A stretch of DNA of 63,375 nt, counting the filler, from Neoconidiobolus thromboides FSU 785 (Eukaryota > Fungi > Entomophthoromycota): NCBI GenBank assembly GCA_025603075.1. It is 4 parts of 4 records of this genome, joined end to end, with 100 filler letters (N's around TTAATTAATTAA, not from the genome) between each part and the next. Parts side by side here need not be neighbours in the genome. Positions count along the whole stretch, not along the records: positions 1 to 17,356 come from MU626580.1; 3 more parts are not named here. One strand, written 5' to 3'. The notes under the pieces were generated by a model that saw only the letters and a program-made list of their open reading frames with translations, was not told the DNA's origin and searched no databases. Below are positions 1-63,375 of this stretch, piece by piece; positions within the stretch are counted from its first letter, which is position 1; each line of letters begins with the position of its first letter. The translations under genes and the position numbers were made by a program.

Positions 1-410
1 GTATAAAAGAAATTGATGAAAGAATAGGGTGGAACTTATTTTGTAATACTTTAAATTTAAAATTAGATTTTCACTATTTGAAAACAAAAAGTACATTAGA
101 ATTATATTTTATATCAATATGTAAGGATTTGATTGCTGTAACAATTTTAAATGTTGTTGATCATTCTATTGATCCCTTTATTAATAATAATATTAAATTA
201 GTTGATAGAAAAATAGTTGAAATAGGTTTTAGTGATGATTGCTGTTTTGAATTTACCCCACAATTATTTAGGTTTAAAAACAAGGTTTTCCCAATTATTA
301 TATATCATCCACATTCGTATCTTGTTACTGACCCCATTGGAATAAACTTAAATAGTTATTTAGTATCATCATTGTCCCATATATGCTAATAAATAATAAA
401 TGACATTATA
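1..410 (+). repeat. Left arm of the contig-terminal inverted repeat
   Basis: Reverse complement of ~16948-17356. One substitution seen in the first ~360 bp, then divergence over the last ~50 bp. Confidence 0.95.
3..389 (+). CDS. 3' part of an unknown repeated gene, open from the contig edge (IKEIDERIGWNLFCNT...LSHIC*)
   Basis: The frame is open from base 3 to the stop at 387-389. A near-identical inverted copy lies at the other end of the contig. No family recognised. Confidence 0.45.
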   Translation: MKEIDERIGWNLFCNTLNLKLDFHYLKTKSTLELYFISICKDLIAVTILNVVDHSIDPFINNNIKLVDRKIVEIGFSDDCCFEFTPQLFRFKNKVFPIIIYHPHSYLVTDPIGINLNSYLVSSLSHIC

Positions 411-848
411 TTTCTTAAATTTTTACAAATTAAAATGATTTAACCTTTATTTTTAATATGGATGATAATATATATTAATAAAAATCAAACAAGTTAAAAA
501 GTATTTATGAGGAATTTTCTTAGGGATAAAAAAAGGGAAAATAAAAAATAAACTTCGTTATTCACTAACTCTTTTATCCATTTGTTAGTTATAATGAATA
601 AAGGATAGTGCGGATTATCGAAATTTATATTAATGTATCTTTTTTAATAGTAAAAGCTTAACATTTTTATTTCAAATATTTAATAACCTTGACAAGAGCC
701 GGGTCCGAAGATTTTTAACTTTAACATGCCGGTCTATATAAATATTAATAAAGCACTTTATAAAATGGCTCTTGTTTCCATATTCACCAATATGAATTCT
801 TTCGACTTTCTAACCTCTTTGTCATAATAACGATTTTCAAGTGATACT

Positions 849-955
849 ATATGGGGATGTATTTTTTGGCTTCATTATTTTTTCCATCCTTTAAGCGCTA
901 TTTGAGTGGAAAAATTATTAGTAAAGCTCTTAAACACAAAAATACATCCCCATAT
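849..955 (+). mobile_element. MITE (GGGGATG family), near-consensus copy
   Basis: ATAT-GGGGATGTATTTTT...AAAAATACATCCCC-ATAT; 99-bp body with core AAGCGCTATTTGAGTGGAAAA. Confidence 0.9.
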
Positions 956-1954
956 AGTCACTTAGATCTAGATTTGTTTTATATCACAATGGCAATCTAA
1001 GGGCTGTTAGTTTATTATTAGTGTTAATGGTAACTCCTTTACTGTTTCCCAATAGCACTTGAGGCTGAACCTGAGATCAAAGAAAGGGACAAAACAACTG
1101 CTATAAAATAAAATTTACAGTTTATAATATTGAATAAACTAAACTACAAAAATTTGTATTTAAAATGAATCTAAATTATAATTAGCCTCAAATTACTAAC
1201 TTATAATATGATTTTTTTAAAATAGTTTTTATTTCCCTACTAAGTTTATTTATTTTGAAAGCATTTAATGATTAGTTATTTAGCTATTTAGCTATAAGCT
1301 ATAAACTGCCTAAACATTAAATATTTATTTATAATATGCTTATGTATTAGTTGTTTACTCCTTTAGCCATTTAGCCATTTATTAGCTTTTAACTCTCAGT
1401 TGTGCAAGATGATACTGGGTATGATAGCCTTTTGTAGCTGCCAAATATTATTTAAACTATATTTACCATGAAAGTAAATGAACTATCGATTTAACATATT
1501 AATGGATAATTTATATCACAAAATAAACTGTACATTTCACTCAAAGTAATTTGAAATTTAAGAGTCAGTTTGCAACCCTTTAATTTTTCTGCCTTTAATA
1601 TCATTCCTTATACGTAATAGTTTTATAATAATACATATTGGTAACTGAGTAATTGAATGACCTATCATTATTTTCTACTTATATCATAATAAAGTAAGGT
1701 CATAATGCTGTTATACTAAAAAAATTTGAACCTTTGATGAGCAATCAAATTTTTGACATGAAATGGAAATTATTAATAAATAAATCAAAGCAAAAAATCT
1801 TTTCCCTAACCTTAATATCAGCACTAAAACCCATACTAAATCATAACTCTTAAGTATAGTTTGCTATAGTGTTTTGACTTAAACTACTATAAATTATTTT
1901 TAGCTTTGTAAAAAATACTCAATAATTTAACGTAAAGTGTCATATAAGGGAATG

Positions 1955-2035
1955 GGTTATTATTGTGGCTAAGAGTGCTTAACCATCACATGCCCTTACT
2001 AAAAGCCGAGGATTTGATTCCTCAAGTAGGCCTCG
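1955..2035 (+). pseudogene. Possible degenerate tRNA-like relic
   Basis: A-box-like GTGGCTAAGAGTG and T-arm-like CGAGG-ATTTGATT-CCTCA; no credible anticodon arm. Confidence 0.25.
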
Positions 2036-2485
2036 TTCTAAAAATATAAAAAACACGACTTTGTATTTGCTCATGTAATTTGTGAAAACTGACATGAGTT
2101 TCATCAATGTACTATTTTGATACCACTTTCAACTTTATACAGTTTATTACGAAAAAAACTGCCACGTAATTTAAACACCCAAGTACTATTTTGTCAAATT
2201 TTGAAATAAATTTTGATAAAATATTGTTTTATAAGATGTTTATTTGATGATATTCATAATTGCTATCACAACCTGATTATAGTTTCATTTTTTAAAAATT
2301 CTGAGAAATGCAGGTTATTTGATAAAGTTTTAAAAAAAAATCAATATTAAAGCTAGTATTTCCATTTACTTCGAAAGAAATATAGCCAATAGAAAATGAA
2401 AGAATAGTAATAATTTGCTATTTTTAATTTAATTCCAAATAGATAAAATGTCCACATGATAAAAAAATTGAACTTTTTTAATTTG

Positions 2486-2545
2486 AACATCACTTTTTAT
2501 TTGTTGTATTAATAAATAAACATCACTTTTTATTTGTTGTATCTG
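2486..2545. repeat. Short tandem duplication (CATCACTTTTTATTTGTTGTAT x2)
   Basis: Two direct copies ~33 bp apart. Confidence 0.8.
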
Positions 2546-4957
2546 TTTCTTGGTTTATTTATTTCTTTGGCCTATTTATTTATACATATATAACTATATA
2601 TACTATAGTTTATTATACTTTTATTTGCTTATAGTTATTTTTATCAAATCATCTCATTAGTACAAAAATATTTTTAAAATTGTGATTGTGAAGTCATCAT
2701 AGAACACTAATAAAAAGTTGCTATTCATCTAATATGGTAGCTAAATATCAGCGATATATGTATGTCGAAATTTAGAAAATTTTACTATTGGATTGTAGAT
2801 TTGAAAATGAAACAAATAGGTAATTCTTTCATTTAACTTTCTCTCAAAACTTTATAATAATTTTAAAAACTTGTAATTAAATTTAATTGTAAATTTTGAT
2901 TGTGAGAGTATAAATTATGAGTTACTAGAAATTCAGGGATAAAATGATTTTCAAGCCTATTTTTTGAGTTTTCACTTTGGTTTATCAAAGATTTTTCTAT
3001 ATACGGCAAACTGCGTTCAGCTTTATACTGAACCCAAACATAGTAATGTTAAATGATAATTTGAATGGTTATCAAAATTAACTACATAATTTATTTAAAC
3101 ACCTTCAATGATAGTAAACTTCTAGTAGGTATACTCTAATAGCACGTGAATTAGGATATCAACTTAGAATAATAGTATGTAAAATATCGTTTATTAATTA
3201 GATAGTGGACATCATGTATATTTATTATAGTCAAACATAATCAGCACAATAAAACTTCCATTATTCAATTTATTTTCTGATTTGGTTATCACAATATAAA
3301 AATATATATATGAAATCAAAACAATCACTAAGTAAATAAGTTAAAATAGGGTTATGAGCTTTACAGTTTTACTTTTAAGTAAAAGAAATGTTAAGTATCT
3401 ATCTAAAATTTTAAACATTTATCTATTATATTTAGTGTGTATGATGTTTTATTTCGTGACTAGCACATGTATTTTTTAACTGATGCTTATCAAGTCTGGA
3501 CTCGATGCTTTTATAATACTTAGTATAATCAAATATAATAAATAGTTTTGTAATGATTTTACTCCTTTAAAACCTGTTTGTCAACGCCTGAATGAAGGCT
3601 GAAAAGTAAGCTTTATAAAAAAATTTAAATATAGAATGCAATACAAAATCAAAGAGTGTGATATAAAGGAGTGAAACCCAAATACAAAGTAAACAGCATT
3701 ATATTCCTTTAAATAAAAAATGGACTTTAATGACTGATATAATGACCGATACGATGATATTGAAAAGTAGTCCACTATTATGTAGAAAAAACAATTCAAC
3801 TGTCTGATTTATCATGTTATTACCAAGGTTAAAAATATTTAAATATTTAAACAGGTTTGAATTTTAGAACAAATTGAAAAAAAAGTTATTTGTTTTGTAT
3901 TATATTTGGATATTAGAGCTATTTTCTATGTATGATATAGTTGAAACATGTTTTTTATTGTTAAACAATGAATAAAACTGGTTGATTAATTTCCTTCTTT
4001 TAAAACTGAAAAACTTGTTATAAGCTTTGATTAAGATAATTAACTAAACAGTCACATAGAATGAGTCTAGTACTTTTCCGCATGCTATTATTAAATATTT
4101 TTTAATAATCATCATCCTACAACATTTATTATATGTAGTTATATCAACTAAATATATATATACCTAGCAATTGCTTTTATCAATAAAAAGCTAGCCTTCT
4201 AATATTTAAGCTTGAATAATAACGATGGTACTTAAATATTTCGATATATTTTAATTTTTATGTTATAGCTCCATTTTAGTTGTAGCCGTGCTTTATACAA
4301 TTAAGGAATTTTAACCAATATATATATAAACCTGTTTACATTTATATCACTGTATTTGATTTTATTGAAATAGGATATAAAGAAAAAAGATAAGCTTATA
4401 AAGAATAACTTTCATGAACTGTTATTCCCAGTACTATTTTGGTAGATGTCCTATTAATAAAACGATAGCAACAGTTTTAGATAATCACAATAGGGTAGTT
4501 GGATGGTACTTTATATTTAAAATTTTCTGCCTATTATAAGCCTAAATAATTATGGTGTCTTATTTTATTTTATTTATTCAATAAATTTTAAAATGTACGC
4601 AAATTGGGAAGACTCAAATTATGAATTTTCAATAGCTTTATGGGTATTTCATTATGCATATTAAGATAATAGATACTTCTATCTTGGGATCTAAATGATA
4701 TATATATAAGTTAATAATAGTGGTTTAGTTATGAAATTTTATGTTAGTTTATATGTAAAAGCTAAATAAATAAGGCCATTCAATTAGTTAACAAACATTA
4801 AGTTTATTTAAAAATATACCAGTATAGATAAAAAAATGACAAGCCTCATGCTTATGCTTATAAAATCCTCATAAAGATCTAAAGTTTGAGGCATTATGAA
4901 AAAGATGAATTAGATGATTTCAATAGAGAGTAATCTTCTTGCTGAAGATTATATTAA

Positions 4958-5548
4958 CTAAAATGGAGTAAGAGTAAAGTTTGAAAAAGATGGTTGGACC
5001 TTGATCGTTGGCTCAATTGGGTGAAAGTTATTAAAGCAGTTAATAGCAGTAGATGAAAACTTTATGTCTTTCACTGGGTAATGAGTACCTAATAAACCTA
5101 ATGATCTGAGCGGTGGTAGAAGCAAAGATCCAGTTTCATGGTTAGAGGCCCTTCTTTCTATAAACTTGGGGCTCCTAACAGTAGGTGTATGGGTAGATGA
5201 AGAGGCTTGAAACGCAGATGGCAGCGTTAGATTGAAAGTATTCCTTCTTATTCTGTTTTTTTTTCCGCTTCTTTTTGGCACGTATTTGTATCCTGGATAC
5301 AGAGATGAATGGATGACCTTTTCCTGTTCTGCTTTTTGCTTGTAAAGCTCTTTGACATCGTCTGGCTCATTCTTCCACATATCTCCTATTATTACGCTAA
5401 TATTCTGATTGTTTTCACCTGGCATAGTCATTTGGAGCTCTTGCTGTTTTTCCCTTCTGTAGACGAAGAAGCAGTTCATAGGACGTGGTACTTTTCCTTG
5501 AACGCTATTCTGATGTGCACTACCGTTTGTATCTTCTTGTAGTTCCAT
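4958..5548 (-). CDS. Single-exon MATA_HMG-type (sequence-specific) HMG-box transcription factor, 196 aa; SexM/SexP/Ste11-like
   Basis: Motif KVPRPMNCFFVYRREKQ...NQNISVIIGDMWKNEPDDVKELYKQKAEQEKVIHSSLYPGYKYVPKR followed by a basic tail. First ATG at 5548; the ORF track starts at an upstream TTG. Confidence 0.9.
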   Translation of the reverse strand: MELQEDTNGSAHQNSVQGKVPRPMNCFFVYRREKQQELQMTMPGENNQNISVIIGDMWKNEPDDVKELYKQKAEQEKVIHSSLYPGYKYVPKRSGKKNRIRRNTFNLTLPSAFQASSSTHTPTVRSPKFIERRASNHETGSLLLPPLRSLGLLGTHYPVKDIKFSSTAINCFNNFHPIEPTIKVQPSFSNFTLTPF

Positions 5549-7189
5549 GAGAGCGGCCAAAATTACAATAGTTTAAAGTTTCAATATTTGAATTTTACTT
5601 TAAGATGTAAATTTCAAAAGCGGTGCATTCCGCTCTTTAAATAGTTGTAGTTTGTCCAGTTCGAATGTCTCCTAATTAGGAAGCTAATAAATTATCCTTA
5701 AGAAATTTTATTTAAAAGCCACCTGATGCTAGTATCAAATCTTAACTTTATTTGCAAATTCTACCAAACTCTAAATTAAAAAGTTATTAACCTACTTCAA
5801 GCGTAGATCCAAACATTTGTATATGATATTAGAGCTTTAAGTTATACGAGCGATACTAATTCTTTATTAAACAAGATAACTAGAACTTTTTTGTATTAAA
5901 TTTAAATGGAAAAGTTAATAATAGAGAATAAAAGCATTTATTTGAAAGTATACAACCTGTTTAGTTTTTGGAATTTTTTATGAATATTATATTCTTTTCC
6001 AAATTACCCCATATATAATTTAGCTTTCATATATCTTAATTAAGTGCCACTTTGTTTCGTGACTCACATACTCATAATGCTTTATTTTTAGAACTTAACT
6101 AAAACTTTCTTTTTTCTTTTATTTACGTTATAAATGTCATTCAATCTTTTAAAATAGATAATATAAAGTAAGATTGCTAAATAATACGTAATGAAGATAC
6201 TTGAAATGATTTATGTTTATTAACTTTAAAATATTATAAGAACCAAATCGTAAGACGGTGAAAATAAGAATAGTGAATTATTCCAAAATAGAAGTATAAT
6301 TACATTTTATATTACAATAGCCTATCCACTTACAATTAAGTATTGTAATAAAATACTATAAATAGGAATTTATTTGGTAAACATTTTTATATTGGAATTC
6401 ATTTAAAGACCATTTTAAAATGGGTGATGGATTTTATCAGAGCACTGGATAATAGTTTGTACTTTATATAATTTATAGCGAATAAGATATTCAAAAATTG
6501 ATACTATATACCCATATTACCGCTTCTTCCTATAGCTTTTACTTTATATTACTAATGCGGTGCCTTTTTTTGTTTGTTTTGAATGCTCATCTTCATTTAA
6601 CTCACCTTTTTATTGACTAATAATTATAAATTACTTATCAATTATAAAGATTTAAGTAGCTAATTCTTCAAAAAGAAGTGGCGGATACCTATTTAGTAAA
6701 TTTTACAACACCATAATTTCTCAGGATAAACTATAAAGGAACATACTAATGTTTTTCCACTTATCTATTAATACTTAAATTTATATTTATGCTAAATTTA
6801 TTGTGATTATCTTATATTTATTTTGTGAAGATTTAATAAGTTAAAGTCCAACCTATATAATAAACTTGTCGATTTGATTATATGACAGTTCATAGTTTTG
6901 AATTTTAGACAAGTTAAAAATTATGTATATTTAAATATTAAATTACGTGCTATTAATATTTTATACCAATATAACTCTTTAGAGAAGGAACATTTATAGC
7001 ATTGTCTAAAATTTGGTTGTTTATTTATTACTATCAGCTGTCTTAGATAAATAATCATTTATGTTATTTTTTGATATAGCTCAAATACCAATTTTCTTTA
7101 ACTGCAAATCTTCAATATTATCCACCAAACGATATAGCAGTCTATTAAATGAAAACACTACTAATCAATCCTTTAATTATAGTATAGTA

Positions 7190-7295
7190 ATATGAGGATA
7201 TTTTTTTGGTTTCATTACTTTTTCCATTCTTTTGAGTGCTATTTGAGCGGAAAATTTATTAGCAAAATTCCTAAATAAAAAACATATCTCCATTT
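7190..7295 (+). mobile_element. MITE copy
   Basis: ATAT-GAGGATATTTTT...CATATCTCC-ATTT with conserved core. Confidence 0.85.
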
Positions 7296-8053
7296 AACAA
7301 CTGATGCTCAATAAAATCAAAGCTATTAAGGTTAAGATGAAAACTAATAAAAGTATGATAATTTACAATGTTAGTAATTTATTCAATGCAATTTTATGAA
7401 TATTGTCCAAATACAATGTTACTTTTTTAAATTTAATTCTAAAATGCTATTGAACGCTATTGACAGCACAAGTAAAAATCTTCACTAAGCTTTTATGAAC
7501 AGTTGTGTTAAAATAGCATCAAGGTATCCTTACTTTTTTAGTAAAAAGTTTTATAAACAAAGATTCAGCGAGTTATTATTTTCAAATAAAGTAAATACAA
7601 AAGTACAAGAAATAAAATACAATGACTATTTGAAAATTAAGAAATACATTCTAACTTAATAAAGGTTTTTGTCTCCTATTTGAAGTTTTTGAAAATTAAT
7701 TCAATTAAGTAATTTTTGGAATTTTCAAAATATTTAATATCTCACTTATTATAAAACCTTGGGGCTGGGCCCATTTACCTACTTGTCCAAAATCCAGTTA
7801 TTTAAAAAAATAGATAAATAAATACAAAATACATTGATTTTATTGTACCATACACCTAAGGTTTGGAATAGGGACCTTTCTTTGGTTTCTGATGACATCG
7901 ATGACTTTAATTATCAAACCAGGCGGAGCTTTGTATCATGAAGAAATGTCAATGTGACACTAGCTTCTCAAAGGAGCTTATAACGAATAGCGATATTATC
8001 TAGCCATGGATTAATGGATCGCAATGGGAGATAGATAACTAAATTAAGGAAAC

Positions 8054-8135
8054 AGATGGACTTTTTTTCTAACTTCCCTTTTCAGATATTTTAAGTGCTA
8101 GTAAAATTTTTGAACACAAAATACATTTCCCTATA
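8054..8135 (+). mobile_element. MITE copy, internally deleted/degenerate
   Basis: TTAAGTGCTAGTAAAATTTTTGAACACAAAATACATTTCCC matches the right half of the family. Confidence 0.55.
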
Positions 8136-10457
8136 ATATAGGCCTTTAGTATAAATAATTAGAATTTTAATGTAAAATAAAAAACAAAATGATAGAAGAG
8201 AGCATCTTTAAGCATTTACTAGAAACATCAATCCTTACCGTTCTTGTAACAATCCTCTTTATATTCATATCTACACTTAAAGAAGTAAGAGCTTTGAGGT
8301 GCTCAGGAAGAACATTTCTACTCGATTAAAAAAAAACAAAGCAAGTAGATAAACCTTTCTTTATTTCATTCCTTACTTTAAACCATCACTACAAATTTTA
8401 TGTAACTTGTCAAGATACTAAAAGGCTATATAATCGTATAAATATTTTAAAACAATAACTCAATCTAAAAGCATCGTAACTTGTATAGGAGAGAAATTTG
8501 AAAATCGTATAGCGTGTACTTGCTCCTTTAATTAAATTTAAATGAACATGAGTGTTTTAGAACAGTATGTATATTCTGAAACGTTCATTTAATTCAGAGT
8601 AAAATATTGTTATACAAGGCTAACATTAAAATGAACTTATTAATAAATTTTACAATTTAGATAAATCAAGAGCACCTCAATTATAATTCGTCTAAACAAA
8701 TTTGTTCATTTTTATATTATATTTCTATTATACATCTATTTTATTTATTTATTCAAGCTCTATTTAAATGAAAACATGAAAACAGACAAAATTTACCAAA
8801 TAAGAATAAATATAAATAAGTAGATTTAAATAGAAATATAGATAAATTAGTCAGTATCTGTCTGATCTTTCAAAGTTATTCTTTTTAAGAAAGCTATTAG
8901 GGTGTTTTAAGAATCCTTATTGCATTAAATAAAGTTTTTTATAGCTGTCGCAGTTCTTTTTCAGCTTACTTGACTACATATTTAAGGGAAAAAAGTCAAG
9001 TTGAAATTCTATTAAAAAATGAGGGTCAGTCTTAAAGAAATGGCTATTAAGTACCTAATTGTAAAAATTATCGCTAAAAAAAAAGTCTCAAGAAAGTTGC
9101 AAGAACTATAAAGCATGTTAAGTCATGTTCCATGAATAAATTCGAGTATAAATCCATTTAGGTTAGATTTTTATAGTTCGATAAAAAAGGCAACATAAGA
9201 TAAAGCATTTAGTATTAAAAGTTCTAAATATGTAATAAATTAAAAATAATCCATTTGTTTTTATGGGGTGTTTAAAACCGTATTGTGATTATAAAAATAA
9301 AAGCTTATATTATGAACAAAAGTAATTATAATCATCAATTTTTTCTGTACTACTACGGAAATTTTGTATGCTATGAGTTATTTTACTTGGCATTGACTTT
9401 ACTGAATAAAGTTCAATGTACTCATCCTTCATTGTTGACTTTTCTACTCATATTATTTTAAAAGTAAAAATTAAAAACATTTTAAAAAGATGAAAAGGTG
9501 GCTAACTGATAAAGAATAGTGAAGGTAGACTATTGTTGTACTTATAACATTTGTCTTGTTACTTTTTTCTTTACCCTATTTGCTAATAGACCACTTAAGA
9601 ATTAATTGTTTTTTCAAGAATATACAAACAAGATATAAAAGGCAAAACAAAAAATATAATGGTTGCTTATGATTAATAAAAACTTTATTTTTTAATCATT
9701 CGCTTATTTATTACTACTTTTTTTGTGTAAATTCATTTTTAATTAGAATTAGTATTATCGCTAAAAATAGTAGATTTCTACAGTTTTCAACTTTACTCAT
9801 GAAAGTGATATTGAATTAGAATAAGTAAAGTACTAATCAGTTAAGTATAGTAAAACCCTTGTTAAAATATAATATTTGTTAAAAAGAGATGATAGCTAAG
9901 GGCTTTAGCTCTTGGTTTTTGTATTCTATAATTTTGATCAAAAAGCAATTATAAGTTTTAAGATATTATGGTCCTTAAAACTTATTAAATCCAGCCTTGT
10001 TTCAAGTAACAGTTTTTTCACAATTCATGAAGGTGTGATTAGTAATTTGTACAAACGTAATAAAGAAAGTTTACATCGACTTACTATATAGAAGTTAGAA
10101 AACTTCCTCCTACATAATTTATTCTCAATCTTATAAAGATTTCATCAATTAAAATTTAATGATTAGGCGAATTGCTATATCTTTATGAATATTTCTTTAC
10201 ATATTATATATAAGTGAATAAAGATTACCTTGTTCTTTATATTATTTATCATATTCTAGACAAAGTATATTTTGTGGCATTCTATTTCTATATATTCACA
10301 TAAATTTTTGTATTTATATTGAAAGTTTGATATTTTCCCGCCTTTAATATAATATCCGAAGCTTACAATGTTTATGATATTTATATATGTTAAGAATTAT
10401 AAAGTACAAAAAATATTTACTATAGATCACAAGCATTTATGAAGATCTATTAAGTAG

Positions 10458-10564
10458 ACATGAGTATGTTTTTTTTTGATTTCATCACTTTTTCCGTTTT
10501 TAAGCGCTATTTGAACAGAAAGGTTGTTAGTGAAATTCTTAAGTAAAAAAACACATCTCCATAT
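10458..10564 (+). mobile_element. MITE copy
   Basis: GAGTATGTTTTT...TAAGCGCTATTTGAAC...CATCTCC-ATAT. Confidence 0.85.
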
Positions 10565-10789
10565 CCATACAAAAACAAACACAAAACTCAGCGAGAATAA
10601 TCCGGGTTACCCTTAACTTTTAATCTGGTTTACTAAAAACTAAAGTTGATCCCATTGGAAGTTGGCTAGATTAGTATGCTCTTTTTAAAAAAGGCTATGT
10701 ATATTACATGATCAACACTAGTAACAAAATTACTTATATTCCTATTCAAATTGTCATATATGATTTAATTGATAATAGCGTTGAAAAGC

Positions 10790-10900
10790 ATCATATTTAC
10801 ATAGTATAGGTTTGAAGACGTGAGTCACTATGGACACATAATCATTTGCTTAATTGTTGACGATTTTTTGATAGCTGCTAGTAATTGGGCAAATGGTTAG
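10790..10900 (+). mobile_element. Possible Ty1/copia reverse-transcriptase relic
   Basis: Translation HIIICLIVDDFLIAASN resembles the copia RT YVDD motif context; flanked by stops, and no other RT motifs were found. Confidence 0.25.
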
Positions 10901-11229
10901 TGCACTCATGGTGGCTCATATCCAAATCTATGTTGGATGCCCTTAATTCGCAGTTAATAACAATGTTTGGTTAAATCGATCTCAATTACAAAAATTATTA
11001 TTAAGACATATATAAAATAACCATGAAAATTATATATCTATTCATTTATTGAATATTCTAAAACTAAACTTTGAACAGTTTTTATTAGTATAGATAGATT
11101 ATTAAAAATGTTTGTTTATTACAGTATGACTACTGTAAATTAACATAGGATCAATATAAAATTCGCAAGTTTGAAGTTTTTAGCAAGAAATTAGTCAGCT
11201 TTAGGGTACATCTAGGTACCCCTTTTTAC

Positions 11230-11325
11230 ATATGGGACTGTTTTTTTAGTTTCATTATTTTTTCATTTTTTAAGCGCTATTTGAGTAGAAAGATTGTAGT
11301 AAAATTAAAAAAAACATTCACATAT
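11230..11325 (+). mobile_element. MITE copy
   Basis: ATAT-GGGACTG...TAAGCGCTATTTGAGTAG...CATTCAC-ATAT. Confidence 0.85.
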
Positions 11326-11426
11326 GTCAATAATTTTTGATGCTTTATAATATTTCTAAAACTATACTCTTTTGTAGTTCTGTCATAACATAGTTCACTG
11401 TTTGTTTGAAATAAAATTAACCTGAA

Positions 11427-11532
11427 ATAAGGGGATGGATTTTTATGTTTAAGAATTTTACCAACAATTTTTCTACTCAAATAGTGCTCAAAAGATGGAA
11501 AAAGTAATGAAGCCAAAAAAACATCCCCGTAA
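11427..11532 (-). mobile_element. MITE copy
   Basis: ATAA-GGGGATGG...CATCCCC-GTAA; core in reverse orientation. Confidence 0.85.
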
Positions 11533-11745
11533 GGTTAAAATCAGACTAAGTTTAAAGATTAAGCTTTAAAAAATCAGATGAGCAAATAAGTGACTAATAT
11601 CACTGCATCCCAGATCGCAATAAAGCTGCAATAACTGTATGTGTGAGTTCAGAACTAGGTTAAAATTCGAAATAATTTTCCTCAGTTTTGAATTAACTCT
11701 AAACTTATAAAAACAATGTTAAATGAAAAATAAAAAAGATAAAGC

Positions 11746-11852
11746 ATATGGGGATATATTTTTGTGTTTAAGAATTTTACTAACAACTTTTCCGCTTAAA
11801 TAGCGCTTAAAAATGGAAAAAATAATGAAGTCAAAAAAAACACTCCCATATA
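11746..11852 (-). mobile_element. MITE copy
   Basis: ATAT-GGGGATATATTTTT...CACTCCC-ATAT. Confidence 0.9.
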
Positions 11853-12012
11853 TTTGTTTATTGTTTCTCTTTGTTTTTTTAAATTTTAAAGTATATAAAG
11901 TCATTCAATTTATCAATAGAAACAAAAATCCCCTTTATTTTCTTAGTATTCATGTTTACTTTGGAGTAAATTTCAACCGGAAAAAGGTTGAACCTTGGAC
12001 TTAAATTTAGCC

Positions 12013-12112
12013 ATATGGAGGATATATTTTTAGTCAATAGTTTCTAACTTTTCTGCTCAAACAGTCCTTAAAAAATAGAGAAAGTAATGAAACCAAAAAA
12101 ACATCTCTATGT
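12013..12112 (-). mobile_element. MITE copy
   Basis: ATAT-GGAGGAT...CATCTCT-ATGT. Confidence 0.75.
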
Positions 12113-12505
12113 ATAAAAATACTATTTAGATACTTTAAGATTTTTTATTAGTTTTTATGTTTATATGCTTATATTTCTTTTGGTAACAACTAGTTAAAAA
12201 TCACCATAAAAAGCATTTGGGATATAAATTTTATATGTACTTTTGATATTTTTGTTACTTTTAGAATTATTTCGAAAAAGCATATAAATATTATTTATTA
12301 TTTAAGATACTATAGTCTAAATCTATTTTCCGTATTATCGATTCAATAACATTGTTAGATATTCAGTATGATTAAAAAAATTTAGTGTAATACTACTATA
12401 TTACTAAAGCTCATTAATAACTCTATTAAATCTATATAAAGTATTTTAAAAACTTTTTTTAGAAAATGCATGTCTAGATTGGGGAAATATAAAATCAATA
12501 TTATT

Positions 12506-13457
12506 TTATTTGAAGTTACTAGATGAGTGACATTTGTTTTTGTATAACTTTAGCCTTCTTAGTTCTTTAGATTTACGTTTGTTATTGGTAGAACTTTCAT
12601 TCATAATCGGTATGTTCACTTTGACCGACAACAAAGGTGGTACAAGGGCATCCCATGATTTTTGATGAGTTTCAATGATATCATTATCCAATTTTAAAAT
12701 TTGTTTCTCAGTGCTCACTATAGTTCTATGATAATCTTCTAATTCCTTTTCTAGTTCTTTATTATGTAATCTTATGCTTTCATATTTTAATATCATGGAT
12801 TTATAATAATCTTCATAATCTTTAGTTATATCGTCTTCCTATTAAAACGAAAATTATTGTTGATATATTAAGCTAATTATCAAAATTACATGCTTTTCAA
12901 TTATTTCAACCACTTGTTTATTTCTATAAACTTGGAATAATAATCTTATTACAACTACTAATACTTTAATTTCCAAAAATAAATGCAAAGATTGAATAGT
13001 ATCAATGATGCTCATAACAATGTTCATCAATAGAAAACTAGAATCTAATACTGCTAATTGAATGGTATATAACTTAACATTTGTCAAAGTAACTAACTTT
13101 ATAGCTAATTCTATTATAAATAATAATATAAAGGGAACGCCTAATATATCAAACACTAAATGGAGAATCGACCTTTCATTAAATTTAATGCTCTTATTTT
13201 TGACTAAAGTGGACCCTACATTAATACTTTTAGTACTATTAGTGGAATAAAATTGAATTGAATTTACTATATGCAAATTCAAAACTTATAACAATAAGAT
13301 AAAATATGGAAGTCAACATTGTTTTGTAATGAAATGAACAGGAATCCACAATTTTAAAAGCTTTGTATTGGTATTTTTGGTATCGTGTTATGTTCTCATC
13401 ATGATTTAAATTTACTCGATTTAATATTATTTTATTTTCCAAGGTGCCAATATTCAT
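12506..13457 (-). CDS. Unknown multi-exon protein: hydrophobic membrane segments then a C-terminal coiled coil
   Basis: The ORF 12854-13282 frame joins in phase to the 12506-12838 exon through a GT-AG intron at 12889-12839 (...EIIEKH|EDDITKDYEDYYKSMILKYES...). The 5' exon structure is uncertain. Confidence 0.5.
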
Positions 13458-15795
13458 TTTATAAAAAAGTCAGAGGGGATCAATTTAGTCCTTATATAAT
13501 AATTGAAATCTATTAGTAGCTGTAGTAAATTTATTAAATCGATACTGTTATAGTAATTAAGGCTGTGAAAAGCTCTTAATAAAATAAAGGAAATTAAATA
13601 CTCTATTGAGTTTAAATTCACTGTTATTCCAATAATTTTTATTTTATATACCACTTTTTAAACAATTTATGAATAATGTTGCTTAGCCACTTTAACTATA
13701 AAAAGTCAAAATTTAACGTAAAATTTGCCAACATTTGAATAGAGTAATTTATGTGTTTAAAGCCCGTTTTTAATTGAACAGTATTTTTAACAACTTTAAA
13801 AGTGTATGAGTTAAATGTTAATATTTAATAAAACCTCAATTAAAGTTTTAATTTGAGGAAATTTATTATCATTTTTCTCCTTTCCATTATTTTAAAAAAT
13901 CCTTATTAACTGCATCAAGTTTCGGTTCTATAAATCCTATTCTAACAATCTGAACCACAACTTAAATATTAGTTACTGACAAAATTAGTTTATCTTTATC
14001 CAAGCTCTATTTTAAAGATGAATGTTTTAAAATGCTTATCATATACTTGAAGTTAATAATTTGATCTCTGTCTATTTATGCTTTTAAATTTTTTATTTAT
14101 AATACACCAATGCTTTTGAATATGGTTTGCTATCTTCGCTCTTTAAAACAAATCTATGTTATAAATAAATGAATTACTTTTTTCTATATGGATATTGGCT
14201 TTATTTAAATACTAGCTAACTTAGTTTATTTTTTAGGACTTTGGAATACATTTCAGTTTAATAGTTAAGCTTTTAGGGATAAAACATTTATATGGTTTTT
14301 CAAATTTTAAAAGTGCCCATTACATTCAATTTGATTTATATCAAGTTTTAAAAATCATACTGAACATAGAAAAGTATGAAGTTAACATATGTTTTAGTTC
14401 TTGAACTGTCATTAAAAACAATCAACCAAGTAATTATACTATCCGTTTTTTTAATATTATAAAATAATAATTTTTAAGCTTAAAGAAGTTAACGATTCAA
14501 AAGAATGTATAAATCAAGGGATATATACTTATTTTTAAAATCTAGATTCTTTTTAACGGAAATTAAAAAATCAAGCTTTAAGTTTGAAGAGATAAAAAAT
14601 CTCAAGCTCCTTTATTTCAAGTCCTTATCAAAAAAGGAAACTATAGTTTTCAAAAATTGATTCAAATTTAAGCAAAAAAAAAAAGCATTTTAACAAAAGT
14701 AAAAGAAATGAACATTTTAATATAAATTTGCCTTGATTTTTTACTTTTAATAATGATATTAGATAAAGATGAAATAAAAACGTTATTTAATGACTATTAA
14801 TAAAATAAGCTAAAGCGCTAGCTTTGTGTTAAATGTTTTTTAAAACGATTTTTTATAATTAAATAAAGAGTTAGCATTTTATTATTGTTATAAACCAAAT
14901 TTAACATATTAGTTGAATTAAAAAACCCAGAATGGAGCTAGATCCAGAAGGTTATAATGTTTTATTTCAAAGCTGCTTTTATGGAGAGGATGTAGTGGTT
15001 GGGTATTATTTAACATTTAAAAGGTTGCGCTGATGCTTGCATGGTAAAAAGTTAAAATTGAAAAATATTAACCTGTGTGATTTCTAAAACTACTAATCAT
15101 TTAAAATAAAATAGAATTTTTTTGTTGACAAAACTATTAATATTTTGTCTTGAAATAATATTGTATTAACACTATATTTTATTAATTTCAATTATTCTTT
15201 ATTTGACTATTAAAAGTAATATATATATATAAAGTAGCGTTTTTTTAAGCTGTGAAATACCGCTTTATCAACTCCGTTCCAAAGAATATTACCCTTTCTT
15301 TTTCATATCCATACTTGTCGGAGTATGAAAGAGATTTTAGAACATAGTAACTCAAGGCTTTTTAACTGAATTATTCTTTGATATCTCGTACATTTAATAA
15401 ACCCACTAAGTTTTATCAATAGTATTTTATATAGATTTTACAGTATTATTGTCTATTATATTTGTCTTAGTCTACAGTCTATTGCATGCTATTCTTTATA
15501 ATCTAAGTCTATCTTAGCTATATTAAATCAAGACCTTTCAACTTGCAACTATTCAATCAAGCAATAGCTGCTTTTGACTCTAACCACTGAGTACCAGATT
15601 TCACACTTATTGGTTTTTATTTTCTATTTCTTTTAAAGCACTAACTTTATGCATTGCTCAATTAATTTTATTATCATTATAATAAACTTTAATAATTTTT
15701 TATTTATTTATTTGTTTTATTGTAAAATTTTATGAACCCTGGGCTACTATAAATAGTTATTAAAATTAATGTAAATGAATTACGGTGTTTACATA

Positions 15796-15901
15796 ATATG
15801 GAGATGTATTTTTTGTTTGAGGATTTTACTAACAACCTTTCTGCTCAAATAGCACCTAAAAAATGGAAAAAATAATGAAATCAAAAAAATCATCCCTATA
15901 T
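15796..15901 (-). mobile_element. MITE copy
   Basis: ATAT-GGAGATGTATTTTT...CATCCCT-ATAT. Confidence 0.9.
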
Positions 15902-16352
15902 GCTTTCTATTGCTATATTGAAGTTCTTAAAAATTCTATTTTAAGACTTAATTATAAAAAACAAAATGAAACAACTATATATCTATTAAAAATTTAATAA
16001 AGCTATTTTAAAAATTTAATAAAAATGATATAAAGTACACAATTGAAAAAGTCAACTATTCAAAAAAATTAAAACTTTGATTAATTTTAAGTAAATTTTT
16101 AAACTAGTTTAGATATTTATATACATATAAAATAATAAATCTAAATAAAAAAACTTTTTTTCAACTAAACTTTCATTAGTATATAAATTAATACTAAAAC
16201 AAATATTAAATATAGCAATAAAATCATAACTGATAAATGTTCTCAAAATAAAAAATACTCGCATATTATTTATAAATAATTAATATTTAAAAAATTTTGT
16301 GCTCTGTATTTTTAAGAATTTAATTAAAATTAAACACTAGTTGAAAATAATT

Positions 16353-16458
16353 ATATGGAGATGTGTTTTTGTATTTAAGGATTTTGCTAATGATTTTTCC
16401 GCTCAAGTAGTGCCTAAAAAATGGAAAAGTAATCAAATCAAAAGAAACATCCCCATAT
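16353..16458 (-). mobile_element. MITE copy
   Basis: ATAT-GGAGATGTG...CATCCCC-ATAT. Confidence 0.9.
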
Positions 16459-16472
16459 ATATAAACCAATGT

Positions 16473-16574
16473 AACAGGGATGTATTTTTCTTAGGATTTT
16501 TATTGATAATCTTTCTGCTCAAACAATGTTTAAAAAATGGAAAAAGTGATGAAACCAAAAAAGTACCCACGTGT
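16473..16574 (-). mobile_element. MITE copy, adjacent to the previous one
   Basis: GGGATGTATTTTTC...ATGGAAAAAGTGATGAAACCAAAAAAG. Confidence 0.75.
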
Positions 16575-16853
16575 GCTAATTATTTTTTTATCAAATTAAT
16601 TATAATAAGGAAAAGTATTATTATATAAAATATAAAATTTTTATTATAACTTTATATCATTTAAAGAATAAAATTTAGTTATTGTTAGTTATTAATTATT
16701 TTTTAATTTTTACGTTTGATTTACTCTATCATTAAATTTACTTTTTATCAATCCTTTTGAGTATTTTTGTGTTTTTATTACTATATTTTTTAGCATATTT
16801 TTTACTAAAATTAGAATAATTAATTAATCTATTTATTACAATTCAAAGATAAA

Positions 16854-16944
16854 ATCTGGTAATTTTTTGGTTTCATTACTTTTTCCACTTTTTAAGCGGA
16901 AGGATTGTTAGTAAGATTCTTAAATAAAAAATACATGCCCATTT
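16854..16944 (+). mobile_element. MITE copy with internal deletion, abutting the right inverted-repeat arm
   Basis: TTTCATTACTTTTTCCACTTTTTAAGCGGAAGG...AAATACATGCCC. Confidence 0.8.
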
Positions 16945-16947
16945 ATT

Positions 16948-17356
16948 TTAATGCTATTTATTATTTGTTAGCATACATCAGACAATGGTAGTACTAAATA
17001 ACTATTTAAGTTTATTCCAATGGGGTCAGTAACAAGATACGAATGTGGATGATATATAATAATTGGGAAAACCTTGTTTTTAAACCTAAATAATTGTGGG
17101 GTAAATTCAAAACAGCAATCATCACTAAAACCTATTTCAACTATTTTTCTATCAACTAATTTAATATTAGTATTAATAAAGGGATCAATAGAATGATCAA
17201 CAACATTTAAAATTGTTACAGCAATCAAATCCTTACATATTGATATAAAATATAATTCTAATGTACTTTTTGTTTTCAAATAGTGAAAATCTAATTTTAA
17301 ATTTAAAGTATTACAAAATAAGTTCCACCCTATTCTTTCATCAATTTCTTTTATAC
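16948..17356 (-). repeat. Right arm of the contig-terminal inverted repeat
   Basis: Reverse complement of 1-410. Confidence 0.95.
16968..17354 (-). CDS. Second copy of the 3' part of the unknown repeated gene, open to the contig edge
   Basis: Same peptide as 3-389 except N>T (FINTNIK) and a different end (LVLPLSDVC). Confidence 0.45.
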   Translation of the reverse strand: MKEIDERIGWNLFCNTLNLKLDFHYLKTKSTLELYFISICKDLIAVTILNVVDHSIDPFINTNIKLVDRKIVEIGFSDDCCFEFTPQLFRFKNKVFPIIIYHPHSYLVTDPIGINLNSYLVLPLSDVC

Positions 17357-17456
17357 NNNNNNNNNNNNNNNNNNNNNNNNNNNNNNNNNNNNNNNNNNNN
17401 TTAATTAATTAANNNNNNNNNNNNNNNNNNNNNNNNNNNNNNNNNNNNNNNNNNNN
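17357..17456. other. Artificial contig spacer (N44 + TTAATTAATTAA + N44)
   Basis: The six-frame stop linker flanked by Ns recurs identically three times. Confidence 0.97.
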
Positions 17457-17965
17457 ATATTTGCTGAACTATTTTTATTAACACCATTGTTTAAAGGTAA
17501 TTAGAACAACTATAATAACTATAATAACTATACAAATAAGAATAACAATTTAAATATTAATTTAGCTGAAAATGCTGATGGACACTTAGATTTAATTTTT
17601 AAGTAAGAAAAATTAATTGGGAAACTCAATAAATATTGATTATTTATTTTAGAACACTTGGTATTCCAACTGAAGCTACTTGGCCCGGAGTTACTAACTT
17701 TGAAAAGTTCCAAAAGTATATCCATAATACTTACAGACCACAGGGTCTTCATAACGCTTGTCCAAATATGACTGAAGAAGTTAGAGAAATTCTTGAGGTA
17801 TGGTTCATTTTATATAGTAGTGTAATTTAGATTATTGACTTTATAATTGTAGGAAATCTTAGTTTGTAACCCAAAAAGAAGGATGAAAGGCACACAGTTT
17901 GTTTCTTTACCTTATTTTGCTATTGAAGAAGACCACGTATATCATAGGCTAGTTAGGATGCCTAG
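17457..17965 (+). repeat. 509-bp direct repeat identical to the contig end (36153-36661)
   Basis: No differences seen by eye; duplicated ORFs in the track are offset by exactly 18696 bp. Confidence 0.95.
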
Positions 17966-17978
17966 ATTTAGCAAATAA
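17457..17978 (+). CDS. 3' exons of the divergent CDK, including the stop codon
   Basis: [13 protein letters not shown]...[13 protein letters not shown]...CNPKRRMK...RMPRFSK*; stop at 17976-17978. Confidence 0.85.
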
Positions 17979-18376
17979 GTTGGTAAAGTCTTACTAAGAT
18001 AGTTTAACTGTGGATTAAATAGCTTACGGATAATGTTTATTTTAGTAAGCATTTGGTTGATTATAATGTGATAAAAATTTGTATTTATTTCTTTTAATTA
18101 TGCTATATTCTTTATAATTTTATTTTATAAAAAATTGTTGCTAAACCAATTTGACTTAAACTGAAATTTGACTTTATATATTTGTTAAATGACTTTTTGA
18201 AATTTTTTGGATATCACGACTTTATTAATAAATTAATAGTTAATACTAACTAAAACCAAAAGGGAAATGAGCTGTGGTTAATGTTAGAGCTACAGGCTCT
18301 GATAAATGTGAGAAGTTAATAGGAGACTTAGAGATAGAGAAAGGATCTAACCATGAAAGGCAATTGATGTTACTGC

Positions 18377-18482
18377 ATATGGAGATGGTTTTTTTGGCTT
18401 CACTACTTTTTCCATCTTTTAGGCACTATTTAAGTGGAAAAGTTGTTAGTAAAGTTCTTAATACAAAAATATATTCCCATAT
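18377..18482 (+). mobile_element. MITE copy
   Basis: ATAT-GGAGATGG...ATATTCCC-ATAT. Confidence 0.9.
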
Positions 18483-21080
18483 GTTAGTATAAAGAAATTA
18501 CTATGAGTACATCCTACTACAAAATAAGACATTTTGTTATAGACTAAATAAAAAAATGTAAGCTTTTTAATAAATTGTTTAGTTTAACTTTCTAATAATT
18601 TTTCAAGACTTTGTTTTCTTAAACAAAACAAACTATATGTATGGATGTGTAATCAAAAAAAATCTATCAAAATGTATAAATTGTTTAGTGTATAACTTAT
18701 TTTAGATACAAGTCATTTAATCATTTATCATATTTATCGTACTTATTTGATGCATATAACCTATATGGTTGATATGAGCACATTAAAAGTATTCTAAACA
18801 AAAATTTTAATTATTTTGACAATCATTTTAAAGTTTATTTTATCTTGATAAGTCATATTAATTAAAGATAATAGAATCACATATGCTAGAATTTAGCACA
18901 AACTATAATCAATTTTATAAAAAACACTATTAAAATTTTTAATACTTTTTGATATTTAATATACTTTAATTATTAATTTTAATATAGTAAACTGCCTTGT
19001 ATAGTTTTTTTGCATAAGGGTTTATTAAAGCAAATGAAAAAAATTTAAGGCTATAACGAACACAAATTAAAGCAAAAAAATGAGAATAATATAAATAAAA
19101 AATATTAATTTTATATTTAAATAATGTTGCATCACAAAAGAAAAAGTTTATTATATCTATAAAGAGTATTGCTGTTTTTTAATCTCAGCTTAACTCCAAG
19201 TGAATCTAGATTATTTTCAAATAAACACGACGATTCAACCGATATTAATATTATCTCTTTTATCAAAGAAATAAACTCAATTATACCGAAAATACATTTT
19301 TAAATTCGAGTTTTTCAACTTATCTTTTTTTTTGAAAAAGGCCTAGATCAATCTTTTAGCTTAAATGTTGCGCTCGGTAACTATTAGCTATTTTTGGTAA
19401 TTAAAATGAAATTTACATTTCCTTAGAACTAGCAAAGGTTAACTGTTAAATATTGAAAATCAAACAACACAACTTGATGTTATTAAAAGTTGAGGTGTAT
19501 TTAGGATAATGAATAATATTTCTGCTTTAAAACTAAGGGATAATACACAAAAACCGGGAATTCTAGGTTTATGATATAAAGCTAGTGGATAAAGAGTGTT
19601 GATTTAAAGAAGATTAAAAATGTTCAAGTCTATTGATAAAGGAAAGCACCATTTTAGACAAAGGAATTTGTGGTAATTATGGCTAAACATTCCATTTAGT
19701 TAAGTTACATTAGGTTTACCTCATTTTTTAATAAAAAGATGTTGTGTGTAATATAAAACTAGGTAACATTTCTCAAAAAAAGATATCAATTGATTAAAAA
19801 GTAAAGCAGAATTTTGTTTTAAGCCTAAATACTAAAGGTCGGATATCTCTCCTTTATCTTTTTATATACTATATGATATAAACTAGTTCTAATAGTATTG
19901 AGCCATATTTAACCGAAGTTATATATTTTGATTATTAATATTTTTTCAAAAACTTTTTATGAAATAAAATATTTACCTTGATTTTTAAGTTTCGCCAATT
20001 TTAATATTCCTTTTTTAAATGCCTAAAACTGTTGCCATTGTTTTTAGCATTTAAAACGCATTGCTTGTACGCGTAATCAAGTTTAACAGTCAAATGTATG
20101 AAACTAAATATAATGTTTAGTTAATATTGTTTTAAAAAATAAGTTTCCATTTAATATAAAAGAAAATTAGCAACAAAACTGAAATATTAATAAAATTTAG
20201 TTTATTAACTAAGTTTGAAGTTTATAACTTTTCTTTTTACCCGAAGAACAAATATTATTAATAAAAATAAAATAAAATTAAACACTTGATTTACCCTTTT
20301 AATAAACTAGGTAATTTAACCTATTAATTATACCTTTTTAGAGTTTTAATAAACTAAATTTTTTATCAATAGTTTACAAATCTACAATTTACCAACAGTC
20401 AAATGTTTCAATCTTAAACCTACAGTTAATGTTTAAATAGTAATTTAGTTGAAAATTTAAAATCTTATTAGCATATACAGCATAAACTAGTGTCAACCGT
20501 CAAGTAACTGAAATCTAATAGTCTTAGTTTAAAATCAATGAAAGCGGTAACTTGGGTGAACATCTTAAAAAAGTATTATGGGTAATTACTCTCCATGCCC
20601 AGTTTAAAAATTCTTAATTTAGACATCAATTCCCTTTTGTACGTCAAAATGCTTAAATTGTTAGACGAAAATTTCAAATTCTACTGTTATCAAAATCACA
20701 CGTTTAATCAATTTTTCTAGTAGCTGGGTAAATTTTAGGTATTAGAAAATAAATGCTGAGGAGTATAAGCCAAAATGGATAATTAAAACAGGTAAATTAG
20801 GGAGAAAAAAAATATAGAATTAGTGATATTAATATTTTTTTTATTCCTAAACCTTTTACTTCTTTTCTATTTAATACTCTTTTTTCATTTCCTTCCTTTT
20901 AACCAATACTTTACAATATCAACTATCGACACAGTTTATTTTATGTACAGTATTACTATTTAAATATAGCTTAACGATCATACATTCGAACAAATCAATA
21001 TTTATACAACCCAAATATTCAATATCAATATTATATTACAACAAGAGCTCCAACAGCAACAAACAATAAGGTGTCAATCA

Positions 21081-22699
21081 ATGATGTCTGGTTCAGGGTA
21101 TCCAATTTTGAGTCAACCCAAGTTTTATTCAGAAGATGTATCGACTGAAGAAATGAAAGCAGAAAGTGACTATTTTCAGAATATTTTAAGTAAACAAGAC
21201 AATTCAATGATGCCATTAACAGAAGAAATGCTTACTAACTATAGCTTAATACAAACTACCAATATCAACCCTCCTTTGTTCAGCACGCAGTCACCCTATT
21301 TAGACATGAGTAGTTTTAATCCTAGTATGGCTAACATTGGTTTAAATAATCAAACTTTTTCCTATCCACCAAACTTTAATAATGAATTTAATACTACTAA
21401 TGCTACTAATTTTAATTATTACAATCCATCAAGTGATCCTATATTAAATACTAACAGTTCATTAAATAGTTCCGATCAAAACCAATTTATTAATCAAAAC
21501 AAAAGTAAATATATAATACTCATTATCAAAATAAGATACTAATATAACAACGAAATATTCTTTAGGACATAGTGGAAATGAATTATTAACTTCAATACAA
21601 GGTCCTTCTTTATTTTATCAAGGAACTAATTTACTACAAGAGAATAATAATAACTCAAATTTATCGTATCAACAATTTCAACAATTTCCAATGAGTTTGT
21701 CCTTTCATCCAAGTTTTATCACTGTACTTCTTTTACTACTATACAAAATAATTGAATATTAAACATATTTCTTTTAGGATACATCTAGTATAAACAACTC
21801 AGGCTATTTCCATTCGAATGATGGTATGAATTTACAATCAACTCAAAAGGCGTATAGTGGTTTTTTATTATTTTGCAATGAACGACGTCCTGAGTTATTG
21901 AATATCAATCAAGAGTTAACGGAAAGTATGCAAAACAAGCTATTAAATCAAGAATGGGCTTCAATGAGTGAAGTAAATTTTAATGTTCTATATAAACCAA
22001 ACAATTGTTACTAACATCTTCCTAATATAGATCCAAAAGATAGCTTATTTCGAACGAGCTCGTAATTACAACCAACAAAACTATAAAAGTTTATCCAGCC
22101 CTGCCAGTTATTCCCAACCAATTCAACCCTTAAAACCACCAAAGGGAAAGGATGGCCCAAAACGACCAATGAATGCCTATCTCTTATTTAATAAAGAAAA
22201 TCGTCCAAAACTCTTGAAAGCAAACCCGAATGCTAGTACTCCAGAGGTGAGTCGAGCTATAGGTGATAAATGGAAGAGTCTCTCCTTAGAAGAAAAACAA
22301 GTTTACATTGATCAAGCACTCGAATTACGTACTCAATTTTTCAGTGATAACCCAGGCTATGTATTTACAAGACAAAGTAAATCATCAATTAAAGCAAGTC
22401 TGCTGAATCCTACTGGTATGAGTCAACGAGGTAGACGGAAGCGGGATCGAAATTCAGATGCGCCAAAACATCCCATGTCGGCTTTTTTATTTTATTTAGT
22501 TGAAAAACGATCGGAAGTCGCTGAAAAACATAGTGGTAATCCTATAGGTCCTATTTCAAGAATTATCTCTCAAAGGTGGAATAAGCTGTCGGATGAGGAA
22601 AAGAAACCGTGGGTTATGAAGGCGGAAGAGGATAAAAGACGCTATGCTACAGAGTTAAAAGCATTTCAAATTGCTACAAGTAAACCAAGGACGCCTTAA
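21081..22699 (+). CDS. Multi-exon protein with an Asn/Gln/Ser-rich N-terminus and three HMG boxes (HMGB/Ixr1-like)
   Basis: Boxes: KAYSGFLLFCNERRPEL, PKRPMNAYLLFNKENRPKL and PKHPMSAFLFYLVEKRSEV. GT-AG introns near 21508, 21723 and 21973 keep the frame. The start codon is uncertain. Confidence 0.85.
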
Positions 22700-23127
22700 G
22701 TTTCTTCTTCCTTTGTTTTTTATAGTTGTTATTTGTAACTTGACTGGTGCTCTTATCTCTTTTTTAAAAAAACATAAATATTGCTGGTGAATAAATTCAT
22801 TATTAATTTAAAAATAAAAAAACAATGTATTTTTTAAAAGTTTTTTGATTAAATTTTGCTTTGTTTACTATGTCATTGGTTTTTTACAAATGTCTAAATC
22901 TCAATTTTAAAAATTTATGGCTCATAATAATTTCTAATCATCATTTTAGTTTAACCTAATTTAAAATCTGCAACAATCCAAAAGAAATGGACATTTTCTA
23001 AATTGAGCCAATCATTAATTGCAAAAATTAACAATTTGTACGTCATCTTAGAGAAAACTTAAGTTTAAGCACAATTCACTTGTACTTATATTTTTATAAA
23101 GTTGAAATTTTTAAATCAAGAATCAAG

Positions 23128-25067
23128 ATGACTGCCGATATAATTTCAGATACTCCTATTGAAGTTGAATCCAAACCAGAAGTAAAAGAAAAAAATTTAT
23201 TGGATGGTAAAATTTACTCTTTTAATCCCATATTTGATTTTTTATTAATGTAATTTCTATTCTTTCTACAGATATCAAATCAGCTCTTCAATTATTAGAA
23301 AAAGGAGTCAACAGTGTAGAAACCCGTTTTATTTCACGAGCATTAAGGGGAATACCAACTATCAGAAAAGAATTGAATAAAGAGTTGCTTGCTAATTCTA
23401 TTGTAAAATTTTTCCCAGAAGGTAACTATTAATATAATTCCAAAAAAAAGTAGTATTAATTCTTCATTAGATAACTTACGTGGAACTACATTATTAAACT
23501 TACTCGATAGTAAACGTGAAGAAAATGGTGGGGAAAATACTCACTCTACTATTCTTCCAGAAGCTGAGTTATATTTAAGTTTATTAGTACAATTGTTTTT
23601 ATTAGATAATCAACAGATTGAAAAAGTAAATTCTTATAAATCTCAATTATAATATATCTAATTAATACTTTTTTAAATAAAGTGTACTTATCTTTCAGAT
23701 GAATTGGTGAAACACATCCAAGTATTAAATCGTCGTAGCTGTGATAAATTAGCTGCCAAAATTTATTTTTATTTTGCTCAGGTTTATGAAAAGCAAGGCA
23801 AATTAGAAAGTATTCGATCGTAAGTTTATTTTATTCTATTTTATTTAAACAATAAAACTAATATTATTTTACCTCCAGAGTATTATTGGCTGCCCAACGT
23901 TCATCCTCTTTACGCTTAGATGATGAATCTCAAGCAACCATTATTAATATTTTAATACGTAGTTATTTTTTTAGTAATTTATATGATCAAGCGGATAAAT
24001 TAATCAGCAAAACTACTTTTCCAGAAGATGTAAGTAACAATCAATATATCCGTTATATGTATTATGTTGGTCGTATTAAAGCATTGCAATTGGATTATAC
24101 TTCGGCTTATCAACATTTATTACAAGCAGTACGTAAAGCACCTCATAATGCACCAGCAGCTGGCTTTTTACAAACAGCTTATAAACTGTATTTGATTATT
24201 CAATTATTAATGGGTGAATTACCAGATCGAGAAATGTTTCAAATTCCATATTTGAAAAAGAGTTTGTTACCTTATCTTGAAATTACACAAGCAGTTCGAA
24301 TTGGTGATTTGACTAAATTTCAAGAGGCCTTAACTAAATACTCTAATATCTATCAAAAAGATAAAAATTATAATTTAATATTAAGATTAAGACACAATGT
24401 TATTAAAACTGGTATTCGAATGATTTCTTTAAGTTATTCGAAAATTTCCTTAAGAGATATTTGCTTTAAATTACAATTGGATTCCGAACAAGATGCTGAA
24501 TATATTGTAGCTAAGGTAAAATAATAGCTCAAACTGTTTTAGTATTATATATTAATAATTGTATTGCTATTTTCAGTCTATTAGAGATGGTGTTATTGAT
24601 GCAGTTATTAACCACGAAGAAGGTTATGTTGAATCAAAGGTAAACTCAAAATGATAGTTATATTGCAGATATTAATATTAACAATATTTTTAAATAGGAA
24701 AATGTAGATGTTTATTCTAGCAGTGAACCAATGAATGCCTTCCATCAACGTATTTCTTTCTGTTTAAATTTACATAATGAATCTGTTAAGGTAAGTAAAT
24801 TAATATTAACTTGTATTATATATTATATATTATATATTATATATTATATAATATAATAATAATAAGATAATACCTTAATACCTTAATAATGATGTCGAAC
24901 TAATGCTTTTATTTATTTTACAATTAATATAGGCAATGAGATTCCCAGATAATTTTTATAATCCAGAAATTGATTCATTTGAAAATCTTTATGATCGTGA
25001 TAGGGATTATTTTAAAGATATTGTAGATGATGATTTAGGTGATGAAGATAGTAATATGGAATTTTAA
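23128..25067 (+). CDS. RPN3: 26S proteasome lid subunit Rpn3 (PCI domain), multi-exon
   Basis: [16 protein letters not shown]...[27 protein letters not shown]...DAEYIVAK, then [31 protein letters not shown]. Confidence 0.95.
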
Positions 25068-25147
25068 AAAATAAATAAATATTGATTTTTTTATTATGCT
25101 TTTTATACTATATTATCTTATGAATATTTTTACTAATGAAAAAGAAT

Positions 25148-25254
25148 TAAATGCAATGTCTTATTTTGTTTAAATTTACTAATGATTTTTCCGCTTTATA
25201 ATACAGTGCTTGAAAAAAAAGAAAAATGACAAAACTAAAAAGACACTTCCAAAC
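25148..25254 (-). mobile_element. Degenerate MITE copy between RPN3 and the next gene
   Basis: TTTACTAATGATTTTTCCGC...AGTGCTTGAAAAAAAAG matches the reversed core. Confidence 0.55.
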
Positions 25255-25293
25255 GTTGATTTGAATTGAAAAAGATAAGTTTTTTTTTTAAAA

Positions 25294-26183
25294 ATGATAA
25301 AAATTGGCGCTAAACTACAATTATTTGCGAAATCCTTACCACTAAGTTTAAAATTTAAACTTAATTATTCAACAGCAGGTACTACAACTACTATTGTTAA
25401 ACCCACTAATATTACTGCCAATGGTAAGTTACAGGTATTAAAACATAGAATATGATATACTAACAATCTTTTTACTCAGTTGAAAAATTTTCATTACTTG
25501 ATTGGCGTGTGGGCGAAATCATTGAAGTCAAAGAACATCCAGAAGCAACTCAATTATATATAGAAAAAGTGAATATAGGCTTATCCGAACCAATAACATT
25601 AATATCTGGATTAAAAGGGTATTACAAAATGGAAGAGTTATTGGTAGCTAAATAATAGAGTATTTAATCAAGTATATTAATTTATTATTGTTATTAATAG
25701 AATCGTAAAGTAATTGTTTTCTGTAATTTAAAACCAGCAAAGTAAGTTCTTTATTTTATATTTATTTTTATTTTTATTTTTATTTTTAATATTAAATAAT
25801 AAAGAATGCGAGGTATCTTATCTAGTGGTATGCTATTAGCTATAGTACAAAAAAAAGAAGATGGATTTTTAGTAGAGTTAATTCAACCTAATGAAAACGT
25901 AGAAGTTGGAACTAAAGTTACATTACAAGAAGAAGCTTTAGATAATGGTAAATAATATTATCATAATTTAATTTATTTTTATATAATTATAGATGAATCT
26001 ATTGAAAATGAATTACTGCCTTTAATTAATAACAAAAAATGGAATAAAATACAAAATAGATTTGAAATGAAAAATGGTAATATTATTTACAAATCAGAAA
26101 TAAATAATGAAAAGGAATATCAATTGTTTACAAAGAATTATTCATTAATGGGAAATACATTAAAATCGGGAGTTATTGGTTAA
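25294..26183 (+). CDS. Stand-alone tRNA-binding OB-fold (EMAPII/Arc1-like) protein with a probable mitochondrial presequence, multi-exon
   Basis: LDWRVGEIIEVKEHPEATQLYIEKVNIG...NRKVIVFCNLKPAKMRGILSSGMLL. The N-terminus is basic/hydroxylated with no acidic residues. Confidence 0.85.
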
Positions 26184-26342
26184 ATCATATAACACATTTA
26201 ACATAGAAATAAAACAAATTAAATAAATAAATTACTTTATTTTTTAAATCATTTTAGAATTTTAATCTTTTTTTAAGCATTATTAAAATTAAGTTGACTC
26301 AGCTTAAAGTTCATTGTTTTTATTGATTTAAACTTTCAAAAA

Positions 26343-27604
26343 ATGAGTTTAGCAACAGCAACGTTTAATGAAATCTTAGATGATTTATCATGGTAATAAT
26401 TGTCTCCTTTTTATATATCAATATAATAATCTAATTTTATAGTCGTTTTATTATTAATATACCAGCTGAAGAAAGTTTAACAGTTGAACGTTTAGGATTT
26501 CAAATTGAAGAAGCCCATTGGTTTTATGAAGATTTTATAAGAGAATTAAATCCCAGTTTACCCAATTTCACTTTAAAAAACTTTTCTAATAAATTATTTA
26601 CTCATTGTCCACTATTAAAGAAATGGTCTTCAGGACATGATCAACATTATGGCAATTTTTTAGACTATAAATTAACGGTACCAGTGTGTGGTGCTATTGT
26701 CTTAAATAGGGAATTGAATGAGGTAAATAGAAGAGAAGAAAGTGAAATGATAGTATAATTGATGTTAATTTTTTTAATAGTGTGTTTGTGTTAAAGGGTA
26801 TAGTAATCGTTCTACTTGGGGTTTTCCTAGGGGTAAAATTGATAGCAATGAAGAAGATTATGTTTGTGCAATAAGAGAAGTAAGTCTCAAGTTTAAAAAT
26901 AGATTGTCTTTAACTAAATTAAATTAAATTTAACAGCTTAAAGAAGAAATAGGCTTTGATTTAACACCATACATTCAACCTGAACAATATATTCAAATTT
27001 ATGTAAGAAAACAACGAATAAAATTATTCATTATACCGTGTATACCAAAACATTTGGAATTTAAACCAAAAACTAGAAAGGAAATAAGTGTAAGTTAAAG
27101 ATCAGTTTTAGGTTTAATGAAATTAGATTAAAATGAAACTTATTTTAGCGAATTCAATGGTTTCCTTTATCTTATTTCCCTAATTTTACTACCAAAAATG
27201 TACCTCAAGATGCTCCAATTCAATCAGAACTTAAATTAGAAGGCCATGGGAGGTTTTATTTAATTAATCCATTTATGAAGTAAGTTAAATACTATTTGTA
27301 ATGATTTTGTTAATAGAATTAACTATCTTATTGTAGTCAACTTGCTAAATGGATTGAAAAATACAAACATACACCTCAATATAAATTAGATATTCAACGA
27401 TCTTATACAGTTAAATTAAATTTAGAAGAAGAGGAAGGAGTTAAGAAAGCTTCAAATTTAAAAAATTACAAAGGGGAAGAAAAAAGATTTGATAATCAAA
27501 TATTAACTACTTTGGAAGCTAACTATAAGGTGGCGGAAATGAACGATTTTCAATTTGATACCAAATTAATTATGGCTAATTTAGATTCTATATTGTTTTC
27601 TTGA
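26343..27604 (+). CDS. DCP2: mRNA decapping enzyme Dcp2 (Box A + Nudix), multi-exon
   Basis: LDDL.RFIINIP...FQIEEAHWFYEDF...YKLTVPVCGAIVLN...WGFPRGKI..NEEDYVCAIRELKEEIGFD. Confidence 0.95.
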
Positions 27605-27797
27605 TAGTTTTCTTTATTAAATGATTTATTATTATTTATAGCCCGACTTTTTTATATTATCATACTTTTGCAATTAAAAAGCAATTATAAAATAATTAAG
27701 GAAATGCAATTGATTTTTTATTTATTTATTTTTTATTTTGATTAGTGAAAGTTAAACTACATTTTTATGTAATTTAAGAAAAGTTAGATCCCTTTCT

Positions 27798-29994
27798 TTA
27801 ACCCATTCTGATAATACCAAAACTAATTAATTTACGAATATTAGCAGCAACAGTAGGATTCTTCATATGTCTAAAATAAATTCATAAATATATTATTCGA
27901 TAAATGGTAATAAAAACTTACTCTTGAATAGCAGCTGGATTAGATTGCATTTGTTGTAAAATTTGTTGCATTACGGGATCTTGCATAATACGTTGAACTT
28001 CTGGATCTTCAGCTGCTCTTTTCAATGCTTCTTGACGTTCTTCTTCAGTAGCCGGGCCAGATGGTAATGAAGTTAAGGCTTGATTGGCTTTATAAATTTG
28101 TTGTTCAATTTCATTAGTATGTTTTCCATCAACATCATGTTGTTTAGCTTCCTCGCAAATTTCAATACATTTGCTATAGTCTTTCTTTAAAAACTCAATC
28201 GTGGCTTTACGTATGTAGGCCTTAACTATAGTTTATGTTAATATTATATTCCCAGTACTAAATTAAAAAAATTACCAAAAGTTGGATCTAATGCGATACA
28301 AGTATCACAATCTTTGATAGCTTCATGGAAAGCCATTAATTTAGTATAACAAGCTGCACGATTAGAATAACATCTTGGATCTTTTTCATCTCTCTTAATA
28401 GCTTCAGTGTAATGTTTAACAGCTTCTACAAAGTTGCTCTTTTTGAAGTATTCATTTCCTTTTTCTCTTGCTTGATTAGCTAATTCTGGGTTATAGTAAG
28501 CTTCCTTTTCTCTAAGTACCTTGGCCTTTTCAGCCTAAAAATAAATCTGTTAGTTCAATCTGCTCATTAAGATATTAATTCTAATTACTTCTTTAAGTTT
28601 GGTAAGAATATCAGCAGTACGATGCTCAGTAAGTGATTTATTGAAATATTTGATGGCGTTATCTAAATCGTTCTTTTTTAGATAAGCATTACCGATACGA
28701 CCGAAAACCCTAACAAATGTTAAATAAACAATGTTAAAATTTAGCTTATCAACTTACTTTGCAATCAATTTAAAGTCAGCACGATGCTCACGTCCGGTTT
28801 CAACTGCTTCTTCACATACTTTGATACATTCATCATATTCTCCCATTTCAAATAAAACAGCTATAAAACGTTATTCACTTATTTCATGTTTCTATAATAA
28901 GCTTACCAGTTTTATTAGTAAGGATAGTAATATTAGTATTATCAAGTTCAAAAGCGTTGTTAAAATGGGTTAAAGCTTGAGCAAAATCGCGTTTTTTATA
29001 AGCTTGGGATCCAAGATCTTTTTCTTTAAGGGCTTCATTCTTTTTGATATCTTCTTCAGTTAATTCTTTAACTTCTTCAACGACTGGTTCTGGCTCTGGT
29101 TGCTTTTTTGGCTCTTCTTTTGGAGCAGATGGTCTTGGTGCTTCACCTGCTTGGCCAGCTGCTGATGGTGGCATGAATGGGTTATTAGCGCCTCCACCAG
29201 CCATCATAGCATCCATACCCATCAAGCAAAACATGGTATTCATAATACGAGTATCATCCATATATCTGATAGGTTATAAATTAATATCAAATTATTTAAA
29301 TATATTATAAAGTAGTTATTATAATAAGTAAACTTACTGGGATAAAGATTTAGGATCTTGTTGGATAGCAGAAATCTTATTTTTATAATCTTGGTCATTT
29401 AAAAAGTGGGAAATTTTTGGATTGGCTTGAATTTTTCCAATTACATCTCCTTGGAAGATGTTGGCTAAACCATTGAGGCCTAATTTTAAATGTTAGTTTT
29501 TATTTTACAAATAATATCACTTTATTTTACCTTTAGCTGAAGCAGCTTCTTCAACTTGACGTAACCCGGCCTCAAGTGTTTTGTTTCCAGGTTCAACCTT
29601 TAACCCTTCTTCATAAGTTCTAATTGAGTTATCAAAGTCACCTATTCCATGGTAGGCAGCCGCTTTACGACTATAACCCTGAAATAATTAATATTCCTAC
29701 TACATTATTCCTTCAAAAAATGCTTACCTTAGCCCAATCAGGCTTTAACTCAACAGCTTTAGTACCATCTTCTAAAGCAGCTTGATAGTTCTTTAAAGAA
29801 GAATAAGAAGCTGAACGGTTAGAATAGAGTACATGATTATTTGGATCTTTTTCAATAGCTTGTGTAAAATATTTAATTGCTGTTTCATGATCTCCAGCTA
29901 CAAATGCTTTGTTTCCTAATGCTTTTAGTTCTTCAGCCTATTGAATTTCTTTCATTAGTTATGTTTGACGTTTATTAGAGCGACTCATTACCAT
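27798..29994 (-). CDS. STI1: Hsp70/Hsp90 co-chaperone Sti1/HOP (TPR1-DP1-TPR2A/B-DP2); first exon is only the ATG
   Basis: [13 protein letters not shown]...YSNRSASY...[14 protein letters not shown]; EKGNEYFKK; C-terminal DP motif [22 protein letters not shown]. Confidence 0.95.
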
Positions 29995-31215
29995 TCTTGT
30001 TATTTAAAATTGTCAAATTTATTTTTTTTTGCTTACTCTTCCTCAACTTTTATACATTTTGATAAAATTACTTTGGCCAATTAAATTCGTTATCAAATTG
30101 GGCAATTTAGATAGCTACCAAAGTAACAGTAATAACCTAATGAATTTAAATTGTATCGTGTAATAAGCTACAACATAAATTTAATAAATATTTATTTAGA
30201 GTTTTACAAAAAAAATATAAGGATGATAGTAATTTAATATTATTTGTTAATATTCAGGATATGAAAGTACATGATACTTAACCTGCTAAAGTTTTCTTAG
30301 ATTATTGCCCATTTGTTTTTTTGGAGTTTGACATCAATGGTTTAGAAGCATCTAGAAATAAAATTATTTTTTCGAATTTGTGTCTTGATTTAAATTTTAT
30401 TTATAATAAAAACTATTTTTATAGAACTTATACCTTATAATTTTCAAATCTAAAATATATTATTTAAAAATACAACATTAAATTATGAAAACCTATTTCC
30501 TTATTTTAACGATAGTAAATTTACAAACCTCATTAATAATTCCAATACTTCGTGTTTTTTCAGTTTTTTAAATTACGAGATATTGCATAATCAAAGAAAA
30601 TATTTCAAAGTTTTCAAAGCAAAAATAGCTAAAAATTTGATTACCGTTTTGTAATATGGAAATATTATACAAATAGTACAATGAAATCTTTTTGAAGTTT
30701 AGAAATATCAATCTTCATAAATGAAAATACTAAAAGAAAATATAAACCTGTTAATGTTGTCTTGCAAGTTTTTTAAAGGTTCAGTCCCTTTTAGGCAAAG
30801 GCTTTAATTAAAAATATCAATAAAGATACTTAAACTATTGATACAAAGGTTTATAAAATTGATGGTGTTTATAAGGCTTTTAGTAAAAACAGTAGTTTTT
30901 CATATGATATATTACTATCTTCCACTAGTTAACGTGTGTTAAAATAGATTTTAATTAATTCTGTTAGTTTAATTATTATAATGATAAACGTTGGTTATTA
31001 AACTTCCAGCCTTAACAAAGCCAATTAAAACTTACTTAACTAATTTACTATTTAAATAACCAACAAAGCATCTAACGATGACGTCGACTTGTCCCAACAT
31101 TTGAGGCAATAATTGATTAATAAATGATGATTGGTTATAAAAGGCAACTGTAAAAAGAGCATTAAAATAAAAATAAAATGAAATTGAACCATTAATACAA
31201 TTTATTTAATTGACA

Positions 31216-34200
31216 ATGAAAGAAAAATCTGAGGTCAAAGGGGAAAAAGGGAGCTCGATAAAAGAAAAGGAGATCAAAAACCTATCGAGCACATTGACTA
31301 GTTCAGAATGGGGCTGCTTAGGTGTATTAGCATTGTTAGCATTAACTTTAAGGCTTTATAAGCTTAATTTTCCACTTAAAAAGATGTAAGTCTATAGATT
31401 GCTAATTTAATCTTATAAACATATTCATTCTAAACTTAATTTTCATAAACCAGTGGAACTGAAAAAGACGCAGCAAGTAGTATAGCTAGTTATTTATCAG
31501 GGATCTATGTATTAGATAAAAAGCCATCTTTGTTATACATGGTTTATAGTGCCCTCGGAGTTATTTTTGGAATGGAAGTAGAAGAGATCAAAAATAATAG
31601 GTAAAAACAAGTGATACTAATAGTTTATTTTTCTTAACTATTCTATAATTTTAGCGGCATTTTAGTAGATCTCACATTAAAAAGTACCTCAATGTTACGC
31701 TTATTTAACGCTCTATTTTCGACTGGTTTAGTACCTTTAACTTTTGTTTTATTAAAACAGTTTGGAGTAGATTTATGGATCAATTTATGCATTACTATGT
31801 TTGTAGTAACTGATAGTTCCTTTATTTTAATCTCAAGATATTTACCAAATGTTGCGATTTCTTGTTTAATCTCTGTAGGGTTATTTTATTCATTAACGTC
31901 TTTTACAAAGCTTGAGAGAGAGTAAGTTTGTGTTCCCTTATAGTGCTTTAGAGCTACTTATACGTTTTTTTTAGCAATTATAGTCTTAGTTGGTATCAAA
32001 ATTTGTTCATGTCAGGGATTTTATTTGGATTATCGTTAAGGCAAGCTATATTTATTAAATAATATCAATATTTTTAATTCATTTTAAAACAGTAATAGTG
32101 ATTTCAGCATATTAGATTTTGTTATGGTATTCTTTTTCATGTTGCATAATATGAATCAAATTTTAAAGCAAGGGAATCGAGAAGTGGTAAATTAATATAA
32201 CTCATGACCAATATAATATAGTAATTTTATTTAGTTTTCCATCCTTAAAATAATGAGATTCCAAAGTTTCAACACATTTATATTACCAGTTTTAATTTAT
32301 GGTTTAGCTTTTTTCATTAGCTTTTATTCAAGACAAAATTATTCACCATTGGCAAATAAAAGTGTATCTATCGAATTCCAAGCTACATTGAAAAACAATC
32401 CTTATATTAGTGGTACTGAAAAAAGTAATTGAAGCTTATTATTGTATCTTAAAATTTGTTTATTTCTTAACTTTGTATAGGCTTATATTATGGATCTATA
32501 ATTAAAATCCGTCATGCTGAAACTCCGTTTGGTTATCTTAGTTCCCACAACAAGCCTTATCCAGGCGGAAGCAATCAACAGTATGTTACGATTAGAGAAA
32601 TTGATTCTGAAAGATTCTCTTATTGGGCAATTGAAACACCCTACCTTGCTTCACGTAATTACACAGAGAGACCAATTTATCCATTAGATGGCAATGGATT
32701 AAATGTAACTGCTTCTAACTTACAGCCTCTCAAAGTATATCATCCTAAAAGAGAATTAAGACATAACGACTTGATAAGATTAAGACATGTTGATTCAAAA
32801 TGTTATTTACATTCTCATGAACTAAGACCCCATTTTTCTAATCAGGACTATATTAACGAAGCATCGTAAGAAATAATAATTCTAATTATACTATCAATAA
32901 TGTTAATTTTAATAATTATTAGGTGTTATGGGTTTGAAGATTTCTTAGGGGATGAAAACGATAATTTTAGAATTCAATTGAGAGAAAGTATTGATGATAA
33001 AATTGAAAAAATAGATGAAGAAGATAAGGAGCTATTCCAAAAGAAGAGGGATGAGCTAAGAAAGAGTTTAAAGCCTATTTTAGCATTCCAAAGTAAATTT
33101 CGGTTCCATCATGATTTGACTGATGGTAATTTATATTCAAGACCTATTAAACTTGGAGACTATTCCAAATTGAACAAAACAGATGATGTATCAAGTTATG
33201 AAGTCTTTACTATAAGAGATAGCTTTTTACCAAGATCTCTATTTGAAGTTGTATATAATTTACCACCAATTGCAGTAGATGAGGATGGGAATATTATGGA
33301 CGACATAAAAACAGACCCTTTAGTTAAAGAGTTAATCGAAGATACTATTAAACCGGTACCAAGTAGTCTTTTTAGTAAAATATCTGAGGTCATTCAACGT
33401 ACTTTATATCAATCAGATAATACCAATTTTGAACAATCCAATATAATTGATTGGCTCTTATTGAAGAAAGGTGTAACTTTATTTAAATCTGGGAAGGAGT
33501 TGATCTATTTTATTACTAACCCATTACATCATATATTGGGTACATTCAGCGTATTATTTTATTTGACATACAACTTTATTTTATTATTGATTAATAAGAG
33601 ATATCAAAAGAGAACCAACAGCCAAGATGAAGATGATTCAAGTTACCTTACCATTATCAGCTATGGATGCCACTTTATACCGTGGTTATTTATTAAAGAT
33701 AAGTCCTTGATAAGCTATACACTAAGCTATTATTTTTCATTATTATTATTTGGATTAAGTTTAGATCAAATGTGTAACAAAATGGGTGGTGGCTTGGCAA
33801 AGAAGGGAGCTGCTATTCTATTGATGACGCTTTCATTACTATCGTATTATTCTTATTCTAAGATAATTTACGGTTTAAATTCCGACTGCAATCCTATATT
33901 TTACTCGAAGAATTGGGATATCAGTTGTAACTCAAATGAAGCAGAATTCGATCCTATATTCGATAGTGACGTTGTTAATACAGTTATTCAATATGTGGAT
34001 AAGGATGGTAACCTAATTGTTGGAGGAGGGGAAGATGAAAATGTCCAAGAAGTTACTGAAGAAAAGATAGTATACGTAGATCAATTTGGAAATAAAATTG
34101 AAGAAGAAATAAAAGAAAAGATTGTATATGTAGATGAAAATGGAAATGAGATTCAGCCACATCAGATCAAAGAAGGTGGTGTTAAAGAAGAGATTGTATA

Positions 34201-34492
34201 CGTAGATGAAAATGGAAATAAAATTGAAAAAGATGTTAAAGAAGAAATTGTCTATGTTGATGAAAAAGGGAACAAGCTTGAACCAGATCAGGTTGAAGGT
34301 AATGTGGTTAAACAAGAGGTTGTTTATGTGGATCAAAATGGTGCTCCTATACCAAAAAAGAATGAGAAAGTGGTTGTTGAAGTAGCAACTGAAACTTTTT
34401 TTGCAACTGAAGAGATTACCGTTACTGAAGAAGGAGAAATAAAGACTAAAGTGGTTAGAGTGCTTGCTGATGACGATGATGATATATTATAA
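31216..34492 (+). CDS. Divergent dolichyl-phosphate-mannose protein O-mannosyltransferase (PMT)-like protein with MIR domains and a repeat-rich C-terminal tail
   Basis: PMT membrane motifs (MLRLFNALF..LVPL; SIEFQATL), MIR motifs (YYGSIIKIRH, YLSSH..PYPGGSNQQ, YLHSH; FRFHH..T..NLYS) and WDISC. Exons join through short introns. Confidence 0.85.
33983..34350 (+). repeat. Six intragenic (I/V)xYVDxxG(N/A) peptide repeats
   Basis: YVDKDGN, YVDQFGN, YVDENGN, YVDENGN, YVDEKGN and YVDQNGA, separated by acidic spacers. Confidence 0.9.
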
Positions 34493-35313
34493 TAAAATAT
34501 TTTAAGGCTTATTAAATTTATACGGTTTTTAAATGTGATAATTTGCTTTTATTTAAAATTACATTATAAATAAAAAGCTAACAACTGATCATGTTCTAAT
34601 AAATGTATTTATTAGCTTTAGAACAGCATATTCTCAAGATTCTTTTTAGATAGATATAGAAAATAAAACAATATGCAGATAAAGGAATTGCATGAACTAT
34701 CAAAAACAATACAAAATTTTAATCATTATCAAAAAACTCTAAAATATTCAACTATGATGTTTTTATATTATAGGCTTTATACTTATAATTTTTTCAGTTT
34801 CAATAATTTAACAAAATTTTATGTTATTTTCCATTTAAAGCAAATCACTAGAAAACTTGGAAAATAATGGCATCACGTATTTATTCTAGAGTATTTTTTC
34901 AAGAAAGCTAAGAATACAAAATTGCATCTCTCGTCTCTTCATCAAATACTTCTTGTTATGATATTAGTGCTATTGCTTATATATTATAACATATTGCTCA
35001 TCTAATCTGTAATATAAAATTATATTCAAATAAAGCAACATCACAGCTAAAAAGGATAATCAACAGAAAGGGCAAGTCAACATTTGATTGGCAGTTAAAA
35101 ACAAAAAGTAAGAATATTAAAAACTCAAAAAGATCAAAAAGAGTCAACATTAAAAAAAATAACTTTGTTGTTTACTTATGCATCTCTAAATCAAGCTTAA
35201 ACTCCCTTTTTTCTTTTTTGCTTTTCAGTTAGTATATTTGAGATCCAATACAAACTTGTTAAAATTAAAGCTTAGTTATAGCTGTTTAAATTCAATTATT
35301 AACTTATAAAAAA

Positions 35314-36661
35314 ATGGGATTTTCGCCTGATAAAACATTTAGGTAATAAGCGTTAACTTAAACCTGAAATTTTAGGACCATCAAATCTTAATTTATAGCT
35401 CAAAAATTAACTTATCAAACAGGCTTAGAGACTTTCATGTAGATCCAAAAATACTAGGACGAGGTACGTATGGTGTTGTGTATTCGGCCAAGGGAAAAAA
35501 GGATGGTAAAATATATGCCATTAAAAAATCTTTTGTATACAAAGAAGACGATGGGATACCACAATCAGCTTTGAGAGAAATTAGCTCGTTGAAAAAATTA
35601 GCACATCCTAATATTGTATCGTAAGTAGTTAAAATATGCTTTCGAATAGTTCAGCTAATATTTATATAGCCTTATAAGTATCAGATACCTCTTCCGTGAG
35701 CTTTATCTTGTGTTCGAAAGGTTGCCTCAGGATTTATCCATGCTAATCAAGAATGCTGATCCTTACATTGGTATTCCTCAAAAATCTATTAAGGTAACTT
35801 AGTTCATATTTAAAATTTGATTGATGATAATAACTAATATTTAGATCTTTATGTTAGATATAGCTAAAGGCCTGAATCATATCCACTCTCATGGGTTTGT
35901 ACATCGTGATTTAAAACCAGGAAATATATTAATTGATGCCCAAGGTAGACTCAAGATTGGTGACTTTGGTTTAATGAGACGTAAGATGTCAAAGGAAAGA
36001 AAATATACTCAAGAAGTAATATTGATTATTGCATCAATTTTGTAATAAATTAACATAGCTATAAGGTGGTTACTCTTGGTTATAGAGCTCCTGAAGCTTT
36101 ACTTGAGACTACAAAACATGATGCTTCACTTGATATTTGGAGTATGGGTTGTATATTTGCTGAACTATTTTTATTAACACCATTGTTTAAAGGTAATTAG
36201 AACAACTATAATAACTATAATAACTATACAAATAAGAATAACAATTTAAATATTAATTTAGCTGAAAATGCTGATGGACACTTAGATTTAATTTTTAAGT
36301 AAGAAAAATTAATTGGGAAACTCAATAAATATTGATTATTTATTTTAGAACACTTGGTATTCCAACTGAAGCTACTTGGCCCGGAGTTACTAACTTTGAA
36401 AAGTTCCAAAAGTATATCCATAATACTTACAGACCACAGGGTCTTCATAACGCTTGTCCAAATATGACTGAAGAAGTTAGAGAAATTCTTGAGGTATGGT
36501 TCATTTTATATAGTAGTGTAATTTAGATTATTGACTTTATAATTGTAGGAAATCTTAGTTTGTAACCCAAAAAGAAGGATGAAAGGCACACAGTTTGTTT
36601 CTTTACCTTATTTTGCTATTGAAGAAGACCACGTATATCATAGGCTAGTTAGGATGCCTAG
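35314..36661 (+). CDS. Divergent cyclin-dependent kinase (PQSALRE), multi-exon, truncated at the contig end
   Basis: [59 protein letters not shown]. Confidence 0.9.
36153..36661 (+). repeat. 509-bp direct repeat identical to 17457-17965
   Basis: See the first copy. Confidence 0.95.
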
Positions 36662-36761
36662 NNNNNNNNNNNNNNNNNNNNNNNNNNNNNNNNNNNNNNN
36701 NNNNNTTAATTAATTAANNNNNNNNNNNNNNNNNNNNNNNNNNNNNNNNNNNNNNNNNNNN
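36662..36761. other. Artificial contig spacer
   Basis: N run with the TTAATTAATTAA linker. Confidence 0.97.
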
Positions 36762-37088
36762 TCCACTATTAATACCAAATAGTTGAGTAAATGATTTTTT
36801 ATTTAGATCTAGTCCAAAGCCACCTTTATCTACTGCCATGACATAAACAAACTTGCCATTCTTTGCAGTAACTTTTAAACATGCACCACATTCATTTAAG
36901 GTTAATGATTGAACTGCAGTGATTCTATTGATATCCATATGACTACCTTTATAACCACAGAATACAGGATTAGTATCTAAACGAGGTAGATCAACATCAT
37001 AGTAATGAGAACTGATTTTGGCTCTTCCAGAAGTGCCACAAGCAACGATAGAGATTAAATAAGCTAATGAAACTAAATTCAAATTCAT
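36762..37088 (-). CDS. Secreted RlpA-like double-psi beta-barrel (expansin/loosenin-like) protein, 3'-truncated
   Basis: Signal peptide; CG...ITAV...CGACLKVT...VMAVDKGGFGLDLNKKSF pattern typical of DPBB proteins. Confidence 0.75.
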
Positions 37089-37846
37089 ATTTTAACGACT
37101 CACAGAGTTCAATTGATTTTATATTTTGTTCGAAGTGCTTTTAACCTTCTTTTATATATGAATTTTTATCATTTATTAATAGTTAATTTTTATCATTTAT
37201 TGATAGTTAATTTTTAATTTTTAAGAGATTTTATTTTAACTATAAAATAATGTCATTTCTATATCTAAACTTTATAGCATTTTAATTATTAGAATCTGAT
37301 AGCTCTGATTAATTATTATACTTTTGAATGGTTGAACCTTTGCTAACTAGACGTTTTTATTAGCTTAATTTGCATTTTTACATTTTTATTGTTACTAGAA
37401 TATTGAATTTAAATAAATCAACAAATTAACTAAAAGTTTCGTTAAATGCTGCTTCCCTTTTATGGAAAAGAGCAAACTACTGTAAATCCAATCTAAAAAA
37501 TATAAAAAAGACCATAGTTTTTATTTTATGACCTTCAGCTCTATATTATATTGTTTCTTTTACGCTTATCGATTACTATATGTATTAATAAGTGATTTTA
37601 TTATCAATATAGCTTTTTATCTCTTTTATGTAAATAAGAATTTATTTAACTTGAGTAAAAATTAATAAATAATAAAGTGTTTGCAAACACTGTTTCAAAA
37701 TTTTAAATATAGACCTTACTTATATTAGCAAGTACTTAAGTAAAATAAGCGATGATAATAATTGGTATATAGATAGTGGCCTATTTAAAAAACTTTGGGT
37801 TCTTTACTTAATAAAATACTTGCTAAAAAAACAATTGATGGAATTC

Positions 37847-37953
37847 ATATGGGAGTGTCTTTTTTGACTTCATTATTTTTTCCATTTTTTAAGTGCTATT
37901 TAAGCGGAAAATTTGTTAGTAAGATTCTTAAATACAAAAATACATCCCCATAT
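37847..37953 (+). mobile_element. MITE copy
   Basis: ATAT-GGGAGTG...ATACATCCCC-ATAT. Confidence 0.9.
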
Positions 37954-38859
37954 GGAAAATTTAAGTTCAAATGATGTATCTGTCAGTGAATTTAAGTTTA
38001 TTAAAGATTCATTTTAGAAATATATAACAATTTTAATAATTTTTTTGATTATGACTTTATAAATTAATATAATCAACAAATATATCATCTTAAAAATAAA
38101 TTAATATTATATAAATTGTTGTACTAAAATGACTTTTTAAAGTTTTCCAGTAGTTTAAACAATATTTTTGATTATTTAAGTTATATTTATAAATAATATT
38201 GCAAATTGGCGGAATTTCTATTAAATTTAATAGAAATCCTCAGATTAGCAAGACTTTTACTAGTATAACCCATATATTGATGTTAATCAAAGTCATATCA
38301 TGTAAATAAATACATATTATTATAAAACCTCATTGGGAAATATTTATTATTGACTGCTTTATACTCAACATCGCATATTTGTTATCAAATAAATAAACTA
38401 TTTTAATGTTATAGCTACATTATTGATATATCAATAAGTCAATAAATAGCTACACGGGGGGAGTGGTTAGCCCCAAAACTATAATTAACCATCCCTATAT
38501 AATACAAACAATATAATAATAGTTTTTACTTACTATTACAATTACTTACTTTCTGACTGTTAATAACTTAAGCAATATTAACATTTAATAATTGATTGTT
38601 ATCATTTAGCAAACTAATTGGTTATTGAATATTGAAAATTTTAAACTCTCTGTTATTTTCGTAAGCTGAGGTTGATCTTTTGATTTTTGTATTTTCTATA
38701 GATTCTATAACTTCAGTTGGGGCTATGTCGCTTTTTTTTTGATCTATCAGATACTAGATAACAATGTAATCTATTGTTACATTTAATAAAATGCAAACAT
38801 TTCTTAATGTCTTGTATTTCTGTGATTTTTTTGTATTTTTCATACTTTTTAAAAATTAT

Positions 38860-38962
38860 ATCTGGGGATGTTTTTTGTGTTTAAAAATTTTACTAACAAA
38901 TTTTCCACTCAAATAGCGCTTAAAAATGGAAAAACAATGAAACCAAAAAAACATTCTCATCT
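38860..38962 (-). mobile_element. MITE copy flanked by an ATCT direct repeat
   Basis: ATCT(38860-63)-GGGGATG...CATTCTC-ATCT(38959-62). Confidence 0.9.
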
Positions 38963-39186
38963 ATTTTCCCATTATTAACAGTTGAGTTGTTAATTTTGTT
39001 ATGTTCGCAAAAGTCTCAAATCTTGAAATTAGCTGATTGGTATTCTCTATTTTGCCTAATGCTTCAAAACTACTTTTTCATTGTGAAAGTCTTCCAAAAT
39101 ATCCGCCAACTATGCTTTTTCCATGATGCTCAGAAAAAGAATTAAGATAAATATTTAAACTACCATTTATTTTAAGAATTTCTTTA

Positions 39187-39292
39187 ATAAATGGGGTGTT
39201 TTTTTTATTTCACTCTTTTTCCATTTTTTAAATGGTATATAGGTGAGAAAATTTGCTAGTAAAATTCTTAAGCAAAAAATACATCCCCATAT
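39187..39292 (+). mobile_element. MITE copy
   Basis: GGGGTGTTTTT...ATACATCCCC-ATAT. Confidence 0.85.
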
Positions 39293-39576
39293 ATTAATCA
39301 GTTATAAACGATCATTTTGATAAAACCATATGAGATAGAAAATTTATAGCCTACTTTCTTCACAGTACTGTTTAACATTAAGATTTATTTTAAATTTAAA
39401 AACAAATAAAGTATTATATTTTAGATATTTGACTTAGATTTTCTACTTTTTTATACTAATTATCAAAGTATTGAACATTTTAAACGATTACCAAAGTAAT
39501 TAATTACACTAATAGTAGCTTTTTTGAATGAGTTAGATTTCCAAGCTTATTGAATAGAAAGAAATCTCATGAACTA

Positions 39577-39674
39577 ATATAACTATATTCTTTTTGAAAA
39601 CTTTACTAATTTTTCTCTCTCAATCGCGCTCAAAAAATACGTAAACAAATGAAATCAAAAAAGACATCTCTTTA
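39577..39674 (-). mobile_element. Degenerate MITE copy
   Basis: CTTTACTAATTTTTCTCTCTCAATCGCGCTCAAAAAA...ATGAAATCAAAAAAGACATCTC. Confidence 0.6.
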
Positions 39675-39723
39675 TATAACCCATATTTGAAATAAAGTGA
39701 TTCTTTGCATAAAATATATCAGA

Positions 39724-39830
39724 ATACGAGGATATTTTTTTTGGTTTCATTATTTTTTCCATTTTTTGAGCGCTATTTGAGCGGAAAATTTATTAGCAAA
39801 ATTCTTAAACAAAAAAATACATCGCCATAC
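39724..39830 (+). mobile_element. MITE copy flanked by an ATAC direct repeat
   Basis: ATAC(39724-27)-GAGGATA...CATCGCC-ATAC(39827-30). Confidence 0.9.
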
Positions 39831-40855
39831 TCTAAACGTTCATTCATGCAAAAAATCTTCTAAATATGGTTATGCTACTTTTCATATTATTCCCTAGTAA
39901 AGATTTTTTTAGGTTTCTCATCCAATAGGGTGGTATGGTTTTTATTTAAGGAAGTTTAGGAATTTGAAGAATATTGATATGTAGAATACCTGAAGGAAGT
40001 TTTTGAAGATAGGCAAATGTTTTAATGGGCGGAATAGAATTACACTACTGACGGGTGATAAAGATGGGAATCCTTTGACGAGCGATAAATCCTTTTATGA
40101 GCCTACTACAGGGCTACTTCTCCCTTGATAAAGGTTTTTTTAAATACAATTTTATGAAATCAGATAATTACTAGTTAAAAAGATGGGCGTTTTAAAGCTT
40201 AATTAAATTAAAAAATCTCTCGCTTCAGTTTAATTATTATTTTCATCAAAATATTAAAGAGAGTCTTATGGCTCCTTTAAGAATATAAAAAATACAAATT
40301 ACCCAAGGCTTAATATTTTCCAGTTCCAACTTATTGTAAGGCTTGTAAGCAAAAGAAAAATACTGATAAAATAGTTAATTCCTTGCTGAATTTTAAAATA
40401 AATTACAGGAATTCCCCGAATTTTGATCAAAATCACAAGAATTTTTTTAGAATTTACTTGTTTGAAGTCTCCCATATTAAATTGTATAATCTGTAAGGAA
40501 AACTAACTCAAAGTAGCTCAGGCTTTTAGCAAATATAGTAAGCTAAAACCATTCATACAAGAGATACATAAACCTAATATGAAATTTTGTATAGATTATC
40601 GGAAAAATTTGAGATAAAACATTGAGTAAACTTTAGAAATTTCGATCATGAAATGGTATATTTATAAATGGCTATAATAAAGGCTTGAAAAGTAGATAAA
40701 TAGCATTGTATAAAGCAGTAAAACTGATAATCTATCAACTGAAAATACAATCAACGCTAGATCAATCAGGTATAAAAAGTATAAAAGACAGAAAAAATAT
40801 GACTAAAAATATTAAAAAATCAAATAGAAAATAACATATCAGCCTAAACAAACCA

Positions 40856-41626
40856 ATGGGATTTCCTCTCATTTTCGCCTCCATCGGTACTACTATTACT
40901 GCAAACGTCCCGTTTAATTCTGCATCTAGTCGTATTGTAGGTGGTTATGAAGTATTGCCAAAATTCAGATACCCTTGGATGGTATCTCTTGCGCATAATG
41001 GCATTCATAATTGTGGTGGCACTTTATTCAATGGAAACACTGTGATTGCAGCTTCTCATTGTGATAATGGATCAATATCATCATGAGCTGCCCATGTGCA
41101 TCGTTATGATTTGGAAGAAGATGAATCCTTTGAGCACGGAAGAATTTACACTATCAAATCTCGTATCGCTCATCCAAATTATGACACAAATACTAACGAT
41201 TTTGATTTTTTTATTTGGAAACTAAATACTGCAGCTGAATCATCCATTGACGTTGAGCTTGACAATGGGGAATATGCTAGCACGGAGCATATACGTCTTA
41301 AAGTTATTGGATGGGGTCATACTTCTCATAAAGGTGAGGGTTCAGCCATTCTTTTGGAGGTTAAGCTTCCAGTATATAATGAACGCAGATGCAAAAAAGT
41401 ATACTCTTACTTAGACACTGAATCTCAATTTTGTGCTGGCTATCTAGAAGGAGGTAAAGATTCTTGTCAAGGTGATTCTGGAGGTCCAATCTTTACTGAA
41501 AAAGGTACCACTCCAATATTAGTTGGTGTTGTCTCATGGGGCGAAAGGTGTGGTGATAGTGGTAAACCAGGTGTATATACTCGTGCTTCAGCTGTTGCAG
41601 ACTTTATTCATCAGCATTCTAAATAA
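40856..41626 (+). pseudogene. Trypsin-like serine protease (S1A) with a single premature TGA
   Basis: Signal peptide, RIVGG, AASHC and [10 protein letters not shown] present. TGA at 41084-41086 aligns with a Trp (TGG) in the intact paralog; same 771-nt length. Confidence 0.85.
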
Positions 41627-41814
41627 AACCATTGAAGTTTTGGTAAGTTTGTAAAATAGTGTAAACTATTAAATATTGGTTTAGGGAGTTATAAACTATA
41701 AAACCTTTGATAATTCTATTATTATTATGTTTAGTTTATACTTGTAAATTTGCAAACTTATAATATTGACAAAACATTAGCAAAATATCATTTTTTAGTC
41801 TTTAAAAGTTAAGC

Positions 41815-41915
41815 TTATGGGGATGTCTTTTTTGGCTTCGCTTTTCCCATCTTTTGAGTACTTGAGGAGAAAAATTGTTAGTAAAATCCTTAAACACAAA
41901 AATACATCCGCATAT
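41815..41915 (+). mobile_element. MITE copy
   Basis: TTAT-GGGGATGTC...ATACATCCGC-ATAT. Confidence 0.85.
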
Positions 41916-43482
41916 ATCCAATTTATCGGTCACATCTTTAAATTTTCTTACAGCTAAGGGTGTTTTACGCTTAAAACATGGTATGGGTATAAATATATAT
42001 AATAAAAAATAAAAAACAGCAATAGACGTTTATTTGCATGATTTATATTGGTTTGAAATTTGTATATATATGCCTAGTATTGGACGTATTTATTTGCTAT
42101 GTAAAACAAACACCATGTATATTTGATTTAAAAATAATTTTTGTTCATTTAAAGTCCTTATTATATGTAAGGGCATCGTATAATAATGTCAAATAAAGTA
42201 AAATGTATACAGTCTATTATTAAGAATAGTTACAACCATAACAAACCAGTAAATACAGTGATATAGTACAAATTAGCTATGAATAGATATCTAAATGACA
42301 GTATAGGGTATAAAGCTCCAAATTTTAAGAATCTATTTAATCAATACCATTAGATGCTAACTTAATTTAGTATTTATAAAGCACAATGTTATTTATAAAA
42401 ATGAATTGTATATACATAGATTTTTATTTTTTATTTTTATTTTTATTTTTATCTTAATTTCAATTTTAATTAGTTTTTTTTAAATCAATTAAAACTAAGT
42501 TTAAAATACATAAATTTTTGCCATCTTATTTGCTTTTTTATTAATTTGCAACAGATAATAAATTAATAGAAGTAATAAATGATAAGGGAGAGTAACATCA
42601 TTTTTGATAAAGGGATGTCATTTAAGCATTTTTGATTTAAATACTAACAGCTTGAAATAGTAGTGAATTTACAGCTAGTTCATCTTGAAAATAAAGTGGA
42701 GTTTTACTTTAAATAAAATTAGGTCTAAAATCCTAGTAAAATCAGGCTAAAATTTTCAAGCAATGATTTTTTCCATATTTTAATAAATATAGATTATAAA
42801 TTAACTAATTTTTACTAGCTCATTGTAATTTCACTGATAGTGCTTTTGTACTATTAAAATCAAAAATCTTCAAACGTTTTAACTTCCTACTATTTTAAGA
42901 TTCTATTTTTTATTTTAAGATATTTTTAGCTAATTATAATCCAACATAACTAATATAAGAAAAGGATACTATCAACAACAATAGTCAAAATTATAGCATA
43001 TCAGATTACATTTATTTATAACCTTCCAGTTATTATAAACTTCAATGCAAATCTTTGATTTTTCAAGCAGCAAACTTAAAAAATCAGCCATTTGCTTGAC
43101 TGGTTTTTAAAAAAAAATACCACTATTTATTTTCAATTTGAAATGGATCAGCTGCATTGCTAAAGTTAATGAATTAAACTTTATATTTAATCAGATCCCT
43201 TGTTACCAGTTTGAAATTACACAAAACTATTTCTTGTTGCAACACATTATTGGCAAAGGTATATAGCTCTATTTGATGTTATTAGTCTTGCATAGTATTC
43301 TTTTTGTTATTCTTTTTCTAATATAATCAATGATAGCTTAAACAATGGCAATATAATAAATTTGAAGTTGTATAATATTTTCCTATTTTTAATTTAAACT
43401 CATTTAACTTAAGAATAAATGGTTTAAGAAATCTCAAATGATTAAAAAAGACAAATGATTTTTTTAATGACATATTAAATTG

Positions 43483-43584
43483 ATATGGGGATGTGTTTTT
43501 TGTTTAAGAATTTTACTAACAATCTTTCCACTCAAATAGCCCTTAAAAATGGAAAAAGTAATGAAACCAAAAACATCCCCATAT
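43483..43584 (-). mobile_element. MITE copy
   Basis: ATAT-GGGGATGTG...ACATCCCC-ATAT. Confidence 0.9.
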
Positions 43585-43962
43585 GTTATAGGTACATATT
43601 AAATCGTGTAAAAAATCATAGCAAAGCTGCTTTGATTAAAACCTCTCAAACTTTTAGGAACTATTACAAGGTAAAATTGCAGATAGCAAGTAATGGCTAA
43701 GGTAATAGATTTATTTCAATTTAATGAAGCACATTCGATACTCATTTAAAATACAAGATAAATGCTGACGAATTTATCCTTAAAAAAGCAAATTTATAAA
43801 ATAACTAAATTAAAAAAATGCTCAAAAAGTTAGCATTTAAATGGTAAGCTATTGTACAAATTAGATAGCCTACTAATTAAGAATATAATTAATATCACGT
43901 TAAACAAGTGTGATTTTTATAAAAAAAACAATTAAGATTAAAAGCACGATCAAAGACACAGC

Positions 43963-43971
43963 TATAAAAGC
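43963..43971 (+). promoter_or_regulatory. Probable TATA box of the intact trypsin gene
   Basis: CTATAAAAG ~40 bp upstream of the ATG; a similar element (CTATAAAAAC) precedes the 47690 paralog. Confidence 0.45.
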
Positions 43972-44005
43972 CGATCAAAATATCGGAATATGTTTAAACA
44001 ATTCA

Positions 44006-44776
44006 ATGAAATCTTCTCTTATCTTTACTCTTCTCGGTACTGCCATTGCTGCTGATATCCCATTCAAAACACCACCTGGTCGTATTGTAGGTGGTTACGA
44101 AGTATCTCCAAAATTTAAATATCCATGGATGGTGTCTTTAGCTTATGGAGGTTCTCACTCATGTGGTGGTACTTTATATAATGGGAATACTGTAATTACA
44201 GCTGCACATTGTGTTATTGGATCAACTTCATCATGGACTGCTCGTGTACATCGTCATAACTTGGATGCAACTGAATCCTCTGAGCAAGGGAAAACTTACA
44301 AAATCAAATCTCGTACTGTTCATCCAAATTATGACACAAATACTAACGCTTTTGATGTTTCTATTTGGAAACTCAATACTGTAACCGGACCATCAACCGG
44401 TGTTAAGCTCGATTCTGGTAAATATTCAAGTACAGATAATACTTTACTTAAAGTTATTGGATGGGGCACGACAACTGAAGGAGGCGATGTTTCATCTGTT
44501 CTTTTAGAAGTTAAAGTACCAGTATTTAATGCTGCTAAATGTAAGCAAGCTTATTCAGATTTGGATACCATTACTCAATTCTGTGCTGCTTATCCAGAAG
44601 GAGGTAAAGACTCTTGTCAAGGTGATTCTGGAGGTCCAATCTTTACTGAAGAAGGTACCACTCCAATATTAGTTGGTATTGTTTCATGGGGTGAGGGTTG
44701 TGCTGAAAGCGGTAAACCAGGTGTATATACTCGTGCTTCAGCTGTTGCAGACTTTATCAGTAAAAATTCTAAATAA
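44006..44776 (+). CDS. Secreted trypsin-like serine protease (S1A), intronless, 256 aa
   Basis: MKSSLIFTLLG signal, PPGR|IVGG activation site, TAAHC, FDVSIWKL and [10 protein letters not shown] (Asp in the S1 pocket). Confidence 0.95.
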   Translation: MKSSLIFTLLGTAIAADIPFKTPPGRIVGGYEVSPKFKYPWMVSLAYGGSHSCGGTLYNGNTVITAAHCVIGSTSSWTARVHRHNLDATESSEQGKTYKIKSRTVHPNYDTNTNAFDVSIWKLNTVTGPSTGVKLDSGKYSSTDNTLLKVIGWGTTTEGGDVSSVLLEVKVPVFNAAKCKQAYSDLDTITQFCAAYPEGGKDSCQGDSGGPIFTEEGTTPILVGIVSWGEGCAESGKPGVYTRASAVADFISKNSK

Positions 44777-45883
44777 GCATGTTTGAATTCTAATAAATCT
44801 TAAGCTTCATCAAGTTATAAAATTCAATAATTTTAATTTAAATGCTTTTATCACATTTAGTTGATGTTTAAATTCTACAAAATGTTTATCTTTAGAGCAT
44901 TATGTTTACTTCCTTAATTTACAGCTATAGCAACGACCAAAGCTTCTAATAAAATATTGTTTAATCATTTTCCAGAATCACTTTTTCAATATCATTGACC
45001 TTGGGCGTTTGTTACAAGGCGTAACCACAACTGTTGATTTGTCGCACCAACAGAAATTGATTTTGAGGGACAAAATTAAATCACATTTTTTAATTACTTT
45101 TTTTATTTATAATGCAAGATAATGATCTACATACTTATAATTGAGTTTCCTTTACACTAAATAATATTAAGTCTCTGATATTTTTACATTTATTTTGATA
45201 ATCAATCACATTTAAACTTAGTGGCATACCATTTTCCTGATTTTCTTGATCTGATTCTTGCCAAACTTTGAGTTTTATTGCTAAATCGGTTTATAATCAT
45301 AATCCTTCTTTATGCTCAACGGTCTATTCTTTCTGTATATATATAGCTTCCAATTGAGGATATGTTCATATTTTTGTAAGAGTTATCCGCCTTTTGAGTA
45401 TACTCTTCTAAAGATAACCTTATCTAATTTTTCAAGATATCCAACTAGTAAAGATATAAAAATCAAAGCTATTTGAATTTTCAAAAACCTAATCATTGCC
45501 TTAATTTTTTGCTCTATGTTAGGTTTTGAAATTTCATAATATTCAGATTAAATAAAAATTTATAAGAATATATATAATATCAAAATACTATTCTAGCTCA
45601 TGTATTTGTTTGTGTTTAAGGATACCTTATTCTTTAATTGTAATACCATGAATATGTATATGGTTAGAAGCAACGATTAAAGATGGATGATTATGTCCCT
45701 ATTGATTATTTTGGTTTAATATGTAGACATTTTTTCATGTGTGCACTTTTTTATCACTTAAACAAAATATTATGTGTTACTTAATTAAATAAATTATATC
45801 CGTTTGGTTTTAAAAAGCCTTGTTATACACAAGCAATGTCATGTGTATATTTTTAAAGTAAACTTGAGTACTCAAAAATTATT

Positions 45884-45988
45884 ACATGGAGATATATTTT
45901 TGTATTTGAGAATTTTACTAACAATTTTTCCACTCAAATAGCGCTTAAAAGATAGAAAAAATAATAATACCAAAAAACATCACCATAT
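45884..45988 (-). mobile_element. MITE copy
   Basis: ACAT-GGAGATA...CATCACC-ATAT. Confidence 0.88.
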
Positions 45989-47689
45989 GATGTCATCTTT
46001 ACCGACGTTATCTTAGTTTTATCATCCAAACCTATTAGCTTCAAGGCCTTTATACTCATTACAGATTTATGTATCGTCCAAAAAGCTAATCAGCTTTATA
46101 GTTTGATCTGCTCTAAGAGAACAATACTTCTTCTAACCTCGTCGTCTTCGTTATTATATGGGAATTTATCTGAGGAACTGAAGTTAAATAGGTTTTATTT
46201 CGCCATTAGGTTCTTTCGAAGATAGGCAATTGCTAGACATGATTCATATCTTACCAGATAATTCTTCATAATAGATCCGCCTCTTAAACTTACTGGTGTA
46301 AATATTTAGATTTCTGCTTCACCTAATTAAATACTTGACACCTTGGAATTTTAATAGAAAGTAAAATTTTATGAAGTTTTTATAGCTTTGATATTACATC
46401 AAATACATATGGGAATATTTTTTATTTATTGCTCTATTTTGATTTTTAAATTTAGAAATTATTTAATCAATGGAGCTGTTTAAGTTCGAACGTGTGCTAG
46501 GAAAGGATGGATTTTATAGTTAACTATTTGTTTATGCTAACTAATTGTTCATCTTAAATAAAATTAACAAGCCTTAAATGAGCATAATAAGAGAAACTTA
46601 AACAAGGTACTGGTTAATTAATTTCTAAATTTAAAAAAATAATAAAGGATAATCAGTATAAAACATCCTCATACATTCTTTTAAATTCATCCATGTGTAA
46701 GTATTGTAAAAAACAATGTACAATGTAAAACTAAAATACAAATGAATTGACTAATATTAAACTTCAAGTAAGTATAGAAATAACATAGTTGAATGATGAT
46801 ATACCAAATAATATGCTGTCTGTAATTATATATTAAAAGAGAAAAATCCTATGCTCTTCTTTTGTTTAAATATGCTATCCAAATTGAAGGGCATTAAACA
46901 GATCTTTAGTACTTAATTATATTTTTGTATTATATGGATTACAAAGGGTAGCAGTTTCGACACAACAAATAAAAAAATCATGTATTTTTTGATAATCGAG
47001 TAAACCACTTGAGTGGGCATTAGATTTAATATAGACAAGTAAAAATAATAATTTCAGCATCAATTAAAAACAATGAAAACAACTTATATTTCAATCAGAA
47101 TTTATATCAATAATACAAAAAATGATACAAGCTTTATTTTCTAACAGATTACATTACTAAAAATTAAATCAACTGTTAAAAATTATAAATATTTTATATA
47201 ATAAGCTAACTTGGCGTTATTGTTTTTAGTAGTAATGAAGATTATATGTTTTGTGCAATAACGAATCAAAGAAACCTAATAAATGTGATTTTAAATTTTT
47301 TTAATATGACCATACTAGACTTTAGAGTAAGCGTGTCGAGGGATACAGATTATGAAAATAGATTAGATGTCAGTTGTATATCGAAGATACTTAAGCCTAC
47401 ATGTAAATCTTTTGCATTATATATTTAGTATTATACAACCACTTTGTGGTACGAAGTTTTTCAATAAATAGGTTGTCAAAAAGACATATTTACAAGCAAT
47501 AAAAGATACATATAAAGCAAGTATATATATAGAAAACCAATAAATAAGCTAGATAGACTAAAATTTGTAACAATAGATATTATCATTAAATATATATGCT
47601 CTATAGAAAAAGCAAGCAAAAGTTTTGGGTTGATTTAAAGCTAGCTATAAAAACTGATTAGAATATTTAAAGTCTATTTGAACGATTTA

Positions 47690-48456
47690 ATGAGATCTGC
47701 TTTTATTTTGACTCTCCTTGGTGCTACCACTATTACTGATGTTCCATTCGAAGCCCCGCCTGGTCGTATTGTAGGCGGTTACAAAATATCTCCGAAATTC
47801 AAACACTCATGGGCAGCATCTCCCGCTTACAGATCACTTTACGCATTTCACACTTTATACAGCTGGAATACTATTATCTTAGCCACTGATTGTGTTATTG
47901 GGGAGGATTCGTCATGGACTGCTCGTGTATACCGCCACAGACCCCAAGCTAGTGGATTTTCTGACCAAGGAGAGAGTTATGAAATCAAAGGTCTAGCTGC
48001 TCATCCAAATTATGATATAGATAATAGCACTTACGACATTTATATCTAGAAACTTGATATCGAAGCTGGCCCATCTACTGAGACTAAAATTGATTCTGGC
48101 AACTACTTTATCATGGAAATATTTTGCTTAAAGCTACTGTATGGCGCCATACTTTCGGAGTGTCTGCAACTTTAAGAACCCTTTTAGGAGTTAAAGTGTC
48201 AGTATTTAATGCTGCTAAATGTAAGCAAGCTTATTCAGATTTGGACACTAAGACTCAATTCTGTGCTGCTTATCCAGAAGGAGGTAAAGACTCTTTTCAA
48301 GGTGATTCTGGAGGTCCAATCTTTACTGAAGAAGGTACCACTCCAATATTAGTTGGTATTGTTTCATGGGGTGAGGGCTGTGCTCTTAAAGGCAAACCAG
48401 GTGTATATACTCGTGCTTCAACTGTTACTGATTTTATTAATCGAAACCCTGAATAG
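47690..48456 (+). pseudogene. Trypsin pseudogene with a decayed 5' half and a well-preserved 3' end
   Basis: Frameshifts, AAHC>ATDC, TAG at the IWKL Trp (48047-48049) and C>F in DSCQG. The 3' 220 bp is nearly identical to the 49272-49491 copy. Confidence 0.9.
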
Positions 48457-49235
48457 GTATGCTAAAATACTAACAAACTTACAAAACAGTTTAACTAATT
48501 TAATTTCGCCTTTTTAATCTATAAAGTTTCAAAGCTTATTGACTTTTCTAATTTTAACAAGCTAGTTCCTTCGTGAAAACTTATAAAATGCAAATATCAG
48601 TTGATAGTGCTTTTTAGTTCATAAAACTCAAAATTGCATTGTTATTAAGCTTTAAAGCTATATAATCATTTGCTTCATTAAGATTATAAAACAAGATATT
48701 GTCTAACTCTAAATTTAAAGTAAAAGTATTATTCAACAAGCGCCGATCTGGAATCAATCTATTTCATAAATGAATGCTTCTTATAACTGCTGCAATTCTA
48801 TTGTAACCTAAGCAAGCAATTGTTTAATAAAGTTTTGGTAAAATTATGTTAAAAAAAGGATTTTCATTAAAAAATCGTGCATAAAAACTGACTCCAAAAA
48901 TCATCGCAAATTAGGTCCAATAGAGTTGCAGCAAATGTATCAAAATCAATTCTTAAGATTGATTGCTTTGAAAGTATCTAATATAATGCCAAAAATTGCT
49001 CCAAAAAATGAAGCTCTCAGTTGCTGTAATAATATTACATAATAAAATTTTGTACACTTAGAACAAATCTAAATAATGGTAAACTATATTAAAAAACATG
49101 TGTAATATTTCAATAACTTACAATTAAAGTATATAAGACTTAAGATATAAAAATTTCTTATCAAATATCAAAGATCTAATATAGAAATTTATAAAAGCAT
49201 TTATTAAAATATCTTTCAAAAATATGATAAAGGAA

Positions 49236-49491
49236 TTAACTAGAATTCTTATTAATAAAATCAGCAACAGCTGAAGCACGAGTATATACACCTGGTTTGC
49301 CTTTAAGAGCACAGCCCTCACCCCATGAAACAATACCAACTAATATTGGAGTGGTACCTTCTTCAGTAAAGATTGGACCTCCAGAATCACCTTGACAAGA
49401 GTCTTTACCTCCTTCTGGATAAGCAGCACAGAATTGAGTCTTAGTGTCCAAATCTGAATAAGCTTGCTTACATTTAGCAGCATTAAACACT
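49236..49491 (-). CDS. 3' end of a further trypsin-like protease, cut by the contig end
   Basis: FNAAKC...[10 protein letters not shown]...[18 protein letters not shown]. Confidence 0.9.
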
Positions 49492-49591
49492 NNNNNNNNN
49501 NNNNNNNNNNNNNNNNNNNNNNNNNNNNNNNNNNNTTAATTAATTAANNNNNNNNNNNNNNNNNNNNNNNNNNNNNNNNNNNNNNNNNNNN
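49492..49591. other. Artificial contig spacer
   Basis: N run with the TTAATTAATTAA linker. Confidence 0.97.
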
Positions 49592-49744
49592 AAGAAGCCA
49601 TAATTTTATCTATACCACTTATTAGAATAAGGAAGATAAAAATAATAACTCGAATAAAGTTTAACTTGAAAAAATAAAAAAATAAGAAAAAAAGTAATAA
49701 ATTCATATAAATTTTACTAATATATTGTTGAATGAAGTACAGCT

Positions 49745-51367
49745 TTATTCTTTCTTCTTTTTAACAGTATAAACTAACTTTTTAGATTGAAATCTTAAAA
49801 ATAATTTATAAAATGTATAAATGAAAAAAATAGAAATAATAATAATTGAAGTCAATAAAAACCCAATAATATCTAAATAATAATCTTTCCAGAAATTACT
49901 TTCTGATTTAGATAAATGTGCATTATAACAAGTAGAATCTTTACTACATAATTTGGTTAGCTCTAAATGAGCTTCTACCAAATCTGCTGTTTGACTTTTC
50001 ATATTTCTTCTATTCTTAATAATATTGTTTACTCGATTTAAATTCATTTCAAATTTATTGTTATTTAATAATTGATTTATTTTATAATGAATTTGTTTTA
50101 TGGTGTTTTGATGAATATCAATACTTAATCCTACATTCATTTGAATAACTTTTTGAGAACTACGTGGTTGATCTGCTAAAAAGGGATGACATAACAATGG
50201 TTTCTTTGCACTTATAGATTCAAATGTAGATTCTAGTCCACAATGAGATAAGAATAATTTTGTATGTTCATGGTTTAATATAGCTTGTTGTGGTGCCCAA
50301 TTTAATAATCTTATATTTGGATGTTGATTTTCAATTAATTGTTGTGTTGTATAATTAAAATTGTTAACATTTAATTCAAAATTTAATTTACTTAATCCTA
50401 ATCCAAATATAATACCATTGTATAGTCCTTTGTTTAGTCCTTCTATTAATACTGTCATAAATTTAGTCATTATCTTATTACCTAATAAGACATTAGAGCC
50501 AAAAGCAACATAAACTATATTATTATGTTGATTTAGAAATATATCTAATTCATTTGATAATTGAATATAATTATTATTAAAAATAGGACCAATCATATGA
50601 AAATTAGGTTGAATAGGTAAAATTGGTTCGTAGGGAAAGAAAGTGTTAGCTAAAGCTAAATCTTTATCCCAGTCTCCTAATGGGTTGATGCTTTGTGGAA
50701 TATTAAATTTAGCTCTTAATTGTTGCATTTTATTAATAAACGGTAAAAAGTAATATATTTCTTTTAGTTTTAAATAAATCATTTCATATAATCTTACAAT
50801 GAAACTACATTGATTTAAATACATATCGTTCAAACCAAATGAATTACTTATTACTCCATTGCTCTGTAATCCATACATATCTGCATGTTGGAAAGTATTG
50901 ATTATTGGTATATTCAATAATTTACCTATATCTCTACAAACAGGCGAAAAGAAATCACAAAACAATAAATCTGGATTTAACTCTTCTAATATTTCTTTAA
51001 AAGAAACAAATGAATCTTCATAAAGGGCTGGCATCAAGGTACCAATAATTGAACTTGCAACTCCAAATCTATCGATTGGTTCGTTAAACCCATTGATTCT
51101 TTTTGTTACAGCATCTAAACTCCATTTTTCATTATCGATGCTTCCACTTGCTAAATAAGTAAAATTATATCCAATTACAAAGTTAGCATTTTCCTTTGGT
51201 GCTACATAATATATTTCATGACCTCGTAAATTTAATTCTTTTCCGATTTCTAACACAGCTTTAATATGACTTTTGCCACCAGCACCACTATGTAATACGA
51301 TTTTATCACATAAACTTAAGTTGATATAGAAATAAAAGAGTATACATTTTATTAATGAAAGAATCAT
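49745..51367 (-). CDS. UDP-glycosyltransferase (GT1), intronless, with signal peptide, C-terminal TM helix and dilysine tail
   Basis: GGKSH catalytic-His region, VYVAFGS, signature WAPQQAILNH..TKLFLSHCGLESTFES...P.LADQ, TM segment and ...VKKKKE*. Confidence 0.93.
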   Translation of the reverse strand: MILSLIKCILFYFYINLSLCDKIVLHSGAGGKSHIKAVLEIGKELNLRGHEIYYVAPKENANFVIGYNFTYLASGSIDNEKWSLDAVTKRINGFNEPIDRFGVASSIIGTLMPALYEDSFVSFKEILEELNPDLLFCDFFSPVCRDIGKLLNIPIINTFQHADMYGLQSNGVISNSFGLNDMYLNQCSFIVRLYEMIYLKLKEIYYFLPFINKMQQLRAKFNIPQSINPLGDWDKDLALANTFFPYEPILPIQPNFHMIGPIFNNNYIQLSNELDIFLNQHNNIVYVAFGSNVLLGNKIMTKFMTVLIEGLNKGLYNGIIFGLGLSKLNFELNVNNFNYTTQQLIENQHPNIRLLNWAPQQAILNHEHTKLFLSHCGLESTFESISAKKPLLCHPFLADQPRSSQKVIQMNVGLSIDIHQNTIKQIHYKINQLLNNNKFEMNLNRVNNIIKNRRNMKSQTADLVEAHLELTKLCSKDSTCYNAHLSKSESNFWKDYYLDIIGFLLTSIIIISIFFIYTFYKLFLRFQSKKLVYTVKKKKE

Positions 51368-51750
51368 TTTTTGGTTTTATTAAATTGTAAAAAGTATAAA
51401 ATAAAAAGCTGATTTTGATGATTTTTTATATATCCTTTCGGGTTAATCAAATTTAACCGATTGTTTATCAGGTGTTCTTTATTATCCAAATTCACACCAA
51501 AATTTAACTTGTTTCGGGCGAATAAACTAGATTATTTAAAATTTTTGTTACCGAGGGCATATAAAGTAAAATTTTAAAACAGTAGCAATGATAAATGATA
51601 TAACCTAGTTTTTTAAAAAGATTTAACATTTTGGATTTGATTTATTTATTTATCTTTTTCCCTTAGTTAGTAACTAAAATTTAGAGATTTTATGATGGAT
51701 AAATGCTAGCTTTAAACTGGAGTAAAGTTCATATGAAATGGAATTAAAAG

Positions 51751-51815
51751 ATGAGATGTTTTTTTGGCTTCATTACTTTTTCGATTTTTTAAGCGCTATT
51801 TGAGTGGAAATTTTG
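51751..51815 (+). mobile_element. Truncated MITE (left two-thirds)
   Basis: GAGATGTTTTTTTGGCTTCATTAC...AAGCGCTATTTGAGTGGAAA. Confidence 0.8.
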
Positions 51816-51905
51816 TTTCCATTTATCATAAAATGACGCTTTAAGCTATTTGCGTTCATTCTAATATATTGAAATCTTCTGAACTATAGCTTATCTTTAG
51901 AAAGT

Positions 51906-52009
51906 ATATAGGGAGGATTTTTTTGGCTTCATCACTTTCCATTTTTAACCACTATCTGAACAGAAAGAATGTTAATAAAATCCTTAAACAAAAAGATACA
52001 TCCTCATAT
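51906..52009 (+). mobile_element. MITE copy
   Basis: GGGAGGATTTTTTTGGCTTCATC...ATACATCCTC-ATAT. Confidence 0.8.
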
Positions 52010-52259
52010 TTAATTTAGCGAACTAAAATTTATAATCGAAGTGACTTCAAAACCAAGCTCGTATTTATTATTTTAATTTATAGATATCAATTATAGCTTT
52101 AAATATGTGGTTAAAGTAATTAATATTCCTCATAACTAATTAACGTGTTTATACAGTATTTTTTGCCGAAAAAAAACTACTAATGAGAAAAATTACCACT
52201 GTAACTGAAAACTTTAATATTTACAGCCTAAAAAATGTTAAGATGCAAAAATTTTTGAA

Positions 52260-52332
52260 TGATCCCGCCAGGGATCGAACCTGGAATCTTCTGTTCCGTA
52301 GACAGACGCCTTATCCATTGGGCCACGGGACC
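52260..52332 (-). tRNA. trnR-ACG: tRNA-Arg (anticodon ACG), intronless
   Basis: GGTCCCGTGGCCCAATGGATAAGGCG-TCTGT-CTACGGA-ACAGA-AGATTCCAGGTTCGATCCCTGGCGGGATC-A folds as a cloverleaf; T5 terminator ~10 nt downstream. Confidence 0.97.
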
Positions 52333-52625
52333 ATTTTTGGGCAATGCTTACAAACTTTCGAATGAAGTTAATTGCTTGAGTTTTTATGTAGCAATTAGTA
52401 TATAAACTATCAATTTTTGTGTAGTCGTCTACTACTCAATGTTGATCAGTATAAAAGTGAATCAAGCATTTAAATTTATAATATTAGACAAATTTAGATA
52501 AAATTGACATGATTGAGTTTAGATGCAAATTAAAGAGCTCAATTTATGTTTAAATTGAATTGGTAATAGTTAATCGGTTAAATTGCATAAATATATTTTA
52601 TAGTAATATTAGAAAATGGCCTTAC

Positions 52626-52731
52626 ATATGGGGATGTATTTTTTTGTCTAAGGATTTTGCTAACAATCTTTCTACTCAAATAGAGCTTAAAAAATGGAAA
52701 AGTAATGAAACCAAAAAAAACATCCTCATAT
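52626..52731 (-). mobile_element. MITE copy
   Basis: ATAT-GGGGATGTATTTTT...CATCCTC-ATAT. Confidence 0.9.
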
Positions 52732-53602
52732 AATAAATAAACTAAATACAAATAGATCATCCCAACTTTCTGTATTTGAGTTTATTATTTGAGTTTATTT
52801 TACTTTTTTTAGTATATTCAAAATAACTTTTGTTGCTATTTAAAATTTCATAATAAATGTACCAGTTTTAATTATTTTTAGACTTTTAAATTATCAAACT
52901 ATTAATAGTTTAAAAATATACCAGTGTGTTAAAGCACTACTTTAAAATTAATATTTGTAAAGATTGGAAATAGGCGACAGAATAATTAAAAACATAAAAG
53001 CATAAAAACAAAGCTTTATTCCTTCATTATAGCGCAAAGACTTTGATCTGTATGCTTTAGCTAAAGGAGATGAGATGAATTCATATAATTAGAAAGAAGA
53101 AGATCAAATAATGATTTATCACCACACCCAGTAACTAATACATCTATTATACTAGTATTATTGTCCCCAAAGAAATAATAGATAATGGTTTTAGGAAAGA
53201 CTTCTTGTATATTAAGTAGATATTAGATTGTAATTTAAAGTGTTAAAAATATGATCATTTCATAAACATAATATAAATAGAATGTGGAATTTTTGCTATT
53301 TATCTAGAGTTTAGCCCTGAGCATTTTAGCTACTCCTCTAGAGTGAGTTCTTAATTTGGATCCAATTTGATGTAATATAAATTCGTCTTTGGTGGAAAGG
53401 AAATATGATAAATGCATTAGAGAGTAAAAGTGCTAGTGTGTTCTTCAATAAGATTTTCCGCTCAAAGAATAGCTCTCATATTAGCTAAGGCATAAGGCAA
53501 TGCTCTGCTTTTTTGATTTTAGTGGAGATAACTATCCTTATTTGCGCTCCACTTAAGTTCATTATAATCCTTAAATATTAATAAGGTAGCTTTCTGTTTT
53601 TA

Positions 53603-54982
53603 TTAATAGACAACTTTATTTGCTATAAGTTCTGTTTTGATAGGCAATGTAGTACTATGATTATCGATTTCATGAAAATACCTAAAAAAATCTGTATCGT
53701 AACAATTGTATTTATCGTCTAATGAATAAATTGGTCCAATAACTATAGGGTCCGTTATGATATTAGGAGGCCTGCTCTTTTTTATCTTATATTTATAAAG
53801 TAACAATACTATGGTTGCTGATATTAATATGATCCCTCCTAACCCTATTGTAATACATCCAATTATTATATTCTCGCAATTGGTATAAGTTATTTTTTCA
53901 CCATAATTAATATCATTCATTGATGAAGGTAAACGATCCATTTGTTCCCAATTAGTTATACTTATTAGTAAGATTTTATTGGAGCTTTCCGCAGACCTTT
54001 CGTTTCCATAATTAATATAGTATAATCCAAATAAATTTATTAAATAATCATTGTAAACAGCAAAACAGCCATTATTATTTATTCTAATTTGCTTAATTTT
54101 TTTGAATGAGAGTGGAGCTAATGTCAACTCATAAACATCACCCAAAAAGTTAGCATCTTCACCTTTTTCATATCCGATAAAATAAACGGATTGCCTATAT
54201 TTTATCATTTCGAAATAATCATTATGTTTGATTTTAATACTATACTCTTTTATACTCTTTGTTATTAAATCTAACTCATATAGCTTATGCTGACCACTTT
54301 TTCTGCGATCTTCTAGCCTTAGATCTAAAAAATAATAAAATTTGTTATTTGAAGTAAATAATTGATGAATTATCATATTATAAGACAATTCAAGTATTAA
54401 TTTTAGCTCCTTAGTTTCAATATTGAATGATTTCAATCGGAAAGGTGTTGTTATTTTGGAATTTTTATTGTAAGAATAACCAGAGATGTAAAACAAATTT
54501 TCATTTTTTTCATCTTGTAAAATAAAATAATTTTGAAAGGATGTTTCATTTTGACTATCATTTGTGATGGAATCCTCATATAGGTCTCTAATACTATATT
54601 CATTGTACCATTCATTTTTCTCAATATCGAAATATTTGATTGATAATAGTTTACTTTCCATATGTTGATAAAAGCTCACAATAACTCTAGTTCCATTTTT
54701 AGTGGTAGAATAAACATATGGACCCCAGCTCATTCTTGGATAATTACTTGTTTCATTCTTTTCCCATTCTGCTGAATTGTCTATTACTTTAAGTCCGTTT
54801 CTTAAATCCAATGTAAATACATTATGGTTTGATTCCTCTTCTTTTAAATTTGGTATAAATATATTTCCACCTAAATAATATACCTTATCTTCGATCACAA
54901 TACAGCCTCCACCTTGTACTCTTGGTAAATAAGCATTGACTTTACAAAACAAAAAAATAAATAACAAAAAATTGAACATCAA
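53603..54982 (-). CDS. Type I membrane protein with a Kelch-like (galactose-oxidase-like beta-propeller) ectodomain, intronless
   Basis: Signal peptide; GGCIVIEDKVYYLGG Kelch-type motif; TM IIIGCITIGLGGIILISATIVLLLY; basic stop-transfer residues; cytoplasmic tail. Confidence 0.8.
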   Translation of the reverse strand: MMFNFLLFIFLFCKVNAYLPRVQGGGCIVIEDKVYYLGGNIFIPNLKEEESNHNVFTLDLRNGLKVIDNSAEWEKNETSNYPRMSWGPYVYSTTKNGTRVIVSFYQHMESKLLSIKYFDIEKNEWYNEYSIRDLYEDSITNDSQNETSFQNYFILQDEKNENLFYISGYSYNKNSKITTPFRLKSFNIETKELKLILELSYNMIIHQLFTSNNKFYYFLDLRLEDRRKSGQHKLYELDLITKSIKEYSIKIKHNDYFEMIKYRQSVYFIGYEKGEDANFLGDVYELTLAPLSFKKIKQIRINNNGCFAVYNDYLINLFGLYYINYGNERSAESSNKILLISITNWEQMDRLPSSMNDINYGEKITYTNCENIIIGCITIGLGGIILISATIVLLLYKYKIKKSRPPNIITDPIVIGPIYSLDDKYNCYDTDFFRYFHEIDNHSTTLPIKTELIANKVVY

Positions 54983-56149
54983 AAAATAGAAAATTAAGTA
55001 ATTTTATCTTTATCTGCATTATTTATAAACTTCGATATGCATGAACCAATTATTGTATATTATCAAGTTTTGTACACTTATAGAAGTTAGCCAATAAGCT
55101 CATTATCTCATAAGAATAAGGTACAAATGTTTTTATTCTAGATTAAGTTACAGCCCAATTTTTATAGATTTTTAAAAAAAATTATTATTTGCTATAAATG
55201 GACAGGAGTGTGATATTGAACTGGGTAACTTCGATTAAAATTTCGATGAATTAATTTTATAGCACAAAAGGTAGATAATAAGCTAAAAATATAAAAACCT
55301 TGACAAAGCCTTGACATTGACACTAAAGATATTCCAGCTTTGGTCAATCACAGTACCTACATTAAATTAATATGAACTTCCACTTTCATATAAATTTTTA
55401 CTTAAAAATGGTGTAAAATTATTAGCTCTTCAAAAGCTAATTGTAGCTACTTTTTTAATTCAACTGACATTTATTTTGATTCGGTTTTATTTTGACCAAA
55501 CCACTATTATTTTATAAGATTGGTATAAAATCTTTCAGTTCAATAGTGTACCACCGCTAATAAATGAATAGTTTATGTAAAATATAACATATAGAGCATT
55601 ATTCATTAAATTAGCCACTTATTTTTTAGACTATCAAATCCTATAATTAAAACTTTAATGATAATACTACAATTGCTGATACATTTTTAAGGTTCTAATA
55701 GACCTCATAGAATGATAACATAAATTTATATTATTACTGATTCAATGGTAATTTATTAGGCCATTTTACATTAGAATTAGCTAAAAAGGATTTACAAAAT
55801 ATTTCTTACGTATTAAGTATTATTATATTAAAATAATATTTTAATTTTATACTATAACTGCTATCATGTTGAAGTTTGGTAATTTTTAATGATACTCTAT
55901 ACTATTTTAAATAGCTAGCATAATCAAAAATAATGAGAACTATACTAATTCTATATTCTATTGATAGTACCTCAAGACTTAAATTAAACTAATATAATTT
56001 TGAATTCAAAACAATGATAAAATAAATAACCTCGTATATCAAAACTTTAATTTAAAGCTACTATAACAATAATAGAACCCAAGTTAAACTTTATTTTCTT
56101 TAAGCATATTCATTTTTGTTAGAATTTTATTATGTGGTTTTTCAGGTAT

Positions 56150-57358
56150 TATAGAAACTTTTTATTTTCAATTTCATGAGAATGACTAAAAATTCCAATA
56201 CTATAATAGTCATTATTAGTGTCTAATGGATTTATTGACTTAGTATGGGTTGGTTCAAGCATAGCACTTGAGGGCCTTTCTTTTCTTATTTGTATTTATA
56301 GAATCTAAGAAACACAATAAACGCCACTAAAATAAATCCTCCTATCCTGCCTAGAATCCTGCCTATTAATCTGCACTTACTTAAATTACTTGTGCTCCCT
56401 TCATCGTTGCTAATAATTTTTTAATTAATGGGGGTAAATGATCAGTTTATTTCCAATTAGCCAACATCTGGGGATGTATTTTTGTATTTAAGAATTTTAC
56501 TAACAATTTTTCCACTCAAATAGCGCTTAAAAGATGGAAAAAGTGCTGAAGCTAAAAAAAACATCCCCATATCATTTGGTTGTATTTAACTATTTGAAGA
56601 GCAAGGCACTTATCAAAGTCAACTTTGTGTAGAGTTTTTTCCTTCGTTGCTAAGTGCATATAGTTTGTTATGATTGGTATCAAAAGGAAGTTCATTGGTA
56701 GCCAGTACTTCAAAATAATGTATTTTGTTATCTAAAATAAACAGTTGATAAATTTACGCGTTCTTTGGTGACCTGTGTGTTACTTCAGCTTTCTTATTTT
56801 GAATATCAGATAGATTCAAATGAAGTAATAAATATTTAGATGGGCTTAGTTGAAATAAAAAACCTAATATAAAGTTGATTTTTATTGTTTTCATCCTGTA
56901 AAACGTAAAACCCTTGTATGCCTCTATTATTCTGATCACCATTTGGTTTTCATTCTTTAAATAGATCTTTAATACTATACTCATCGTAACGTTTATTATC
57001 CTTGATGTTAAGATAGGTAAATACCAAGCTTTTATCACCATCATTCTCATATATACTTATTATGTTATTACTATCATTCGTATAAAATAATTTTGGTGTA
57101 TTCATTGTTTTTGGTGGATTTACTATATTAGTTTCATTCCATTCTGCTTCATTATTACTTAATTTAAACCCTTTCTTTAAATTTAAATGAAATGCTTTAT
57201 TATTATCTTTCCCATTGACTTGTACATTTACTATATAAACTTTATTGCCCAAATAATACAACTTATTTCCAACAACTAAATAACCCCCTTTATTTAATCT
57301 AGGGGAGACGGCGTTAGTTCAATAAAGTAAGGAACTGGTGACTAATAATAATAGCGTT
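56150..57358 (-). pseudogene. Pseudogene of the Kelch-like type I membrane family, with a MITE at an internal deletion
   Basis: Homology to 58281-59681 from the signal peptide (stop before NAVSPRL) to the tail (PINPLD, HEIEN); multiple stops and frameshifts. Confidence 0.85.
56466..56572 (-). mobile_element. MITE copy inside the Kelch-TM pseudogene
   Basis: ATCT-GGGGATGTATTTTT...ACATCCCC-ATAT; the flanks do not match each other. Confidence 0.92.
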
Positions 57359-58280
57359 TTAAAGAAGTATATTGATCTATGAGCTATTTATACCCCTTAC
57401 TTTAGCGATAAAACTCTGCTTTGGAATATACTTGGGCAATATAATTCTGAAATTTACATATTAGGGAGGTGTAACGGCTTAAACGTATAATATGTCCTCA
57501 CCTGAAATTGCCATAAAAACCATAGGTCTATTTCACATCAGTTTATTATCTTCTTTTTTAGCCTCTCTTATACATTAACACATTTATCCATCTTAGCTTT
57601 AGAAATAAACTAGATCAAACTGATTGGCCCTTTCAAGGTTTATAGAATTTTAAACATACCATAAAGTAATTTGCAAGTTTTTATTAAATGTTCCATAAAG
57701 GCCTCAAATTGATATTTTAAATATTAGTGAAAATAAATTAAAGTAATCATGGCTATTCCAATATAAAATAAATAACAAGTTTTTATCAGAATCGATGAGT
57801 TGCGTTTAAAGGGGCATCACTAACTAATTATCAATAAGCTTTACTACTATGGCTTTTAAGAATAATAGTATAGTATATAACGATTTACATGCATTATTAG
57901 CCATTTTACATCAAAAACTTTTATTCTTATTAAGAGTTAGTGGTAAAAAAAGCATAACTTATTTTTTGAAAGCTTAATAGTTTTACAAACGATAATAAAT
58001 TATGCAAAGTTATTTAGGTTCATAATTAATACTTTTAAACTATAACTTACATTATTTGCAGAATCATATGTATAACAAAGCTTTTAAAAAATATGAGGTT
58101 TTTTTGATTGCTAGCTTCTAAAAAAAAGTCGAAAGTGTATGAAAGTTATGTAAAGTTGATATATTAAAGTAGGGCGTTTTCATTTATTAGAAAGACGTAT
58201 AAGAAATTGTAAAAATAAACTAATCTCAATTTAATTTAGCATTTTTAAAATATGAAAGTCTTGATTAAAATCCATTTCCT

Positions 58281-59681
58281 CTAATTATGAATATTTCTAT
58301 TTGCTCTAGGCTCTGTTTCTATAGGCAACATACTACCATCATTATCGATTTCATGGAAATGATTAAAAAGATCGGTATTATGGTAATCGGTATTAATGTC
58401 TAATGGGTTAATTGGCTCAATAACAATTGGCTCAATTATAATGCTTGGAGTTTTTTTCTTCTTTAACTTATATTTATATAATACAAAGAATACAGCTACT
58501 GATATTATTATAAAACCAATTACTCCGCCTATGATACCACCTATTAATGGGCCATTATTCGATTCTTTATCATTATTATTAACTCCATCGTCAGACTTAT
58601 CATCAATGTTATCTTCTTTAATTAGTGGAGGTAAATAATCCACTTGTTTCCAATTACTCATATTAAATAACTCGATATAGTTTGAACTTTGAACTTTACC
58701 TGGGTTTTTATCATTTATTAAATTTAAACCAAACGAATTAATTGCGTAATTATTATAAGTAATAAAGCATCCAATCCGACCTATTTGAACACCTTCAAGT
58801 ACCTTCTCAAATGAAAATGGATTCATTTTGAATTTGTAAATATCCCCTGTATGTGGCTTTTTTGGATCTAGCCAAAGGTGATATACGTCGTGATTGAATC
58901 TAATCGTTTGAAAGCCAACATATTTATCAAAACCAACTTGATGTGATTCCATTTGTTTTGTTGTCAGATCAAATGCATGCAACCTACTAAAACTAGTGTA
59001 GTAAGCAATTTCATTAGTTGCCGGTATTTCAAAATAATACAACTTATTATTTAAAATGAACGATTGATAAATATACACATTGGCTAATGGTTTATATAAT
59101 ATCTCGACTTTCTTAGTTTGAATATTGAATTGTCTTAAATGAAGTGGAAAGTATTTAGCTGAACTATATTGAAATAAAAACCCAGATATATAAAATCGAT
59201 CTTTATTGTTTTCATCCTGTAAAATGTAAAGTGTTTGTGAACCTTTGCTTATTTCTTCATTTGTTAATTCGTACTCCTTGTATAAATCATTGATAATATA
59301 CTCATCATGCCATTTACTTTCCTTGATGTTAAAATAATTGAATGCTAACCTTTTACTACCACCATTCTCATATATACTTATTATATTATTACTATCATTC
59401 GTATAAAATAATTTTGGTGTATTCATTGTTTTTGGTGGATTTACTATATTAGTTTCATTCCATTCTGCTTCATTATTACTTAATTTAAACCCTTTCTTTA
59501 AATTTAAATGAAATGCTTTATTATTATCTTTTCCATTAATCTGTATATTCGGCATAAATATTTTACCACCTAAATAATATAATTCATCTTCAACAACTAA
59601 ACAACCGCCTCTACTTAATCTAGGTGATATAGCACTGACTTCATAAAATAAAAAACTAATTAACAATAATAATGGTATCAT
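58281..59681 (-). CDS. Type I membrane protein with a Kelch-like beta-propeller ectodomain, intronless
   Basis: Signal peptide; GGCLVVEDELYYLGG; TM LIGGIIGGVIGFIIISVAVFFVLY; tail homologous to 53603-54982. Confidence 0.8.
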   Translation of the reverse strand: MIPLLLLISFLFYEVSAISPRLSRGGCLVVEDELYYLGGKIFMPNIQINGKDNNKAFHLNLKKGFKLSNNEAEWNETNIVNPPKTMNTPKLFYTNDSNNIISIYENGGSKRLAFNYFNIKESKWHDEYIINDLYKEYELTNEEISKGSQTLYILQDENNKDRFYISGFLFQYSSAKYFPLHLRQFNIQTKKVEILYKPLANVYIYQSFILNNKLYYFEIPATNEIAYYTSFSRLHAFDLTTKQMESHQVGFDKYVGFQTIRFNHDVYHLWLDPKKPHTGDIYKFKMNPFSFEKVLEGVQIGRIGCFITYNNYAINSFGLNLINDKNPGKVQSSNYIELFNMSNWKQVDYLPPLIKEDNIDDKSDDGVNNNDKESNNGPLIGGIIGGVIGFIIISVAVFFVLYKYKLKKKKTPSIIIEPIVIEPINPLDINTDYHNTDLFNHFHEIDNDGSMLPIETEPRANRNIHN

Positions 59682-60970
59682 TTTTATGATAAAATTGTTG
59701 AATTCTATCTGCTATTTATACTTTATTTTTATGCATAACTATTAAAAAGATTAGAATAGCTTGTCTCCGAATTTCCATATTAAGATATCAAATTTATTAA
59801 AATATGGTGTATATTTATTCATAGTTATTACAAAGGAACTTATCATATTTTTATAAATATTAACCTTTTCATTTGTAACTCTTAATCACTTTAATGTAAC
59901 CTTTTTAATTTACTTCTAGAAATAGGCTGCTTAAAATCAGCTGCTTCCCAAGTGTTATAAAAATATAAAATAAACAATGTAAATAAAAATCGAGTTAACT
60001 TTCTGTCGACAATTATACATCAAAGACCCCAGGTTACTAGTTAAAATATTTTTGAAAAATAACTTTCAACTTCTATGACTCTAACTTAAATATGATTTAT
60101 ATAGTTAATTTTTACCAAGAATGGATAAGAAGTTTAAGATAATAATAAGTAGTTTAATGCTAATAAGTCTTTTTAGTATGGCTAGCTAATATACACTCTA
60201 GTATACAATATTTTATATAATGGCTAACCATTTTTATTTAAACAACTTTCATTGTTTTTTAATAGCTTATGGTAAAAGAATAATTAGAGTGGTAAAAAAA
60301 TCACTTTTATTTATAAATCATAAAAATTTAAGCAATTTTACAAGTCATAATAAACTATATAAAGCTTTTTTAAATTTATGATTCTTTGTGCTGTATTCAA
60401 ATTATAAGTTATTAAATTTCTTGAAGAACATTTTGCAAACGATAACAAGTTATACTTTTAATTTCATTATTGAAAAATTATTGTTTAGCTTCAAGCGCAA
60501 ATAGCTTTTAAAAATTACAAGTTACTTTTTTTATTTTTATCTGTTAAAACACCATTTTATAGGTATATATACCATATAATATTAACTGTAGAGCTTCATA
60601 TACTAGGATATCTTAGCTTGCTTTTATTCAATTATTATATATTATAATTCAATAATATCAATAATTTTAATAATTTTAGGTTATGAATTTTATTTAAATT
60701 TAATTAATTAGTATAGAATTGAACAAAGTTTTTGATCACTGTATAAAAAAATTCTTAGCTAAAAATTAAAATTTGGCCAAGTCAAAATTTATTTACGTAA
60801 TTCATGTAAGCTTAGGTCTTTAAATGAACTGGCTTAGTGACAATTTTTAGATTAATATTAAAATATATTGTATAAAGTGCTATTTAATTTATTAAGCAAA
60901 GTGAATAATATTTAATCTGAAAGTTATAAACTACATTTAAAATAATAAATGGTATGAGTCAGAATAAGTC

Positions 60971-61429
60971 TTAAGCATCACTAATACTTTGGTAACTAGA
61001 GTTGAGTATCCCATGAGTAGTAGAAACAGAGGCTTCATCAACTGGAGGTGGTGATGTGATAAGGTAAGGTGAAGTTTGACTTTTGAAGTAAAACGAGGAC
61101 CCGAAAGTAAATGTTCCAAAAAGACCAATTAAAATGGTACTTAGAATACCATACCAAGTATCTGAAAAACCTAGTAAAGCACAAACAAAATATGTCAAAG
61201 CTCTCCCAAAAGGATACATAAAAAAGCGAAAATGCTTCACATAAAACCTTTGCATAGGTGGAATTTCCGAAAAAATAATAAAGTTTGCAAATATATATCT
61301 TATTGCATCTAACACTATTAATCTTTCTGTTAATGGATGCCTCCCATCATGATCAAAAACATTATATCCCAATATCCCCGCTGCAAGTACATTAATACAT
61401 GAATTTAAAATCCTTAACTTATTAGCCAT
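60971..61429 (-). CDS. COPI-associated / Tvp15-like small Golgi membrane protein
   Basis: Three to four TM segments with the F.FFMYPFGRALTYF motif typical of this family. Confidence 0.7.
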   Translation of the reverse strand: MANKLRILNSCINVLAAGILGYNVFDHDGRHPLTERLIVLDAIRYIFANFIIFSEIPPMQRFYVKHFRFFMYPFGRALTYFVCALLGFSDTWYGILSTILIGLFGTFTFGSSFYFKSQTSPYLITSPPPVDEASVSTTHGILNSSYQSISDA

Positions 61430-62516
61430 TGTGATTAATCAACTACTTTTTAAATCAACTATATTAAATATAAAAATTACAATTGAAGTTTTAATGGAGT
61501 TTTCTATATTTACCTTTATTTTGTGTTGATTTACACTACTCGTCAAAAGTTTTGTGTCTCAAACTTTTAAAATTGTGACTATCAAATTAGAAAATATCTT
61601 TTTAGTTTTCATGCATTTATAAATTTAAAATTACAAAGATAAGATTCATAATATCCATAATTTTTAACCAATAATAGTTAGCTATTAGAGTAATTTGCAA
61701 CATTAATAAAATATCAAATACATTTGTACAAGTTTATTATATACCCTTTTTAGAAAAACATTCAATATGTGCAAATTACACTTTGTTTTATCTAAATGAT
61801 CTATGATGCTATTTAATGGAAACCCATTAATAAGCTATAACAGATATAGCTTCAATGCAACAATAACTTAGCTTCAATTAACCCTTCTATTTGTATCTTT
61901 AATAATTTAAACAGTCAACATTGCTGTTTAACCATTAAATTGGAGCAATGCTATGTATGTTTATTCAGTTGATTTTTATACTAAACAGTTTTATTGAGCT
62001 GGATTTAATAACTTTATTCAGTCTATAAATATAGAAATGTGTTTACAGTAAATTTACTATTATTATTATCCAAAAATTTTATCCCCTCCAGAAGGGTCCA
62101 GAAAATTTGTGGAAGCTTCGGTAATCCCAATTTTGCGCCCTAGAAAAATATCAACATCTACATACCCTTTCCTCACAATTACTGAGAATCTGTTTGAAGG
62201 TTGATTATCATAACTTATAAAGATTTACTCCGGCTCTTTAAAGCAGAAAATAAACGGGGTCATAATATACTCTACAAAAAGCCCATTCTGATGGATAACC
62301 CCCCTATATTGGCTTATGGGTGCTTTTTATTTTCTATAATGGTATGCAAAGCATTTGGATAAAGTTAATGACCAGATAGATGCATGGTTTTTAAGTGCAA
62401 ATTTCTAACTTTAGATAAAGTAGTTTTAATCAAAAAACTGCCAATTAATTAAAAAAGCGCTTACTATTAAAAGTTAGTAAGATTAGTTTAGCATTAGGTT
62501 AGGCCTATTTTAGGAT

Positions 62517-62604
62517 TAGAGATGTATATTTTTACTTTATTGATTTTTAATAACAACCTATCATAAAAGGATTTATGTCTTCTCGAAAAAAACATATACC
62601 TATC
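62517..62604 (-). mobile_element. Highly degenerate MITE-like remnant
   Basis: GAGATGTATATTTTT...AAAAAAACATATACC ends; the core is not recognisable. Confidence 0.3.
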
Positions 62605-63058
62605 TGGTCTCTACCCTCTACTATTAAAGCACTAATCTTGTTGATTTTGTTTCAAAACCATCAGTCAAAATTATATTTTGATAAAATAGTATACATCCCC
62701 TATCTGAATAAATTCTTTAAATAACGCCCTACTGTTTCTGGCCAGATCTTTTATTAAAAAAATTTCCAGTTTCTTTAATTATCAGCCTTTACTCTTCAGC
62801 TTAGAGAAATTTATTGTTCCTATATCAAGCTTCCCTTTACTAAAGAATTAAAAAATCACAGTTAACTCACAATCTATTTCTGATGTGTGCTAAAATATTT
62901 AAATTTACTCGAATCAATATAGCTTATTTTAGTCTCAGATCTAAACTAAAGTCATGTAAAATTTAAAAGAATTAAAAAAGCAAAAAAAAACGTATATATC
63001 GTCATATTTATTTCTAAGTAATATCTCTCTAATAGTCATCTAAGATATGATTTAATGT

Positions 63059-63184
63059 CTAAGGCCAGTGACCACGGGTTTCAAAACCATAGGCTTTATT
63101 AGCAGCTGGTTGGTTGTTGACCGGAACTGAAGTGATTGAGGACATAATGTAAACAGTGTAAGCGATGAGTAAAGTAACTTGCAT
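63059..63184 (-). CDS. Small secreted peptide precursor, 41 aa (MQVTLLIAYTVYIMSSITSVPVNNQPAANKAYGFETRGHWP)
   Basis: ATG at 63184, hydrophobic signal ending S-VP, GC content clearly above the flanks, TATATATA ~60 bp upstream. Confidence 0.55.
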   Translation of the reverse strand: MQVTLLIAYTVYIMSSITSVPVNNQPAANKAYGFETRGHWP

Positions 63185-63375
63185 TTTATCTATAAGTAAT
63201 TTGTATCTAAGGTAATTTGAATTAATTGAATGGTAAAGTACCACTATATATACTCCTTGATTACAATATATAATTGTGAGTAAATATTGATTTGGTTTTA
63301 TGGTATATATCTCAAATTAAGTTCAATAATTAGCCTCGTTTGTAACTTAATTTACATTAACAACACATGGTAGAT

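What the first reader, a model, noticed from the sequence alone, without database searches (positions are those of the whole stretch)
4958..5548. Candidate mating-type (sex) HMG gene isolated in a gene-poor, repeat-bounded contig
Seen: an intronless 196-aa protein with one MATA-type HMG box is nearly the only gene in 17.3 kb that carries about 12 MITE copies. Known: Mucorales sexP/sexM, ascomycete MAT1-2-1 and Ste11 are single MATA_HMG-box regulators, and MAT regions often accumulate repeats. Inference: this may be a sex-determining or master mating regulator in a lineage whose MAT locus I do not know to be defined. The Mucorales flanking genes (triose-phosphate transporter, RNA helicase) are not present here.
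Basis: partly seen in the sequence, partly recalled or inferred. Interest (0 to 1): 0.78.

Follow-up and report, generated by a model that had tools for sequence, protein, structure and literature searches.

The report
Lone HMG-box regulator gene in Neoconidiobolus
This is an intact gene for a small DNA-bending transcription factor of the fungal mating-type HMG class in the zygospore-forming fungus Neoconidiobolus thromboides; nothing here shows that it is the sex-determining gene rather than an ordinary member of a multi-copy family.

Summary
Window 4958-5548 (minus strand) is an intronless 196-codon ORF with one HMG box (Pfam 3.6e-19). The model is confident over the box, which folds like SRY/SOX; the tail is disordered.

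The window is scaffold MU626580.1 of GCA_025603075.1, Neoconidiobolus thromboides FSU 785 (Entomophthorales). The deposited annotation calls only the 80-aa box.

The box belongs to the fungal MATA_HMG type. It scores 80-91 bits and is 45-55% identical to fungal boxes, against 39-47 bits to SRY/SOX. An exhaustive search of 1.8 billion representatives found no ortholog and nothing matching the tail.

Evidence on a sex-locus role is thin:
- The Mucoralean flanks (TPT, RNA helicase) are absent from the 17 kb.
- The box tree places the gene in no supported clade.
- AU tests reject neither a SexM grouping (p 0.60) nor other placements, so phylogeny has no power.
- Related fungi carry several such boxes per genome.
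- The species forms zygospores in single-isolate culture.
- Strain and expression data could not be obtained.

The scaffold is repeat-rich: 11 MITE copies and ends inside copies of a dispersed gene family. The same MITE also occurs on a gene-dense scaffold.

Verdict: a new member of a known kind. It is a weak, untested mating-type candidate in a phylum whose mating genetics are undefined.

The parts
4958..5548 (-). Complete intronless coding sequence of the HMG-box protein (196 aa plus TAA stop at 4958-4960; ATG at 5546-5548)
   Evidence: ORF listing; Pfam HMG_box 3.6e-19; GC 0.39 and GC3 0.36
5285..5488 (-). HMG box (residues 21-88), three helices at residues 26-41, 47-60 and 63-83
   Evidence: Pfam; AlphaFold2 pLDDT 93-98 over residues 21-90; Foldseek best matches SOX11, SRY and SOX2, TM 0.92, rmsd 1.1 A; gapless 80-residue alignment to human SRY
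5261..5500 (-). The only part called in the deposited annotation (80-aa partial product, P0161)
4961..5260 (-). C-terminal tail (residues 97-196), predicted disordered, no relatives found
   Evidence: pLDDT 54-71 and no secondary structure; all 150 listed hits of the exhaustive search are centred on the box; no tail similarity to the C. coronatus, SexM or P0121 proteins
1..481 (+). Scaffold end inside a copy of a dispersed gene family (open frame 3-386); positions 1-408 are the inverted repeat of the other end
   Evidence: 98% complementary arms; 88% identity to protein K502DRAFT_351974 of N. thromboides; 76% DNA identity to L002 6455-6933
16944..17356 (-). Other scaffold end, a second inverted copy of the same family fragment
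12506..13457 (-). Neighbouring annotated gene: 3 exons, 282 aa, membrane segments plus coiled coil; not a TPT and not a helicase
   Evidence: called gene; introns 13267-13216 and 12889-12839 reproduce the 282-aa length; Pfam blank; nearest Atlas clusters are short Ion_trans proteins, score 0.88
849..955 (-). MITE copy (about 108 nt, terminal inverted repeat ATATGGGGATGTATTTTT...)
   Evidence: nhmmer E 6.6e-30; alignment of copies
7190..7294 (-). MITE copy, the nearest one upstream of the HMG gene (1.6 kb from the ATG)
   Evidence: nhmmer E 1.2e-24
10458..10564 (-). MITE copy
   Evidence: nhmmer E 1.9e-26
11230..12112 (.). Cluster of four MITE copies (11230-11317 minus; 11428-11531, 11746-11851 and 12013-12112 plus)
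   Evidence: nhmmer E 5e-14 to 2.5e-28
15796..16943 (.). Four more MITE copies (15796-15901, 16353-16458 and 16474-16574 plus; 16861-16943 minus)
   Evidence: nhmmer E 4e-15 to 3e-27

Best explanation
The locus is an intact, single-exon gene of Neoconidiobolus thromboides. It encodes a small sequence-specific HMG-box transcription factor of the fungal MATA_HMG class.

Inferred mechanism. The N-terminal three-helix box binds the DNA minor groove and bends it, as SRY, SOX and MAT1-2-1 boxes do. The disordered 100-residue tail would recruit partner proteins. By analogy with characterised fungal HMG-box factors, the most likely process is regulation of sexual (zygospore) or other developmental genes. 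It would act as one member of a small family of such factors, not as a demonstrated idiomorphic sex determinant.

What is shown: the gene, its fold, its class and its genomic setting.
What is inferred: DNA binding and bending, and the link to sexual development.

The repeat-rich, gene-poor setting is best read as an ordinary fragment of a repeat-laden assembly.
For: Gene and fold.
- Pfam HMG_box 3.6e-19.
- AF2 model with pLDDT 93-98 over the box. Best structural matches are DNA-bound SOX11, SRY and SOX2 (TM 0.92, rmsd 1.1 A), ahead of HMGB boxes.
- Gapless alignment to human SRY keeps RPMN-F, IS, G-W, H and YP-YKY-P-R.

Class.
- The best hits among 1.84 billion representatives are fungal single-box proteins at 80-91 bits and 45-51% identity. 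They include proteins named ste11-like, mat-Mc, MAT-2 and SexM.
- SRY and SOX score 39-47 bits.
- The consensus of 49 boxes has the IPRPxNxF...ISKIIGxMW...YPxYKYxP pattern, and the query carries every invariant residue.

Intactness.
- 196 codons stay open in 24% GC DNA.
- Both the box and the tail are GC-enriched.

Origin.
- The scaffold is MU626580.1 of GCA_025603075.1.
- The same assembly holds K502DRAFT_351974 [Neoconidiobolus thromboides FSU 785].

Family context.
- Several MATA-type boxes per genome in Mucorales.
- Tandem HMG pairs in Basidiobolus.
- In Podospora, 11 of 12 HMG-box genes act in the sexual cycle, but only three are mating-type genes (PMC3730723).
Against: - No expression, binding or genetic data exist for this gene.
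- The deposited model is only a box-sized partial. This may mean there was no transcript support, but that is an inference.
- The HMG paralogs of this genome could not be counted, so 'one of a family' rests on relatives.
- The ORF's GC3 (0.36) is well above nine coding segments from seven other genes of the genome (0.15-0.27). This is unexplained.
- A constrained tree joining the gene to the SexM clade has a slightly higher likelihood than the free tree. A closer tie to sex-locus genes is therefore not excluded.
Confidence: 0.6

Rival explanations
1. It is the sex-determining (SexP/SexM-equivalent) gene of Entomophthorales. In this reading its locus has lost, or never had, the TPT and RNA-helicase flanks and has accumulated repeats because recombination is suppressed.
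For: - MATA-type box in a short protein with the box about 20 residues from the N-terminus. This matches Syzygites SexM (187 aa) and the TPT-linked metagenomic protein P0062 (208 aa).
- No ortholog above ~55% identity even within the box, and a tail with no relatives, as expected for fast-evolving sex genes.
- The AU test does not reject query plus SexM clade (p 0.60), and the constrained tree is 4.5 lnL units better than the free tree.
- Gene-poor setting: MITE density is 2.3 times that of a gene-dense scaffold.
- The nearest C. coronatus gene also lies next to an assembly gap, 0.8 kb from a scaffold end.
- Published trees fail to unite even true sex genes (PMC2866331), so a weak tree is not evidence against.
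Against: - No TPT or helicase within 4.9 kb on one side and 11.8 kb on the other. None flanks the C. coronatus or Basidiobolus homologs either.
- The AU tests equally fail to reject a grouping with C. coronatus (p 0.49) or with a non-SexM Mucorales clade (p 0.195).
- In the free trees, SexM is no closer to the query than the median box: rank 145 of 283.
- The MITE is genome-wide.
- The species forms zygospores in single-isolate culture.
- The prior is low, because each genome has several such boxes.
Confidence: 0.12
2. It is a MATA-class HMG factor with a non-sexual role, for example a stress, hypoxia or stationary-phase repressor in the manner of Rox1 or PaHMG9.
For: - The MATA_HMG class includes non-mating regulators. 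PaHMG9 represses stationary-phase phenomena (PMC3730723).
- Nothing in the locus links the gene to sex.
Against: - Most characterised fungal HMG-box factors of this class affect the sexual cycle (11 of 12 in Podospora).
- No orthology to any non-sexual member could be shown, because the tree is unresolved.
Confidence: 0.2
3. It is a recently arrived or dispensable copy that is not under selection in this genome: a retrocopy, a horizontally acquired gene or a repeat-associated duplicate.
For: - GC 0.39 and GC3 0.36 against 0.25-0.34 and 0.15-0.27 for other genes of the genome.
- Intronless.
- Embedded in repeat-rich DNA.
- Only a partial, box-sized model in the deposited annotation.
Against: - The ORF is fully open over 196 codons, with every invariant box residue intact.
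- No possible donor exists: the best identity anywhere is ~55%, within the box only.
- No target-site duplication or terminal repeats flank the GC island.
- The comparison set is small.
Confidence: 0.08

Closest known systems
Mucoralean SexM/SexP sex-locus HMG proteins (reference here: Syzygites megalocarpus SexM, AET35419.1 = P0107; TPT-linked metagenomic relative P0062)
   Same: - Short single-box protein (187-228 aa against 196 aa) with the box near the N-terminus and an unconserved tail.
- Box 40% identical to SexM over 80 residues with no gaps.
- A grouping with this clade is not rejected.
   Different: - No TPT or RNA-helicase neighbours.
- Not in the well-supported SexM clade (99/99) of the free tree.
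- No idiomorph or expression evidence.
- Different phylum.
Conidiobolus coronatus KXN67256.1 ('mat-Mc' HMG protein, partial; full ORF L003 9929-10849)
   Same: - It comes from the only other Entomophthorales genome identified among the hits whose origin was looked up.
- Intronless ORF with an N-terminal box.
- Box 51% identical to the query.
- Lies by an assembly gap near a scaffold end.
- No TPT or helicase nearby.
   Different: - The tail is longer (about 280-306 aa in total) and shares no similarity.
- 51% identity is no higher than to chytrid or Mucorales boxes, so orthology is unproven.
Ascomycete MAT1-2-1 / S. pombe Mc / Ste11 (MATA_HMG class)
   Same: - Same box class and signature.
- Proteins with these names are among the hits: Neofusicoccum 'mating type protein', Teratosphaeria MAT1-2, Trichoderma MATa1 and 'ste11-like' proteins.
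   Different: - The query lies outside the supported Pezizomycotina clade (95/95).
- Most of those names come from automatic annotation.
- Ste11-type proteins are much longer.
Animal SRY/SOX HMG boxes
   Same: - Same fold (TM 0.92, rmsd 1.1 A).
- Gapless 80-residue alignment that keeps the RPMN-F and YP-YKY-P-R motifs.
   Different: Only 30-35% identity and 39-47 bits, against 80-91 bits to fungal boxes.

Membership tests
HMG-box superfamily (Pfam PF00505) | Match to the family profile above the curated cut-off | tested here: met
   69.4 bits against a cut-off of 25.4, E 3.6e-19, profile positions 2-69 of 69
HMG-box superfamily (Pfam PF00505) | L-shaped three-helix fold | tested here: met
   Helices at 26-41, 47-60 and 63-83, pLDDT 93-98; TM 0.92 and rmsd 1.1 A to SOX11, SOX2 and SRY boxes
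MATA_HMG class (fungal sequence-specific boxes) | Closer to fungal MAT-type boxes than to SOX or HMGB boxes, and carries the class signature | tested here: met
   80-91 bits and 45-55% identity to fungal boxes against 39-47 bits to SRY/SOX and 20-27 bits to HMGB/TFAM; carries all invariant residues of the 49-box alignment. The curated CDD model cd01389 is not among the tools, and the trees had no SOX or HMGB outgroup.
Mucoralean-type sex locus (TPT - SexP/SexM - RNA helicase) | [quoted passage not shown] | tested here: not met
   No TPT by tblastn (best E 0.39). No ORF of 52 aa or more has a TPT or helicase domain. The limit is the scaffold: 4.9 kb on one side and 11.8 kb on the other.
Mucoralean-type sex locus (TPT - SexP/SexM - RNA helicase) | Box groups with SexM or SexP in a phylogeny | tested here: inconclusive
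   The free trees put the query in no supported clade and outside the SexM clade. The AU test does not reject the grouping (p 0.60), but it also fails to reject two other placements. No SexP reference was available.
Mucoralean-type sex locus (TPT - SexP/SexM - RNA helicase) | Idiomorphic: alternative, highly diverged alleles in (+) and (-) strains | not testable with these tools
The species forms zygospores in single-isolate culture.
Mucoralean-type sex locus (TPT - SexP/SexM - RNA helicase) | Induced during mating or zygospore formation | not testable with these tools
Ste11/Prf1-type upstream mating regulators | Orthology to Ste11/PaHMG5 | tested here: inconclusive
   Nearest rows by path include proteins named 'ste11-like' (Basidiobolus, Dimargaris), but without branch support. 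The query is 196 aa against 355-375 aa for those proteins.

The most novel reading that the evidence does not exclude
The gene is the first sex-determining HMG gene of the Zoopagomycota/Entomophthorales. It would be related to the Mucoralean SexM lineage but uncoupled from the TPT and helicase flanks, and would sit in a repeat-rich, compositionally distinct island. Its unusual GC3 would then mark a locus with a separate evolutionary regime.
Probability: 0.12. Interest if true: 0.7.

Novelty: new member of a known kind. Interest (0 to 1): 0.3.

Why it matters
Mating genetics is undefined for the whole phylum Zoopagomycota, which includes the insect-pathogenic Entomophthorales (PMC10386755). Any MATA-class HMG gene there is a legitimate candidate to test.

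This report adds four things:
- the organism;
- a corrected full-length gene model (196 aa instead of the 80-aa partial);
- the nearest relatives and their genomic contexts;
- a demonstration that box phylogeny cannot settle the question, so synteny, strain comparison and expression must.

On present evidence this is an ordinary family member, not a discovery of a MAT locus.

Tried and rejected
Searches that found nothing:
- Word-index protein search with the full protein.
- Exact look-up of the 196-aa product; only the 80-aa model is on record.
- Metagenome scan for relatives.
- Rfam and tRNA scans.

No expression or strain data could be obtained.

Attempts to find other HMG genes of the same genome:
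- I looked up short, box-only hits. P0106 comes from GCA_002104905.1 and P0127 from GCA_002705745.1, so neither is from N. thromboides.

Ideas rejected:
- An arbuscular-mycorrhizal origin, my first guess from the AT-richness and the known expansion of MATA-HMG genes in those fungi. Searches ruled it out.
- The 408-nt terminal inverted repeat as the ends of a giant transposon. The repeat is the 3' part of a dispersed gene family that is also found inside a gene-dense scaffold.
- Insertion signatures around the GC island; only AT-rich chance matches were found.

Checks with a limited result:
- P0077 as a second TPT-linked reference: tblastn found no TPT in its loci.
- The neighbouring spliced gene was searched exon by exon, by reference. 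The exons were joined only inside a script, to check that the introns give the annotated length of 282 aa. The joined product was not sent to any search or folding tool.

Full report
OBSERVATION

On the minus strand, an ORF runs from the ATG at 5548 to a TAA at 4958-4960, giving 196 aa. An in-frame stop lies just upstream at 5573-5575, so the frame cannot be extended without an intron. Pfam HMG_box matches residues 21-88 at E 3.6e-19. A six-frame profile scan shows this is the only HMG box in the window. The ORF is a GC island, 0.39 against 0.245 for the window. In 100-nt bins the island spans 5000-5700.

An AlphaFold2 model built with a 49-box alignment gives pLDDT 93-98 over residues 21-90. 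It has three helices (26-41, 47-60, 63-83). The tail is featureless at pLDDT 54-71. Foldseek's best PDB matches are DNA-bound SOX11, SRY and SOX2 boxes (TM 0.92, rmsd 1.1 A), ahead of the non-specific HMGB boxes.

ORIGIN

A profile search returned an 80-aa, box-only protein that is 100% identical to the query and sits on a 17,356-bp contig. Its record is NCBI GCA_025603075.1, scaffold MU626580.1.

The open frame at the scaffold end (3-386) is 88% identical to part of 'hypothetical protein K502DRAFT_351974 [Neoconidiobolus thromboides FSU 785]'. That protein is encoded on MU626446.1 of the same assembly. The organism is therefore Neoconidiobolus (formerly Conidiobolus) thromboides, order Entomophthorales.

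The deposited annotation calls only the 80-aa box as a partial product. The full ORF of 196 aa is a better model.

SURROUNDINGS

The annotation has one other gene on the scaffold: a 282-aa, three-exon gene at 12506-13457 on the minus strand. Introns at 13267-13216 and 12889-12839 reproduce the annotated length. It has membrane segments and a coiled coil but no Pfam match. It is neither a triose-phosphate transporter nor a helicase. No other ORF has a domain match.

A ~108-nt MITE with ~19-nt terminal inverted repeats occurs 11 times in the window. It also occurs 3 times in 11 kb of the gene-dense scaffold MU626446.1. It is absent from the C. coronatus and Basidiobolus loci. It is therefore a genome-wide element that is about 2.3 times denser here.

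The two scaffold ends are inverted copies (98% complementary over 408 nt) of the 3' part of the K502DRAFT_351974 gene family plus downstream DNA (76% identity). The scaffold simply stops inside a dispersed repeat on both sides. No repeats bracket the HMG gene itself.

RELATIVES

The word-index search, the exact look-up and a metagenome scan found nothing.

The exhaustive phmmer search of 1.84 billion representatives gave 6,220 hits. All 150 listed hits are centred on the box. The best single-box hits score 80-91 bits at 45-51% identity. Those whose origin was looked up come from early-diverging fungi of many lineages:
- Basidiobolus ('slightly ste11-like');
- Dimargaris;
- Gaertneriomyces ('MAT-2');
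- Smittium, Furculomyces and Zancudomyces ('Mc');
- Conidiobolus coronatus ('mat-Mc');
- Dichotomocladium, Jimgerdemannia, Diversispora, Entrophospora and Neocallimastix;
- Syzygites megalocarpus SexM.

SRY and SOX score only 39-47 bits. The 49-box consensus is the MATA_HMG signature, and the query has every invariant residue. The box is about equally distant (50-55% at most) from everything. The tail matches nothing.

The class assignment (MATA_HMG) is therefore sound. No ortholog can be named.

PHYLOGENY

A tree of 283 boxes (85 columns) puts the query in no supported clade. SH-aLRT values on its path are 66, 28 and 60. The nearest rows by path length are Basidiobolus, Neocallimastix and Dimargaris. 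SexM ranks 145th of 283.

A careful 62-box tree recovers four supported clades:
- a SexM clade (99/99: Syzygites SexM, P0077, P0062);
- a large Mucorales clade with up to three members per species (99/94);
- a Pezizomycotina MAT1-2-1-type clade (95/95);
- a Harpellales clade.

The query stays on the unresolved backbone.

AU tests reject none of the placements tried:
- query plus SexM clade: p 0.60, with the constrained tree 4.5 lnL units better than the free tree;
- query plus the C. coronatus pair: p 0.49;
- query plus the Mucorales clade: p 0.195, 15.6 lnL units worse.

SYNTENY

The defining feature of the zygomycete sex locus is TPT - HMG - RNA helicase (PMC2866331). That arrangement is seen here for the SexM-clade protein P0062, which lies next to TPT-domain genes on a metagenome contig.

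The window has no TPT (tblastn best E 0.39) and no helicase. Nor do the loci of the C. coronatus homolog (neighbours ThrE, a phosphoribosyltransferase and HSP20) or of the Basidiobolus homolog. The membership feature is not met, within the limits of a 17-kb scaffold.

BIOLOGY OF THE HOST

N. thromboides forms zygospores in cultures of single isolates (PMC7136305). [quoted passage not shown] Mating genetics of Zoopagomycota 'is still not well understood' (PMC10386755). No paper in the library links HMG genes to mating type in Entomophthoromycotina.

The lineage is indeed open territory, but a two-idiomorph system may not exist in this species.

INTERPRETATION

The gene most likely encodes a working MATA-class HMG transcription factor. 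It would bind and bend DNA through the box, and the disordered tail would act as an interaction region.

A role somewhere in sexual or developmental regulation is the best guess. In Podospora, 11 of 12 HMG-box genes act in the sexual cycle, yet only three are mating-type genes (PMC3730723). Being 'the' sex determinant is possible but has a low prior, and I put it at about 0.12.

For the sex-determinant reading:
- a SexM-like architecture;
- fast divergence;
- the repeat-rich setting;
- the non-rejected SexM grouping.

Against it:
- no synteny;
- multi-copy families in relatives;
- a genome-wide MITE;
- self-fertility of the species;
- no power in the tree.

UNEXPLAINED

The ORF has GC3 0.36 (box 0.42). 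Nine coding segments from seven other genes of this genome have GC3 0.15-0.27. The sample is small. Codon bias, biased gene conversion or a younger arrival are all possible.

LIMITS

- The HMG paralogs of this genome could not be counted.
- Only one named SexM and no SexP reference was available.
- The trees had no SOX or HMGB outgroup.
- The neighbouring spliced gene was searched exon by exon, by reference. Its joined product was not sent to any search tool.

Noticed in passing
window 12506-13457 (minus strand): The annotated three-exon, 282-aa gene has several membrane segments, an arginine-bearing segment and a C-terminal coiled coil. The nearest Atlas clusters to exon 2 are short Ion_trans proteins (score 0.88). 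That layout suggests a voltage-sensor-domain-only (Hv1-like) protein. Pfam and PDB sequence searches are blank.
   Followed up: partly
window 4958-5548 compared with L002 (MU626446.1) genes: The HMG ORF has GC 0.39 and GC3 0.36. Nine coding segments from seven other genes of the same genome have GC3 0.15-0.27. The GC island matches the ORF plus about 150 nt upstream. The cause is unknown and the sample is small.
   Followed up: partly
window 5261-5500 (minus strand): The deposited annotation of GCA_025603075.1 calls only an 80-aa partial product (the box). The open frame with ATG and stop codons is 196 aa.
   Followed up: yes
L004 4570-5697 and 6632-7357 (Basidiobolus ranarum JASJQH010000272.1): The query's nearest homolog by path length sits in a head-to-tail pair of HMG-box genes 935 bp apart, and their boxes are only 48% identical. 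Two linked, diverged HMG genes would be worth examining as a possible mating locus. A second record (L011, KZ303509.1) also has two HMG genes, 7.6 kb apart.
   Followed up: no
L003 9929-10849 (Conidiobolus coronatus KQ964648.1): The C. coronatus 'mat-Mc, partial' model (92 aa) is likewise a truncated call of an intronless ORF of about 280-306 aa. It lies directly after a run of N and about 0.8 kb from the scaffold end.
   Followed up: partly
window 1-481 and 16944-17356; L002 6001-6933: A dispersed, unannotated gene family (K502DRAFT_351974-like, no Pfam domain) forms both scaffold ends in inverted orientation. A 128-codon frame stays open in 24% GC DNA in both copies.
   Followed up: partly
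window, 11 sites (849-16943); L002 4429-4532, 4796-4894, 7120-7222: A ~108-nt MITE family with ATATGGGGATGT... terminal inverted repeats, apparently flanked by TA. It is common in N. thromboides and absent from the C. coronatus and Basidiobolus loci examined.
   Followed up: partly
L009 2789-5412 (JGI metagenome 3300076270): An uncultured relative of Syzygites SexM (P0062) lies beside TPT-domain genes and an alginate-lyase gene. This is a canonical Mucoralean sex-locus arrangement recovered from a metagenome. The related P0077 loci share the alginate-lyase neighbour but show no TPT by tblastn.
   Followed up: partly
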